The translations under genes and the position numbers were made by a program. Below the pieces are notes generated by a model. That model was not told the origin of the DNA. It saw nothing but the letters and a program-made list of their open reading frames with translations, and searched no databases. From Squalus acanthias (Eukaryota), in the NCBI GenBank assembly GCA_030390025.1, contig CM059434.1, positions 96,472,001 through 96,536,000 on the forward strand: a stretch of 64,000 bases of DNA, in the 5' to 3' direction. Shown piece after piece: positions 1 through 64,000 of this stretch. Positions within the stretch are counted from its first letter, which is position 1. Every line of letters begins with the position of its first letter.

Positions 1-336
1 GTATGTCCCCGTCGGCACCGAGCGGTACGTCCCCGTCGGCACCGAGCGGTATTTCCCCGTCATCACCGAGCGGTATTTCCCCGTCAGCACCGCGCGGTAT
101 TTCCCCGTCATCACCGAGCGGTATTTCCCCGTCATCACCGAGCGGTATTTCCCCATCGGCACCATGCGGTATTTCCCCGTCGGCACCGAGCGGTATGTTC
201 CCCGTCGGCACCGCGCGGTATTTCCCCGTCGGCACCATGCGGTATTTCCCCGTCAGCACCGCGCGGTATTTCCCCGTCATCACCGAGCGGTATTTCCCCG
301 TCGGCACCATGCGGTATTTCCCCATCGGCACCGTAA
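1..336. repeat. 24-bp minisatellite (consensus GTATTTCCCCGTCGGCACCGAGCG), about 14 copies, cut by the window edge
   Basis: Read directly; explains the periodic peptides of ORFs 3..539 and 164..409. Confidence 0.95.
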
Positions 337-905
337 GGTACTTAAAAGCCGGACTGCAAATTACACTGACTTGCGACGGGACAATTGGATTTTCTTCCTG
401 TGTTTTTAGGGGTGAATATTCTGCCAGAGGTTCCCTATCCTTGTTCGCCGTAACTTTGGCGGAAGAACCACGGAAACCCCGAACAAATGGTCTAAACCAC
501 AGTCTCACGTTCAGTTTGGGGCAGGTTCCAAAGTGCTAAATACAATTAGTAATACAATTTTATGCTAGCACCATTGCAGAAATAGAAATATCTTCCCACC
601 TGATAATCAGTTATCAGCTGCACTAGGTGTTAGGGGTCTTGGGTGGGGGTAGAATGGGACATCAGGTTACCTATACCATGTTTAAGCACTGCCAATAGGA
701 TTCTGTGCTTTATTCGCCATCAGACTGGCTTCACCCATTGGCACGACACCATTATTTTCCATAATGAACCTTAAAGACAGGGTTAGTCATTGATAAGCGG
801 CGAGCTGCTGAAGGGTGACTGGTGCCTGTGGAACCACACCCCAAACCGGAAACACCTTCAGGAGAGGAGGGCGAGGAAACTGGCAAGAAAGAAAAGAATG
901 ATTAT

Positions 906-1609
906 ACCCTCGATATGAATCCCCCCACGACCACTGGGAGAGGGTGGGGGTGGCGGGGGGAGGTGGTTATAAAGTTAAGAGTGTGCAACTCCAGCACGCT
1001 GCATACATGAAATGGTGGCGTACGTCCCGCCATGGAGAGGCAGGACGCTTACTAACATATTTAAATCGGGCTCCTACAAGTGCAATTGAGAGCCCAGTTA
1101 CAAATTAACTGCTGCTGCGCGGGTTTCCCAGGGGTCGGGAAACTTGGCAGTGGAATGTAGGCGGGAGCTGCCGGCTCCACAAGCTAAGGGGCTCTCTCAG
1201 CACTCCTTGTGGGCAGGAGTGCTCCCCCAGGCCCCACAAACCTTCAGCCTCCCCCAGCCCCACTCACCAACCTCCTGCCCATCCCCCGCTCTTCTGATCG
1301 CAGGCCTCCCCCCCAACCCTTCCTGATTGCCAACCTCCTCCCCCTCCCGAATGTCGATCTCCGCCCCAATTGCCGGGGACCGTCCCTAAGGGGCCCTGGC
1401 TGCAGCATCCAGCTGGCAGTGTTCCCTCCCCACTGCCGGCTATAGGGTGTCCATTCGGCCGGTTGCCGGTCAGTAGGCAGAGCTACTCGAAGCAAATGAG
1501 GCCCTGCCGTTAAGATTGGTAGAACCTCCACGTCCCCGGCCTTGCCGGGTTCTTCGACCATTTTCAGTCTCACCCGCTCCCTCTCCTCCACCCTCTAAAT
1601 ATTGGGGCC
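906..1609. mobile_element. GC-rich non-autonomous DNA transposon (Harbinger-type MITE); left end uncertain
   Basis: The right end AATATTGGGGCC followed by TAT resembles the other TIRs in the window. The left end is degenerate. Confidence 0.4.
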
Positions 1610-1670
1610 TATGTCTCCAGATGCTTTGGGAATAAGCGTACTAGAAGTATATGAAAATAAATGACACACA

Positions 1671-2471
1671 GGGCTGGATTTTATCAATGGAGGCGAGCCT
1701 CCCACTTTTGGGGTTGTATAGTCCCACCTCCATCGAGTTGTGGCCAACCCACTTGATTTTCCCTTGATTGACCTTGTTGAGCCCGCCCAGCAGGCTCAGC
1801 AGGCCAATTAAGGGCCACCCGGCAACAGGTGATGTCACAGATTGCCATTTCATCTGTCAAGAGCTTTTGACAGATGAAATATCAGCGTTTGAGCTGTCAA
1901 ACACTGACAATCTGTCCTCTAAGTTAATTCTTTCCTCTCAGGCTGATTTAGAGATCTCTGCAGAACAAAAAGCAGAGGCTGCAGCTTTTGACAGCTCAAC
2001 GGCCATTCTGCTTTCTGTGCTGGTGAGATTTCTGACTCCCGAGACCTGAAGGGCTGACACCTGCAGGAGGAAGTTAAGGTAAGTAAAACTTTTTTCCACA
2101 CTTTACACTTACCTTACACACTTACCTCTGCACACATGCACCCATCACTCACCTGCCCACCGGACATATCGACCCCTCCAAGCCCTGCAGACCCACGGTC
2201 CGCCTCGCTAAATCGACGTGGCTCGGACCTGTCGGGAAGCCCACACTTCAGGGCTAAAAATAGGGATTAGGCAACAAACTGCCTGTTAACTACCTGTTAA
2301 CAGGCAGTTTATTGGCACTAATCCCCTTCCCGCCTCAGGGAGGCGGGTCCCAGCACAGGTCGGGTACCCGCCTCCTGTGAAACTGGCATGGAGGCGGGAC
2401 CCCCGAATCTGCTATTTTCCCACCCCACACGCCTCCAAACCCGCCTCCACGGGTCAATGAAAATTCTGCCC
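1671..2471. mobile_element. Non-autonomous PIF/Harbinger element
   Basis: Imperfect TIRs GGGCTGGATTTT...AAAATTCTGCCC, 3-bp TSD ACA/ACA and repeated GGAGGCGGG subterminal motifs. Homologous in inverted orientation to 42628-43477. Confidence 0.8.
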
Positions 2472-4311
2472 ACAATGTGCAGGGCAGCACATTCTCTCCT
2501 AATAGAGCACTGATTTTGCATTGCAGTGCTCAAGATTACAGTACTGATGCTATGCTATTACCAATAATAACAGCAAATAGATATTATGCTCAGTGTCTCC
2601 TATTCACACTTCCAAAGTCATACTTCAGATTCACAGCTGTCCAGGGCTTCTGTTACCTATCTGTAATGCAATACACTGGCAGAATAATAGCACCCCGCTC
2701 TCCTGCGATTACGTCTTCTCTTTCTCAGCTAGCCTGTCAAGGAGCGGTAGAAGAACAATTTCTTGGAATCCCTTCCTGTAATACTGATAGGCACTTCTTG
2801 GCAACGTCCCAGATGGGGCAAGTTTGACAGCCCAGCACTTCCCCTGCCTTCCCCACTGACTGGGATATTGTGAGCATTAGGACCTGATTGGGAGAGAACA
2901 GGGTTAGAATGAAAACAAAAAAAAGTAAATCTCATTACAATTTTTTTGTTCCACACCTTTTCCCAACATATCCCATTCTGCAACTCAGCATGCATTACTC
3001 TGCAGTGTTTGCCAAACTGAAAATCCCCGCTGAGTTAAGAGAATTGTCAGATTCAATTTTTTAAAAAAGAGCAGACACAACAGCTTTAATGTTCACCAGG
3101 GAAATTCAATTTGGCGCTCAGATTAGTTTCCACACACTGGAAACCAACATGGCAGCCTCTGCTTTCGAGGAGCCCAAGGGTCACGTGTACCTCCTCACCC
3201 AGCCTTGAACAATGTTCCGAGATCAGTGTACAAGGTACAGGTGCATGGGTTTCTAGTGGAATCCATCCCAAGGGAAAAAAAAACCCACATTCTTATTCTA
3301 CACCACTATTAATCTATACCCAATGCACAAAACCCTTCAGAATAGTTCATGGCTATCAGTCGAATGCGTAATCTTAGTGGGTTCTTGCCTGGTGATGTTA
3401 GTGGGGCTGTTCAACTTACGATCAGAGCATTTAGGACATTTTTACCCGCCTTTAACACCAGTTACTCACAGGCGGAGTGGTTTACTGAGGCTCTTTATCA
3501 GTGCTAACAAAATATGCTGCTATTTTAAATGGGATAATGCCAAGCTGTCATACTGAGAATTTATGGGAAAGCAGCAACTCTCTGCCTGCAGCGTGTGAAT
3601 ACTATTAATAGCCAGCAGAGCTGTGAACGAGGCCAGGACAGACAATTCGCAAGCAAAATCCAAGAACAATTCTCTCATTAATCATCCATTTCCTGAGCTG
3701 CCTGAATATGACGATTGAGCAAGTGATTCAGAAAGGGTCTGTGAACCCAGGACTATTAAAAGAAATTATTGTTCACACAGAAGTGACAGAGAGCAAAGAG
3801 AGTGGAAAGCGACACAAGGAGATGGAGCAGACAAATACAGAGATGTTGACATTAAAAATACAATAGCTGGATTAAGAAATATTGTTGCAAAATGTTCCTA
3901 TGTAGGTGTAATCAGTGCTGGTGCTACACTGCATATAGTAGCAGACTTCAAGTTTGTCAATAATTCAGTATCTACTTAGCTAATCTTAAATGCATTCATT
4001 CTTCAAATTCAGGGCCATCAGAAATATGTTTGGAGCAGATTTCTGTCAGAAAATACAGAGGTTCTTCAAGTTTGAGTCTTTAAGAGTTCTTTTTTCAAAT
4101 TCTACATGTATCTGACATTTTATGGCTAGAATATTAAACTGCAGTTTTTGACCTTGCTGCAAGTCTGGGCATTCAAACCTGAGATATCTTTGACCAGGTG
4201 TTTGATGTGATTTTAGTTGATTAACTTTTTTTTCTTTGAACGTTAGGTTACATTGGTTCACCCTATATGGTGTGAGGTATTCGCTGGTGCTTCCACTAGA
4301 CTGTGGGGTAG

Positions 4312-4494
4312 TTAAATCACTGCTGCCAAAGCTGTGTGCTGGGAGCAGCTGAGTGAATCAATAGCTGGAGACAGGCGGCGAGTTTTTGATGAACACGGGC
4401 AATAAGAGGGGGGCTCGGATTGCATCCAAGAGACCAAACTGTTGCGATCCATCAAAGTTTGAGAGACCGTGCTGTGGTTAGTCACACTTTGCTC
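4312..4494 (-). CDS. Candidate next or terminal ANKS1B exon (EQSVTNHSTVSQTLMDRNSLVSWMQSEPP...ALAAVI*)
   Basis: A pyrimidine-rich tract and cacag| acceptor are followed by a phase-0 open frame of 60 codons. I recognise no convincing homology to known ANKS1B C-termini. Confidence 0.25.
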   Translation of the reverse strand, partial: EQSVTNHSTVSQTLMDRNSLVSWMQSEPPSYCPCSSKTRRLSPAIDSLSCSQHTALAAVI

Positions 4495-4563
4495 CTGTGG
4501 CCCTGTCACAGTGCGGAAGACAAAAGAACCTGAGGGCTGAGGCCCTGTCGTTAGGATGGGTGG

Positions 4564-4565
<2 letters not shown>

Positions 4566-4594
<29 letters not shown>
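4566..4594 (+). repeat. Poly-G homopolymer, about 29 nt
   Basis: Read directly. Confidence 0.9.
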
Positions 4595-5920
4595 AGGAGC
4601 GCAGGCACAGAGGGAGGAAAGAGGAAGACTGTGGATATTATTCATTTATTCATTTACTATTTTTCTTATTTTAACTAGGATGTGGGCAGGGGGAAAGTTT
4701 GGATTCCTTTTTGTTTAATGTTTCAAAATTGGAGAGAGCAGGAAACCAAAAGGAACAAATTCAAAAATAAAAGTGAATTAATGCCCGCACATCATATGCA
4801 CAAGGCAGCTGCAGTATCTCTGACACTTAATAATTGTGAGTAAATCTTGCTTGAAGTAAAACTATCTGCAATTTATGAACTCCCCTCCCCAGCATCCCTG
4901 TAGCTGAAGAACTCCTGCAGATTTGGGGACAAAGCCCGAGAGGCGTTTGAATCAAATTTCTGTGCATTTGTGATAGCATCCTCATATTTGGTCACAAGTA
5001 TTTTTCTAGCCAGTTATTAAATATATGATTAGCTTTTGATGTTCATTTCAAGCACTGTCTTCTGTTGGCTGAAATCATCCAATGTGTAAAATATTTTGAG
5101 AACCAGAAGACAGACTGCATTCAAGCAGAAATGTGTTTGAGCTGGTGTATTTTTTCATGCGGCACCTTTTTAAGAACAATCTATTCTAGAAACACTGCGT
5201 GATTGTTCTATTTAGTCATGTTTTAATTCTGTCCTGGTGACCATTCCTGGGCTAAGAGGATGAGCCAGTAGCCTGCTGCCAGGTTTCTGGCACTGTCAAC
5301 CTTACAACTGGGCAGCAGGAGGCAAGTAGAGTGTCTCCGCTTAATCACCCTCCCAAAATGGCATCGGATACCTAGCAGCAAAGAGATAAAGTGGGCTCAA
5401 TTAACTCATATTTAAGTATTTAAATTAGTGATTAGCAGACTAGATTACAAATATGCCTGTCATCTTCACTGCTCATCCATTGATAAACAGCAGAGGTTAG
5501 AAAGCCCATATGATTAATGATTAACACAGAGTCAGAAACTGTATTTTATAGACTCATTATACCTCCTTTGCTGGTGACAAAGGCAAGCTTTGGCTTGCCA
5601 CAGGTCCCTATGGAGAAATTTCAGTCTCGATTTACTGTTTGTAACAGCTCACTAGCAGCACATATAACCAGGTACATTTCAGATAGCAATTCATTTGTAT
5701 AATTACTATTGAAAGGTCACTGTTAACTGATTTCCTTCTGACTGTTTATTGCATGTTAAACAATCCCGCATCCAATTTATGTCAGCAGACACCTTGTCTT
5801 TAATGTACGAGATCTCCAAGTAGCAATGCTCATGAGATACAATGAATTTCTTAGTGCCAATAACAAGCAGAAAAGGATCCATCTTGTTGCTATGCATCTA
5901 TCTGCTTATTAGGCTCTTAC

Positions 5921-6091
5921 CACAGATTTCCGGATACTTGCTCGCGGCTTTGGGATAGGTTTGCCAGCTTTACTTTCAAGGCTATCTTGCATTGTGGGTG
6001 GGCCGTGGCCACCTTTCCTGGCTTGTAGGGCCAACTGATAAGCCACTTCGAAAGCTTGTCCCAGTGTTAAAATGATTTCATAGGCTAAATT
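5921..6091 (-). CDS. ANKS1B: ANKS1B coding exon (end of PTB and tail): [57 protein letters not shown]
   Basis: 171 nt, accag| acceptor and |gtaaga donor; inside ORF 5909..6145. Confidence 0.96.
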
Positions 6092-8383
6092 CTGGTGAAA
6101 AAAAATAAACAAAAAATGTTGGATTTGTAAGTCATTTGAATACAACTTAAGAAAAATAACATGAAAGGAATTGTGTGCATCATCTACAGTATAAGTAAAG
6201 CATATTTTCTAACTTCAGGGGGTAACACCCATAGAGATCAAAAGTAGTAAGCTCTGAAGTATGTTTATTATTCTAATCCATATTATTACAATAAGAATGA
6301 TGAATGCCATGTCTGATTACAGCATATTAAAGCACCAGCATATTAGCTTAAAAGTGGCATGTTTCATAATTAAGCCAAGTCTAACCCATCATATGAAATA
6401 TTACATTAAGCTTGTGTCCCAAGCAGCTTATTAATATTCAACCTTGAACTGATTTTTCTTCTTGAGGCTTCCCACCAACTGACATGTTTTTGATTTGATA
6501 TCAGCAGCATCAATATCTAAATAAATAACCCAGAGGTACCTGCTTTTGACAGATTATTCATAATACCGTATTTTATATTGCTCTCTGAGGTTATGTAGGA
6601 TAATTATGATTCAAAGGTTGTATTGTATCAGCATTTTTTTTTTAAACTGATAGATTTCTAATGCCGAACGCGCTTACTCCCAACAATTTTAACTGCAACA
6701 CTGTGGATCTCCATGGAAACAACAGGATCTTTTCCACTGCAGCTGTGTCGCTGATTCTAACTGGAGACTTTTGCAGCACTGGGGTTCATTTTATAGTCAT
6801 TTATGTTTGAACTACTTCCAGTGTCCATATTTGTTCTTACTCGTGCTGTTTTAGAAAAGGGTGAAAAAAATGGATGTAACCTTGGCTGAAAACTGGAAAT
6901 ATTTAGGGTTCTCAAATGTTGGACTGCGGCGTACTGCACTTCTTGCAAATTTTAAGATCAACCCCCCATCCCAATCACAATGACTTTGTGTAATCTAACG
7001 ATGCAGTTAGATCACATTATCATTTTTTCAGAACCACTTAAAACAGTTAAAAAGGGTCATATTTAGGGTATTGAATATTCCTAATTTATATGTGCCATTT
7101 ATCAAGATTATATAACATTGAAATTTTAGCAACATTTTAAAATATACTAAATAACATTTTATGGAAACTGCAAACTGTAGAACTTAGTGGATAATAGATC
7201 GCTGCAGCTTTATTTTGTAACTGTACAATAATAGCTTCACTTAGCCAACTCTGCAGAGTTTAAAGATTCATGTCTACAATGCACTCCTCGATTAATCTGG
7301 AAGCCAACTGTGCCACACAATGGGCTCGAACACTGGGAGAAAATATACTTTGCTCATCTCTGAATTTTAACACAGTGAGAACTATGGACAACATTATTGA
7401 AAAATGTTCAAGTCAGAACACTAGCTGTTCCTGAGAATATTTACATGAACATTCTAATGGTAATACAGGAGTGGTGTTTGGGAATATATATTATCTGTAC
7501 ACAAATACATCAATAAGAGGAATGGCATCCAATTAAATTCTCCTATCCTGCCAGCTATGAGCAAATGTCAAGGACTTAAATTTTTTCCATCGGAAAAGAA
7601 ATGTAAATAATTATAAAAACCATAATTCATCAAACTGTTTTTAGAAAAATGACAAGTGTCATAAGATGTGTCTTATAAATATAAAATATGATTGATGTGT
7701 GCTTGAGAGCTGATTTTAATGAACATTCATAGAATAATATGTGACAGTCTCTGTACTTCTATGAGCTATATTTAAAGCAAGGCTTGTTTTTTTCCCTACA
7801 ATTCTAAAGCAATCCATGTGGCCACCTAAAGCAGAGTGTGATGTATGTCATTTAAGCCGTCTTTAAAAAAAAATCTGGACATGCAATATAATAAATTTGC
7901 TTGTTTATAACCTTTTCTTGGATTCAATCTTCAAAATAGTTCGACACTTGCAAAGAACAATTTATCAGCTACAATTTAATTTTATTCTTTTGAAAAAATG
8001 AATTTAAACGCCCGTAGTGAACAATGCAGATGGAACTCACACATCAGAGCTTATTTTGGTTGTGGGCCAATATCAAGACAGCAGTCTTTATATATTAGGA
8101 CTAAGAATATATGCAGTGCGTTTATTGTTAATTTTTGCACAGCTCTCAATCACAACACTTTGCTAATGGCTCCACGCAACCTTATTATGCAGCAATCATC
8201 CAAAACAGAAAACACTACTAGTTGTTTGCAGCCAAAAGTGAGTGTAGCCCAGCTCCTGAAATCGGTCACTCACTAGTGGAGAAGAATCCAACCAGGAAAA
8301 GGAAAACAAAATCAAAAAAAAATCACACACATCAGAATCTCTTCAGCAGTTCAGAAAAAGATGAAAAATGTCAAGAGACTGAC

Positions 8384-8521
8384 CACATCAAATGCGCTGA
8401 ATACATGACAGTAGTGGTGACTCGACTTTAAGTCTTTAGTGATGTAGGCAAAGGTGGAAAGATCTTCAGGGTCTTGAGCAGCGCAAGAAATGTTCCTAAT
8501 TTCATGTTCTGTGATGATATT
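8384..8521 (-). CDS. ANKS1B: ANKS1B coding exon (PTB): [46 protein letters not shown]
   Basis: 138 nt, tgcag| acceptor and |gtcagt donor; inside ORF 8351..8638. Confidence 0.96.
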
Positions 8522-10129
8522 CTGCAGATGGTAAAAAAAAAGTGCTAAAATTAGCAGGTTTAGAAATAATAGAATAAAAAAAAACATTTGCAGGGCTGAA
8601 CACAAAAATATATGAAAGTCATTACATATAATTAGCAAAGCTCATTACTATGTAGGAACACATGCAACTGCTTTTAGGTCTTTTGTTTGAGATACATAAA
8701 GGTAGCAGTGGTCAGCCTGATTTAGCAAGTCTAACTTTTGTTAGGAGTCACTCATTGACTGCCTGTTTAAATTATATTATAGTGCTCCACAACACAGCTG
8801 TTGCACATTACATTGTTAGCTGCATGGACGTGTATGTCTTGCATAACATTTTCTGACTGCATCAATTTCAGTGAACAGATAACAAACGCTCAGTCACTCT
8901 GACTTCAACACAGCAGAAAAAAAAAATTAAGAACGCAAAGGACAGGTAGCAGCAATCATTAAACAATCATACCATGATTAATTGGACTCTCTACAAAACC
9001 AATCATACAATGATTGAGATGTTCGGCAATACATTTTCCATCTGGCAATTTTTAAAAATTTTTGCTCAAAATTATTCCTGCATGGTAATATATTTATACA
9101 AGATGCTGTTTGAATTCTAACAGTTGTGAACAATTATTGATATTATGTTTGTAACGTAATAAGAGGTACAATCACTAATTAATCAGTTGGAGGAAAGGTT
9201 TCTGATGATGTCAAAAAATTTAGGTGGCAACAATGTTGGGTCAGGTAAATTGAATCTACTGCTCTATAGAACAGGTTGCAGTTCCATTAAACTGAATGGA
9301 AAATAACATCTGAAATCAAATGCTTCAAGCTAAAATGTAAAGGCATGTTTAAGACAGACCTCTGGCAGACTTTCAGTTATAAATAGAGGGAGAACAGATT
9401 TTCTGAAATGATAACCTATATCTGAATCTCAGCTGCCACAGGTCATTTCTCTGTGGCTTTTGGAATATTCTTGAGGCAACATTTGGCTATCTTAGGTGTT
9501 AAGAGCTAAATAACTTGCAGCCATTTTCAAACAGCATTTCAATGTCAGTGTAACTTGGTTATATATTTTGATGAAACTGTACCATCACAGAGTTTGCACA
9601 GTGCGAGGGAATCGAATACTGTCAGTTTGATGGCAGTGTGGTCTTCCAGCCTGGGAAAAGCTGATAACTCTACTTGCTATCACGCACGGTCATAGGAATT
9701 TCTCTTTTTGTTGTTGAATTCAATATTTTATGCTTTGTAGAGAACTCTTCTTTTTGAAGCCCCAGCTCCAAAGAAAAATAAATTCTGATCAGGTCTCCTC
9801 TACATTGCATGAACGAATATGTTTAAAAAAAATTCTGGATCCATGAAATGAGGCCATTCTAGCTCCCAGGACAACTAGACCAATTTGCTTTTTCCACTCC
9901 AAACCAAGGAAACATTAGGATGGTATTATGTAAAATTTAATTTCTTATTATGCCTTTTAATGAACTAGTAGACTCCCTACATTGATCTCCTGCCTGTCCA
10001 ATTTATATCAGTGTTTCATAACACAGTTATTGCTCCTTACATTGCTAGTTGCATGGATATGTATGTCTTGTATAATATTTTTAAATGTTCTGAATGCATC
10101 GATCTCTGTGACCAGATGAGAACACAAAC

Positions 10130-10850
10130 AAAGATTGATGATATGCATAGGGATCTGGACCCATTAAATAAATAGGCTAAGGAATCACTTGTTGATATGA
10201 ATATAAGATTACATAGTTCAGTGTGAAATGTGCACAGATTAAAGGGATCCTATTTTAAAGCAGGCTGGTGGAATTGTGGAATTCACCGAAGCCCAATCCC
10301 ACCAGGGTACAACAACTTTGACCATTAATATAGATGGAAAAGGAATTGGTGTGAAAATATCCAGTCAATGCAAGGTCAATCACCGATCTAGGAATCAGCT
10401 GAAAGGTATTTGACTATAACAAAAAGGATTTTTTTTAACTTTGCATATACAATTGATGAAGCGACATCTGGGATATGAGGGATATTTTTTAATCTTGCAC
10501 TACTGGCAGGGAGCCACTGGAAATTCAAGTGCTGCCGTACATGATTTTCTGACCATTAATTTAAATTGGCGTGGCAAGCTTTTTTCTAAAAAAGCTGACA
10601 AGAATGGATAATATTGATGAAAGAGGGTTACCTAAATGAACTGTGAATGCAGAACTAACAGACACAAGGACAAAATTAACAATTCTCAAGAAATTGAGAT
10701 TACACAGAATTTCCCTCTCCTTGTAATCCAGAGTAGAAGATATGTGTGCTGCTTGGGCCAAGGAAAGAAACTGGTGAAGGATGAACAATATAGAATGTAA
10801 GGCTGGATTGATATTCTCCAGCTGGGCTTAATTTATCTTCTTTGCGAGGT
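10130..10850 (+). mobile_element. Highly decayed CR1-like LINE fragment
   Basis: Residual similarity to the 3' half of CR1 ORF2; no ORF; ends approximate. Confidence 0.4.
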
Positions 10851-11562
10851 CGCAGTGAGAATCTTTAAAGAGCCTGTCCTCAGAAGATTAAATGCATTGG
10901 TTGACATCCATGATATAGCTGATGGTAACTGGTCTCTGGAAAGAAGTCTTGAAAGGCTGAATTTGTTTTTGCTCCATGCTTTATGTTCTTGCAAGATACA
11001 TTTTAAAACTCCCCCCGCCACCCACCGCCTTTTTTCATTGTTGTACATTTGCCTGTAAAAATGTTTGCTTTGTGGCACCAAATCGTTTCCTCCAGTGAGT
11101 TACACTTGTTTTGAAGAAGTTTAAATGTATTTTAAATACATTTGTTATATGTTGATGCAGACAGAAGACTTTCCCGTAATGTGCCTCAACCCTATTTGGC
11201 CACACCAATGTCACATTTCAGTTTCTCCCAAAAGCCTTTCTGGTAGCCTCTCAGTGCCAATTTAGTACCAAGTTAGCGAGCAGACAGTTGTGTGATGTGG
11301 ACCTGTGCCCACCAGAAACTGGGCTGAGCCCAAACTTTGAAACTTTAGAGCTGGCAGGGGAAGATTTTCATCCCATCAATCTCCGTTAGATAGGAACTTG
11401 GCCCCAAGGGTACCCACAACCTCTACAAGTCCCTTTAATTTCAAGATTAATAGAAATGCGATTTACTGCAATGCAAGATCAGATTTCCCAAATTATCGGA
11501 ATTGGAGGCCTGCCCAGCTGCTTTTTGAAAGAAAAATCTCGCTTCTTATGGGTTTCACTTAC

Positions 11563-11649
11563 CTTGTTTGCAGCATCGATGAACTTTACCCCTTTGTACG
11601 AGATTGAAAGTACAATTGTAGGAATCTTCTTCATTTGTTCTGAAGACTT
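11563..11649 (-). CDS. ANKS1B: ANKS1B coding exon (PTB): [29 protein letters not shown]
   Basis: 87 nt, cccag| acceptor and |gtaagt donor. Confidence 0.95.
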
Positions 11650-12054
11650 CTGGGAAACAGGACAGTGACTTACTTTTTCAAAAATAAAGACTTTAGGAAC
11701 AAAAAAACATTCTCAACAAATTGAGTGAGCACTACTCCAGCTCTCCCTGAATGCATATTTGAAAATCAATCTTTTTGATTCTTTGAACAAACTGACTGTA
11801 GTTTTTGTGCTTGCTGACAGCAAATTCCTATTATTGTAATGTTAATGCTGGTTATTCAATCAACCAAGATAAAGAAGTTTAACTATTAATTAAAAAACTT
11901 CCAAAAGAAATAAAATCAGACAATAAAGTCTTCTACAATGGAGAACATTATGCATCCACGGACAGGGGGATTATCTTAAAACAGCTTTTAGAAAGAAAGG
12001 TCGCGAAATATAAAACAGGTATGCAAATCAGGTACACTCCAGAACACATGGACA

Positions 12055-12290
12055 AGTTAGATTCATAGACCTTTACAGCATAGAAGGAGGCCATTCAGCC
12101 AATAATGTCTGTGCTGCCTTTCTGAAAGAGCTATCCACTTAGTCCCACACCAATCCTTTTCTCCAAACCCTTTAAAATGTTTCATGTTCAAACATCTGGC
12201 CACTTGCTTTTGAAAAGCTAATTAGATTGTGCTTACAGTACTGTTTCTGGTAGGGCATTCCATGTTCAAATAACCCTCTGTTTTCTTTAA
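12055..12290 (-). mobile_element. CR1-type LINE 3' fragment
   Basis: Begins catagacctttacagcatagaaggaggccattcagcc, the same motif as 41335 and 63578. Confidence 0.7.
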
Positions 12291-13075
12291 GTCCAAGAAT
12301 GATTTATTCTAATAGGATAGTAAAAGATGCGGCTTCCTTTTCGCTTCACCCCGCCCCCTCCACACACCCCATTAAGATTACGGACGACAATACAACACAT
12401 GCTACCCTTTTATATGTATTCAGAGCTAGAACCTCACTTTAGACCAGAGCAGGAGTCAATAAGCGCTCCAATCACTTCAAAAACACAATTACTCATTCTC
12501 CCCAATTGCCCCCACCCCCCCCAAACAAAAAAATCCTTGAATGTTCTAAAACACATCTATGTAATGAAACTTTTTGCAGCGACTGAAAGATTCAATATAA
12601 CAGTTATGTTGGCCTCATAGTTGAGTTGTGTATTGGAGCATAGGGTGTTGTGTACTGAAATTGAGCAGCATAGGTGGGATGCCCCATTTGGAGATGTTCC
12701 TGATCTCAGCCTCATTGAACAAGAAGCACAAAGCAATAACTTTTGGTTGAAGAGTGTGTGTCACCCAGTTCCTTATTATATAGATTAATAAGCACGTTGA
12801 TCTGTTACACGAAAGTCAACCTCTGAATATGTAAACCAATATGGGGTTAATTGCAACTACACAATGGGTGTAGTAAAATGATAAACCCATTGCTTTTTAA
12901 GGCTGTTTATAATTTCTCTACATCTTGTAGATTTTCCCTCTATTCTGCCAGGGTTTTAAGTCAATCTCTGCTTAACATCACCACTGATGTGAATGCACTA
13001 TGTGTATCTCACTTCCATTGACACAATTTTGTACTGCCCAGATATCACACTGAAAATCTATAATAGACAACGTAC

Positions 13076-13147
13076 CCGCATCTTAGAACATGCATCCTGT
13101 GTTGACTCTGTTCCTCGCAATTCCTTCACCAACATCGAACCTAAGTA
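13076..13147 (-). CDS. ANKS1B: ANKS1B coding exon (PTB): YLGSMLVKELRGTESTQDACSKMR
   Basis: 72 nt, tttag| acceptor and |gtacgt donor; PTB YLGS motif. Confidence 0.95.
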
Positions 13148-13729
13148 CTAAACACGAGAAAAGAAAATCACCTTTTGTCCTACTTCCTGCATAGGTGAAT
13201 TTTGAAAATATGTAATAAATACTTTCAAATATAATGGTTCAAAGTTTGTTTCTGCAATTAAAATTAATATTTTGAATATTAAATACATAAGACAAGTATA
13301 TACCAGAGAAAGAAAAATTAGCATACTGAACCAGCAGTCCCCAAAATGGATGAATAGGGCAATTAAAGTGGAAGAAAGAAAAATAACCTGTACAAAGCCT
13401 ACTGGGAACAGGCAGAACATAGGAAAAAGCTAAAGCAAACTAAAATAGGTATTAGTGGCACAAAGAAAGCATTAGAGGGGAACACAGCAAAAGATATGAA
13501 CAAATAATGGTGGAATAAATGATGAAACACCTCCATTAAATAGTGGGGGGGGTGGGGTACAAGTTCGTTAAGTGATAGTATCGCTGACGGTAATTGCTAC
13601 CTTGTAATGTTCCAAGTGTAATATGGAAGCTATAAAACAGCACGAGAAGCATATGCACGTAAATCACTGTGCAGTATGCTAACCCCAGATTACCCTGCCC
13701 CCTGTGTCCATTATATAATAGGTACTTAC

Positions 13730-13858
13730 ATATGCTTCATAGTCACAGGACTGGAAAATCAGCTTCTCAGGATGATGTTGCCAGTACTGTACAGGTGTGG
13801 ATGACGTGGCTTCATTTGGAGGCCGAAGAGTAATGGAAGGCTCACTCCATTCTGCCTG
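13730..13858 (-). CDS. ANKS1B: ANKS1B coding exon (start of PTB): QAEWSEPSITLRPPNEATSSTPVQYWQHHPEKLIFQSCDYEAY
   Basis: 129 nt, ttcag|cag NAGNAG acceptor and |gtaagt donor; hand translation. Confidence 0.93.
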
Positions 13859-14339
13859 CTGAATAGGAAAGTAAAATTAGACCAGAGGAATACTGAACCC
13901 AAGGCACCTTTGATAACAAAACTTTTTTTTTTTTTAAAGTGACCTGACTATTAAGAAATTATTAATGACATTTGTTTTCACTGGAGTCCCTTCGAGTGGA
14001 GGCCAATTAAGCCCAAATAAGATTAAACTACATCCAGCTCAAGATAAGACACGCTGAAAGTGTGCATTGATAATTATAAATAATTTGGGTATATAGCAAA
14101 GCCCAATAGACCTGCTGTCCTCTTCTTTGTGTCTATGCCACTTTCAACGCAACATTCCAATGATGCAAAGGAGAATTAAAAAAAGCACTTTATGTTGAAT
14201 TTTTTTTTCCACAACAGAAAATTCACTGGTTCCAAGTCACAGAAGTAAGAATAAAAAAATCAAATCCTAAGCCTCAACATTGCACAGCATCCAAAATGGG
14301 GGTAAGTGGCTATAACATTATTGGAGTTAGATCTTCTGG

Positions 14340-15600
14340 CAACCAGTGACAGTGAGGATTAGGAAGGAAATACTATTTCAGTAAGGCAAACTTCAACGGA
14401 ATGAAAGATCAACCAAAAGAAATTAAATGGGATGTATTGCTCAGAGATAAATCAGTTGAGGAAAACTTTTAAAACTGCAATATTAAATATGTAAGACAAG
14501 TATATATCAAAGAAAAAATTGGTACCCTGAACAAGCAGCCCCCCAAATAGATGAAAATTAAAGTGAAAGTAGGAAAGAAAAACAACCTATACAAAGCCGA
14601 CTGGGAAAAGGGCAGAGTATACGAGAAAGCTAAAGTAGATTGGGCGGATGTCATGTACCCTAGGTTGCTGCAGGATATTGGCTATAGGCATGAAAGAATC
14701 ACTGGGTGCTGGGGACGCTTCACATGAAGCAAATACAGTCTCTTTATTTTAAAAGGGGGCAAAGTATCTGACCCAGATGACTATAGGCCCTTCGCCAAAC
14801 GTCAACAGTGGATAAAATAATGGGAACCATTCTAAAGTATAGGCTGGGGGAGTATCTATGAGCAATAGCTTGAAAAGAAACAGCCAGCGTGGACTGAGAA
14901 TGGGTTTTCTTGTCAAACCTCTTCAATTTCTTTGAGGAACAAATAAGGCAGATAGTGGAAATCCTTTTGATATTGTTTATTTGGATTTTCAGAATACCTT
15001 CAGTAAGTTCCCACATGAGAAACTATGAAGGCCATGGGAATCCAGAGTAGATAGTGGACTGGATAAAAAAAATTGGAAACAGGTACATAAGATTTGGACG
15101 CAGTAACCAATTGTAAGTTTGAAGAAAACACTAAAATAAGATAGAGTAGATGATGCAGGCAACAATCTACAATGGATTCGAGTCAGTTATGCTATTAGGC
15201 AATCAAATGAGAAATTAAATTTAATATTAACAAAGTACGGCATATTGAGCAAAATAAAGTGACATAGGCATACAATGACGGTAATAGAATTAGCAAAGGG
15301 AGACTTAGAAAGGGGCCTGGAAGTACCAGTAGACTTGTCACTTGCAAAGTCGAGACAATGTGTAGAAGCAATTAAAAAGACAAATTGAATGTTAGTAGGA
15401 AGCTGGGATACACAGCCACAACATGGAGTATGCACCTCCATAGATTATGCCGAGGCAGTAATTGAGTCAAACATATTGCAGGATGTTCAAAATACAGCTG
15501 GACACTAGGCTGAGTCAATTGTCAATTGGAGTACTGAAAGGATGAGCTTTGATGGACCAAATGACCATTTCTTATCCTTGACTTTTTCTTATGTTCTTAA
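14340..15600 (+). mobile_element. Decayed CR1-like LINE (RT region and 3' end)
   Basis: Remnants of the NYRP and DIVYLDF motifs (gactataggccc; gatattgtttatttggattttcag) and a CR1-like 3' tail near 15540-15598. Confidence 0.65.
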
Positions 15601-17010
15601 TTTCCTTGTTCGATGGTAATGGGGGTCTGACTCTAAGTGTGTACTCCATTTATTTTTATACTGACTAGTAGTACGCCTCTCCCACTAGAGGTATACATGT
15701 CTTCACCATTTGCATCCTGAACGTTGAGCTGTCAACATCTTATTCACAGGGATTTGAAAAGATTAGCTCTAAATCTCTTTAACAAGCTGCAAAATGTTAT
15801 AAATACAACAGGAACCGACACCATGAAGTTTCAGAAAGGAGATTCCACACCAGCATTTTTTCCTCAGTACAATAGTCTATGGAGGTCCATCACACTCAAA
15901 TTTGACTTGTCCGGGCTTTTTAAAATGCCAAATAAGATTTGATCTAAAGGAGCCTCCACTGTATGAATATTACATTGATTCAATTTGAATTCTACTTATT
16001 CACACAATACCTGCATTGATTTGGCATAACTAGTTAGTATCCTCTTGGCAGGGGTGGGGGGGAAAAGAGAGAATAAAGTTAAGCAGAGTCTTTTGGCTCC
16101 AAGATCACGTGCCTGACGTTGGAAGTTTGTAACCTTTGTGGAAGACTTGGTAATCTGATACCCGAAACAAATAGCTCTGCAGTACTCCAGGGCACTGTTG
16201 CCCATTGACCTGCAAACTGGCTCACTAAAGGAACCGGAAGGGGAACTCAGTCATTGGAGGTTGGAATTCCTCGCATTCAATTTCACCCCGCTCTGCAAAC
16301 CAATGCCCTAATGATTAGGGTGGTCCTGGCTGGACAAGCAGCAAGAAGTTTACCATTGCTCTGCACTGTGTGGTTTTGGTGCATCAGTAAGGCCTGCGCT
16401 TAAGGTTTCTCACCTTAAGTAAGTGGGGTATGTCCCTATGGGGAGAGAGTATATACTCTTATCAGGAAAATGGATATTCTACCGGTATAAATTATACGGC
16501 TCAGATACTCTTAAACAATGTCATGGATGTCCATGTGTGTGTCAGACACCTGGCTGATCAAAAGAAATGTACACAGCACCATATAATATCAAAATGTCTC
16601 AAGTGCTATACACAGAATTACAATGAAATGCAGTGACTGTCGTTATGCAGACAAAGACATACTTCCCATTTCATTTAGGCTCGGAATCCTAAATAGGCAC
16701 AAACTCTCACAATTATATAAATACCAGAAGATCTTACAAACCGTGAAGCTGAAAATCTCTACAACTCACTAAAATAAAAAAATCTATCCCAGTGAGACTC
16801 TGAATGATAAAGGTTTTATTATTGATGAAGATTTTTTTTTTTAACCAAGCTATAACAGAGACAGAACTGATAGATTATCAGGTAGTGCTGGAGTATAGTA
16901 TGACAAACAAACTTACAAAGAAAATAATCAATTATGAGGAAAGTAAGCCAAACTAGTGCAAAGGGAACCCAAGGTTAACAGCTTATTGCATGTTATTCAA
17001 TGCAATTTAC

Positions 17011-17190
17011 CTGAGCCATTTGTCTTTCCAGTTTTGACCTAGGCATATCCTCAAAGTAGCTGTCATTGATTCGCCTTCTTGCGTCCCCTTGCATCATTAA
17101 ATGGGAAGAGGGGATATCAAGAGAGCCACCAGTGTAAGTGCTTTGGCTAAGGGATGGGGAAAGTTGAGGAGGAGTGTTGTTCCCAGGGTC
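17011..17190 (-). CDS. ANKS1B: ANKS1B coding exon (SAM-PTB linker): DPGNNTPPQLSPSLSQSTYTGGSLDIPSSHLMMQGDARRRINDSYFEDMPRSKLERQMAQ
   Basis: 180 nt, aacag| acceptor and |gtaaat donor; inside ORF 16993..17217. This linker is characteristic of ANKS1B rather than ANKS1A. Confidence 0.93.
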
Positions 17191-18544
17191 CTGTTCCAGA
17201 AGCAAATAGCAACGCATTAATTAATGTTATGATTTATGTTACTGAATCTCTCCCAGCCCTAATGGTTTAGTTCCTCTGTGTTGTTCATCAGTGTAAATCT
17301 AAGCATTTCAAATTGATGAAACATTCAGAACACATATTTACAGCCCTCACACCTAAATAATCTATCTCAAATGAATGGATCTCTCAGGTAGTTTTAATCT
17401 TGGCATAACACCAATAATCTAGCAAAAGCTATTTGGTATAGATTAATATTAAACAATTGTTTTAGGTCATTTATTTCAGCATTAACACAAAAATGATATA
17501 AAAATGTGACTCTGGAGATAGAAATCAAAAGTATATGAAACAAACTTGTGTAACATGCTCCTTAATGAGACAGACAAACTGGCCTCTCTTCGCTCCTTCA
17601 GGTTAAATATTTATGAAACTAAGACTCAAGATTCCCATAACGTATTTCTACTATGAAGATTTTTTTCTCTCTCAACCTGCCTGTATCATGAACATTCACT
17701 TGCCAACTTGCTCCCTGGCTGTAACACCTACTATTTAACTAACAGACATGCGACAGTGGCCTGGGATGTCTCCCCTCTCTGACTTTTCCGCCCCTTTGCG
17801 AGGTAGTGTCTGGTCTCAGCTCTATGCCTCCCCACAACAATACAGCTGAGGTCAGAAATTTAAGCTGTGTAATGGAGGGGGAAAAGGTGGAGAAGATCAA
17901 ACCTTTCCCTCACCTTTATTGGCATGCATTGGCACTCTAACCAACTGTGCCACGTATGCCCATTTTTATAAGAAATCTGTGGGATAAATTATAAAGGGAC
18001 ACTTTTTCCAGATTCTGTGTTTGAAAAAGTCAGAAACGTTGAGGTAGGCAAAAAAAATCATTATTTTTGACAAAGTTCTTTCAGGGTTTTTTTTTTAGTT
18101 TTACGCTTTGATGAAAAGCAGCTGCTTATTTAATGTAGAAAACCCAGAGAAACGCTCTTGTTACATTATGCTATGCCCCGCATAGATATTAACTGCAGTT
18201 AATGTTTTAATCAGACTGTAGACAGGTCCTGGAAAGGATGAACTTTTGATGGCTGTTTTGGTATCTTCTACTCTTGGGTAATCAGTAAAATGTTACATCG
18301 ATGTTGAGTTCTTTGACTGAAGTGCACTCTGAACTGATGCACTGTAACTACTGAATCTTTTATTTTCAAATGAAGACTGCTATACATTGTAAATTTAGAC
18401 ATGCAAAATGTTGATTTTTATTTAGCTCTCCACTACCTTCAGTAACACAGCAGACAAATAGAAGGTATTTATTTCAGTAAAGAATAAGTAATCCATGTGT
18501 TGTCAAGTGCCTTGGAATATCTTAAGGACATGATAAGTAATATA

Positions 18545-19420
18545 ACAACTTATAGTTTTATACCACCTTTCATGTAACTAGATGTCCCAAGGGGCTTTAA
18601 GGAGGCCTCGGATGACCCAAATGAGGAGGAAGTGGGGGCAGGGTATTCAGGGATGTGGCTAAGAGCACAGTCACAAGTGCCAGATTTTGATGAGGCTTTT
18701 GAAGGTGGGGAGAGAGAGGTAGTAATGCTGGAGAGTTTGGGCAGAGAATTTCAGAGGGTGCATCCTGATGGCTGAAGGTTCTGCCACCATAGGTGGAGTG
18801 GAGAGCTAGAAAAGTTGTGGGTACTTGCTGGGGCATGGAGTTGTAGATTTCAAAAGGTAAGAGCTGCAAAACCATGGAGGGATTTCAAAAGGAGGTCATG
18901 GATTTTAAAGTCAATGCACTTGGGGAACAGACAAGAATGAAGCTTGGTGAGGATAAGATGATAGGAGTTTGGGATTGGATATGAGTGGAAGGGTTGTGGA
19001 TGAGTTGTAGTTTACATACACCAGCAAGGACAGTGTTGAAGAAATCCTGCTAGGAAGTAACAGGCATGGATAATGGATTCAGTGGCAGTGGGGGGTGTAA
19101 GGGACTTAGGCCAGCCAAATTGTGAAGCTAGGAGGAGGCACTCATGACGATAGACTGGATGTGGAACTTGAAGCCCAGTTCAGGGTTGCAGGACACTGAA
19201 GTTGTCAGGCTGAACCTGAGTGAACAGCCAGAAGGGAGACTAAATCAGTGCTAGAGGCATACACTCTCTGGCAGGAGCCGATCAGGACTGTCTCATTCTT
19301 GCCCTTGTTGAGCTAGAGAAAGTTGTGACAGACCTGGGGTCATGCGTGGCAATGGAGTGGGAGGATTGGACTACGCTGTCCCTGTGCTTGCAGATAATAT
19401 CATAGAAGGACAGCATGCAA
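18545..19420 (-). mobile_element. Decayed L2-clade LINE
   Basis: Reverse-complement L2 tail at the left end; resembles the reverse complement of 43845-44512. Confidence 0.65.
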
Positions 19421-21169
19421 ATAAGGATCAGGATTTATTTATCTATTACAATGAACAATATTGTTTTCCTATGTCAATTGTGCTGGCTACGTCTGTAGCT
19501 GTCTCTCCCTAAATAATGCGGGCACTGTGGATATGAATCACCTGCAGTACTGCATACCAATCCTTCTCGAATCTTTTCAGAGACCTGGGCACATCTTTTC
19601 CAACAGGTTATCAAGACTGAAATGGTAAAACTGGCTACAGCACTGTCCTAAACAGTAGAAGTATCAACAGCATTATATTTCTGGAACTAGACCTACTACT
19701 CCAGTCATATTTACTCAGTTCAACCAATGGGGAGAAAAGAAACACATGGCATGCTCTTCTCCACCGCTGGCCAGGTAATGTAAATTATGGGAGATCAGAT
19801 GAATCATCATAGAATAATATTATTCCTTATAAATGGAAGGTCTTTACATTAAACATAGTGTCAAAGAAATAGTTCACGACAGAAGGTGTGAGACTGGTAT
19901 GATTTGAATGAAAGCTCCAATAAAAACACTGATTTATTAACTGTTTCCCAGGGCCAGGTTTACAGAAACAATTTGCATCGTATTTTTTCCATAAAAACTA
20001 TTTCAAGGTAACGCATCTTCAATTATCTCTTTATTTCCCTTTGCACCCTGAGGCCATCCGAGATGTATTCAGTATCAGATATTATGCAAAGAAAATCACC
20101 AACCCAAGGACTACACTATTGTGTAAGTGCTCATTATGGGAATGGGCTGGTGAGGGAGCAGGGTGTCCTAACTGAAGTGACAGCATCTCTCAAATCTTTG
20201 TAGTTAGGCCATTTGTATTTGTCAGATTAGCCGTTGCATATTACAAGCAGCAGAAGATCTAGAAATGCAGTAACGATAACACAAACTGTGTTAAACAGGG
20301 CTTACATTTGGAATTCATAGACATTGCTTCTGCTACTTACAATATGTGCTCACTTTCTGTTGGCAGGTGGTCATTGTACAGCAGAGAAAGGAATAGGCGA
20401 AATACATTGCAAAGAAAGACAGATGGCAGCAAAATTGCTTTAAATCACAAATAATGATCTCAAGGATTTAAAAATGATTGTTAAAACAATTGTTTCCATA
20501 ACGTTTCCTACAATATGTACATGAAATGATGTTTTTTTCAGGACAACATATAAAAGAGTGACAGAACTTGGACAGCCCGTTTAATTTCAAGCTAGGCAGG
20601 AACGAAGGACAGACCATCTGCCCTTCACTAGAGTTTTGAGTTAACTGTTCCTTGGGAAAAGTATGGCGTAGAAGCAATTACATCCTGCAGTGGAGGCAGG
20701 TATCAGAAATTAAGTAGCGTACACGCACTCTATTGGGGGGGAGAAGGCCTCAAGTCCATGTTGCCCAGCTTATTTCAGAGTGAGGTGACTTACCATCCAA
20801 GATACGATATATACATCATCTTGCAAGATGGCATTGCGGGATTCAGGACAACTGACCTATTGATATAAAAAGAGATCCAATCTGAATAGCACCTAATATG
20901 AGTGGCTTTTCCTTCCACCACTCTTGTCAGTTGTTCCCTCCTTCCAAGATGGAGGGTCCCATCATAGCATAGTGATTCACCTAGTGGTCTGCATGAGAAT
21001 TAGCAACGTTCGCTCCCAGCAGTGGGAGGCAGGTTCGAATATACAAACAGGTCAATGTAAATTGCACGGATCTGTGGGCACATTTCTATGAATCCCCAAA
21101 CAGTGGCCTGGAAACAGTTATTTTTTCTGCTGATTTTTTTATTAGAACAGAATGTCCTTTAAAACAACG

Positions 21170-21312
21170 TAAAATGGTGGAAATACACAGCAGTATCTGA
21201 AGAAAGAAACGATGGGCTAATGTTTCCAATGTAAACCCTTTGTCAGAACTGGAAACTGGAAGATAAGCATTTCCAGCACTCCCTGTTTCTCTTTCAGATT
21301 TCAAGCATTTGA
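21170..21312. mobile_element. Short Penelope-derived repeat with inverted ends
   Basis: aaatggtggaaatacacagc...gcatttccagcac structure, a decayed CTGACAA...GAAAC core on the minus strand, and similarity to 35075-35170. Confidence 0.55.
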
Positions 21313-22641
21313 AGTTTTTTTTTTCCCTTTTTATCAGCACTTTTAAATAATTCCAGTTGAAAACTATGCATCTGTGGCGTAACATGGTTTTAACGAGCTT
21401 TAAGATTTGATACCTTTGGTTGAGAGTCGAATGTAAATTATGGGAAAATATATTCTTAAATATATATTAACTTATTTTAAAAAAAAGTTAAATAAAAAAA
21501 CCTTTTGACATCTAGAGTACTGCCCAGGCTAATTTCTGCCATGTTGTATGTGTTTGTGAACCCGACAACTGCATGTTTCCTTTCTTAACTGAATGCTAAA
21601 TTATTTGAAAAGCATGCAGCTCCTTGAAAGGATTCCCTTGTCTTTCATGTGAGCAGAACTAAGAAACACCTTTCCATGAATGCTTCTGTGGCATTTTAGA
21701 TTGAATCTGTAAAAAAAAAAATTTGAACAGGCCAAAATGTGAACCTGCCTGCGCAACTCCAAGAATTGAGATTAAAGTGCTGCTATCACACGGTCATCGA
21801 AAGCATGCAGAAGGGCCTGGCTGGGATCTTAATGTGTCAGATCCCTCAAACTACAGCAATCCATTACCGTCTGCAAAAATCCTTTTGTTGGATTAAAGGG
21901 TTCACTTCCTGCGTGGGAAATGAACCACTCACTAAGGATTTCCTTTAGCACAGTGCAACCTTTTAGTTTATTCTGTCCTATATAATCAGGCAAAAAAAAA
22001 GTGATTGAATCGGATGAGGATAAAGAACGAGATGAACAGCAAATAATTACAAAATTTCTGGAACAAAAATGTTTCGAATATTTTAAACCATCTAAAAAAA
22101 AAAATTCCTTCCCTGAAAGGGCTACAAAGAGCAGCCAGTTAATCAATGTTGAAAAGATTTGAAATGCTGTAAATTCTGTTGAGGAAGGGTTAATGTGGTG
22201 CAGACTAAAGCTAAGATTGACTCAGTGACTACCTAAATCCCAGTATCGTAGCTGAAGGGCTCTGACATTTGTGGTAAATAGAGTTTACTTTTTAATGAGA
22301 ATAGTTATTGATTTTTTTTCTTTGACACCCACTGAAAGATTTGATAGATTTTTTTTCAGGCTACATTTGAACAAAAGGTCACAATAATAAAAACCTGAAA
22401 TGAGTTTTTTCTACATCTTAATTTCACAATATTGCTTGGAAGATCTTCAGGGAATATTCTCACATACAAAACAAAGAATGTTGGTGGTGGTCATGGAACA
22501 GGAAAGATTACTGAGGCAAGCAGCTAATAATGATACATGCCAGTGCGGAGGATTGGCCTAAGATACGCTAATTAAAATCATACCGTGCTACATTTCATGC
22601 GAATAGCAGTATTAATTCAACACTGTATGAACACGGCTTAC

Positions 22642-22749
22642 CCTCAGAGTAATGGTTCGCGGAGGCTTCTGAGGAGGCTCGTCGTGAAGTCTGTCTCCAA
22701 GTGATGCTAAGATTCGTTTTCTGTGACCCAGAAGGTTAATTTTCAACAC
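22642..22749 (-). CDS. ANKS1B: ANKS1B coding exon (end of SAM2): [36 protein letters not shown]
   Basis: 108 nt, ttttag| acceptor and |gtaagc donor; hand translation; [10 protein letters not shown] signature. Confidence 0.95.
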
Positions 22750-24451
22750 CTAAAAGATTCAGTGATGCAAATAAGAATCCACACAGAATGCAGAAGAAAA
22801 AAAAATCTCCCAAACTAGTAAACGACCTTGCAGTGGGAGGTAATCCTACAGAGATGATGTCCTGCAATGTGGTTACAGAATTAGCAGCCAGAATAATTAT
22901 GCTCCGTCCTAATGTGTCATCATAACTAGACAAGGCGCAATTCTAAAAAATCATTTTACTGGACAAAAAACACAAGCCTCTCATCTATCCCTTGTAGATT
23001 TAAATGCGAATCACTGCACATAATGTAGCCCGAGCCTTCTTCTGGCAGCTCACTGCAGTGTTTCTGGATGAAATGCCAGGAAGCATCCCTATAAATGAAG
23101 ATTTAATTCCTTAGCTTTAGACCTTCACTACTCCTGCAGCTGTGCAAGACTGGTGAAGAAGCTAGGCATCTTTTTATGTACATCACAGGAAGGCTGTGTC
23201 AGAAAGGTGCTGCAAAATGGATTACCACGTCTGTAGTCATCCATATTTTTAATTATACAGTTGACAGCATTCAACTCATTACATAATACGAGGAAAGCAA
23301 GCAACTGCTGCGCATACCTGTTAAAAAAAACTCCAGGACATTGTATCCATATTCTAACACCATTCAAATAAAGCGGTGTGTTTAACTGTACGAACAGCAA
23401 ATGCACACACTACGAGAGTATACCACCCAAAGCAAATCAACAGCAACCTGTCTCAAGCTGGCTGTTAAAACATCGTAACGGTTACACTGTTAACCACATC
23501 ATATTCTCAAATGTAACTGTAATGCATTTTTAGAACATCATTAGTCTTTAGGTTCAACATGAACACCCAAATCAAACACAAATTTGCAAAAAGTGACCTT
23601 ACGTAGCTTATCCAGTAAATCTGTGGATACATGGGACTGCTTCACTCACAGTATAGGGCAGGCTCCATGACTTGTAACTTACCCAATGCCTTGGAGAACA
23701 TTTCTCTTCAGTCCCCGGTGGATTTTATTTGTGTTCAGTCAAGTGTTATTCTTGCTTTCACCATGTTTGTGATAGCCAGTAATCAGATGAGGACATTTTC
23801 ACTCAAATTAGATTGGCATGAGGAGTATATAATTGTATTGAGGGCCACAGAGTAACAAATGTTTGTCTAAATGCTTTGCTTTATCTAGTCAAAAAAGCAC
23901 ATCCTAATTGTCAACTGACAGAAGCAGTCAAAACTCATCTTCTCGTTTGCAAGTTGATTTTCTATTATAACTTAATTTGAATAATAGTTTAATTCAGCTA
24001 ACATGCAACACGCTTCTTCATTAAATGCTCACATTAAGTCCAGAATCTCATATAGTGCGATGGAAATTGTGTTCTTATGCTACAAAGAGACTGTATAAAT
24101 GGTAAATGAAGCTGTGCCTCTTATTTTGTTCAGACTGAAGCTTCACGGATGTGGCCCTGAAAAATACTGTTATCTATAATGAGAATCTTAAACTTAAAAC
24201 ACTCGTCAGTCACAGGTATGCGGAGTTGACAGTTTACCATCAACACATTTAATACAAATTAATTAAACTCAGCACTGCAAGCTTTTACTCGATTGCAAGA
24301 ACAATTGAGAACTACATTCATGCATCAGTTGAACTCAATTATTTTCTCAACAACACAGCGTTCTCCTGAACTTCCAGACACACGGATCAGTACCCAATCA
24401 CTTGTCACATTTTGTTAATTCTGCTGAACTTTCCAGATGTTCTAACACTTC

Positions 24452-25119
24452 GGGGGAAAAATTGGGTTGATTTGCACCTCTCATTAGCGCCCTCGGGGCA
24501 CAAATCCCCTCGCACCTGGGAGCGGTACCGCGAACGCCTCCTGTAAAATTCAGCAGGAGGTTAGCGGCAACGGTAGCGCTCCATGGCGCTGTGCCACTGG
24601 TAATGACATCAGCGCCGTGCGCAGTGCCCCGGCCGCAAACTTCCCTTGCGCCCCCTGACCTATCGCCGGACGACATGCCCAACAGGATCGGGGGCGTTTT
24701 TGCAGCGGCGCCGGCGCAAGTTAAAGGGGCAGGTGTCAAGCGGCCATTTTTATTTTGGCCGACTGCCAGCACCTGCCCCCTTTCCCTTATTTTTCGGGGT
24801 GTCAGCCGCGATCGCTCAGCACGGCACCCCACTCCCCGGTGGTCTTGCAGGGCCCCGGTGCGCGCAGCGCTTGGCCCCTCCCCTTTAATCAGGGGTGGAG
24901 GTCTGCAATGACGCGGCGCTATGTACCACCGTGCGTGGCGCTTTTGCACGTAGCGCCGCGAACTTCAGTAGTAGCGCCCCAAGGAGGTGGAGCGCTTCCA
25001 GTAGCGCTCCACCTCCTGCTTGGGGCGCTACTACTGAATTTCTGGTGGAGGGGCGCTAACTTTTTCAGGGCGCTAAAATTAGCGCTCCGGCGACGTTAGC
25101 GCCACCCAATTTTCCCCCC
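24452..25119. mobile_element. Harbinger-type MITE (TAGCGCC class)
   Basis: 16-bp TIRs GGGGGAAAAATTGGGT...ACCCAATTTTCCCCCC, flanks TTC/TTA, CpG-rich, many TAGCGC(C) motifs. Confidence 0.85.
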
Positions 25120-28073
25120 TTAGTGTCTTAATGAGCACTGAGCATTGAAACTAATGACTGGATAATTCATATAGTTACAGAATCCATAAAGGTACAAGTT
25201 TCAAAATTATATTTTAACCATTCTCAGAACAGAAAAGATTATGAATCAGCTGCTTTGAGAATTCATTCAAAATGAAATCAAATACAACTAAAGATCAACA
25301 AATGTCAATGCTGAGCCTTTGTGCTCCTTATGCAAAGATTTCAATTGATCACATTTTGCATGTTTTAATACTCTTAGGATGCAAAAGCAAAGCATAAGCC
25401 AGTTTTACTATCGACCCTAGGTACACAAAACAGGCATTTATTAGCCCCACTTAAATGCATCAACTCCTGCATGCTTCAGAAATGGTATAGCTATACGGTG
25501 CCAGAATATCAGCAAGGTATACTTCTTCCATTTCTTGTGTAACAGAGGAGTTTGTTTTAATAAACAGGGTCATGATTAGAAGTAAATCATTATAATTTTC
25601 CTCTTGGTCGTTCTGATTTTGGGTCTCTGATGGAAAAGTCAAGCCGATATCCAATTTCTTCTGGTGCAGGTGTGACTGCACAACCATATTCTCAAATGAT
25701 GTAGTATGTGTGATGAGGGCATGGTTGTGTCCTTGTTCATCGGGATACTCATGCACTAACTTGTGTGATTGGCATTTGAATTTTAGATATGTAATTACTA
25801 CAAAACAGGCCCCTTCTTTCCAAAAATGAACAGGTGATTGTGTTGAAATTACAGTATGTAGAGAACACAGTTGGAATTACAGTGGTCAGGGAATTACAAT
25901 ATATGGATGAAACTGTATACTCACTGTATGCTAAAATCTTTGTGAAATGAAGTACACAAGAGCTTTGAAGCCCACTTTGCTCTTAGGCTGGTTTGTCACA
26001 TTGGCTGCCATATCTCTACAACTGTTGCAATGTTACAGGTCCCAAAGCATCCTGATACATACTGACACACTAACCAAATGCCACTTAACCTTGTTGCTGG
26101 TTTCTTGACTGAAATGTTTCAGAAGGATATCAGAGTGTTTCTTAAAGCAGATGCCTGACTACAAATGTCCCAGATTTTCTGTGAATGACTGCCTGTGATG
26201 TCAGCCTACATGGAAAATGACAATCATAGGGGACTCAGGGAAATAGCCTTCAATGAGGTCCCCAGTATTTAAATGTAGAATGCTATGACCACAAAGAGAG
26301 AGTGACAAGAGAACATGTCACAAGAACAAGACTGAAGAGGAAAGGGAAGACTGGCCTGGAGGGCTAACTTCACCATGTAAGCTTACTTGCCTTATAAAGT
26401 AAGTTACAACACAAGTTTAAATGCTTCCAGTTTTGTTTTAAGGGTATACATTTTGTAACGATGATGGGATTATGTGAAAATAGAGAATGCATTCATGATG
26501 TAACCTTATGTACATAGTCTTTTTGAGTAAAAGAGTGTTATCCTGTATTATATTCTATAAACATATATACACTGACAAAGAAACAAACTAATATAAGTCA
26601 ACCTTCTTTGAAGTGCACTTTTGAAACATTTTGCCAGGTGATTAATATTACATCACTTCCTTTGTTCCCAGGGTGTCTCTGGGACAAAGATTTGCATTTA
26701 TTTACTCCCTACAGTCCCAATCTATGGCATTATTTCCTTTTGAAAAATACTTTCAAATAAAAAGCACTTCAGATCTCTAGGGTGCGGAATTATTAGAACC
26801 GAATAGGCTTGATGGGTCTAATGTGCATTAAGCTGCTATACAAGTAATCAATTCACCTTTGTAAAACTGAATGTTTCTGTTTATTCTGCTCCTACATTGT
26901 GTGAAGTGCAAAAGTTGATTCTCAATTGTGCGTCACAATTCAGGTTGTTTTTTTGTTATTCTCTCTGAAAATGAATTAACACTAACACATAATTATACCT
27001 CATGCATACAAAAGGAATATATGGTGATATCCGTGATGAGGAGCAAAAACTAGAATGTGTGTGTTTCACCAGATTTTTAAATGTGTGCTATGCATGTAAT
27101 TACGCTACGTCCGAGTTTCCTCGCTCTTTTACGTCCGTCTGTCGATTCCTGCCCCCGAATGTATCTCAGCTCATTATAATGGCTCTGCTGCAGGCTAAAG
27201 AGCCATACACAAGTGTTCAAAACAAGTCTTAAATTAAGCCCAGAATTTTAGGTGCTGCAGGAAACAGTCAATTTTCTGGTGTTTTATTGCTACTTTTGAG
27301 CGATTTTTTAAATTTATCTGCACTGAAACCTGTATTTTCTGTTCCTTTGAATGCATTTTGATGGCATAAGTCACATTAAAAATTGAAAAGCTTCCATGAT
27401 TGTGTGTTCTTAAACATGCTGTGCCTAATATGTGAATGATAGTTGGTGGCTTGAAACTTTAATTTTCATACTTGAAGAAGGAATATATGTTGTGAGTTTG
27501 GCGCTGTCCACGGGCCCCGAATGTTTACCACTTATGTACGCCCATTTTTAGGTTCTGATGTTAATGAGATTGGCAGGAAATTTGGGTGCAAATAGACATC
27601 GGCACATGACTGAGCGTAATTTTGGGTGTTACTTCCTGATTGCACCCCCACAGGAAATTCCACGCCCTATAATTTTATTTTACTTTGAATCAAAAAAAGT
27701 AAATCCTACCCAAAGGCCTTTTAACTGTGTTTTTACAGGTGGATTTAAAAAAGTGCTTTAAAAAAAATAGTAACCATTATGGGGATGGTCATTCCAATGA
27801 CTGGTCTCATCCACCTCTTTGGTCTTACAGGGCTAGATACAGGGACACATCTAACTTAAGAAATAGGATTCGAACATAAGGAGGTGTGAATACACAACTG
27901 CAACGCCCATACCTTTCCAAGATGGCAGGCCTCGAGTATAGCTAGCAGCAGCTTTGTTCACATACGTCAACTGCAATTTTTTAAAAACAGGGTGGGATTT
28001 TGGTGACAAAAACTACTTTTAGCAAGACAACACCTTCATTTTCTGTAATGAGTTCTGCAAAGGTTAGGCAGTT

Positions 28074-29197
28074 TCCCGTTTGTTCTGTAGATTAGCTCCA
28101 CCCTGCTGGAGTGGAGCTAATCTACAGAACAAACGGGAAACTGTTCAATCTCCGTCGCCTCCAGTCCAGATCCAAGGTCGTCCCATCCTCTGTCATCGAA
28201 TTACAGTATGCAGACGATGCTTGCGTCTGCGCACACTCGGAAGTCAAACTCCAAACCATCGTCAACACCTTCACTGAAGCGTACGAGAGTATGGGCCTTA
28301 CATTAAACATCTGTAAGACAAAGGTCCTCTACCAACCTGCCCCCGCCACACAGTACTGCCCCCCGATTATCAAAATCCACGACGAGGCCTTGGACAATGT
28401 GGACCACTTTCCATACCTCGGGAGCCTATTGTCAACAAGGGCAGACGTTGATGATGAAGTCCAACACCGCCTTCAGTGTGCCAGTGCAGCCTTCGGTCGC
28501 CTGAGGAAGAAAGTGTTTGAAGACCAGGACCTCAAACCCAGCACTAAGCTCATGGTCTACAGAGCAGTAGTGATACCCGCCCTCCTGTATGCTTCAGAGA
28601 CATGGACCATGTACAGCAGGCACCTCAAAGCACTGGAGAGGTACCACCAACGCTGCCTCCGCAAGATCCTGCAAATCCATTGGCAGGATAGGTCCACCAA
28701 CGTCAGTGTTCTCGCTCAGGCCAACATCTCCAGCATCGAAGCTCTGACAACGCTCGATCAGCTCCGACGGACGGGCCACATCGTCTGCATGCCTGATATG
28801 AGACTCCCAAAACAAGTGCTCTACTTGGAGCTCCGACACGGCAAGAGAGCCCCAGGTGGGCAGAGGAAACGCTTCAAGGACACCCTCAAAGCCTCCTTGA
28901 AGAAGTGCAACATCCCTACCGACACCTGGGAATCTCTGGCCCAAGACTGCACAAAGTGGAGGAGAAGCATCCGGGAAGGCGCCAAACACCTCAAGTCTCT
29001 TTGCCGGGAGCAAGTGGAAGCCAAGCGCAAACAGCGGAAGGCACGCACGTCAACCCAAGCACCCCACCCACCGTCTGCCCCACCTGTGACAGAGACTGTA
29101 GGTCCCGCATTAGGACTCATCAGTCACCTGAGAACTCATTTTTAGTGTGGAAGCAAGTCATCCTCGGTTCCGAGGGACTGCCTAAGAAGGCGGCGGC
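28074..29197 (+). mobile_element. 5'-truncated RTE-clade LINE with a mostly open RT C-terminal ORF (28111-29145)
   Basis: 344-aa ORF with ELQYADD, GLTLNICKTKV and FPYLGS motifs; RTE-type 3' end GAGGGACTGCCTAAGAAG; GGCAGTT duplicated at 28067-28073 and 29198-29204. Confidence 0.93.
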
Positions 29198-29806
29198 GGC
29201 AGTTATTGCATTTGTACTTCACCCCCATCCTACATAACTATGTCCGACACCATGAAATAAAAGTTAAGATACATACTGTGGGGAGGCACCGAGTAGAGGC
29301 CAGGTGCTTCCCGACAGAATGAGAAGGAAAATCTTGGGTATTTTGTTCATTGTAAGCAGCTGTCCTTTTTAAGTGGTTGTATGATTTTTCTCTCACACTT
29401 TATTCACTGTGTCTACAAGTAGTAGCTCAACTACAAAGCAGAGATAAAATGGAATCTTAGAGGAACCACATAACAAACTTCACCCTGGGTGCTGGGATCT
29501 GCTAGAGTTTCAGCCCCAGCTGCAGGGTGGAGTGCTGCTCCGACAGCTGATCATCCTGATGGGCTGTATCTCATCCTGGTGTTGCAATTCCAAACCAAAT
29601 GAATTACTTCCAAACTGAATCAATAGCCACTAACCAATGAAAGTGGCATTGGTGTTTGTTGTAATCATTAGATTTGCTATTGAACTCTGAGGGCTCGATT
29701 TTGCCATTGGGGCGGGCTGGGGGCGTGTCAGCTGGTTTTCGTGTTAGCCACCCGACTCCAATGAGATGTGGGAAAAAATTGCGATTTTCCCCTAATTGGA
29801 CACTTG

Positions 29807-30678
29807 CGGAGAAAAATTCAGTTGGTTGCGCCTCCCGTTAGCGCCTTAAGAGGGCGCTAATGGGGCGCAAAGCATCTAGCGCCCAGGGCGCTGCGATGTT
29901 TGCGCCGCTCGCGAAATTAACGAGACATTTTGCGGCGGCGCTAAATACCGCCACGATCTCCTGCGCAGGCAGATCGTGACGTCAGTCGAGTGTGCAACGC
30001 CCCGGAGCGGATATGGAGTGTCGCCCCCTGCCTTACCGCTAGCAACGACAGGTTGAGGGGAGCGTTTTGCAGTCAGGAAGGGACTGGGGGAGCGCTATTT
30101 AAAGGCGACCGCTTCCTGCCGTTTATTGTTGGTGACATTTTTGAACCACGCATTGAGAGAGAGAGATAGAGAGACTTCTGGAGAGATTCAACGCTGTGTG
30201 AAGGAGTTTTGGGTACTGAGCAGCACTTTGCAGGTTCATTTTGATTTGCCCTTCCTTGTATCGATTTAGAAGAGACTGTGGGGGCTGCACTCTGAGCTCT
30301 TTGCCTGCTACTCTCGATTGTTCTTTCCAGCAGATTTGATGTGCAGGTCTCTCCAGGCCGAGATTCAAGGCTGCAATGAGCAGGATGTGGATGGAAAGCA
30401 AGATCAACCCTCCCCTTAAGAACTGGCCCGCGGCATTGTGTCTGTGTTCCATTGCTGACTGACATCACATGAGCTTCGCCAGCGCTCTGAGTTAGCACCT
30501 CGCTCCTCGGCCTTTGCGCCTTAAGACAGGTGTGAAGCGCTTGATTTAGTGCTCCAATCACCTCCAGGGGCGATAAAAGTCAAGTTTGCTGTCGGTGGCG
30601 ATAATTAGCGCCAGGCGCTAATCTTTGCGCCCAGCCGATAATTGCGCCCCAAATGGGGCGATACTGAATTTCTCCCCC
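29807..30678. mobile_element. MITE nested inside the Harbinger element (TAGCGCC class)
   Basis: TIRs CGGAGAAAAATTCAGT/ACTGAATTTCTCCCCC, TSD TTG/TTG; close inverted copy at 48259-49128. Confidence 0.9.
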
Positions 30679-30845
30679 TTGATTTCCAGCGTGGGAGAAC
30701 CCCTGGCCCAATTAGTCTTTCCATCCTGAAAGTCGCCTCCGATGATGTCATCAATGCTGCTGGATTTAAGGCCTGCAAGCAGCCTTGCTTCTTCTGCAGA
30801 CTACAAACTTCATGCCCATTGCTGTAAGCCCTTATTTCAGCAACG

Positions 30846-32768
30846 ATGTCCAGCAGTAGGCCAAAGTCTGCTCCACGCTTTGATGAAGCCGCCCTGCAAG
30901 CTCTGGTGGAGGGAGCCAGATCCAATAAGGAGTGTGCTCTTCCATTCCTCGAGGAGGAAAAAGCCTCCTCAGCAGACTAAAGCTGTGTGGATGCAAGTGG
31001 CCCAGGAGGTCAATTCTCTGTCTATGTGCTGCAGAACCTGGCTGCAGTGCAGGAAGAGGTTTCATGACCTTCTGCGCACTGGAAAAGTGAGTATGACTTT
31101 CCCATCACCCTCAATCTGATCCCCATCGCCTCTCCTCACCAGCATTCTGCTTTGCCAACCTCTTCCTCCACATCCCACTTGACACCGACATCCCTGCATC
31201 CTTACCCATTCACTTAGCTATACGACTATGCAGCCCTCACACTCCCTATCACTGTTATGCTATGACAATAACTTACAACACACAGGGAGGGCCCTTGGTC
31301 CTGGCAGCTCACTCCATCTTTGTCTCCTTCTAAGCATCTATGCTATGGAATCTCTACACTCACTCCTTCATTTTCACTCAAACTCCACTTGTGTTCCTCA
31401 TTGCAGGAAAAGAGAGCCCACAATAAGAGGGAGAGGGCGAGGACAGGAGGAAGGCCACCCTCAGTAGCCCAGCTCACCCCTGCGGAGGAGGCAGCCCTGG
31501 AGATTGTGGGAGTGGAGGAGGATGCGCAAGTGGGGGACGGACAGACAGGCGCATCACAGCAAGCTGGTGACAGAATAGTTTGGCATCTCTCTCATTGACA
31601 TTGCATGAGTCACTGATAATAAAGCTGATGCTCTAACTGATTGAATAGTGCAGATGATCATAAGTCAATGTTCATGTAACCATGACCTCACATCTCTAAC
31701 TCTATCCTTTACTCCCCCACAGGACCATCCAAAGCCCCCGTCCCCACTGTCCAGGAGGAAGAGCCTGAGCTTCCAGACTCCTCAGAGGAAGCTCCAACCG
31801 CTGAGGGCGCAGCGTCAGCAGAATTCAGAGCACCCAGCACCAGCGCAGACACTCACACCTCGGTGGGACCCTCGTGAGATAGAGTAGTGTTGTCACCTGG
31901 TGTATCACAGCTCACAAGTGAGCATCAGCAGATGGTGGAGAGAGGGACAGCAGTGGAGAGTCCTCGTCGGAGGGCGCAGGACTCTGCCAGCTCGGCTCAG
32001 CTGCATGTTGACCCTGTGCCTCCAGGTCCATCCAGAAGAACAGCGGTGCTGGAACTCCAGGAAGAGGTGCAGGAGTCTCTGGCAGGTTTTGTCTCTAGGG
32101 TAGCTGCGAGTGTGGAGCGAATGGAGGAATCCCTCGCTAACATGAGCAGAGGCTTTGTGGGGGCATTGGCGCATGAATGCAGCACCACGGACAGGATGGC
32201 AACCTCCGTGGAAAGGCTGGCTACGGCCATGGAGGCAGTAAGTCGCTGGAGTGAGGAAAACATGGTGAGTGTTCAGAATAAACTGACATCTCTGGAGGAG
32301 CGATGGTCAGCTATTGAACAGAGAAACCAGAGCTTCATGGAAGTCCTTCTGAGTAGGACTGTCAGTGCAGAGATGGGTCCCCATGGCCCCCCTGATGTGC
32401 AGCAAGGTGCTCTCAAGCCACTTGCAAGCGCTGAGGTGGACCTGACCCATGAGAGGGAAGTTGGTGGCAGACATCAAGGAAGTGGGGGCTCCTCTCCAAG
32501 CGCTCACACTTCCATGCCACTGTAGAGCTCTCGGTCACAGCCCCACCAGAGTCCCCACCCAACTGAGATCGGCGTCTCAACCCCTGCACAGCCACAGGAG
32601 CAGCAGACTGTTGCCGAGCCCTCACAGGCTCGCAACCCCAGAGGACGCCCGCCAAAGGTGTCGAGGCAGGAGCAGCAAGAAAGTGAGCAAGGGGCCTCCA
32701 CATCTGCTGAAGCCACAGGGGAAGCACCACATAGGAGCACGCGTAAAAGAAAAATAATGCACAAGTAG
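30846..32768 (+). pseudogene. Three-exon Harbinger Myb/SANT-like DNA-binding protein gene (exons 30846-31086, 31407-31566, 31723-32768), disrupted
   Basis: Translates as MSSSRPKSAPRFDEAALQALVEG...VWMQVAQEVN...RTWLQCRKRFHDL|EKRAHNKRERARTGG across GT-AG introns, followed by a probable coiled coil, a PRGRPPK AT-hook and a RSTRKRK basic tail. There is one frameshift near 30927 and in-frame stops near 31875 and 32523. Confidence 0.85.
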
Positions 32769-33022
32769 TCACAAGGGTAGTCACTGGGTGTAATGTGTTT
32801 AATCTTGAAATGCCAGCACTTGCTTGGTGTGATAAAAAATTCTGCTGGCAAACTGCTGAAGTTGTGGCGTCTGTCATTTCGCAAATGGGACTTCCACATT
32901 GAGGGCTTAGGATGACTTGCAATTGTCAGTATGTTGGTCAGAGTGATAGGAATCCGCAGGTTCTTGTCCATTGTTGATGGTCTGATAAGCAGGTGAAAGG
33001 CAAAAGTGTTTGATTGTGCAGG

Positions 33023-33244
33023 CTAAGCAAATCTGGTCAAGTGCGTCCCTTGCATCCCGGGCAGCAATGTGGTCGCGCGCTGGCGCCTTCTGGCCTGTGC
33101 AGCTTCAGGTGGGTGAGCAGCAGCTTGGCACTCCTGTTGATACTGCTGCTGCTGGTGGTGCTGTTGTTCATGGTTCTGCTGCTGCCATGGCTGGTCTTCG
33201 TCCGAATCTGATGTCCAGGAGGAAAGGAAATAAATGGTTCCCAT
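33023..33244 (-). pseudogene. Harbinger transposase remnant: N-terminus joined to the extreme C-terminus, DDE core absent
   Basis: An acidic, Q-rich start (MG...SDSDED...QQQ...RRRQR) is followed in a shifted frame by HIAARDARDAL..RFA*, which resembles HARBI1-type transposase C-termini as I recall them. Confidence 0.55.
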
Positions 33245-33959
33245 GCTTCTGGTATATGCCTCAGTTGAGGAAGCTCTCAGTCAAGGTGGCGAGAGGGGTT
33301 TCCCAGGAGGTCACACTGAAGATGGGTGTCAGGCTCCAAACTTCCACAACAATGGGTATGCCTGCTAAAAGTTCCCCCAGACCTGAGACAACAAAGTTCT
33401 GTCACCTGCAAATGAAGATTGCTGAAAACTCCTTTTTAATGGTGGAGCTGCAGCTGTTAGTAAGCAATCCACTTGTGCTGCCGCCAGGTTTCACTGGCGT
33501 GTTTCAGAGGAGGCGTGAAGCACGTGGGAAAAGTGTTAAAATCAGAAAGGCCTCTCAAAATGGGATTATAGAGGCACTTAACTAGTTGTTAAGGGCCTTT
33601 CCCACCTCTTGGAGGCGGGATGGAGACGGGGTCAGAAAACTCGTATGTGGGAAAATTGCTTGGAGGCGGGATCGGGCCCGCCCGCCAGTTTTTGCGATTT
33701 TAACACCTCGCACGCTTCCAATCCCGCCTCCTCAGGCCTGGCAAAATCGAGCCCTAAGGGTTTGGTTTGGGATACAAAGGATTGTCCATTGTAAGTGGTC
33801 ATCTGCAGTATCTGAGTTTAAATAAGTGGAGCTGATTGTATCTTAGATTTAACAACACACAATGGAACTATTTGCAAGAAATCTCCCTTATTAATTGATT
33901 ATAGGGCAAGCAGTTTCACTATTTTTCTTTTTTTCCAAGCACAGGAGCTGAATATTATG

Positions 33960-34207
33960 TGGCCATGCCTTCTGTTGCCTAGGTCCTAAGCTCTGGAATT
34001 CCCTGCCTAAACCTCTCTACCTCTCTCTTGCCTCCTTTAAGACGCTCCTTAAAACCTACCTCTTTGATCAAGCTGTTGGTCACCTCCCCTAATTTCTCCT
34101 TATGGGGCTCGGTGTCAAATCTTTTGTCTTACAACACTCCTGTGAAGCGCCTTGGGACGTTTTACTACGTCAAAGGCGCTATATAAATACAAGTTGTTGT
34201 TGTTGTC
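33960..34207 (+). mobile_element. L2-clade LINE 3' end
   Basis: Contains AF..LGPKLWNSLP-like sequence and the tail aaaggcgctatataaatacaagttgttgttg. Confidence 0.85.
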
Positions 34208-34499
34208 GTCAAGGTGAGGATTGCCAGTGCTGGGCAATTGAACAGTCGACTTTGTCAGTATTGTCCATTGTCAGTACTATGTTCTCCAAGGTCAGGTACA
34301 ATGCAAAGCATCTGCAGAGTAAAACTCCAGCTTCTCTACGCCAACTATGTACCTTAACCCAAACCTCAGAAGAACATTGCATTCTGCACCAGTGTGATTT
34401 TTTTCCATTTCTCACACCATCCATTCTCTGGCCTTTTTGCGTAAGTTGCCAAAATGGTGCCAATTAGCGCTAAATTGCGGGCAATTTTAGGCTGAGAAC

Positions 34500-34640
34500 C
34501 CTAGATACTGGATTGAGACTTATTTCAGGCAAGGTCCTTAAGCCAGCAGGGACAGGAGACTTCTATTTCATCAGTCTCGGCTGAATTCAAACCCCAGTCC
34601 CTGATGTGAAAGGATAGTGTGCTAACCCACTGTGCCAACA
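34500..34640 (-). mobile_element. tRNA-derived SINE head resembling LF-SINE
   Basis: Minus strand reads TGGCACAGTGGGTTAGCAC...CCTTTCACATC...GGGTTTGAATTCAGCC...GTCTCAATCCAGT, with A-box and B-box-like motifs. The LF-SINE similarity is from memory. Confidence 0.5.
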
Positions 34641-35074
34641 TTTTCATTCATTTGAAATATTCCTGAAGCTGTACAGTGACTCTAACAACGAGTTTAATGC
34701 TGTCTCAGAGCTTAGTGTCTGGCAAATGAAGAGTTACGCCCATCACCTATTTCATCTCATTTCAATGTTTGAACATAAAGTGATTCAATTCCATTCAAAT
34801 TCTATCTCAATTCATCGCAGGGTTTTAATTTATTAAAAGCCAACTTAACCCCAAGCCTAACTGTGAAGAAGATGAAGCTCATCAGTTATTATCGCCCAAT
34901 GTAAATGTACAGCAAAGGTGATCAGAGTTCAGAAGAAAAATTAATTGTCAATCACAGATTTAACTAGTATCAAAATACGAGCTGCTTCAGTACTTTTGCA
35001 TACACGGATAAAAAATCATTTAGATGCATATATGCATATCAGAAAAAATGTAAATAATGGAAATTTGAAATTAA

Positions 35075-35720
35075 AATTAGAAAATGCTGGAAGTACAGAC
35101 CAAGTATCTCAGTATCTAGAAAGAGAAAAGATAGGTTAGTATCTTAGGTAGACACCCTTCATTAGAACAGATAGGACCAAAAGACAAGAGTCTGATAAGA
35201 TAACTCCATTACAAAGCAGCAGTTGATGAATTTAATAGTCTGGTAACTGATATTTTAAAAAGCTCAAAAGAGGTGAAAGTGCTGGTCATCTTAGATTGCA
35301 AAAGGTGAGTAAAAGAGCTCAAATGGAGGGGATGAAATGGGATGTGAATGGGAGAGACTGGAAGCAAAATGGAATATACAGCTGAAGATTGTTGATAACA
35401 ACTGAAACCAGAGGCCTGCAGAATTCCCAGGATGGCGATAGGATACTGTACCTGAAGTGCCTGGGGAGCTGGAGTTGAAAGTAGAATTAATGTAGGAGTG
35501 AATTAGAATGTAGCAGAAGGAATAGTCTCTGCATAGAGGTGGTGCTATTTGGACCTTGTAGTAGATTGCAGAAATGGAGAAAGAAGATTTTGAGGATGCA
35601 GGGGCTACTGGGATAGAAGATGAGAACAAAAGAGGACATATTGCTGTAAGAGGAGGGAGAGAGAGTCAGAATGGAGACACAGGAAATGGGGCAGATATGG
35701 CCAAGTGCCTTGTCCAACAC
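35075..35720 (-). mobile_element. Decayed Penelope-like element fragment
   Basis: Penelope-type terminal sequence at 35075-35170 and a PPLCRDYSFCYILIHS remnant in ORF 35291..35629 that resembles the region before the GIY-YIG domain. Confidence 0.55.
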
Positions 35721-36104
35721 CAGTCCATTATATTGTATTCACTGCTTACAATGCAGTCTCCTCTATATAGCATGGGCGAGATGTAGGGTTCAGCTGAATC
35801 TGAACCCAGACATGAAAGGATAATGTTTTATTACACAGATGAAACCAATCCCTTCGATCTCATGTTGTGCATACACTGATAATTTTTGAGGTCTGGGAAT
35901 GCAACTCAAGATAGAAAATAAGCCAACAGTCAATGAAGGAATGAAAGAATGTGGATAAAGATAGGATCAGCTGCTTTTCTCTAACTGCAACTAAAGCTAT
36001 TAGTTATATAATAGGAACATCTTTTTTTGAAGACTTGGGATAATGAAACTTGACTTTAATTTTCAATGAGGTTAATGCAATTATGGCAATGCTCTATTGC
36101 AATA

Positions 36105-36540
36105 ATGACAATTTGCATTTATAGAGCGCCTTTAACGTAGAAAAACGTCCCAAGGCACTTCACAGGAGTGTTATCAGACATTTGACATTGAGCCACCTAA
36201 GGAGCTATTAGGACAGGCGACCAAAAGCTTGGTCAAAGAGATAGGTTCTAAGGAGTGTCTTAAAGGAGGAGAGGTAGAAAGGCAGAGCGGTTTAGGGAGG
36301 GAATTCCAGAGCTTAGGGCCTAGGCAGCTGAAGGCACCGACCACCAATGGTGGAGCGATTAAAATCGGGGATGCGTACAAGGCCAGAAGTGGAGGAGCGC
36401 AGAAATCTCGGAGGGTTGTAGGGCTGGAGGAGGTTACAGAGATAGGGAGGGGTGAGGCCATGGGGGGATTTGAAAACACGGATGAGAATTTTAAAAATTG
36501 AGGCGTTGCCGGACCTGAAGCCAATGGAGGTCAGCGAGCA
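36105..36540 (-). mobile_element. L2-clade LINE 3' fragment
   Basis: ORFs 36313..36705 and 36174..36524 give FKILIRVFKSPHGLTPPYLCNLLQPY...LRSS and AFSCLGPKLWNSLP; L2 tail present. Confidence 0.9.
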
Positions 36541-36859
36541 CATGTATTGTACCATGTCCACTGGTAGACAGGAACCTCTGCTGCAACTACTTCTTCCTCT
36601 CATCCATGCCAGTTTTCTGCTTTCCTCCTCCTGAGGCATTGATTTCTTGCTAAAGTGCTGTTCCATGGACACTGGTACCCTTTCATGCAGATGCCAAGTA
36701 GGCATTATTCAAATGTGAGTCTCAACAGTGAGTATTTTCAGGCTACTTAAACACATGAGCATCCTAGCCATGGTGAAAGTCCCAACAGATTTATCTCTCC
36801 TTGACCCAGGGGCATTGACACCAATTATCGCACCCCAATTACTTCTGCGGCTGAGATTG

Positions 36860-37030
36860 AACAACAACAACTTACATTTACATAGCGCATTTAACTAGTA
36901 AAATGTCCAAAGGCTCTTAACAAGAGCGATATCAATAAAAAACATTTTTGACATCGAACCACAGAAGGAGATATCAGGACAGATGACCAAAAGCTTTATC
37001 AAAGAGGTAGGTTTTAAGGGGCAGCTTAAA
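36860..37030 (-). mobile_element. L2 3' end inserted into an older SINE-like repeat (about 36560-37105)
   Basis: aacaacaacaacttacatttacatagcgc tail; the flanks resemble the repeat family at 37690-37910 and 43560-43720. Confidence 0.7.
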
Positions 37031-40000
37031 AAAAAATACACACCTGATTGAACCTGGAACCTTCCCAGTGCGTATGGCTCACTGAATAAACTCGGAGCCA
37101 TTGAAGGAACTATTCCACCGTTTTTATTGATAAATGTTACTTACACATATTTGAGTCCTCATTTCCCCAGTTTTAAGCTTCATCTGCTTCTAGTAGCACA
37201 GGGCAAAAATAGTGGTGGAAGCAAGGATGGGCAAAAATAAATTGCTGCATCATCATTTCTTAAGAAAAAAGTTCACCATCATATCTGGTGTATTTATTAA
37301 TCTTTAATGGGGCCTTGTATGCAACAGAGCTTGTATAAGTTCATGCTTTCCTTAAATAAACCAAAGACTGATAAAGTTAGTTGTTACTGATTAATTCACT
37401 ATACCATGTTTTAGAATAAACAACTAATACCATATGGGGAGTGTGCAATAAAACAGAAACCATAAAGATAGGGAGTACCTTCTAAACAGGTTTTCTCCTT
37501 TGATATTTCTCTCCTTACTCCTCTCCTGAAGGTGGTGACTGATGCTGAGGTACAGTTTGAGAAGTACTGGCTGCCCTCCAGTACCTCACCCAAGTGGCAC
37601 AAGCCTGAGCAGTGAATTAGGTAGACAATTTAACTATGCAGGCCAGCACAACTGAGTCTTATCCTGTTCTCAATGTCCATAAATGCAACTTTCCAGTGAG
37701 CGTTATTGGATATCGAATAGGCGAGGAAACCTTAGCTGATTTTCCTCTTCACTATTTCAGGGACATGTAAGCTAATTATAGTGCCTCTTCTCCTGATGCC
37801 ACCATGGCCTAGATCAGCTATCTGAGCACAGAGTTGGAGTTAACCCTAGACTTTCTTCATCTATATGGCACAATAATACACCACAGAGGCCATTTACCCA
37901 CTGAATGACAGGGTGAGTTTGTGAAACTAATTTGAACAAATCAATTGGAAATCAGATTATTATATGCAAATGCAACTTATACAGTAGATTTTTAACAGGA
38001 CTATCATTAAACCATTACAATAAAATACCTGCAAATGCAGAGACTATTCGCTCCACTCATTGAAACACAATTAAAAATAAACTAAAATGACAGGCCTATG
38101 AGGCAAGACTGAAGTTTCATCATCAATTGTCTATTTGGTATTTATAAAGTCAATCTGATTTCAATAACGACTTAATTTCCATTTATATCTCAGAAGAATT
38201 ATACTAAGCAACATGCAATAATAATTGTTCTAGAGGACAAAGAATGCACAAGAAATAAGCAGACAATTTTTTCATGACATGATTAATATTGCAGCAATTA
38301 GATGCTTTGTGACTGGTTGATCTCATGCTGCAATAGAGCTTTACTTTTCAATACTGCTAGTTCTAAAATGATCGATTTATATTTGTATGAACAGAAGTAT
38401 AATTATTTGGTTTTGCATTGTAATAGATCACTTTTAATAAATGATAAATCCAAATTTTAATCAACATATAGAATAACAATTGAGTTGGAGAGTGCTGCCA
38501 GATTGCAACAAGATGAATTTTGACAGGAAAAATGGCCTTTTCTTGTTTTGTTTCTGCCTCCATATCTCCTTTCTCATGTAATAGAATCAAAGGGTTCAGA
38601 TAACATTACATAAACCAGAGAAGTGGAGCTCAAGCAGTTTATTAAAAAAAATCACTGGAACTACTCAAGATGTGTTACAGTTTCTAACTCCCTATCGAGT
38701 TTTTTCATTTGGGTTGGTTTCATTTGCTACTGTCACCCAATACCACCTACAGCTGCCACAGCATGCAGTGAGACACTAGCAAAGGACTGGCAGACAGGGG
38801 GAGATGTAGGTTTTTTCCCCCGGTGTTTAACATGCATATTCAATGTAGCATAGATATTACATTTACATTGCGTTGGAATTAAGTAATCATACATCAGTAC
38901 GTACCAGCAAGCAATAGGATTAATCACTGTCCTTTTGGTGTTGGCTGAGCTTCTGTTCCTTGGGTCATTCAATGCCTTAAGCCCTCCCTCTCTAAAAGCA
39001 AAGCTTAGGAATTTATACCGTATACATTCTCTGATCATGGATTTGGGTACATTGGGTACATCTTTCCTCTCAATGTTTTCTTATTTTTCCTTTGGTATCA
39101 TTACTGCTATCCTGTATGGCTTTTTTCTTGAGCTGTGAGGATAGAACGTCTCACTCTGGCAGCTGTGAATGCTGCTTCCCGATCGGCTGACAGTTGGTAA
39201 TGCTTTGTCCTCTTGAGACACGGTGCTGTGCATGTGTGCAGTGCTCCGTGGACCAGCTGAGAACTGGCAAATCTCACCCAGTGAGTGCAGGCGAGCTTAA
39301 CTGACAGCCATGTCTGGGATTTAAACTCTCCATCCCCCACACTGGAGCTTTCCTTTCCTAAATAATTGCAAAGAAACTTTTAGACATGGTCTGCTTTCCT
39401 TTACATTTTGTGGATTTCCATCAATAAGCTACTGTTTGTAAACATGAGGGGCCATTAAGGGTACACTGCACTAAGTAATTTGGGATGTCCTGAAGACATG
39501 AAAGGCACTTTATAAATGCAAGTTCTTTCTTTTCTTTATAATTGCAGCATTAATGTGAAGCAAAATTGCTTTGCATCGATGCTATAGTTGTAGTGTAAAT
39601 GCATCCTAAGATTTCTTTAACTCACTATTGAAGCAGTCTTTGATTTCCAACTGTGAACCAGAAGCTGTCATTTTTCTATTTCACCAGTTAGTTTAATTTA
39701 GTTTCTTTCTCTCTCTTGGAAACTGACAGCTATGGGCCAAAGAGGAATTGCCCAAATAGTGTCACCAAATGGATAAACAGAGTGCATTTTCAATCCTTAA
39801 CTGGGGACTAAAGCCAACTAGGTGCACAGAATGAATGCTGCTCCAATGGTAGCCATCTGTCCTGAGAAGAAGTTTTTCAGAATTTCTCTGCCAGTACAAT
39901 TAATGGCACAAGGGAACACGGTACTAAACATTCCAATAAAGTAATGAGACTGAAAAGTTAAATCTTGAGATTTCAATACAATTTCTTATGAGTTAGATGC

Positions 40001-41334
40001 TACTGGCTTCAATTATTTTTTCTTAGAAGACAGACTAAAAAATGTACTATTCATTTATTTGTTTGTGAACAGAACCATCTGATACTCCAGTCTTCCATTA
40101 CTTTGACACAAGCCGCAAATTTTGCAAGTAAAGTATTTTAACGTACAGTTCACTTAGTGAAAGAATGACGAGTTTTTTAAAGGCATTTTATACAAAGTTG
40201 AAAAAAAATCTGCTAATATCTGAAACTTTAATTAGATCATCAAGAGCAATGGCTGAGACTAATGTATTTTCATAAGAACATAATTTTACATGCTAAAAGT
40301 CTTAGTATTTATGAATATTCTAAAACCAACAATTCATAATGATAAAATAATTTATTTTATTAAAGAATTTATTCTAACCCATCAGAGATGATCACAGTTT
40401 TCCTTTTAAATTACCTTAACCAAAAAGTTGTTTTAAATGCCCATTGCATTTAATTGCTGCCTGTGGTAGAATTATCAACTCCTTTTTATTGAGGAATCAT
40501 CACTCCATAAACACCTGGAGCCAGCAGTGCCGTAAGGTTCTTTTATGCTATGAAGCTGCAGGTGACGGCAAATGCATGGCTCCTTCACCCTCAACTGCAT
40601 TTTGAAATATAAACTGCCTGACTTACCTTGTTCTGGTGATAGCAGAGACCCACTGTGAACTCCCACCTGATTCACTGACCTTACTTCTGCTTGGTGTCTT
40701 ATGCAGAATAACACTGGTTAGAACATAAACAATGGAAAACAGCACCTGGATGATTACATAATGATGCTCTCCCGAAACTAGCTGCAACATAAAACCTCTT
40801 CTAGATATTCTACCACATGTCCGAACGACTGGATTAAGGATTTGTTCCTTAATGCTTAAAGGGGCATCGTCAGTCTACTGGGCACTGGAGAGACGGCTGA
40901 GTATGACAGCAAGAGATCAGAACAGCAAGCTTAGTATATAGCATGGCACCAGAACGAGGATCTGCTCTGATCTTTTCACCAATGCTATTTTGACGTAATC
41001 CATGTGACGAACGTCTGACTGAAACTTTTCAAAAGCACTGTTTACAACAGTCTCACAATTTGTCTCCGTTCTGGATATGGCCAAATAATGATTATCCAAA
41101 GAGTTAATTCTGGAGGACAGCATCCTTTAAGTCCGATCTTATCCAGATTACTAAATGCATCCCATTCAGTGTCTGATGAAAAGCATAACAGTGCTAAATA
41201 GTAATTTGGTAAATTCAAAAGAATTACTTGGTTAAAAAAGGGACGTATTTCAGCTTAATGCTTACAACAATTTTATAGGTGATATATACCTTACAGGTCC
41301 AAAACAAAGTTTTAAATCTAAAAGGCTCTCTTAG

Positions 41335-42130
41335 AATCATAGAACTTTATAGTACAGGTGGTTGTACTTCAGCCCATCGCTCCTGTGCTAGCTCTCTGAA
41401 AGTGCTATCCAATTAGTCTCATTCCCCAGTTCCTTTATCTTTTTCTTTTTCAATTATTTCTCCACCTTCCTTTTTAAAAGCTATTATAGATTCTGCTTCC
41501 ACCATTATTTCTGACCTAACAATCCTCTGTGTCAAAATAAATCGCCTACTCTCTCCCTTCATTTTTCTGGTGATATTCATAAATTCATGTCTTCTCATTA
41601 AAAACTCATCAACCAGTGAAAATAGTTTTTGCCTATTTATCTTATCAAAATCCCTCTTAATTTTGAACATCTCTGTCAGATTGTCTCCTGGCCTTCACTG
41701 TTTTAGTGATAAGAGCCCCAGTTACTTTAGTCGCTCCTCATCCTTGATATCATCCTAGTAAATCACTTCTATACCCTTTTACATGACCTTCCCAAAATAG
41801 GGCACCATAAACTAGGCCATTTAAGAGCAAAATCAGAAAGCACTTTTTCACACAAAGGGTAGTAGAATTCTAGAATTCTCTCCCCCAAAAGGCTGTGGAT
41901 GCTGGGTCTTTTGGAGCTTTCAAGATGGAGATCGATAGATTTTTGTTAGGTAAGGGTATCAAGGGATATGGAGCTAAGGCGGGTAAATGGAGTTGAGGTA
42001 CAGATCATCCATGATCTAACTGAATGGCAGAACAGGCTCGAGCCCTGAATGGCCTACTCCTGTTTCTATGTAACTGCAGCCGAACGAATGATTTATATTG
42101 GTTTAGTATTACCTCTTTGCTTTTGTACTA
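41335..42130 (-). mobile_element. CR1 LINE fragment with a second CR1 3' end nested in the opposite orientation (about 41815-42070, + strand)
   Basis: ORF 41419..41670 resembles the CR1 ORF2 C-terminus; the inner piece matches 56660-56915. Confidence 0.75.
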
Positions 42131-42627
42131 TATGCCCTGATTGATAAAACTAAGGATCTCACATGCTTCCTTTTACAGCTTTATCACCTTGCCACACCCA
42201 CACCCACCACCCCTCACGACTTTTATTTAGAATCACTTTATACACAATTACTTTTCTGGAACTACTGAAAATAAACTGATTCCAAATAAAATTAATCAGA
42301 TTTACATATTTCAGAGGCTACCCCCTAGTTAAGCCCACATGCTTATATGAGCGGACATTACAAGTGACAAAAATCAGAAAAGCGTGCAGCAAAGCTGGAC
42401 TGACTTGTTTATTAATATGTACCACAATCCTACCTGTGAATTATAGTTTTTAATGCACTGAAAGTCATGAAAGGTCTTACCTATTTCATTGTAACTAAGA
42501 GTTCTTTTTTTCTTCATCTCTCACATATAATTCCTGTTTTATTCATTTCTACGAAAATGTAGAGCTACCAGTTAGAGCCTGACATACGCTGTTCCTAAAG
42601 TATGTTGCCATCCATCACAGACAGTAA

Positions 42628-43477
42628 GGCTGGAATTTTGCCGGTGCTCAGAGTGCGAGTTTGGAGGCGGGACCGCTGTCAACCCGCCTCCAATCAATCT
42701 TCCCAAGTGTCGGGTCCCCGATTTGCGCATGGACCCGACACCTAGTGACGGGAAGAGGATTAAAGCCACTTACCTTCCTGTTAACAGGTACTTGATAGTT
42801 GTTAACAGGCTATTTTTCAATTTTGACGCTTCTGCCTCGGGGTTCACGACGTCCGGACACCACGCCAGGTAAGTGTGGCGTGTTGTGAGTCTGGTATAAT
42901 GTTTCTGCATTGATGACAGCTGTAGAAGTGGTATGAAGGATCCAATGGTGCACTGGTGAGTTTCAGAGGTAAGAAAATGTTGGGAAAATCATTTTAATGC
43001 ATTTACACTTTTCTGTAGGTGACAAGTTTTGAATTGGATGTCTAGTCACACCTCATTAGGAGAACCTCTCTCACCAGTGACAGATCGCTTCTGTAACCTC
43101 ACCTGCAGCTGCCATCTGTTATAGCCTATGGAGGGAGTCATTGGAGAGCCTGGGTACAAGAGCTCACCTTTGTACAGTGATTGTCAGTGTTTGCAGCACC
43201 TCAATGCTGTGAAACACTGAGAAATGAGCTGTCAAAAAAAAATTGTGCGTGGTCCCTTTAAGAAAACCAACAGATGACGCGTCATCAAATGACGTGTCAT
43301 CAAATGACGTCATCTGACCTGCTTCCTCTTAATTGGCTGGCAAGCCCGCAGGGCGGGCTTAACAAGGTCAATCAAGGAAAAATCACATCCGTGGGCCGGA
43401 TGCAGTTGGAGGCGGGACTGGAACCCGGAAACCAGCTGACCCGCTCCCAAGCCGCATCCATTTACAAAATCGCGGCC
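42628..43477. mobile_element. Non-autonomous PIF/Harbinger element
   Basis: TIRs GGCTGGAATTTT...AAAATCGCGGCC, TSD TAA/TAA and GGAGGCGGG motifs; related to 1671-2471. Confidence 0.8.
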
Positions 43478-43844
43478 TAAGTATTGCTAAACTATTTAGC
43501 ATGGGAACCATCACAATCAAGACCAATCCTGTCCTCATATGGCATCCAAATAAGTGTAGCAGGGACACTGACTAGTTAACAGGACAAGGAATCCTGGCTG
43601 ATTTTTCCCCTACCTGGCTCAGATACCAATTGTTGTATCTCCATCATCACTCAATTAACTCAGCATAGACTAGGAATTATCTGTTTGGCTCAGTACCACA
43701 ACAGCCAATCTATTTAACCCTCTCTACTAGAGGCTGGAAGAACAAATTTTAAATTCTGTAATGAATTAACTGCGAATATTACAGGCCAAACTTTTTTTTT
43801 TAGTTGTTCTTTCTTTAACTAACTCTAAAACGACACTGATGACA

Positions 43845-44512
43845 CCCAGCGCTACCTCACAGCCACCTCTCTCGATCCCTCCACTGCCTATGATTTGTCA
43901 CTCTGCTTGTCTGATATCCAGTATTGGATGGGCAGAAATTTCCTCCAATTAAATATTGGGAAGACCAAAGCCATTTCTTCAGCCCCCGCCACAAATTCCA
44001 TTCCCTAGCCACCGATTCCATCCTCCTCCCTGGCCACTGTCTGAGGCTCAACCAGATTGTTCACAACCTATTTGACCCTGAACTGAGCTTCCGACCTCAT
44101 ATCCACTCCATCACCAAGACTGCCTATTTCCACCGCCGTAATATTGCTGGTCTCCGTCCCTGCCTCAGCCCAGCTGCTACTGAAACCCTCCTCCATTCTT
44201 TTGTTACCTCCATACTTGACTATTCCAATACTCTCCTGGCCAGCCTCACATCTTCCACACTCTGTAAACTTGAGCTCATTCAAAACTCTGCTCTGCCTAT
44301 CGTAACTCACACCAATCCCCGTTCACCCATCACCCCTGTGCTCGCTGACCTACATTGACTCCTGCTCCTGAAAACCTATCTCATCGACCAAACTTTTGGT
44401 CACCAGTCCGAATATCTCCTTATGTGGCTTGGTGTCAAATTTTGTCTGATAACGCTCCTGTGAGACAGTTTACTACATTAAAGGCACAACATAAATGCAA
44501 GTTGTTGTTGTT
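43845..44512 (+). mobile_element. L2-clade LINE 3' fragment
   Basis: ORF 43924..44358 contains DPELSFRPHI..ITKTAYFH.RNIA.LRP.L...ETL.H.FVTS.LDYSN; L2 tail present. Confidence 0.92.
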
Positions 44513-47500
44513 AAACTGCTGAATAAAACAAACTGCAGATGGTTTGCACAGCAAAAGTGAATTAAAATAAAATGGAAAATAAATATCTTCTTTTTTCAAG
44601 CTTTGCTTACAGTTGTCACAGTTTAGACATAACAATTTCCCCTAATTTTTAACTGACAGTGTCATTAACAGTACAATCACACGATGTCTTGGTGGAATTG
44701 CAGTTGCTTCAGAACTGAGCTGAAACAATTTTTTTTTCTTCATTAACATATTAATCAGTTTTTCTTCTGAGGATATACTTCTTTCTCTCCTTGTTCTACT
44801 TTCTTCTCACTTTTGATCTCCCCCAGCGTTATAGGTCGTGTGACTGTGAATATGGGCAGGGCTCTTCGCTTCTATGAATGTTTCTGGGAATGGAGCCGCC
44901 AGGAGATACTTGTGGGAAGGTGTCTGACCTTTGGCTAAGGAGCCTGACCTCCACACATCATGTCCCCACAGCGACACAGCTCAGATCACTAACTCTGCAG
45001 AGTGGGAGATCTAAGGAAAATCAGGATGATGCACATTGCTGATCTAAATACACTATACTACCTAATCTACTCCGCCATACCACAACATGGTCAATCAACT
45101 ACAGTAGTATTTCATTAGTATACGAAATTCCATATTTTAGCAGACTGTGGAATAGTTGGTAAGTTATAATATTCATTTGATAGCAAATGCAAAGCATAAA
45201 TTTGCCATGTTTTATCATTTGTAGAGAATGAGGCAAATAATAAATTACCAAACTGGTTATGCATTAAATCATAATGTATGAATAAAAAATGGAATAAGTT
45301 ACCCTATCTTTACTTTTATAACATAATATACTCGGGAAAACAACTGAGTGTAGACAATTGGAACTTAGAGGAGAAAGCTTGGATATAAAAACAAAACTTA
45401 GCTAAATGAACTTTAGTTAAATGAGCTTAAAAATTGCATCCTTCTTTTAAAAAATCCATTATACCCACTCTGTGTTGATATGAACTTTAGTTAGAACAAT
45501 CACACGGATTCCCAAGCCAACCTATCAAACACCACAACAATTGATGAGCACTAGCTGGTAACTAATAGTTCTAGCTTTATACTTAAACTGATTTGTGCTC
45601 ACTCATCCAATGTATTATTCAATAGCAGGTAAAACAAAACGTATTTATTTTCAATCACCACTTCAATTAAGAATTCTTTTAATAAAGTGTTGCTGCTACA
45701 ACCTGTTCAGTTCTTAACACATAAAATGTTCCACGATTCCTTTTTGCTTTATTGACAGGGAGAGGCATCAAGGCAGAAAACTAGTGATTGTTCTCTGAAC
45801 TATGTTCAAAATTTGAAGTCAAATTATGCCAAGGTCTAATCAATAGCAACAATCACCTATGCATATGTTTTTTAATAGAGAAATTCATAATGCGGTTCAT
45901 CAAATAGCTGTTTTTCAGTGTTATTTATATGCTGTACTGTTTGCTCTTGAAATATGCTGAATGATCTTACTACATATGACAGCAGAACGGGAAGTGCTAG
46001 CTCGCTCCCTATGTAAAAGATGTATACCATCACACTACTAGGGTACTGTCCCTTCTAGCAGAAAACGTAATGACAATGATGCGTTATTTACGCACACTCT
46101 GCAGTTAAATACAGCTGAGATACTTGCATTACTTTTCTTAACTGGAAGTGTACAAAGAAGCAAGTAATGTAAAACAATCAAGAAATAAAGATAGGGAGAG
46201 ACTACAGGCTCCAGATCTCTCATCTGCTTTCATTAGCTGAAACAATTTTCCCTGCCTTTACTATTATTCAAAACCTGCAAATCTGTCTTATTTTTCACCT
46301 TCCATTTTATAGACCATTAAATGCAATTAAGCATCTCACAGTTTCTAAAGTGAACAGTTAATCTGACTCACCTGACCCCAAAGCACTAGTGGAATTATGC
46401 AGAATTCCCAATCCTCTCTCAGACAGCAAAGATCTGCAGTCGAATACTGGCTTTCTGAGCACCTTGCTCTGATGCGTCATACCACACCAAAGCATCAGAG
46501 GAAAATCAGATTTGCATTATTTTTTTTTATTCTGACAAAGGCTTAAGACATAAATACGGCTGTTTTGGCTAAGGGTCAATAGTGAGCCAGCCCTGCATCA
46601 GTTTTACTGCCGTAACAAGTCTATCAATTCTTCATCAGCACAGACTTTCTCGACTGCATCGGTGTTTTTTTGCAGTCACGTTATTATGGATATTCTGTCA
46701 CATAAGGAGTCAAGCTGCTACACTCTGATTCACAACCCAGATGACTGGATACCTTTGCTTACACCGACACTAAGAAAGGCAATTTATTCATTATACTGTA
46801 GTTTCTTTTGTCTTCCAGCCACAACTATATTTAGTGCCTTAAAAGCTTGATTAGTTAAATGGAACAAGAGATGCCACTTCCCCATCCATCGTAAAAGAAA
46901 ATCCCATTGCATCTGAAAGATGTACTGTGAATAATCTGGAATAAGGGCCATCAATTCTACAGCTGCCAAAAACCAACTTCCTGCAAACATCCCTCAAATG
47001 GTGGCCAATTAAAGTGCTTCCAGAGACAATGCGAGGACTACCGAACACCACAGATTGCTGCAAGACTGAAATAGCTTGCCTCCTACAGCCAATTAAGACA
47101 CCCTAAAGCACTGCATTAGTTTAACAGATGCATGCATGAAAGGCTGACAATAATTCCCAGTGACCTTTTCATAAGATACCACAAAAGAGAGAGAAGGAGC
47201 AGCATATTCGAAAGAGAAGAAATGCACTATTTTGTTTAAAATAAGAAATGGAGGCTGGTTAGAACACTTTCATTTTCACAAACCTAGCCAAGTCAGGAGC
47301 TAAACCTTTTTATTTTGTGCGGAGAGTAAATCTGAAAGACTGGACTATTAAATGCTGTAAATTGGGAATAGAATTTGCTAATGAAAGTCTGTTCTTTGCT
47401 ATGCTACAATTACCATAGCAACTTTCAGCTGTCATAGCAACCATTTAAAGATTCTCCATTTTAAAATACGCCGACTAAAATGACACCTAATAATTGCTGT

Positions 47501-48258
47501 CAATGCTAAGCGCCATTGATTTTAACTCTGGATAAGGTTCTTCTTTCAAACACATGAGATAATGAACTGCATTTTTGTTTATCTATACATCTGCTATACC
47601 TTGTAATGCATCAAATAGAATGATGTGATACATTCTTGATGTTACTCATACTTTTGTGGATCCAACATGACACAAACATATGGAATAAGTTAGCAGGGAA
47701 AGATATTGAAGGTAATAGTTTTTAACAGGATCAAGAGACAATTAGATTTGTTTCTGGAAATAGAGGGATATGGTAGGGTTGATAATGAAAAGAAAAGGTG
47801 GGCTTGTTAGCTTAAAACATTCTTAGCTGCTCCTAAAAGTTCATTTGTTTTTCTCTGCTTATTTGTGTCCAATTTTTTAAAATTGGAATTTTATTGAATA
47901 ATTTCACAAATTTAAAGAGATCTTCTTGTTTGATTGTGCTGAAGACATGTAACACATTTCCTACTGTGGTGTTCTGAACCATCTATAGTAATTTAAAAGA
48001 CTGCTAACCACCTTGCAACCTCTCTGGAACTGAACAAACGGTCTGCTGCAAGTTTTACAAGGTACGTGAGCTGTACAAAATTTTATGCAGAGTAACTTCG
48101 AGGCCTGTCCAAGGTTTTATGGCTCTGGATAAAGGGGAGTTTTGTGAGAAAATGTTCAAAAGGATTTGACAAGAGAAGTACAAGGTAGTGAGCAACAAAT
48201 CATTACGCACAGTGAAGTCTCAGTGCAATTGACCCTACTTAAAGAATGGTACACACAG

Positions 48259-48727
48259 GGGGGGGGAGAAATTCAGTATCGCCCCATTTGGGGCGCTAAT
48301 TATCGCCACCGACTGCAAACTTGACTTTTATCGCCCCTGGAGGTGATTGGAGCGCTAAATCAGGCGCTTCACACCTGTCTTAAGGCGCAAAGGCCGAGGA
48401 GCGAGGTGCTACCTCAGAGCGCTGGCGAAGCTCATGTGATGTCAGTCAGCAATGGAACACACACACAATGGCACGGGCCAGTTCTTAAAGGGGATGGTTA
48501 ATCTTGCTTTCCATCCACATCCTGCTCATTGCAGCCTTGAATCTCGGCCTGGAGAGACCTGCACATCAAATCTGCTGGAAAGAACAATGGAGAGTACCAG
48601 GCAAAGAGCTCAGAGTGCAGCCCCCACAGTCTCTTCTAAATCGATACAAGGAATGGCAAATCAAAATGAACCTGCAAAGTGCTGCTCAGTACCCAGAACT
48701 CCTTCACACAACGTTGAATCTCTCCAG

Positions 48728-48758
<31 letters not shown>

Positions 48759-49128
48759 AGAATGCGTAGTTCAAAAATGGCACCAACAATAAAAGGCAGG
48801 AAGCGGTCACCTTTAAATAGCGCTCCCCCTTTCCCTTCATGACTGCAGAACGCTCCCCTCAACCTGTCGTTGCTAGCGTCAGGCGGTAAGGCAGGGGGCA
48901 CCACTCAATATCCGCTCCGGGGCGATACCGGGGCGTTGCGCACTCGACTGACGTCACGATCTGCCAGCGCAGGAGATCGTGGCGGTAGTGTTTAGCGCCG
49001 CCGCAAAATGTCTAGTTAATTTCGCGAGCGGCGCAAACTTCACCGCGCCTGGGCGCTAGATGCTTTACGCCCCATTAGCGCCCTCTTAGGGCGCTAACGG
49101 GAGGCGCAACCAACTGAATTTTTCCCCC
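48259..49128. mobile_element. MITE (TAGCGCC class), second copy of 29807-30678
   Basis: TIRs GGGGGAGAAATTCAGT/ACTGAATTTTTCCCCC, TSD CAG/CAG and an internal (CT)n tract. Confidence 0.92.
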
Positions 49129-49224
49129 CAGGGTCTCAGTAAAGGAGGCTGGAAAATGCACACCATTTGAAAAATGAAGTTATCAAAATATGCATTTTGC
49201 TGATAATGTTTGAAATTACAGAAC

Positions 49225-49320
49225 CAAGGCGAGTCGATGGAGTTAAGATACAGATCAGCCATGATCTAATTGAATGGTGGAACAGGCTCGAGGGGCTGAA
49301 TGGCCTTCTCCTGTTCCTAA
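49225..49320 (+). mobile_element. CR1 3' end
   Basis: gatcagccatgatctaattgaatggtggaacaggctcgaggggctgaatggcc. Confidence 0.8.
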
Positions 49321-49489
49321 ATCACAGATATGAGTGGAATGGGACTCATTCTCCCCCTCATCCATACATGCTAGTTTACCTAATCCATTAATTGCATCAA
49401 TTATTGAAATAGTCCCAGCATACCAACCCCAAGTGAAAAATTTCAATATTTTAATGTAGTAAAGTATGGCAAATGAGAAAACACAATAA

Positions 49490-49865
49490 GAAAAAGAAAA
49501 GAAAGGCACATTTATATAGCATTGTTAAAATGTCTTTGTGGTTCACATTAATGAGTTAATTTTTGTAGTGCAGTCACTCGTTATGTAAGCCAGAAACATC
49601 CCACATAGAGCAGTGCTGTGAATGACCAGTTTTTGGCGGTGCTGGTTGGGGGAGGAATGTTTCGCAGGACACGGGGAGAATTCGCTGTTCCTCCTCAAAT
49701 ATTGCCATAGGATCTTTAACATCTGCCTGAGCAGGCAGATAGGACATCTCATCTGAAGCATGACATCTCTAATAATGCAACAATTCCTCAGTTCTGCACA
49801 GGAGAGTCAGCCAGATTATGAGCTCATTGGTGTATGGATATCGTCCCTGAAGTGGCCTTGAACTC
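49490..49865 (-). mobile_element. Deu-domain SINE (SacSINE1-like)
   Basis: Reverse-complement similarity to 61485-61925. Confidence 0.7.
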
Positions 49866-49868
49866 ACA

Positions 49869-50414
49869 GGCCTGGAAATTGGATTGCGCTTGAATGGCCA
49901 TGCGATCCCGGTGCAGCACATTCTACAATGAGGTTGGCGGCAGGACCACAGCAGCTCTGGTCACGGGCAGCGCCGGGGGCTGGCGGCGGAGGGAGCGAAT
50001 TCGGCTGACTGGGACGCTGGCCTCGGGCGAGTCCTGGGGCCGGGGGGGGGGGAAGGCACAATTCAGCTAAGTATTTTGTTAAAAAGCCTTTCATTTTAGT
50101 GGCAGCCTCCAGCGGTCTCTATAAGAATCGCTGGTTAGGCCCCACATAGACCAGGTAACCTGCCGCGTTCAGAGTTAACCAATTCCCAGTCTGGGTCCTA
50201 AAACAGGCGTTATAGACACCATATCAGCATATTCAAAAGGCCTAATGCCTGTTTTAGACAGCCGCCAAAAGGGCACCTCTACAGCACCCCAACCAATATG
50301 ACGTCAGACATGTTTCCGGCATTGTTCAGGCGAGAGGTTGGCCCCCTAAATTGAACCTATTTGCACCCATTTTCCACCTGCAACATATGTGCACCAAGGT
50401 CCAATATCACCCCC
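49869..50414. mobile_element. Harbinger-type MITE
   Basis: Imperfect TIRs GGCCTGGAAATTGGA...TCCAATATCACCCCC, flanks ACA/ATA, GC-rich. Confidence 0.65.
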
Positions 50415-52719
50415 ATAATCTTTTACCCAGTGGTAAGACTGCTACCAGCTAAGCTAACGAAGCGATGAGCCATACAGCTTAGGAACTGGAACAATTCACT
50501 TGTTCTGTTATTTTCATTAAGTATTTCATACTTAGTACATTTTGCCTTTTATATCGAACAACAAACCATTAATTTAATTTTACACATTTTTTTCAAATTC
50601 TATCACGTATCCGCTAAAGCAAAGATTCAAATTTGCAAGGTCCCTTGAATTATTCACAGATAGATACAATATAGTGTCCCCTTGAAAATGATTTGTAAGA
50701 TATTTATAAAGAAATCCAGAATGTTGCCTGCAATCTGTAATTTCTTTAAGAACCATCTTAATTCACTTTAATTCTGCATCATATTGCTGGCTTTGTGTTG
50801 CACAACAGTGACACAGTTGTAATTATTAGCTACCTATTTGCTCACACCAGCATATATAGAGTGCATGCATGAGTATCACATACAGTAAGAAACCAAAATG
50901 ACCAAAGCACAGACCCTCCTCCAGCAGCCCCAGGCCAACGCCACTTACTGTTCTGAGAAAAAGAAACAACCCATGTACTCAGCTAATAATTTGATATGAT
51001 CTGACACATGAACATGGCTGGGGCAGAGATGTGTGTAAATTCAGTTTAAATCATCTGAATACAAATTGAATGCAATCCCCAGTGAAAACAGCGTAGAACT
51101 TAAAGAACTAAAAATGCATTCTTTATAACTTCAATTTTTTTCTAGTATTGATCACAAATTCCATCCTTTTGTACCCAAAATGGCTCCATTATTTCACATC
51201 ACTGAGCCAATCAGTTGCATTTCCTATTAGCCTCGTAGTTACTTGGGCAACTGCACCACCAAGTGCTCAAATACAATAATATCATGTTAATGCAAGATAT
51301 TGGTCTCACATAAACTGAATATGCTACATATCCAACTGTACACCTGGTAAACAACATTCACCAATTTGTCATTAGTCTGGATTAACAAACACCAATGGAG
51401 GATGCCGATTATACTTGATACTTAAACTTGTCCATTGCAGGATCAACACACAGATAAAATGTAATCCTTACTACAGGCAGGATGTTCATCGCAGTCAGAA
51501 CTGTTTAGAAAAATAACCAAGATAATTTTGACAAGATTACATCTTTGTTGATGAACTATTCCTAGTTGGTATTTGACAAACAATGAAACAAAAGTCCCCT
51601 TTGAAGTACAAGTTGACTCGCATTGTACGATATACTGAAAGTTGTTATAGACACACATTGTTTACGGATTCCTTATTAATTTAAAAGTACGAACATCTTC
51701 TGTGTCATGCACACAGGGCATGCTATTCCACTGCAAAATGCAGCCAAATAAATCAATGGAAATGAAAATCGGGTGGCTCTATAACGGGCGGGCGATCCGC
51801 TCTGCACCACGCAAGCGTTGAAGGTGAAAATTACCCCCTAGGATGATCGGTTCCACTTTCATCATCACTTATTTGGAAGACTTTGAAGCAGGCACATTTT
51901 GCTCTCAAAGCATTCTACTCCAATACTATATGAGGTGCAATAAGACGAAGCACTACGTGAAATGATATAGCAGTAGAAGCATATAGACAGGATTTGTAGA
52001 ACCAGCCAGCTTTGCTTCCCATTAACGACTATTAGAGAAAGCACAGAGTTCCAAATCCAGATTTTTATTCAAGTAAAGACATTGTGCATGTGCCTGACAA
52101 CCTGAGTTTGTTTTCATTAGATCGCAGAATAAATATAAATTAGGTGGCTCTTTGCCTACCTTAGCCCTTCCATCTAGAAAAGCTTCGGTTCAACATCACA
52201 ACATTCAATTATCTCTTAATTGACTCCAAGCTATGTGCTTTCACTGCCTTACCACAAGTTCATTCCAAGTGTGTTAATCAGTTTCTGTGAAAGAACTTCC
52301 TGGCATCAGTGCTAAATGTGTCTTTTGCCATCTAAACCTGTGTTCCCTTGTCCTATTTTCACAGCATTTCCTGAGTAGTGCTTGCAATTACATTTTCTAG
52401 ATTGCTAAATATCTTATCCACCTCACTAAGCTCCTGTGTCATTTACCTCCATTTCAGTTTCCTCCACCTTTCCTCATAATTCAATCCATTAGGAACACTA
52501 ATGGCACTGATCGCACTAGGGATCAGTCATGTGGCTCGTTTCTCTTTGTGCCACCTCCGGGGATTGAATGTTTCTCTTGTGTCTCAGTAGATCCCTTTGG
52601 ATTTAATATCACTACTGATTGGTTATCATGTCATTGCAAAACATCTGGCACATTCATTTAGAATGCTAATTTTAGAACTTTAAAACATGTACTCCAACTA
52701 CCTCTGCATGAACATTCTG

Positions 52720-55040
52720 TGCTCGCCTTGGTATCGTTCTGGCCCACATGATCCACCCTGACCAGTCCTACATAGTCCCAGGCTGGACCATCCACAACAA
52801 CATCCACCTGGTCCTGGACCTGATCCACCATTCCCAGAGGGCTGATCTGTCGAGCGCCATCCTTTCCCTGGATCAGGAGAAGGCGTTCGACAGGGTGGAT
52901 CGTGAATACTTATTCGGGACTCTGCAGGCATTCGGGTTCGGGATGCATTTCATCACCCGGATCCGACTTCTGTATGCTGCGGCCGAGTGTCTGATTAAGG
53001 TGAACGGATCTTTGACGGCACCCCTTAATTTTGGGAGAGCAGTGAGTCAGGGATGCCCAATGTCTGGACAATTATATACCATTTGTGTGGAGCCTTTCCT
53101 GTGCCTCTTGCAGAAGGAGTTGTCGGGACTGGCTCTGCGCAGGCTATGTGTGGAGGTCGTTCTCTTGGCTTATGCCAATGACATGCTTCTCATGGTCACG
53201 GATCCCGCTGACATGTGGAAGTTGCACGAGTGTCAGTGAGTATACTCTGCCGCGTCCCCCGCAAGGATCAACTGGGATAAATGTTCTGGATTCCTGGTTG
53301 ATCAGTGGCAGGTGGACTCCCTCACGGAGGAGCTCCGGCCCTTTGCCTGGAGCATCACGCACTTCCTGTACCTGGGAGTCTATTTTAGCCCTGCTGAGGA
53401 AGGTTGGCCGGTGAACTAGCAAGAGCTGGAGACCAATGTCACCCATCGCCTAGGGCGCTGGACAGGATCTGCTCTGAGTGCTGTCCTACAGGGGTTGACA
53501 CTAGTCATAAACCAACTGGTGGCCACTATGCTGTTGTACTGTTGGTAACTTTGATCCCTGCCCCAGAGTTTGTCACCAAGATTCAGAGGAAGCTCGTCGA
53601 CTTCTTCTGGGACAAAAGGAAGCATTGGGTCGTTGCTGTGGTTCTGAGTCTCCCGCTTAGGGAGGGCAGTCTGGTGCTGGTTTGCGTTCCACCTTAAGAC
53701 TCTGCAGAGATACCTGTACGTCAAGGATCCTCCTGAATGGTGTGCGCTGGCGATGTTTTTCTTCTGCCAGATACATGGCCTGAATTGACACGTAGCTCCT
53801 GTTTGTTAAGTTGCTCGACATCCATGTGTCCTTGCAGGAGCTGCCTGTCTTTTACTGGGATGTAATCAGGGTCTGGAATATGGTTGTCTCCAGCCAGAGC
53901 TCTCCCCCATCTGGAGCAGAGGCCATACTAAGGGAGGCGCTGCTTAGGAACCTGCACCTCTGGGTGGCCAGCTTTGGCGACACGTGGCTGGCGGAGAGGA
54001 GGGCCCTGGCTGCTAAGGTAACCAGAGTCAGGGATGTACTGGATGGCAGAGGAGCGGGCTGGTTGATGCCAGAGGTTTTGGCAGCTTGGATGTCCTGGCG
54101 CTACATCCGGCCCGTGGCCAAAGCCATCCAGGCACTAAAATCCGCACCCAGCCCTGATTTCACTAGGTTTGTCAAGAAGGCGCAAGCAATCCCGTCTGAA
54201 CCGACTCCTGTTCGGATGGAATTTCTCATCGGCGCAAGGCCCCGAAACCTCCCTCGGGTGCCTGCGCCATCTCTCGGAAATTCCCTCCGTGCCATTCCAC
54301 TCGGGACAGAGGGATTTCCTGTACGGGCTGCTCCTGCACACACTCCGCTTCCTCGCCCTTGGCTTCCGTCCGGACATGCCTTGGTGTGCCATCTTGCCGC
54401 CCAGCGGAGGCGGTGACCCTAATGCAAGGGCTCTCTATGCAAGAGTCCTCCCCTGCATCATTGGGAATCTGGGGTGGAGAGTGTTGCATGGAGCAGTTCC
54501 ATCAAACAGGTTTTTAAGTCTCATCATGGACCCCCAAGCCGCCTGTAACTTTTGCGGCCTGGACAAGTCTGCGTTCCACATTTACACCTGTATGGTTGCC
54601 TGAAGAGGCTGCTCCTCAACCTCTGGCTGCAATTCAGTCCCATGCTCCTGATCTTTGCCCACCTGGTGCGGAGGGGAGCAAGCATGTCTGAGGACCTCCT
54701 CAGGTGGCCATCCACAGGGCCAAGGTTGGACGTGGCCCGTGGGTACGGTTGCTCTGGCTGCCTGCCACTCTTCTGTGGCCTTGTCTGCACCTGGGTGGCC
54801 CTGGAGAAGGAGCACGCAGTGTCCGCCAGTACATTTGAGGCCTTCCGCGACCAGTGGGCATCACAGGGACTGGAGTGTATAGTGGACACGGGCAATATTA
54901 TTTAAGTTACAAATTTCCTTTGTTTTATGATGTAGTTTTCGATTAGTTGTACCCCTTTAAAAGGGGGCACGTTTGTTTGTTTTTGTTTGATGACACTGGT
55001 GCAACTCAGTGTCTCCTTATCGATTAATTAAAGAAAAGGC
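52720..55040 (+). mobile_element. 5'-truncated, disrupted Tx1/L1-clade non-LTR retrotransposon (RT and zinc finger)
   Basis: IHPDQS..VPG, SLDQEKAFDRV, QGCPMSG, LAYAND (degenerate YADD) and a CNFCG...FHIYTC zinc finger, spread over several frames. Confidence 0.92.
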
Positions 55041-55744
55041 ATAAACATTCCGTCAATGGAACAGTTTAACTTTTAACACTAAACACGGAGCTAATTTTTT
55101 TAAAGCATTTTGATATTATAAAATTATGAACTGTAAAATTCCAATGAGAAGTGAGTTTTGTGGAAGCAATACTGTGGTACAGTTTCTAATAAGGCCTCAC
55201 TACAGCAAATAATTCTTGTTAAATAAGATACTGTATATCTATCAAAAAATATTACATTTCTTTACATCCCTGAAAATGAAAAAAACAAGAAATGTACCAG
55301 TGACTTAAAAGAGATGAAAATACACAAAATCTGTATGTTTCACATATGTGCTAACAATACTATTTCTCAATATCTGAACTTAAATTATCCATGACAAGAT
55401 CTGATTATTTAATCATTTCTCAGCAGAAACTTCCGTAGATTCCAGAAGACATGCTGTCTTCTAAATAATGTGACAATTTCAGCCACAGGATGAAGGCTGA
55501 GGCAAATGTGTAGCAGCAGAGAAATTGATGAGTTCATCTAATTCAAGTGTAATAGCAGCCAAGACTGACACAGCATAGAGATAAGGTGCATTCAAGATAA
55601 GTGATTTATACAGGCTTACTTTTCTATCTCATTTCTACTTCCTCAGTAAGCCACTAGGCTATGTTATAACACAACCCTTCAGAATTTAAATCTCTTCAGA
55701 ACTAATAGTTTATTTTCAACGCATCACACGAATCATGAACTTAC

Positions 55745-55897
55745 ATTAATGAGTTCAATTTCCCACAGCTTTTTCACAAGATCCATTGATGTATAACCAT
55801 TTGCCAGAAAGGTCTTGATGTAATCATTCAGCTCTAAAGAATCTAACCAGTCTGCCACAGACGTTGGACTGTTCGCATCGTATCCAATAACTTTAAC
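55745..55897 (-). CDS. ANKS1B: ANKS1B coding exon (SAM2 N-terminal part): [51 protein letters not shown]
   Basis: 153 nt, tttcag| acceptor and |gtaagt donor. Lies inside ORF 55733..55936; SAM motif SVADWL..LEL..Y...F..NGY. Confidence 0.95.
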
Positions 55898-56446
55898 CTG
55901 AAATAAAGGAGAAAAATGCATGTGTAAAAGATGCATAAAATTATGTTGGAGAGCTTGTTCATTTTCATGGAACCCTGCCCTGAGTACCAGTTGTCATATC
56001 TGATACATTCCAAATCATTAGAAAAAGTAGCATGTTAAGATTATAGCTGCCAGGTGGACCCCTGCAGAATATCTACATCCTAATACTGTCAGTTATTATA
56101 GCTTATGTTTTTCCATTAATAACATTTGCTATCTCTAGGCATGGGAGCTAATCATGCAGTTATTATAGTGGCTGAGAACATATTATAATTCCTATTAAGC
56201 ATTGTGACAGAATTAATCATCATATAGAAATATTTTGTGGGGAGTGCAGTTGGTAGATTTAGGAATTTGATGGTACTGTACACCATTACAGTCAGGTTTA
56301 AAACACTTCCATATGCTTTCTGATGATACAGTTGGGCACAATTCAGCCAGCATTACTTTTGAGGAAATGTTTGTCATCAAAACTTGAATCTTCAGGGTAC
56401 TAAGTAAATGTACACAAACCTCAACAAATCACAATTACAAATCAAT

Positions 56447-56915
56447 AGTTCACTAGATTGATTCCTGGGATGAGACGGCTGTCATATGAGGAGAGATTGA
56501 GTAGACTAGGACTATACTCTCTGGAGGTTAGAAGAATGAGAGGTGATCTCTTTGAAGTGTATAAAATTCTTAGAGGGCATGACATGGTAGATGACGAGAG
56601 GCTGTTTCCCCTGGCTGGAGAGTCTAGAACTAGGGGTCACAGTCTCAGGATAAGAGGTCGGCCATTTAGGACTGAGATGAGAACTTTCTTCTCTCAGAGG
56701 GTGGTGAATCTTTGGAATTCTCTACCCCAGAGGGCTGTGGATGCTCAGTCGAGTATATTCAAGACTGAGATTGATACATTTTTGGGCACTAAACGAGTTA
56801 AGGGATATGGGGATGGGTGGGAAGAGTTGATGTAAAAGTTCAGCCAAGATCTTACTGAATGCCGGAGCAGGCTCGAGGGGCCGTATGGCCTACTCCTGCT
56901 CCTATTTCTTATCTT
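56447..56915 (+). mobile_element. CR1 LINE 3' fragment
   Basis: ORF 56458..56835 contains IPGMRRLSYEERLSRLGLYSLE.RRMRGDL...TRGHS...FFSQRVVNLWNSLP. Confidence 0.93.
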
Positions 56916-57006
56916 ATGTATAGTGCATGTCAGAAAATTAGTTCTAATTTCCAGCCTCAGATGTAGTGGGCCCCATAATCTATCAATAGAAAATGCTAAA
57001 TACAAT

Positions 57007-57764
57007 GGACCGGATATTTCGATGCTTACGGGTGTATACGCACCCGTAGGGACATCGGAAATGCCGGTTTCAGGCATGCACAGCGCATGCGCTGAAAACC
57101 GGCATTTCCGATCTGTCAAGAATCCTCTTGACAGATCGGACGCCTGCCCTAGAGAAGGGCCTCTGCGGGCGGATAGTTCCGCTTTCTGGAGACCCTCCGC
57201 CCGCAGAAAACCCTTAGAATTCTTACGCCAGGTAAAAGCAGGTGTAAGGCTGCTTTTACCAGGATAAGAGTTGAAAAAAAGTAAAAATAATAATAATTTT
57301 TTTTCACTCATTTATCATTTAAAAATACTTTTAAAAAAAAGTGAGTTTATTTTTAGCCCCGTAAAAAACTTTAATTATTTTTTTCAAAAAATTAAACTTT
57401 TGTTTAAAATATTTAATTTATTGTAATTTCAACTAATTTTAAAAAGGTGATGGTTTTTTAAAAAAATTATTTAAAGTTTTGCTATGTTTTGGGGGTAATC
57501 TCCATTCAAATATTTGACAGGTCCTCCTGTCAAGTGTATGAAGGGAGATTCCCTTCTCCTATTGGCTCCCCATGGCCCACGTGATCCCAGGGACGCTGCG
57601 AACTGCCTGCGCCCCTGGGATACGTGGGCCCTGCGCACTTGGAGTTTGGAGAGGCCCAGGAGCGGAAGTATAGGCGCCTCGGGAGCCCTCAGGTAAGTTC
57701 GTAGATTTTTTTCCAGATCGGAGGCCTCCGCACGCGGGAAGCCTCCGATCGGAAAATACGGCCC
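57007..57764. mobile_element. Harbinger-type MITE with an AT-rich core
   Basis: Imperfect TIRs GGACCGGATATT...AAAATACGGCCC and TSD AAT/AAT. Confidence 0.75.
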
Positions 57765-58147
57765 AATGTTCAGTGTAGAAGAATATGTTAATATTGTAAG
57801 TTCAATTAAGTAATCTCTTCTGTCTAGCCCAAGCTCTTGCACATAACAAGAATCCATTGGGTTTTGCTACCACATTTGGAAGCAATAAAGAACCAGCATC
57901 CAACTTGATAAACTGAAGTATGGTTGGTTAAAAGACAACCAAAGTCTCTTAATAAAACAGTTCAGTGAGTTTCTGAAAAGTGAAAACATAGATGGAAACC
58001 ATTTTAAAATTATTTGTTTTCTTACAACTTTTAATCGCACAATATGGTAACTAGAGAGAAAAAAATATTTTGCCAGTTTGGACTTGCAAGTGGCTTAAAT
58101 GTGCTTTTGGGCATCTCTCCACACAGAGTTATGTCAAGAATAACATC

Positions 58148-58361
58148 CATGATGTGGAGATGCCGGTGTTGGACTGGGGTGGACAAAAGTGAGAAGTCGC
58201 ACAACACCAGGTTATAGTCCAACAGTTTTATTTGAAATCACAAGCTTTCGGAGCGCTGCTCCTTCGTCAGGTGAAGTCACCTGACGAAGGAGCAGCGCTC
58301 CGAAAGCTTGTGATTTCAAATAAAACTGTTGGACTATAACCTGGTGTTGTGCGACTTCTCA
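58148..58361. mobile_element. Palindromic Penelope-derived insertion with a 13-bp TSD
   Basis: CAAGAATAACATC at 58135-58147 and 58362-58374; perfect inverted arms 58189-58274 and 58277-58362. Confidence 0.88.
58272..58318 (+). ncRNA. Minimal type I hammerhead ribozyme motif (mirror copy on the minus strand at about 58233-58274)
   Basis: Helix I TGAAGTCAC/GTGATTTCA, core CTGACGA, helix II GGAGC-AGC-GCTCC, then GAAA-GC-TT with a vestigial palindromic helix III. Confidence 0.7.
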
Positions 58362-60183
58362 CAAGAATAACATCAGCTGATAAATTCAGGTTATATTCAA
58401 AATTAAATGTCAGCACTGTTTTATCAGGCAATACATCTAATCTAAATGTTACAGCTGAAGAGTCATCTGCTAATTACTAGTCTTTTGTACAAATGTTACT
58501 GTAGCAAGTAAACTAATTGCCCGTGTTGAATTTATTTTATGAAACACTATTAACCTTTAGATTACCAGAAGATTCTGGGAAATTATGGTCTACCTGGGCC
58601 ACTAAATCTTAAACTTCTTACCTTACAAACGATGGCAGTGACACAAATACTAACATTATAGTAATAAATATACTCAATAGTAGTTTAATACTGCATCATC
58701 AATCCTACATTACAAAATAAGCACTTAAAATAATATTTAAAATAATTAAACACTGCTGCTTCTTATTCAATTGCCTACAAATTTTGCCTTTTTCTCTTTT
58801 TCCCCATTTTCTCTCCTATTTTTATAAATTGAGCTTTACTCTCAGTGTATTTTTTCTACCTATTCTCTCCATTCTAAATCTTTTCTCTAAAAATTAACTT
58901 TAAAACCATACATGCTCCCTATCTGCTCTCACCATCCAATCTGGAGAGGGAACAATCGGATAAAATGTTTCGGATTGGCTGACAACAGACTTTAATTTTT
59001 CATCCAATCAAATGCTAAAAATGTAAAAATTGACCGTTTGCATCATAGATGTGACAAGTTCAATATTTAAGTAGGTTCAATCCAGTATCTAGTAAGTAAG
59101 AGTTGACAGTGCAATTTTTTAAAATCTAAAAAGGTTGGCACTTTCACGGTCATAAAGATAACTGGTGGGAGATGTGGAAATGTCACACTGATGAAACAGA
59201 ATAGACATTATTGAGACACTGAAAGGGGAGCCAACCCTAAATTTCTTTTTGATAGCTGATTTACTTGTCATAATTTAACAAATTTCACCATTAGTCAACA
59301 AGTTACAACTTGTCTCAAGTTCCTTGAGTCAACATATTTGATCATTACTGCAATTGCAATTATTTTGGTTCCAGACTACTTTATATAAGCTTATCAACCT
59401 TAATACAAACAAACTCATCACTGGATACACATCATTAGCATTTCCAGATTGCTGATGATATACAGAACAAACTCTAACAGCGCCTACAACCACTGCTGTG
59501 AGGAACTGGCTTAAGATAAGTAAATAACCTCCCATTATCAATAGAAATATATACCTCTTGACAGAGGATATTAAATAACTGGTGTCTCCTAATTATACAG
59601 CACAAGTGCATTTAGATACAGATTGGTATCTAAATTGAACCTAATCATTGGCAAATGGATTGGTTCAACTCATACACAGTTCTGATATTCATATGCAGTA
59701 CATGCATTTATAAAACAGCACATTAGAGCAAAGAACTGTTATCAAATGTGCCTTTATTGACACCAAACTAAAAAGGCAGAATAAATTAGTAATGCCAGCA
59801 GGACTTGCTTTAATCCTTACAACTGTTTCGTAACTTGTTATTCCATTTCCACCAAAAAGGTCAATGGAAGACATAGCACTGAACTTGGCTAATTTCTCAA
59901 TGTGCTTGTTATGGAGTTGGTATAATGGACAAAGTAGTTTCCCACCGAGTGAAGCAGGGAAAAATTTCAGTTGTTTGAATTTTAATGTCAACAAAAAAGT
60001 TTTGTTTGTACATGTTCTACATGGATGAGATCAGAGAGATTGGAGACTTCACAGAAGCTGTAAAATGAACACGAGAGCACCATACTCAACTTCACTGGAT
60101 ATTTCCTAAGTGAATTACTTCTCCACATGATTTAATATAACTACAGCAGGTGTTCTCTTTTCAGACAGCATATCTCAACTTAC

Positions 60184-60282
60184 CCGTGGAAGGCCCCGAA
60201 CTGCCTGCAGGATTCGTTGTCTATGTGAAGAGTTAAGGATTCCGATCTCCAACAAATCCTGGTCTTCCACTACATTGCTTCC
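60184..60282 (-). CDS. ANKS1B: ANKS1B coding exon (C-terminal part of SAM1): [33 protein letters not shown]
   Basis: 99 nt, phase 0, ctag| acceptor and |gtaagt donor on the minus strand. The peptide matches recalled vertebrate ANKS1B SAM1 ([28 protein letters not shown]). Confidence 0.95.
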
Positions 60283-61035
60283 CTAGAAAGGGAGGAAAAA
60301 AAGAGAGAAAAATTATGTAATTCCCACAGTCCAATTGTGATTGCAATGATCTGATGTACACCTTCACTGTATGCACAGCAGTAGAATTCTACAGTAAACA
60401 GCAGGTGAACAGTGGCTATCAAATAGCTACGCTGTGCCATGAAATATCGCTGTGCTTGCTGAAAGTTCTTTGAAGTTGACTTGCTTAGATACCAATGGAG
60501 TGTGGGATAAAAGAATGAAAGCTATTGTAAACAAAATAAAGGAAGTAGAAGGAGCAAGCCAGCTTTCCATGCACTTTATTGATTCTATGCACAGAAAAGA
60601 AGGCACTTTCTTTTACCCTGAACAGTCAGTTCCTCAAGGTTTACAACTGTGGTCAATAGTACACAGCATGACACAACCATCTAGCGGCACAGCTATTGTG
60701 CCATTCTGATAACATATGTTTCTTTTATTAAGATGCAATCTCTGCCCCAGAAGGGGCCTTGAACCATATTTTGTTTTCAGAAAAGAAGTGCTATATATTT
60801 GGGTACTAATTCAAAAGAAAGATAATGCTGCAGACTAGTCTTTTCATTTCATGGTGTCATTTCTTACAACAAGACACAGTTTCCAATTTTTCACCAAGTA
60901 TCATTAAGATAATCCTGAATATTCTGAGGATGTTGATTTTGTGCAATAACGTTAAAATTTTAAAACCTTCAGAAAATTCAGAGAACAAGAAAAATAGTAA
61001 GACAAATGTGAATTGTATTTTAAAGGTCAAATAAT

Positions 61036-61300
61036 GAAAGAAAGAAAGAATTGCATTTATATAGCACCTTTCACAATCTCAGGACGTCCCAAAGTGCTTT
61101 ACAGCCAATGAAGTACTTTTGAAGTGCAGTTACTTGTAATGTAGGAAACGTGGCAGCCAAATTGCGCACAGCAAGCTCCCACAAACAGCAATGTGATAAT
61201 GACCAGATAAAATGTTTTTTTAGGGATGTTAATTGAGGGATAAATATTGGCTAGGACACGGGAGATAACTCCCCTGTTCTTCTTTGAAATAGTGCTGGAG
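61036..61300 (-). mobile_element. Deu-domain SINE (SacSINE1-like), 3' half
   Basis: (AAAG)n followed by ttgcatttatatagcacctttcacaatctcaggacgtcccaaagtgcttt, the reverse-complement tail. Confidence 0.8.
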
Positions 61301-61353
61301 TGTTTGATATCAGGAGACTCTAATGCTCTTTGATGGTAATTTCTGGGGAAGCA

Positions 61354-61433
61354 CAGACAGCATATCTCAACTTACCCGGGGAAGGCCACGAACTGCCTGC
61401 AGGATTCGTTGTCTATGTGAAGAGTTAAGGATT
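61354..61433 (-). repeat. 80-bp duplicate of 60162-60241 (end of the ANKS1B SAM1 exon, donor site and intron start)
   Basis: Direct comparison: 78 of 80 bases identical. Confidence 0.95.
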
Positions 61434-61484
61434 TTCATGTTGATGCATTGGCCCCTCCAATGCATCAACATGAAAATAAGAGTT

Positions 61485-61925
61485 AGCTTGGCTCAGTGGT
61501 AGTTCTCTTGCCTCTGAGTGAGGCCTGTAGGTGCCAGCCCTACTCTAGAAACTCCAGCATTTAAATTAGGTAGATATTTTAGTGCAGTACTGGGTGAGTG
61601 CTGCATTGTCAGAGGTGCTGTTTTTCCAATGAGCTGTTAAATTGAGACCGTATGTGCTTGTTCAGGTGAATATAAAGGATCCTGTGGCACTATCTGAAGA
61701 GGAGTAGGGGAGTTCTCCTGGTTCATGGCCAACATTTATCCCTCAACCAACACCATCAAAAACAGGTTGACTGGCCATTTACCTCATTGCAGTTTGTGGG
61801 ATCTTCGTGTGTGCAAATTGACTGCTGTATTTCCCTACAAAACAGCAGTGAGTAGCTGTTAAAATAATTAATTAGTCACAAAGCGCATTGGTAAAAGGTG
61901 CTATATAAATGCAATTTATTTCTTG
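61485..61925 (+). mobile_element. Deu-domain SINE (SacSINE1-like), near full length
   Basis: tRNA-like head tggctcagtggtag, central agtgcagtactg...tgctgcattgtcagaggtgc, tail aaggtgctatataaatgcaa. Confidence 0.8.
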
Positions 61926-63244
61926 CTATCGCCATACCTCTATTATTGCCATATTGGAAAGTATACATCGGCATAGCATGAGATAGCATTGCCAGTTGCT
62001 GTGGCTTTCACTGTTGTTCGACTTCTGTGCATGATTGCTTTATATTTTGATCTTTTGTTGAATTATTAGGTACAATAAGTCAGATATCTTGTGTTAAACC
62101 TCTCACATATTATTGAAATCTTTGGAGCTATGTAGCACTGAAAGCCAGATTATTATTTGTTGTGCCTCAAAATATTTCAACCTGTGTATAATTTGTTTTG
62201 GAAAGTGCTTTGTTCTGCCTAATATCTTTGCTAATAGTTATCTTTTAACACAGTCAGCCACTAAATAATCACTAGTTAGATTTTTCCAAATCTGGACATG
62301 ATTGAATAAACCTATTATACAAAGGATCTGATGGAACAATATTTCCTCAAGAAAATATTGAGATATAATAGATGAAATCAGAGCGCACATGGTACAGTCG
62401 CACTCAACCAAGAAACAATAGTGATTAGAACTACACAGGTTGGATATAATTAGAACAGACAGCTGATGGGCAGCTGTTCAATAGATACTTAGAATATTGA
62501 TTTTAGTAGTCAGTCTTAGTTCCAAGAAACTAGAACTCATGACTTTAGACATGCCAAGCATACTGTAGATAAACAGGCCTAGTTGGCATTAAGAACATTA
62601 ATTGACAAGATATATTTAAATAAATTGGACTTTAAATATTTTCATGATTCCTGCAATGGTATACCTCCTTCTTTTGCTTTGAAGCCAAATAGATATAAAG
62701 GAATATTAAAACAGCATTCTTCACCATTGATTACAGCTGTCATTCACAGTGAGTTCAAAAGCATCAGGTTGGTTTTCCAGAAAGTGGTTTCCATCCAATT
62801 TCACCACCCTTTCAGGACCAGGTCACACTGTAAGAGCCTTGTTTGCAAAGCCCCAATGAGAAAAACCACACAACTGAATTCCCCCTCTCTACTCACAGCC
62901 AGATACACAATATTAAGTGCCTCTGTCACTTAAAAGAACTTAGCAATTAATGCTGGTTAAGTAGTTGAATTATATAGAGGCCTTTCTCCACCCTCATCTT
63001 GAACTGACATTAAACTGTTTGGTCAAGCTTATTTTAGGTATTCTTCCAGCCAGCAGTAAACAAATTAAGTGATCACAGCCACAAGCTCCCATAAATAAAT
63101 ATGAACATAAAAGTTTTTTTTTAGGAAATGAGACATATGTAGGTTACATTAAAAAAATATAAAAGATAATCAAAATTTAAGCACATTAAGAAAACTGAAA
63201 AATAGCAAGTTTGTCTTTTTTTTTAAAAAGGGTTTAGACAAAAT

Positions 63245-63555
63245 GTCAAATTACAGACAAGCAAGCATTATCCTGATTGTGGCAAAATTACTTGAAACTA
63301 TGATGAAGGATAGTAGAAAGCATCACCTTGTGGGATGGAGCTAATTCGACATAGCCAGCACAGATTTAAGAGAAGCAGGTCTTGCTTAGCCAACCAACTG
63401 AATATCGTTGAGAGATTATGTACCTAGTGGATAGCGGTGAGTCAATGGATGTTGTATACCTGGATTTCAGAAAGATATTTGACACTGTCCCACATATTGG
63501 ACTACTGCATAATATTCAGGTCCACGGGATTGATGGCAGAGAAATGGTAGATACA
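63245..63555 (+). mobile_element. CR1 RT fragment
   Basis: NYR, SQH.F..RSCL.N and DVVYLDF..FDTVPH remnants. Confidence 0.8.
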
Positions 63556-63577
63556 ACTTAATATGGAGAAGTGTAAA

Positions 63578-64000
63578 ATCATAGAAATTTACAGTACAGA
63601 AGGAGGCCATTCGATCCATCGTGTCTGTGCCGGCCGAAAAAGAGCTATCCAGCCTGATCCCACTTTCCAGCTCTTGGTCCGTAGCCTTGCAGGTTACGGT
63701 ACTTCAAGTATATATCCAAGAACTTTTTAAATGTGATGAGGGTTTCTGCCTCTACCACCCTTTCAGGCAGTGAGCTCCAGACCCTCGGTGAAAAAGTTCT
63801 CAACTCCCCTTTAATCCTTCTACCAATTACTTTAAATCTATGCCCACTGGTTATTGACCTCTCTGCGAAGGGAAATAGGTCCTTCCTATCCATTCTATCT
63901 TGACCCCCCATAATTTTATACACCGCAATTAAGTCTCCCCTGAGCTGCCTCTGTTCTAAAGAAAACAACCCCAGCCTATCCAATCTTTCCTCATAGCTAA
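63578..64000 (-). mobile_element. CR1 LINE 3' fragment, continuing past the window edge
   Basis: ORF 63645..63983 contains DRLGLFSLEQRQLRGDLIAVYKIM. Confidence 0.92.

What the first reader, a model, noticed from the sequence alone, without database searches (positions are those of the whole stretch)
58135..58374. Perfect 174-bp palindrome carrying hammerhead ribozyme cores on both strands of an ANKS1B intron
Seen: a 214-bp insertion with a 13-bp TSD contains two identical 86-bp inverted arms and a 2-nt spacer. Each arm holds CTGACGA-[GGAGC AGC GCTCC]-GAAA-GC-TT, closed by TCAC/GTGA pairing. Known: Penelope-like retroelements carry minimal type I hammerheads with a vestigial palindromic helix III, proposed to act as dimers. 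Inference: this is a very young non-autonomous Penelope derivative. In the ANKS1B pre-mRNA the ribozyme fold would compete with an 86-bp perfect hairpin that masks it, and that hairpin is a potential ADAR or Dicer substrate. The 9-bp helix I forms only on the + strand because it uses the spacer, so the two strands should differ in activity.
Basis: partly seen in the sequence, partly recalled or inferred. Interest (0 to 1): 0.7.

Follow-up and report, generated by a model that had tools for sequence, protein, structure and literature searches.

The report
Twin-primed Penelope stub in shark intron
This perfect DNA palindrome in a shark gene's intron is one of very many short, back-to-back insertions of the front end of a Penelope-type jumping gene; it is likely harmless, and its ends suggest that the element copies its RNA from both sides of the cut at once.

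Summary
The palindrome, 13-bp duplication, hammerhead-like cores and ANKS1B intron are real. The element is two head-to-head copies of the first ~130 nt of the inferred transcript of an autonomous RT + GIY-YIG Penelope-like element found in the same genome. It is common: 14,706 exact cores and 420 copies of the same centre.

It is not a self-copying unit. The one-sided tail lies on either arm (42 versus 20 of 63). Arms sometimes carry different source alleles (12 of 159). Arms pile up at a TATA/Inr start with an extra G. Best reading (inferred): both target strands prime reverse transcription at two start sites, and the two cDNAs join by microhomology.

ANKS1B runs on the minus strand, so the 9-bp helix I and the cut after 58309 are not in its pre-mRNA. 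The minus-strand ribozyme is predicted fully masked. A related species shows an oppositely oriented copy at the same site (one contig). Inverted pLTR plus tail is published. This scan found such shark palindromes before, on other DNA.

The parts
58135..58147 (+). left target-site duplication, 13 bp
   Evidence: identical to 58362-58374; family lengths 7-16, mode 12, in 173 of 206 pairs
58148..58188 (-). 41-nt 'tail'; its last three bases (58150-58148 on -) are the parent ORF's start codon
   Evidence: in locus L231 the same stretch ends at the ATG of an 889-aa RT + GIY-YIG ORF
58148..58278 (-). long arm: inferred transcript 5' end, +1 A at 58277 to +130, with a non-parental G at 58278 (likely a copied cap)
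   Evidence: parent has TATA about 30 nt upstream, an Inr-like TCACTT, and C at this place; G enrichment in the family
58277..58362 (+). short, tail-less arm: transcript positions +4 to +88/89
   Evidence: family 3' ends cluster at about 87-97 and 127-130
58275..58278 (.). head-to-head junction; 58277-58278 fit both arms (2-nt microhomology if the cap base is counted, 1 nt if not)
   Evidence: sequence; 420 exact copies
58238..58274 (-). minimal type I hammerhead motif on the ANKS1B pre-mRNA strand, 4-bp helix I; predicted cut between 58242 and 58241; predicted masked
58272..58318 (+). minimal type I hammerhead motif with the junction-made 9-bp helix I; predicted cut after 58309; antisense to ANKS1B
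58362..58374 (+). right target-site duplication
60181..60282 (-). ANKS1B exon upstream of the intron
   Evidence: tblastn 100% over 34 aa; GT donor
55742..55906 (-). ANKS1B exon downstream of the intron
   Evidence: tblastn 94.5% over 55 aa; AG acceptor

Best explanation
The element is two head-to-head copies of the front end of an endonuclease-bearing Penelope-like retroelement, likely made in one insertion event in which each cut strand of the target primed its own cDNA. Shown: the parent (pLTR, 889-aa RT + GIY-YIG ORF, pLTR, tail) is in this genome. Arm 3' ends cluster at two positions about 40 nt apart, and nearly every pair has one of each. Arm 5' ends stop at or just inside a TATA/Inr start. 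Inferred: the protein, probably a dimer, nicks both strands about 12 nt apart. One 3' end primes at the tail end (at or a few nt past the ORF's ATG), the other at the tail's inner edge using microhomology. Both copy toward the capped 5' end of the element's own uncut mRNA, the cap gives an extra base, and the two cDNA ends anneal over 1-2 nt and are filled in. The templates are usually the same RNA or the same source locus, and sometimes two different RNAs. Because the start sites lie only 90-130 nt from the cap, most products are promoterless stubs like this one. In the ANKS1B intron the stub would form a dead-end 85-bp hairpin with no ribozyme activity and likely no function.
For: Parent: L231 has ORF 2944-5613 between pLTR copies, plus a tail-less inverted arm and an 11-bp duplication; RVT_1 E 2e-8. 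Two 3' ends; 193 of 206 head-to-head pairs have one tail arm and one tail-less arm. This fits the two in vitro RT start sites that bound the tail, extension of both strands, and the predicted dimer of the anole element (PMC11167929). Among copies with this exact centre the tail is on the arm that reaches +1 in 42 and on the other arm in 20 of 63; a fold-back from a tail-less first cDNA has no template for a tail. Arms differ at polymorphic site +52 in 12 of 159 pairs and at +90 in 8 of 77, against 66 transitions in 10,751 other non-CpG sites. Two linked markers differ together in L043, L141, L146 and L267. 35 of 105 tail arms that reach the ATG run on for 3 or more ORF letters. An extra G before +1 occurs 1,278 times even without T-G joins, against 1,448 for A plus T, of which 12 of 30 sampled are a native variant. 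Flush joins that need the extra base were 17 of 30 (G) against 4 of 30 (A/T), and L267 has the extra base on both arms. An extra G from the cap is described for L1 and SVA (PMC11702581, PMC3287187; passages). The same target borders are used in opposite orientation in paralogous repeats (L035 versus L038 and L274).
Against: Most pairs have matching arms: 147 of 159 at +52, where random pairing would give about half mismatched. Fold-back predicts this, and twin priming must explain it by one RNA or one active source. Only 2 of 29 discordant pairs differ at two of the scored substitution sites. L163 has the +18 and loop markers out of their usual phase. Sites +18, +52 and +90 extend homopolymer runs and could be recurrent copying errors, and conversion from paralogs is not excluded. 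This locus's own junction is also explained without a cap (1-nt microhomology). The start site is inferred from sequence, not from RNA. The 206 pairs come from pattern-selected sets, mostly from contig C1, and 28 are best hits to the query. Pfam gave no GIY-YIG hit; the motif was read by eye.
Confidence: 0.65

Rival explanations
1. Fold-back self-priming: one cDNA reaches the RNA 5' end, snaps back and copies itself, and the endonuclease then resolves the hairpin, leaving the tail on one side. Self-priming (on an antisense template) is the reading offered in PMC3846280.
For: Arms match at polymorphic sites in most pairs, rare variants included. Junction microhomology could be intramolecular.
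Against: The tail lies on the shorter arm in 20 of 63 exact-centre copies. Linked markers differ between arms in 4 pairs. Some pairs have the extra base on both arms (L267). The tail-less end matches a second RT start described in vitro (PMC11167929).
Confidence: 0.22
2. A non-autonomous palindromic master element (MITE-like or retrozyme-like) is transcribed and copied as a 214-bp unit.
For: 420 exact copies of the centre; 40 near-identical full-length hits among 40 candidates scored.
Against: The centre occurs with several source haplotypes and either tail side. It is 420 of 14,706 cores, among many other junctions. The stub lacks the TATA box. Tails run on into the ORF.
Confidence: 0.07
3. 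The intronic copy is functional for ANKS1B, as a ribozyme or as a regulatory double-stranded RNA.
For: The pre-mRNA would carry a perfect 85-bp hairpin, which from general knowledge is a plausible ADAR substrate.
Against: The copy is lineage-specific and one of tens of thousands. It lies 1.8 kb and 2.2 kb from the flanking exons. The ribozyme fold is predicted absent. Minimal PLE hammerheads showed no monomer cleavage and low dimer cleavage (PMC4209133).
Confidence: 0.05

Closest known systems
Insertions of endonuclease-bearing Penelope-like elements with an inverted, 5'-truncated pLTR and a one-sided 30-40 bp tail (Pen2a_Av, PMC3846280; general scheme, PMC8557442; passages read)
   Same: Head-to-head inverted pLTR copy, tail on one side, 9-13 bp duplication, TATA and Inr-like TCACT in the pLTR.
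   Different: Reduced to about 90 + 130 nt with no ORF. Here the family sample is large enough to test how the inversion forms, and it favours two primings over self-priming.
PAc, Poseidon element of Anolis carolinensis (PMC11167929; parts 1-2 of 4 read, supplements not seen)
   Same: Internal RT initiation at two sites that bound the tail, AT-rich targets, uncut RNA as main template. The outer end lies 111-114 nt from the start of helix II here and 111-118 nt there.
   Different: The parent here has the extra CX4CxxC linker of the Neptune/Nematis type, and its hammerhead lies about 90 nt before the ATG instead of overlapping it. The parts read do not explain inverted insertions.
Minimal type I hammerheads of metazoan pLTRs (PMC4209133; parts 1-2 of 4 read)
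   Same: 4-bp helix I, extra base before helix II, G10.1-C11.1, palindromic vestigial helix III. That paper already notes pairs on opposite strands 100-700 bp apart.
   Different: Helix II is 5 bp (7-8 in Schistosoma), and the two motifs are only 10 nt apart.
L1 twin priming (as described in PMC11702581; passages)
   Same: Second priming from the other target end, clean duplication, microhomology at the inner junction.
   Different: In L1 the second primer copies a further-upstream part of the RNA. Here both arms copy the same stretch from two fixed start sites, which gives a palindrome.
Non-LTR retrozymes (bioRxiv 10.64898/2026.07.22.740005; part 1 of 5 read)
   Same: PLE-related, hammerhead-bearing, non-coding.
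   Different: Retrozymes are direct tandem repeats; this is a single inverted pair.

Membership tests
EN+ Penelope-like element (insertion product) | parent with one ORF: RT plus C-terminal GIY-YIG carrying two internal cysteines | tested here: met
   L231, 889 aa; RVT_1 E 2e-8; VVY..C..C..YIG read by eye; Pfam gave no GIY-YIG hit
EN+ Penelope-like element (insertion product) | pLTR copies flank the ORF and match the stub | tested here: met
   about 95% over 130 nt at both ends of the L231 ORF
EN+ Penelope-like element (insertion product) | inverted 5'-truncated copy, one-sided tail, variable duplication | tested here: met
Neptune clade | CX2-5CxxC linker before the endonuclease (shared with Nematis, absent in Poseidon; PMC8557442) | tested here: met
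   CHGNLCKTC in the parent
Neptune clade | placement in an RT phylogeny | not tested
   no reference set was fetched; Neptune versus Nematis is not resolved
Minimal type I hammerhead | conserved core with free position 7 and a cleavable H17 | tested here: met
   among 14 variants the core is invariant except position 7 (C, A, G, T) and H17 (T, C)
Minimal type I hammerhead | helices I and II kept by covariation | tested here: inconclusive
   helix I pair 2: UA 8, CG 5, UG 1; outer pair unpaired in 5 of 14; helix II 100% paired but with G-U changes only; the variants are related, so this may be one compensatory event
Minimal type I hammerhead | match to an Rfam hammerhead model | tested here: not met
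   0 matches at gathering score; HH10 E 4.4
Minimal type I hammerhead | self-cleavage as a dimer or with protein help | not testable with these tools
   indirect hint only: about 3- to 4-fold more arm ends at the predicted cut than at two nearby control positions
Non-LTR retrozyme | direct tandem units, each with a hammerhead | tested here: not met
   single inverted pair
Non-autonomous master element copied as a unit | fixed ends and asymmetry inherited by the copies | tested here: not met
   tail on either arm, several haplotypes at one centre

The most novel reading that the evidence does not exclude
Penelope-like elements insert by obligate double priming. A symmetric dimer cuts both target strands and copies the capped 5' end of its RNA twice, from two fixed start sites and at times from two different RNA molecules. 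This one rule would explain the inverted pLTR, the one-sided tail, the flood of tiny palindromes and reuse of one target site in either orientation, even across species. A minority of templates begin at the hammerhead cut, which would be a genomic record of cleavage in living cells.
Probability: 0.5. Interest if true: 0.62.

Novelty: new member of a known kind. Interest (0 to 1): 0.38.

Why it matters
The locus itself is ordinary. The family matters because the origin of inverted and tandem PLE structures is called undefined in PMC8557442, and cleavage by PLE hammerheads in cells was not seen in the RNA-seq search of PMC11167929. Tens of thousands of young copies with readable junctions make both questions testable by counting, and they give exact predictions for the existing in vitro system. 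Searches found no paper that states twin priming for PLEs. The library lacks most subscription papers, and the Lünse et al. dimer paper was not held, so this is not proof that the idea is unpublished.

Tried and rejected
Rfam: only generic microRNA-hairpin hits below gathering score and HH10 at E 4.4, all taken as chance. No second copy of the element was found in the window by BLAST. An apparent pile-up of 5' ends at +6 (24 of 91 arms in the least biased set) came from older subfamilies with another upstream sequence and was dropped. The first impression of arm discordance was redone with proper pairing. Site +36 was set aside as CpG-related, and the +4 row was mis-specified and is not used. 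A target logo gave only weak AT-richness (0.44 bits or less per column). RNA: the listed runs held only contigs with shares of 0.25 or less. The one guessed-RNA run that I laid gave 0 records on the flank, which shows nothing, so editing and small RNAs are untested. A co-fold of two isolated motifs gave cross-paired helix II, not a convincing active dimer. The look-up of earlier findings by sequence was empty. A guessed terminal-repeat match for the repeat at 57600-57770 found no left end. The unaligned contig ends of organism B at this site (24 and 35 letters) were not displayed, so I draw nothing from them.

Full report
Observation. The sequence is as described: arms 58189-58274 and 58277-58362 (86 nt, 100% complementary, 2-nt spacer), a 13-bp duplication and a 214-bp insert. 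The fold is far beyond chance (z -23.8). Rfam does not recognise the hammerhead. PTB-domain exons match ANKS1B structures. Shark homologs place exons at 60282-60181 and 55906-55742 on the minus strand. The element is therefore intronic, and the pre-mRNA carries the minus strand.

Family size. The genome (3.7 Gb) has 68,929 exact matches to a 30-mer of the arm, a motif that older subfamilies share. It has 14,706 exact matches to the 33-mer core and 420 to this exact centre. Head-to-head spacings vary widely.

Parent. An endonuclease-like frame upstream of one copy led to open frames of up to 918 aa. L231 has pLTR, an 889-aa ORF, pLTR and tail, plus a tail-less inverted arm and an 11-bp duplication. 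RT scores in Pfam. The GIY-YIG region has no Pfam hit, but the VVY..C..C..YIG motif and the CX4CxxC linker of the Neptune/Nematis type are visible. The window's fixed end is the ORF's ATG. Upstream of the hammerhead the parent has a TATA box and an Inr-like TCACTT about 30 nt apart. I number from that A as +1 (window 58277 on the minus strand).

Two 3' ends. Arm ends cluster at about +87 to +97 and +127 to +130. Of 206 distinct head-to-head pairs, 193 have one of each, 1 has two tails, 1 has none and 11 are unclear. These pairs came from pattern-selected sets, mostly from contig C1, and 28 are best hits to the query. Of 105 tail arms that reach the ATG, 35 continue for 3 or more ORF letters, so the template ran on into the ORF. 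PMC11167929 (parts 1-2 read) reports two RT start sites that bound the tail, extension of both strands, a predicted dimer and uncut RNA as the main template.

5' ends and the extra G. Short arms stop at or inside +1, and few end between -30 and -4. G directly before +1 occurs 1,278 times without counting T-G joins, and A or T occurs 1,448 times. In 30 sampled loci each, 12 of the A/T set were a native upstream variant. Flush joins that need the extra base were 17 (G) against 4 (A/T), and extra letters ended in G in 5 and in A in 2. L267 carries the extra base on both arms. An extra G from the cap is described for L1 and SVA (passages). The window's own junction fits this (2-nt microhomology) but also fits a 1-nt join without a cap.

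One template or two. Among 67 pairs of the exact-centre set, 63 have the +1/+4 junction. The tail is on the +1 arm in 42, on the other arm in 20, and unclear in 1. This excludes a single master and a simple fold-back for about a third of copies. Arms match at +52 in 147 of 159 pairs, far more than random pairing, but 12 differ, against 0.6% background transitions; at +90, 8 of 77 differ. G at +18 is tied to a loop insertion (30 of 31 arms) and travels with it on one arm only in L043, L141, L146 and L267; L163 breaks the phase. Two different RNAs are thus likely in a minority of insertions. Run-extension errors and gene conversion remain alternatives.

Targets. Duplications of 7-16 bp (mode 12) were found in 173 of 206 pairs, in AT-rich DNA. 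Among 47 pairs of sites in related repeats, 36 lie within 6 nt of the same position. The short windows favour small offsets and the pairs are not independent. L035 has the same borders as L038 and L274 in opposite orientation. In run X8 (organism C) one contig has 18 letters of sense-strand tail directly before 58362, and the left-flank contig ends at 58147 with 24 unaligned letters. This suggests an oppositely oriented copy at this very site. The window's copy has G at 58191 and 58199, the main alleles in organism A and minor ones in B and C, so it is likely a later, separate insertion. Parallel insertion at a favoured site and replacement of an older copy are both open. The evidence is a single short loose end.

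Ribozyme. Fourteen variants, the window's arm plus 13 found identically in both arms of a pair, keep the core, vary at position 7 and H17, and show one compensatory pair in helix I and only wobble changes in helix II. This suggests selection in the parent, with few independent events. Arms that begin at the predicted cut (+37) number about 440 (597 matches, 22 of 30 truly truncated). The controls give about 105 at +36 (230, 14 of 30) and about 150 at +39 (380, 12 of 30). Four of the 22 are explained by a 4-nt microhomology, and stalling at a dimer helix is another explanation, so this is only a hint of cleavage in cells. At this locus the motif follows its own complement on both strands, and predicted helix II probability is about 4e-19. 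PMC4209133 (parts 1-2 read) found no monomer cleavage and low dimer cleavage for such motifs.

Known and new. Inverted pLTR with a tail and a duplication is described (PMC3846280, PMC8557442, PMC8969392; passages). Opposite-strand hammerhead pairs were noted in PMC4209133. PMC2377424 and PMC6765202 (passages) add the pLTR promoter and the dimer view. The retrozyme preprint was read in part 1 of 5 only. No supplements were read; those of PMC11167929 may bear on the start-site mapping. Searches found no statement of twin priming for PLEs. The scan's index holds 82 findings with these words in at least 11 genomes, some with the same reading. These are unchecked notes, and my hypothesis was written down before I saw them.

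Verdict. A real, ordinary stub of a very common shark Penelope-like element, likely without function in ANKS1B. Its family gives good but indirect support for double priming. Interest 0.38.

Noticed in passing
window 58147 and 58362, run X8 (organism C); also X6 (organism B): A contig of a related organism has sense-strand tail letters directly before the right duplication, which suggests an oppositely oriented family member at the same site. Organism B has unaligned letters at both borders that the tool did not show.
   Followed up: partly
window 61354-61433 versus 60162-60241, minus strand: An 80-bp, 97.5% identical duplicate of the 3' part of an ANKS1B exon with its GT donor lies 1.2 kb upstream in the previous intron; it could be a cryptic or alternative exon.
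   Followed up: partly
window 58376: Contigs of both organism-A runs laid (X1, X5) read A where the assembly has G, two bases beyond the right duplication: a heterozygous site or an assembly error.
   Followed up: no
window about 57600-57770: End of another high-copy repeat with a 20-nt imperfect inverted repeat at 57710-57756; present in all four DNA runs laid. No matching left end was found.
   Followed up: partly
window 30730-31119 (+): Myb/SANT-like DNA-binding domain (PF13873, E 4e-8); from recall this is typical of Harbinger-type transposons.
   Followed up: no
window 28096-29145 (+) and 52712-53239 (+): Reverse-transcriptase fragments of non-LTR retrotransposons in ANKS1B introns.
   Followed up: no
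L054/L055 (G000:C1:7561375-7562662) and L043/L044: Pairs of near-identical insertions close together: two copies 1.2 kb apart with the same junction at the predicted cut site, and two loci 17 kb apart with identical flanks.
   Followed up: no
L262: Sense ORF sequence is joined through an extra G to a new +1 start, which looks like a template jump and a possible route to tandem pLTRs.
   Followed up: no
helix II loop across the family: One-base loop insertions differ between arms in 12 of 65 exact-centre pairs, more often than site +52 does; they may arise afresh during copying.
   Followed up: partly
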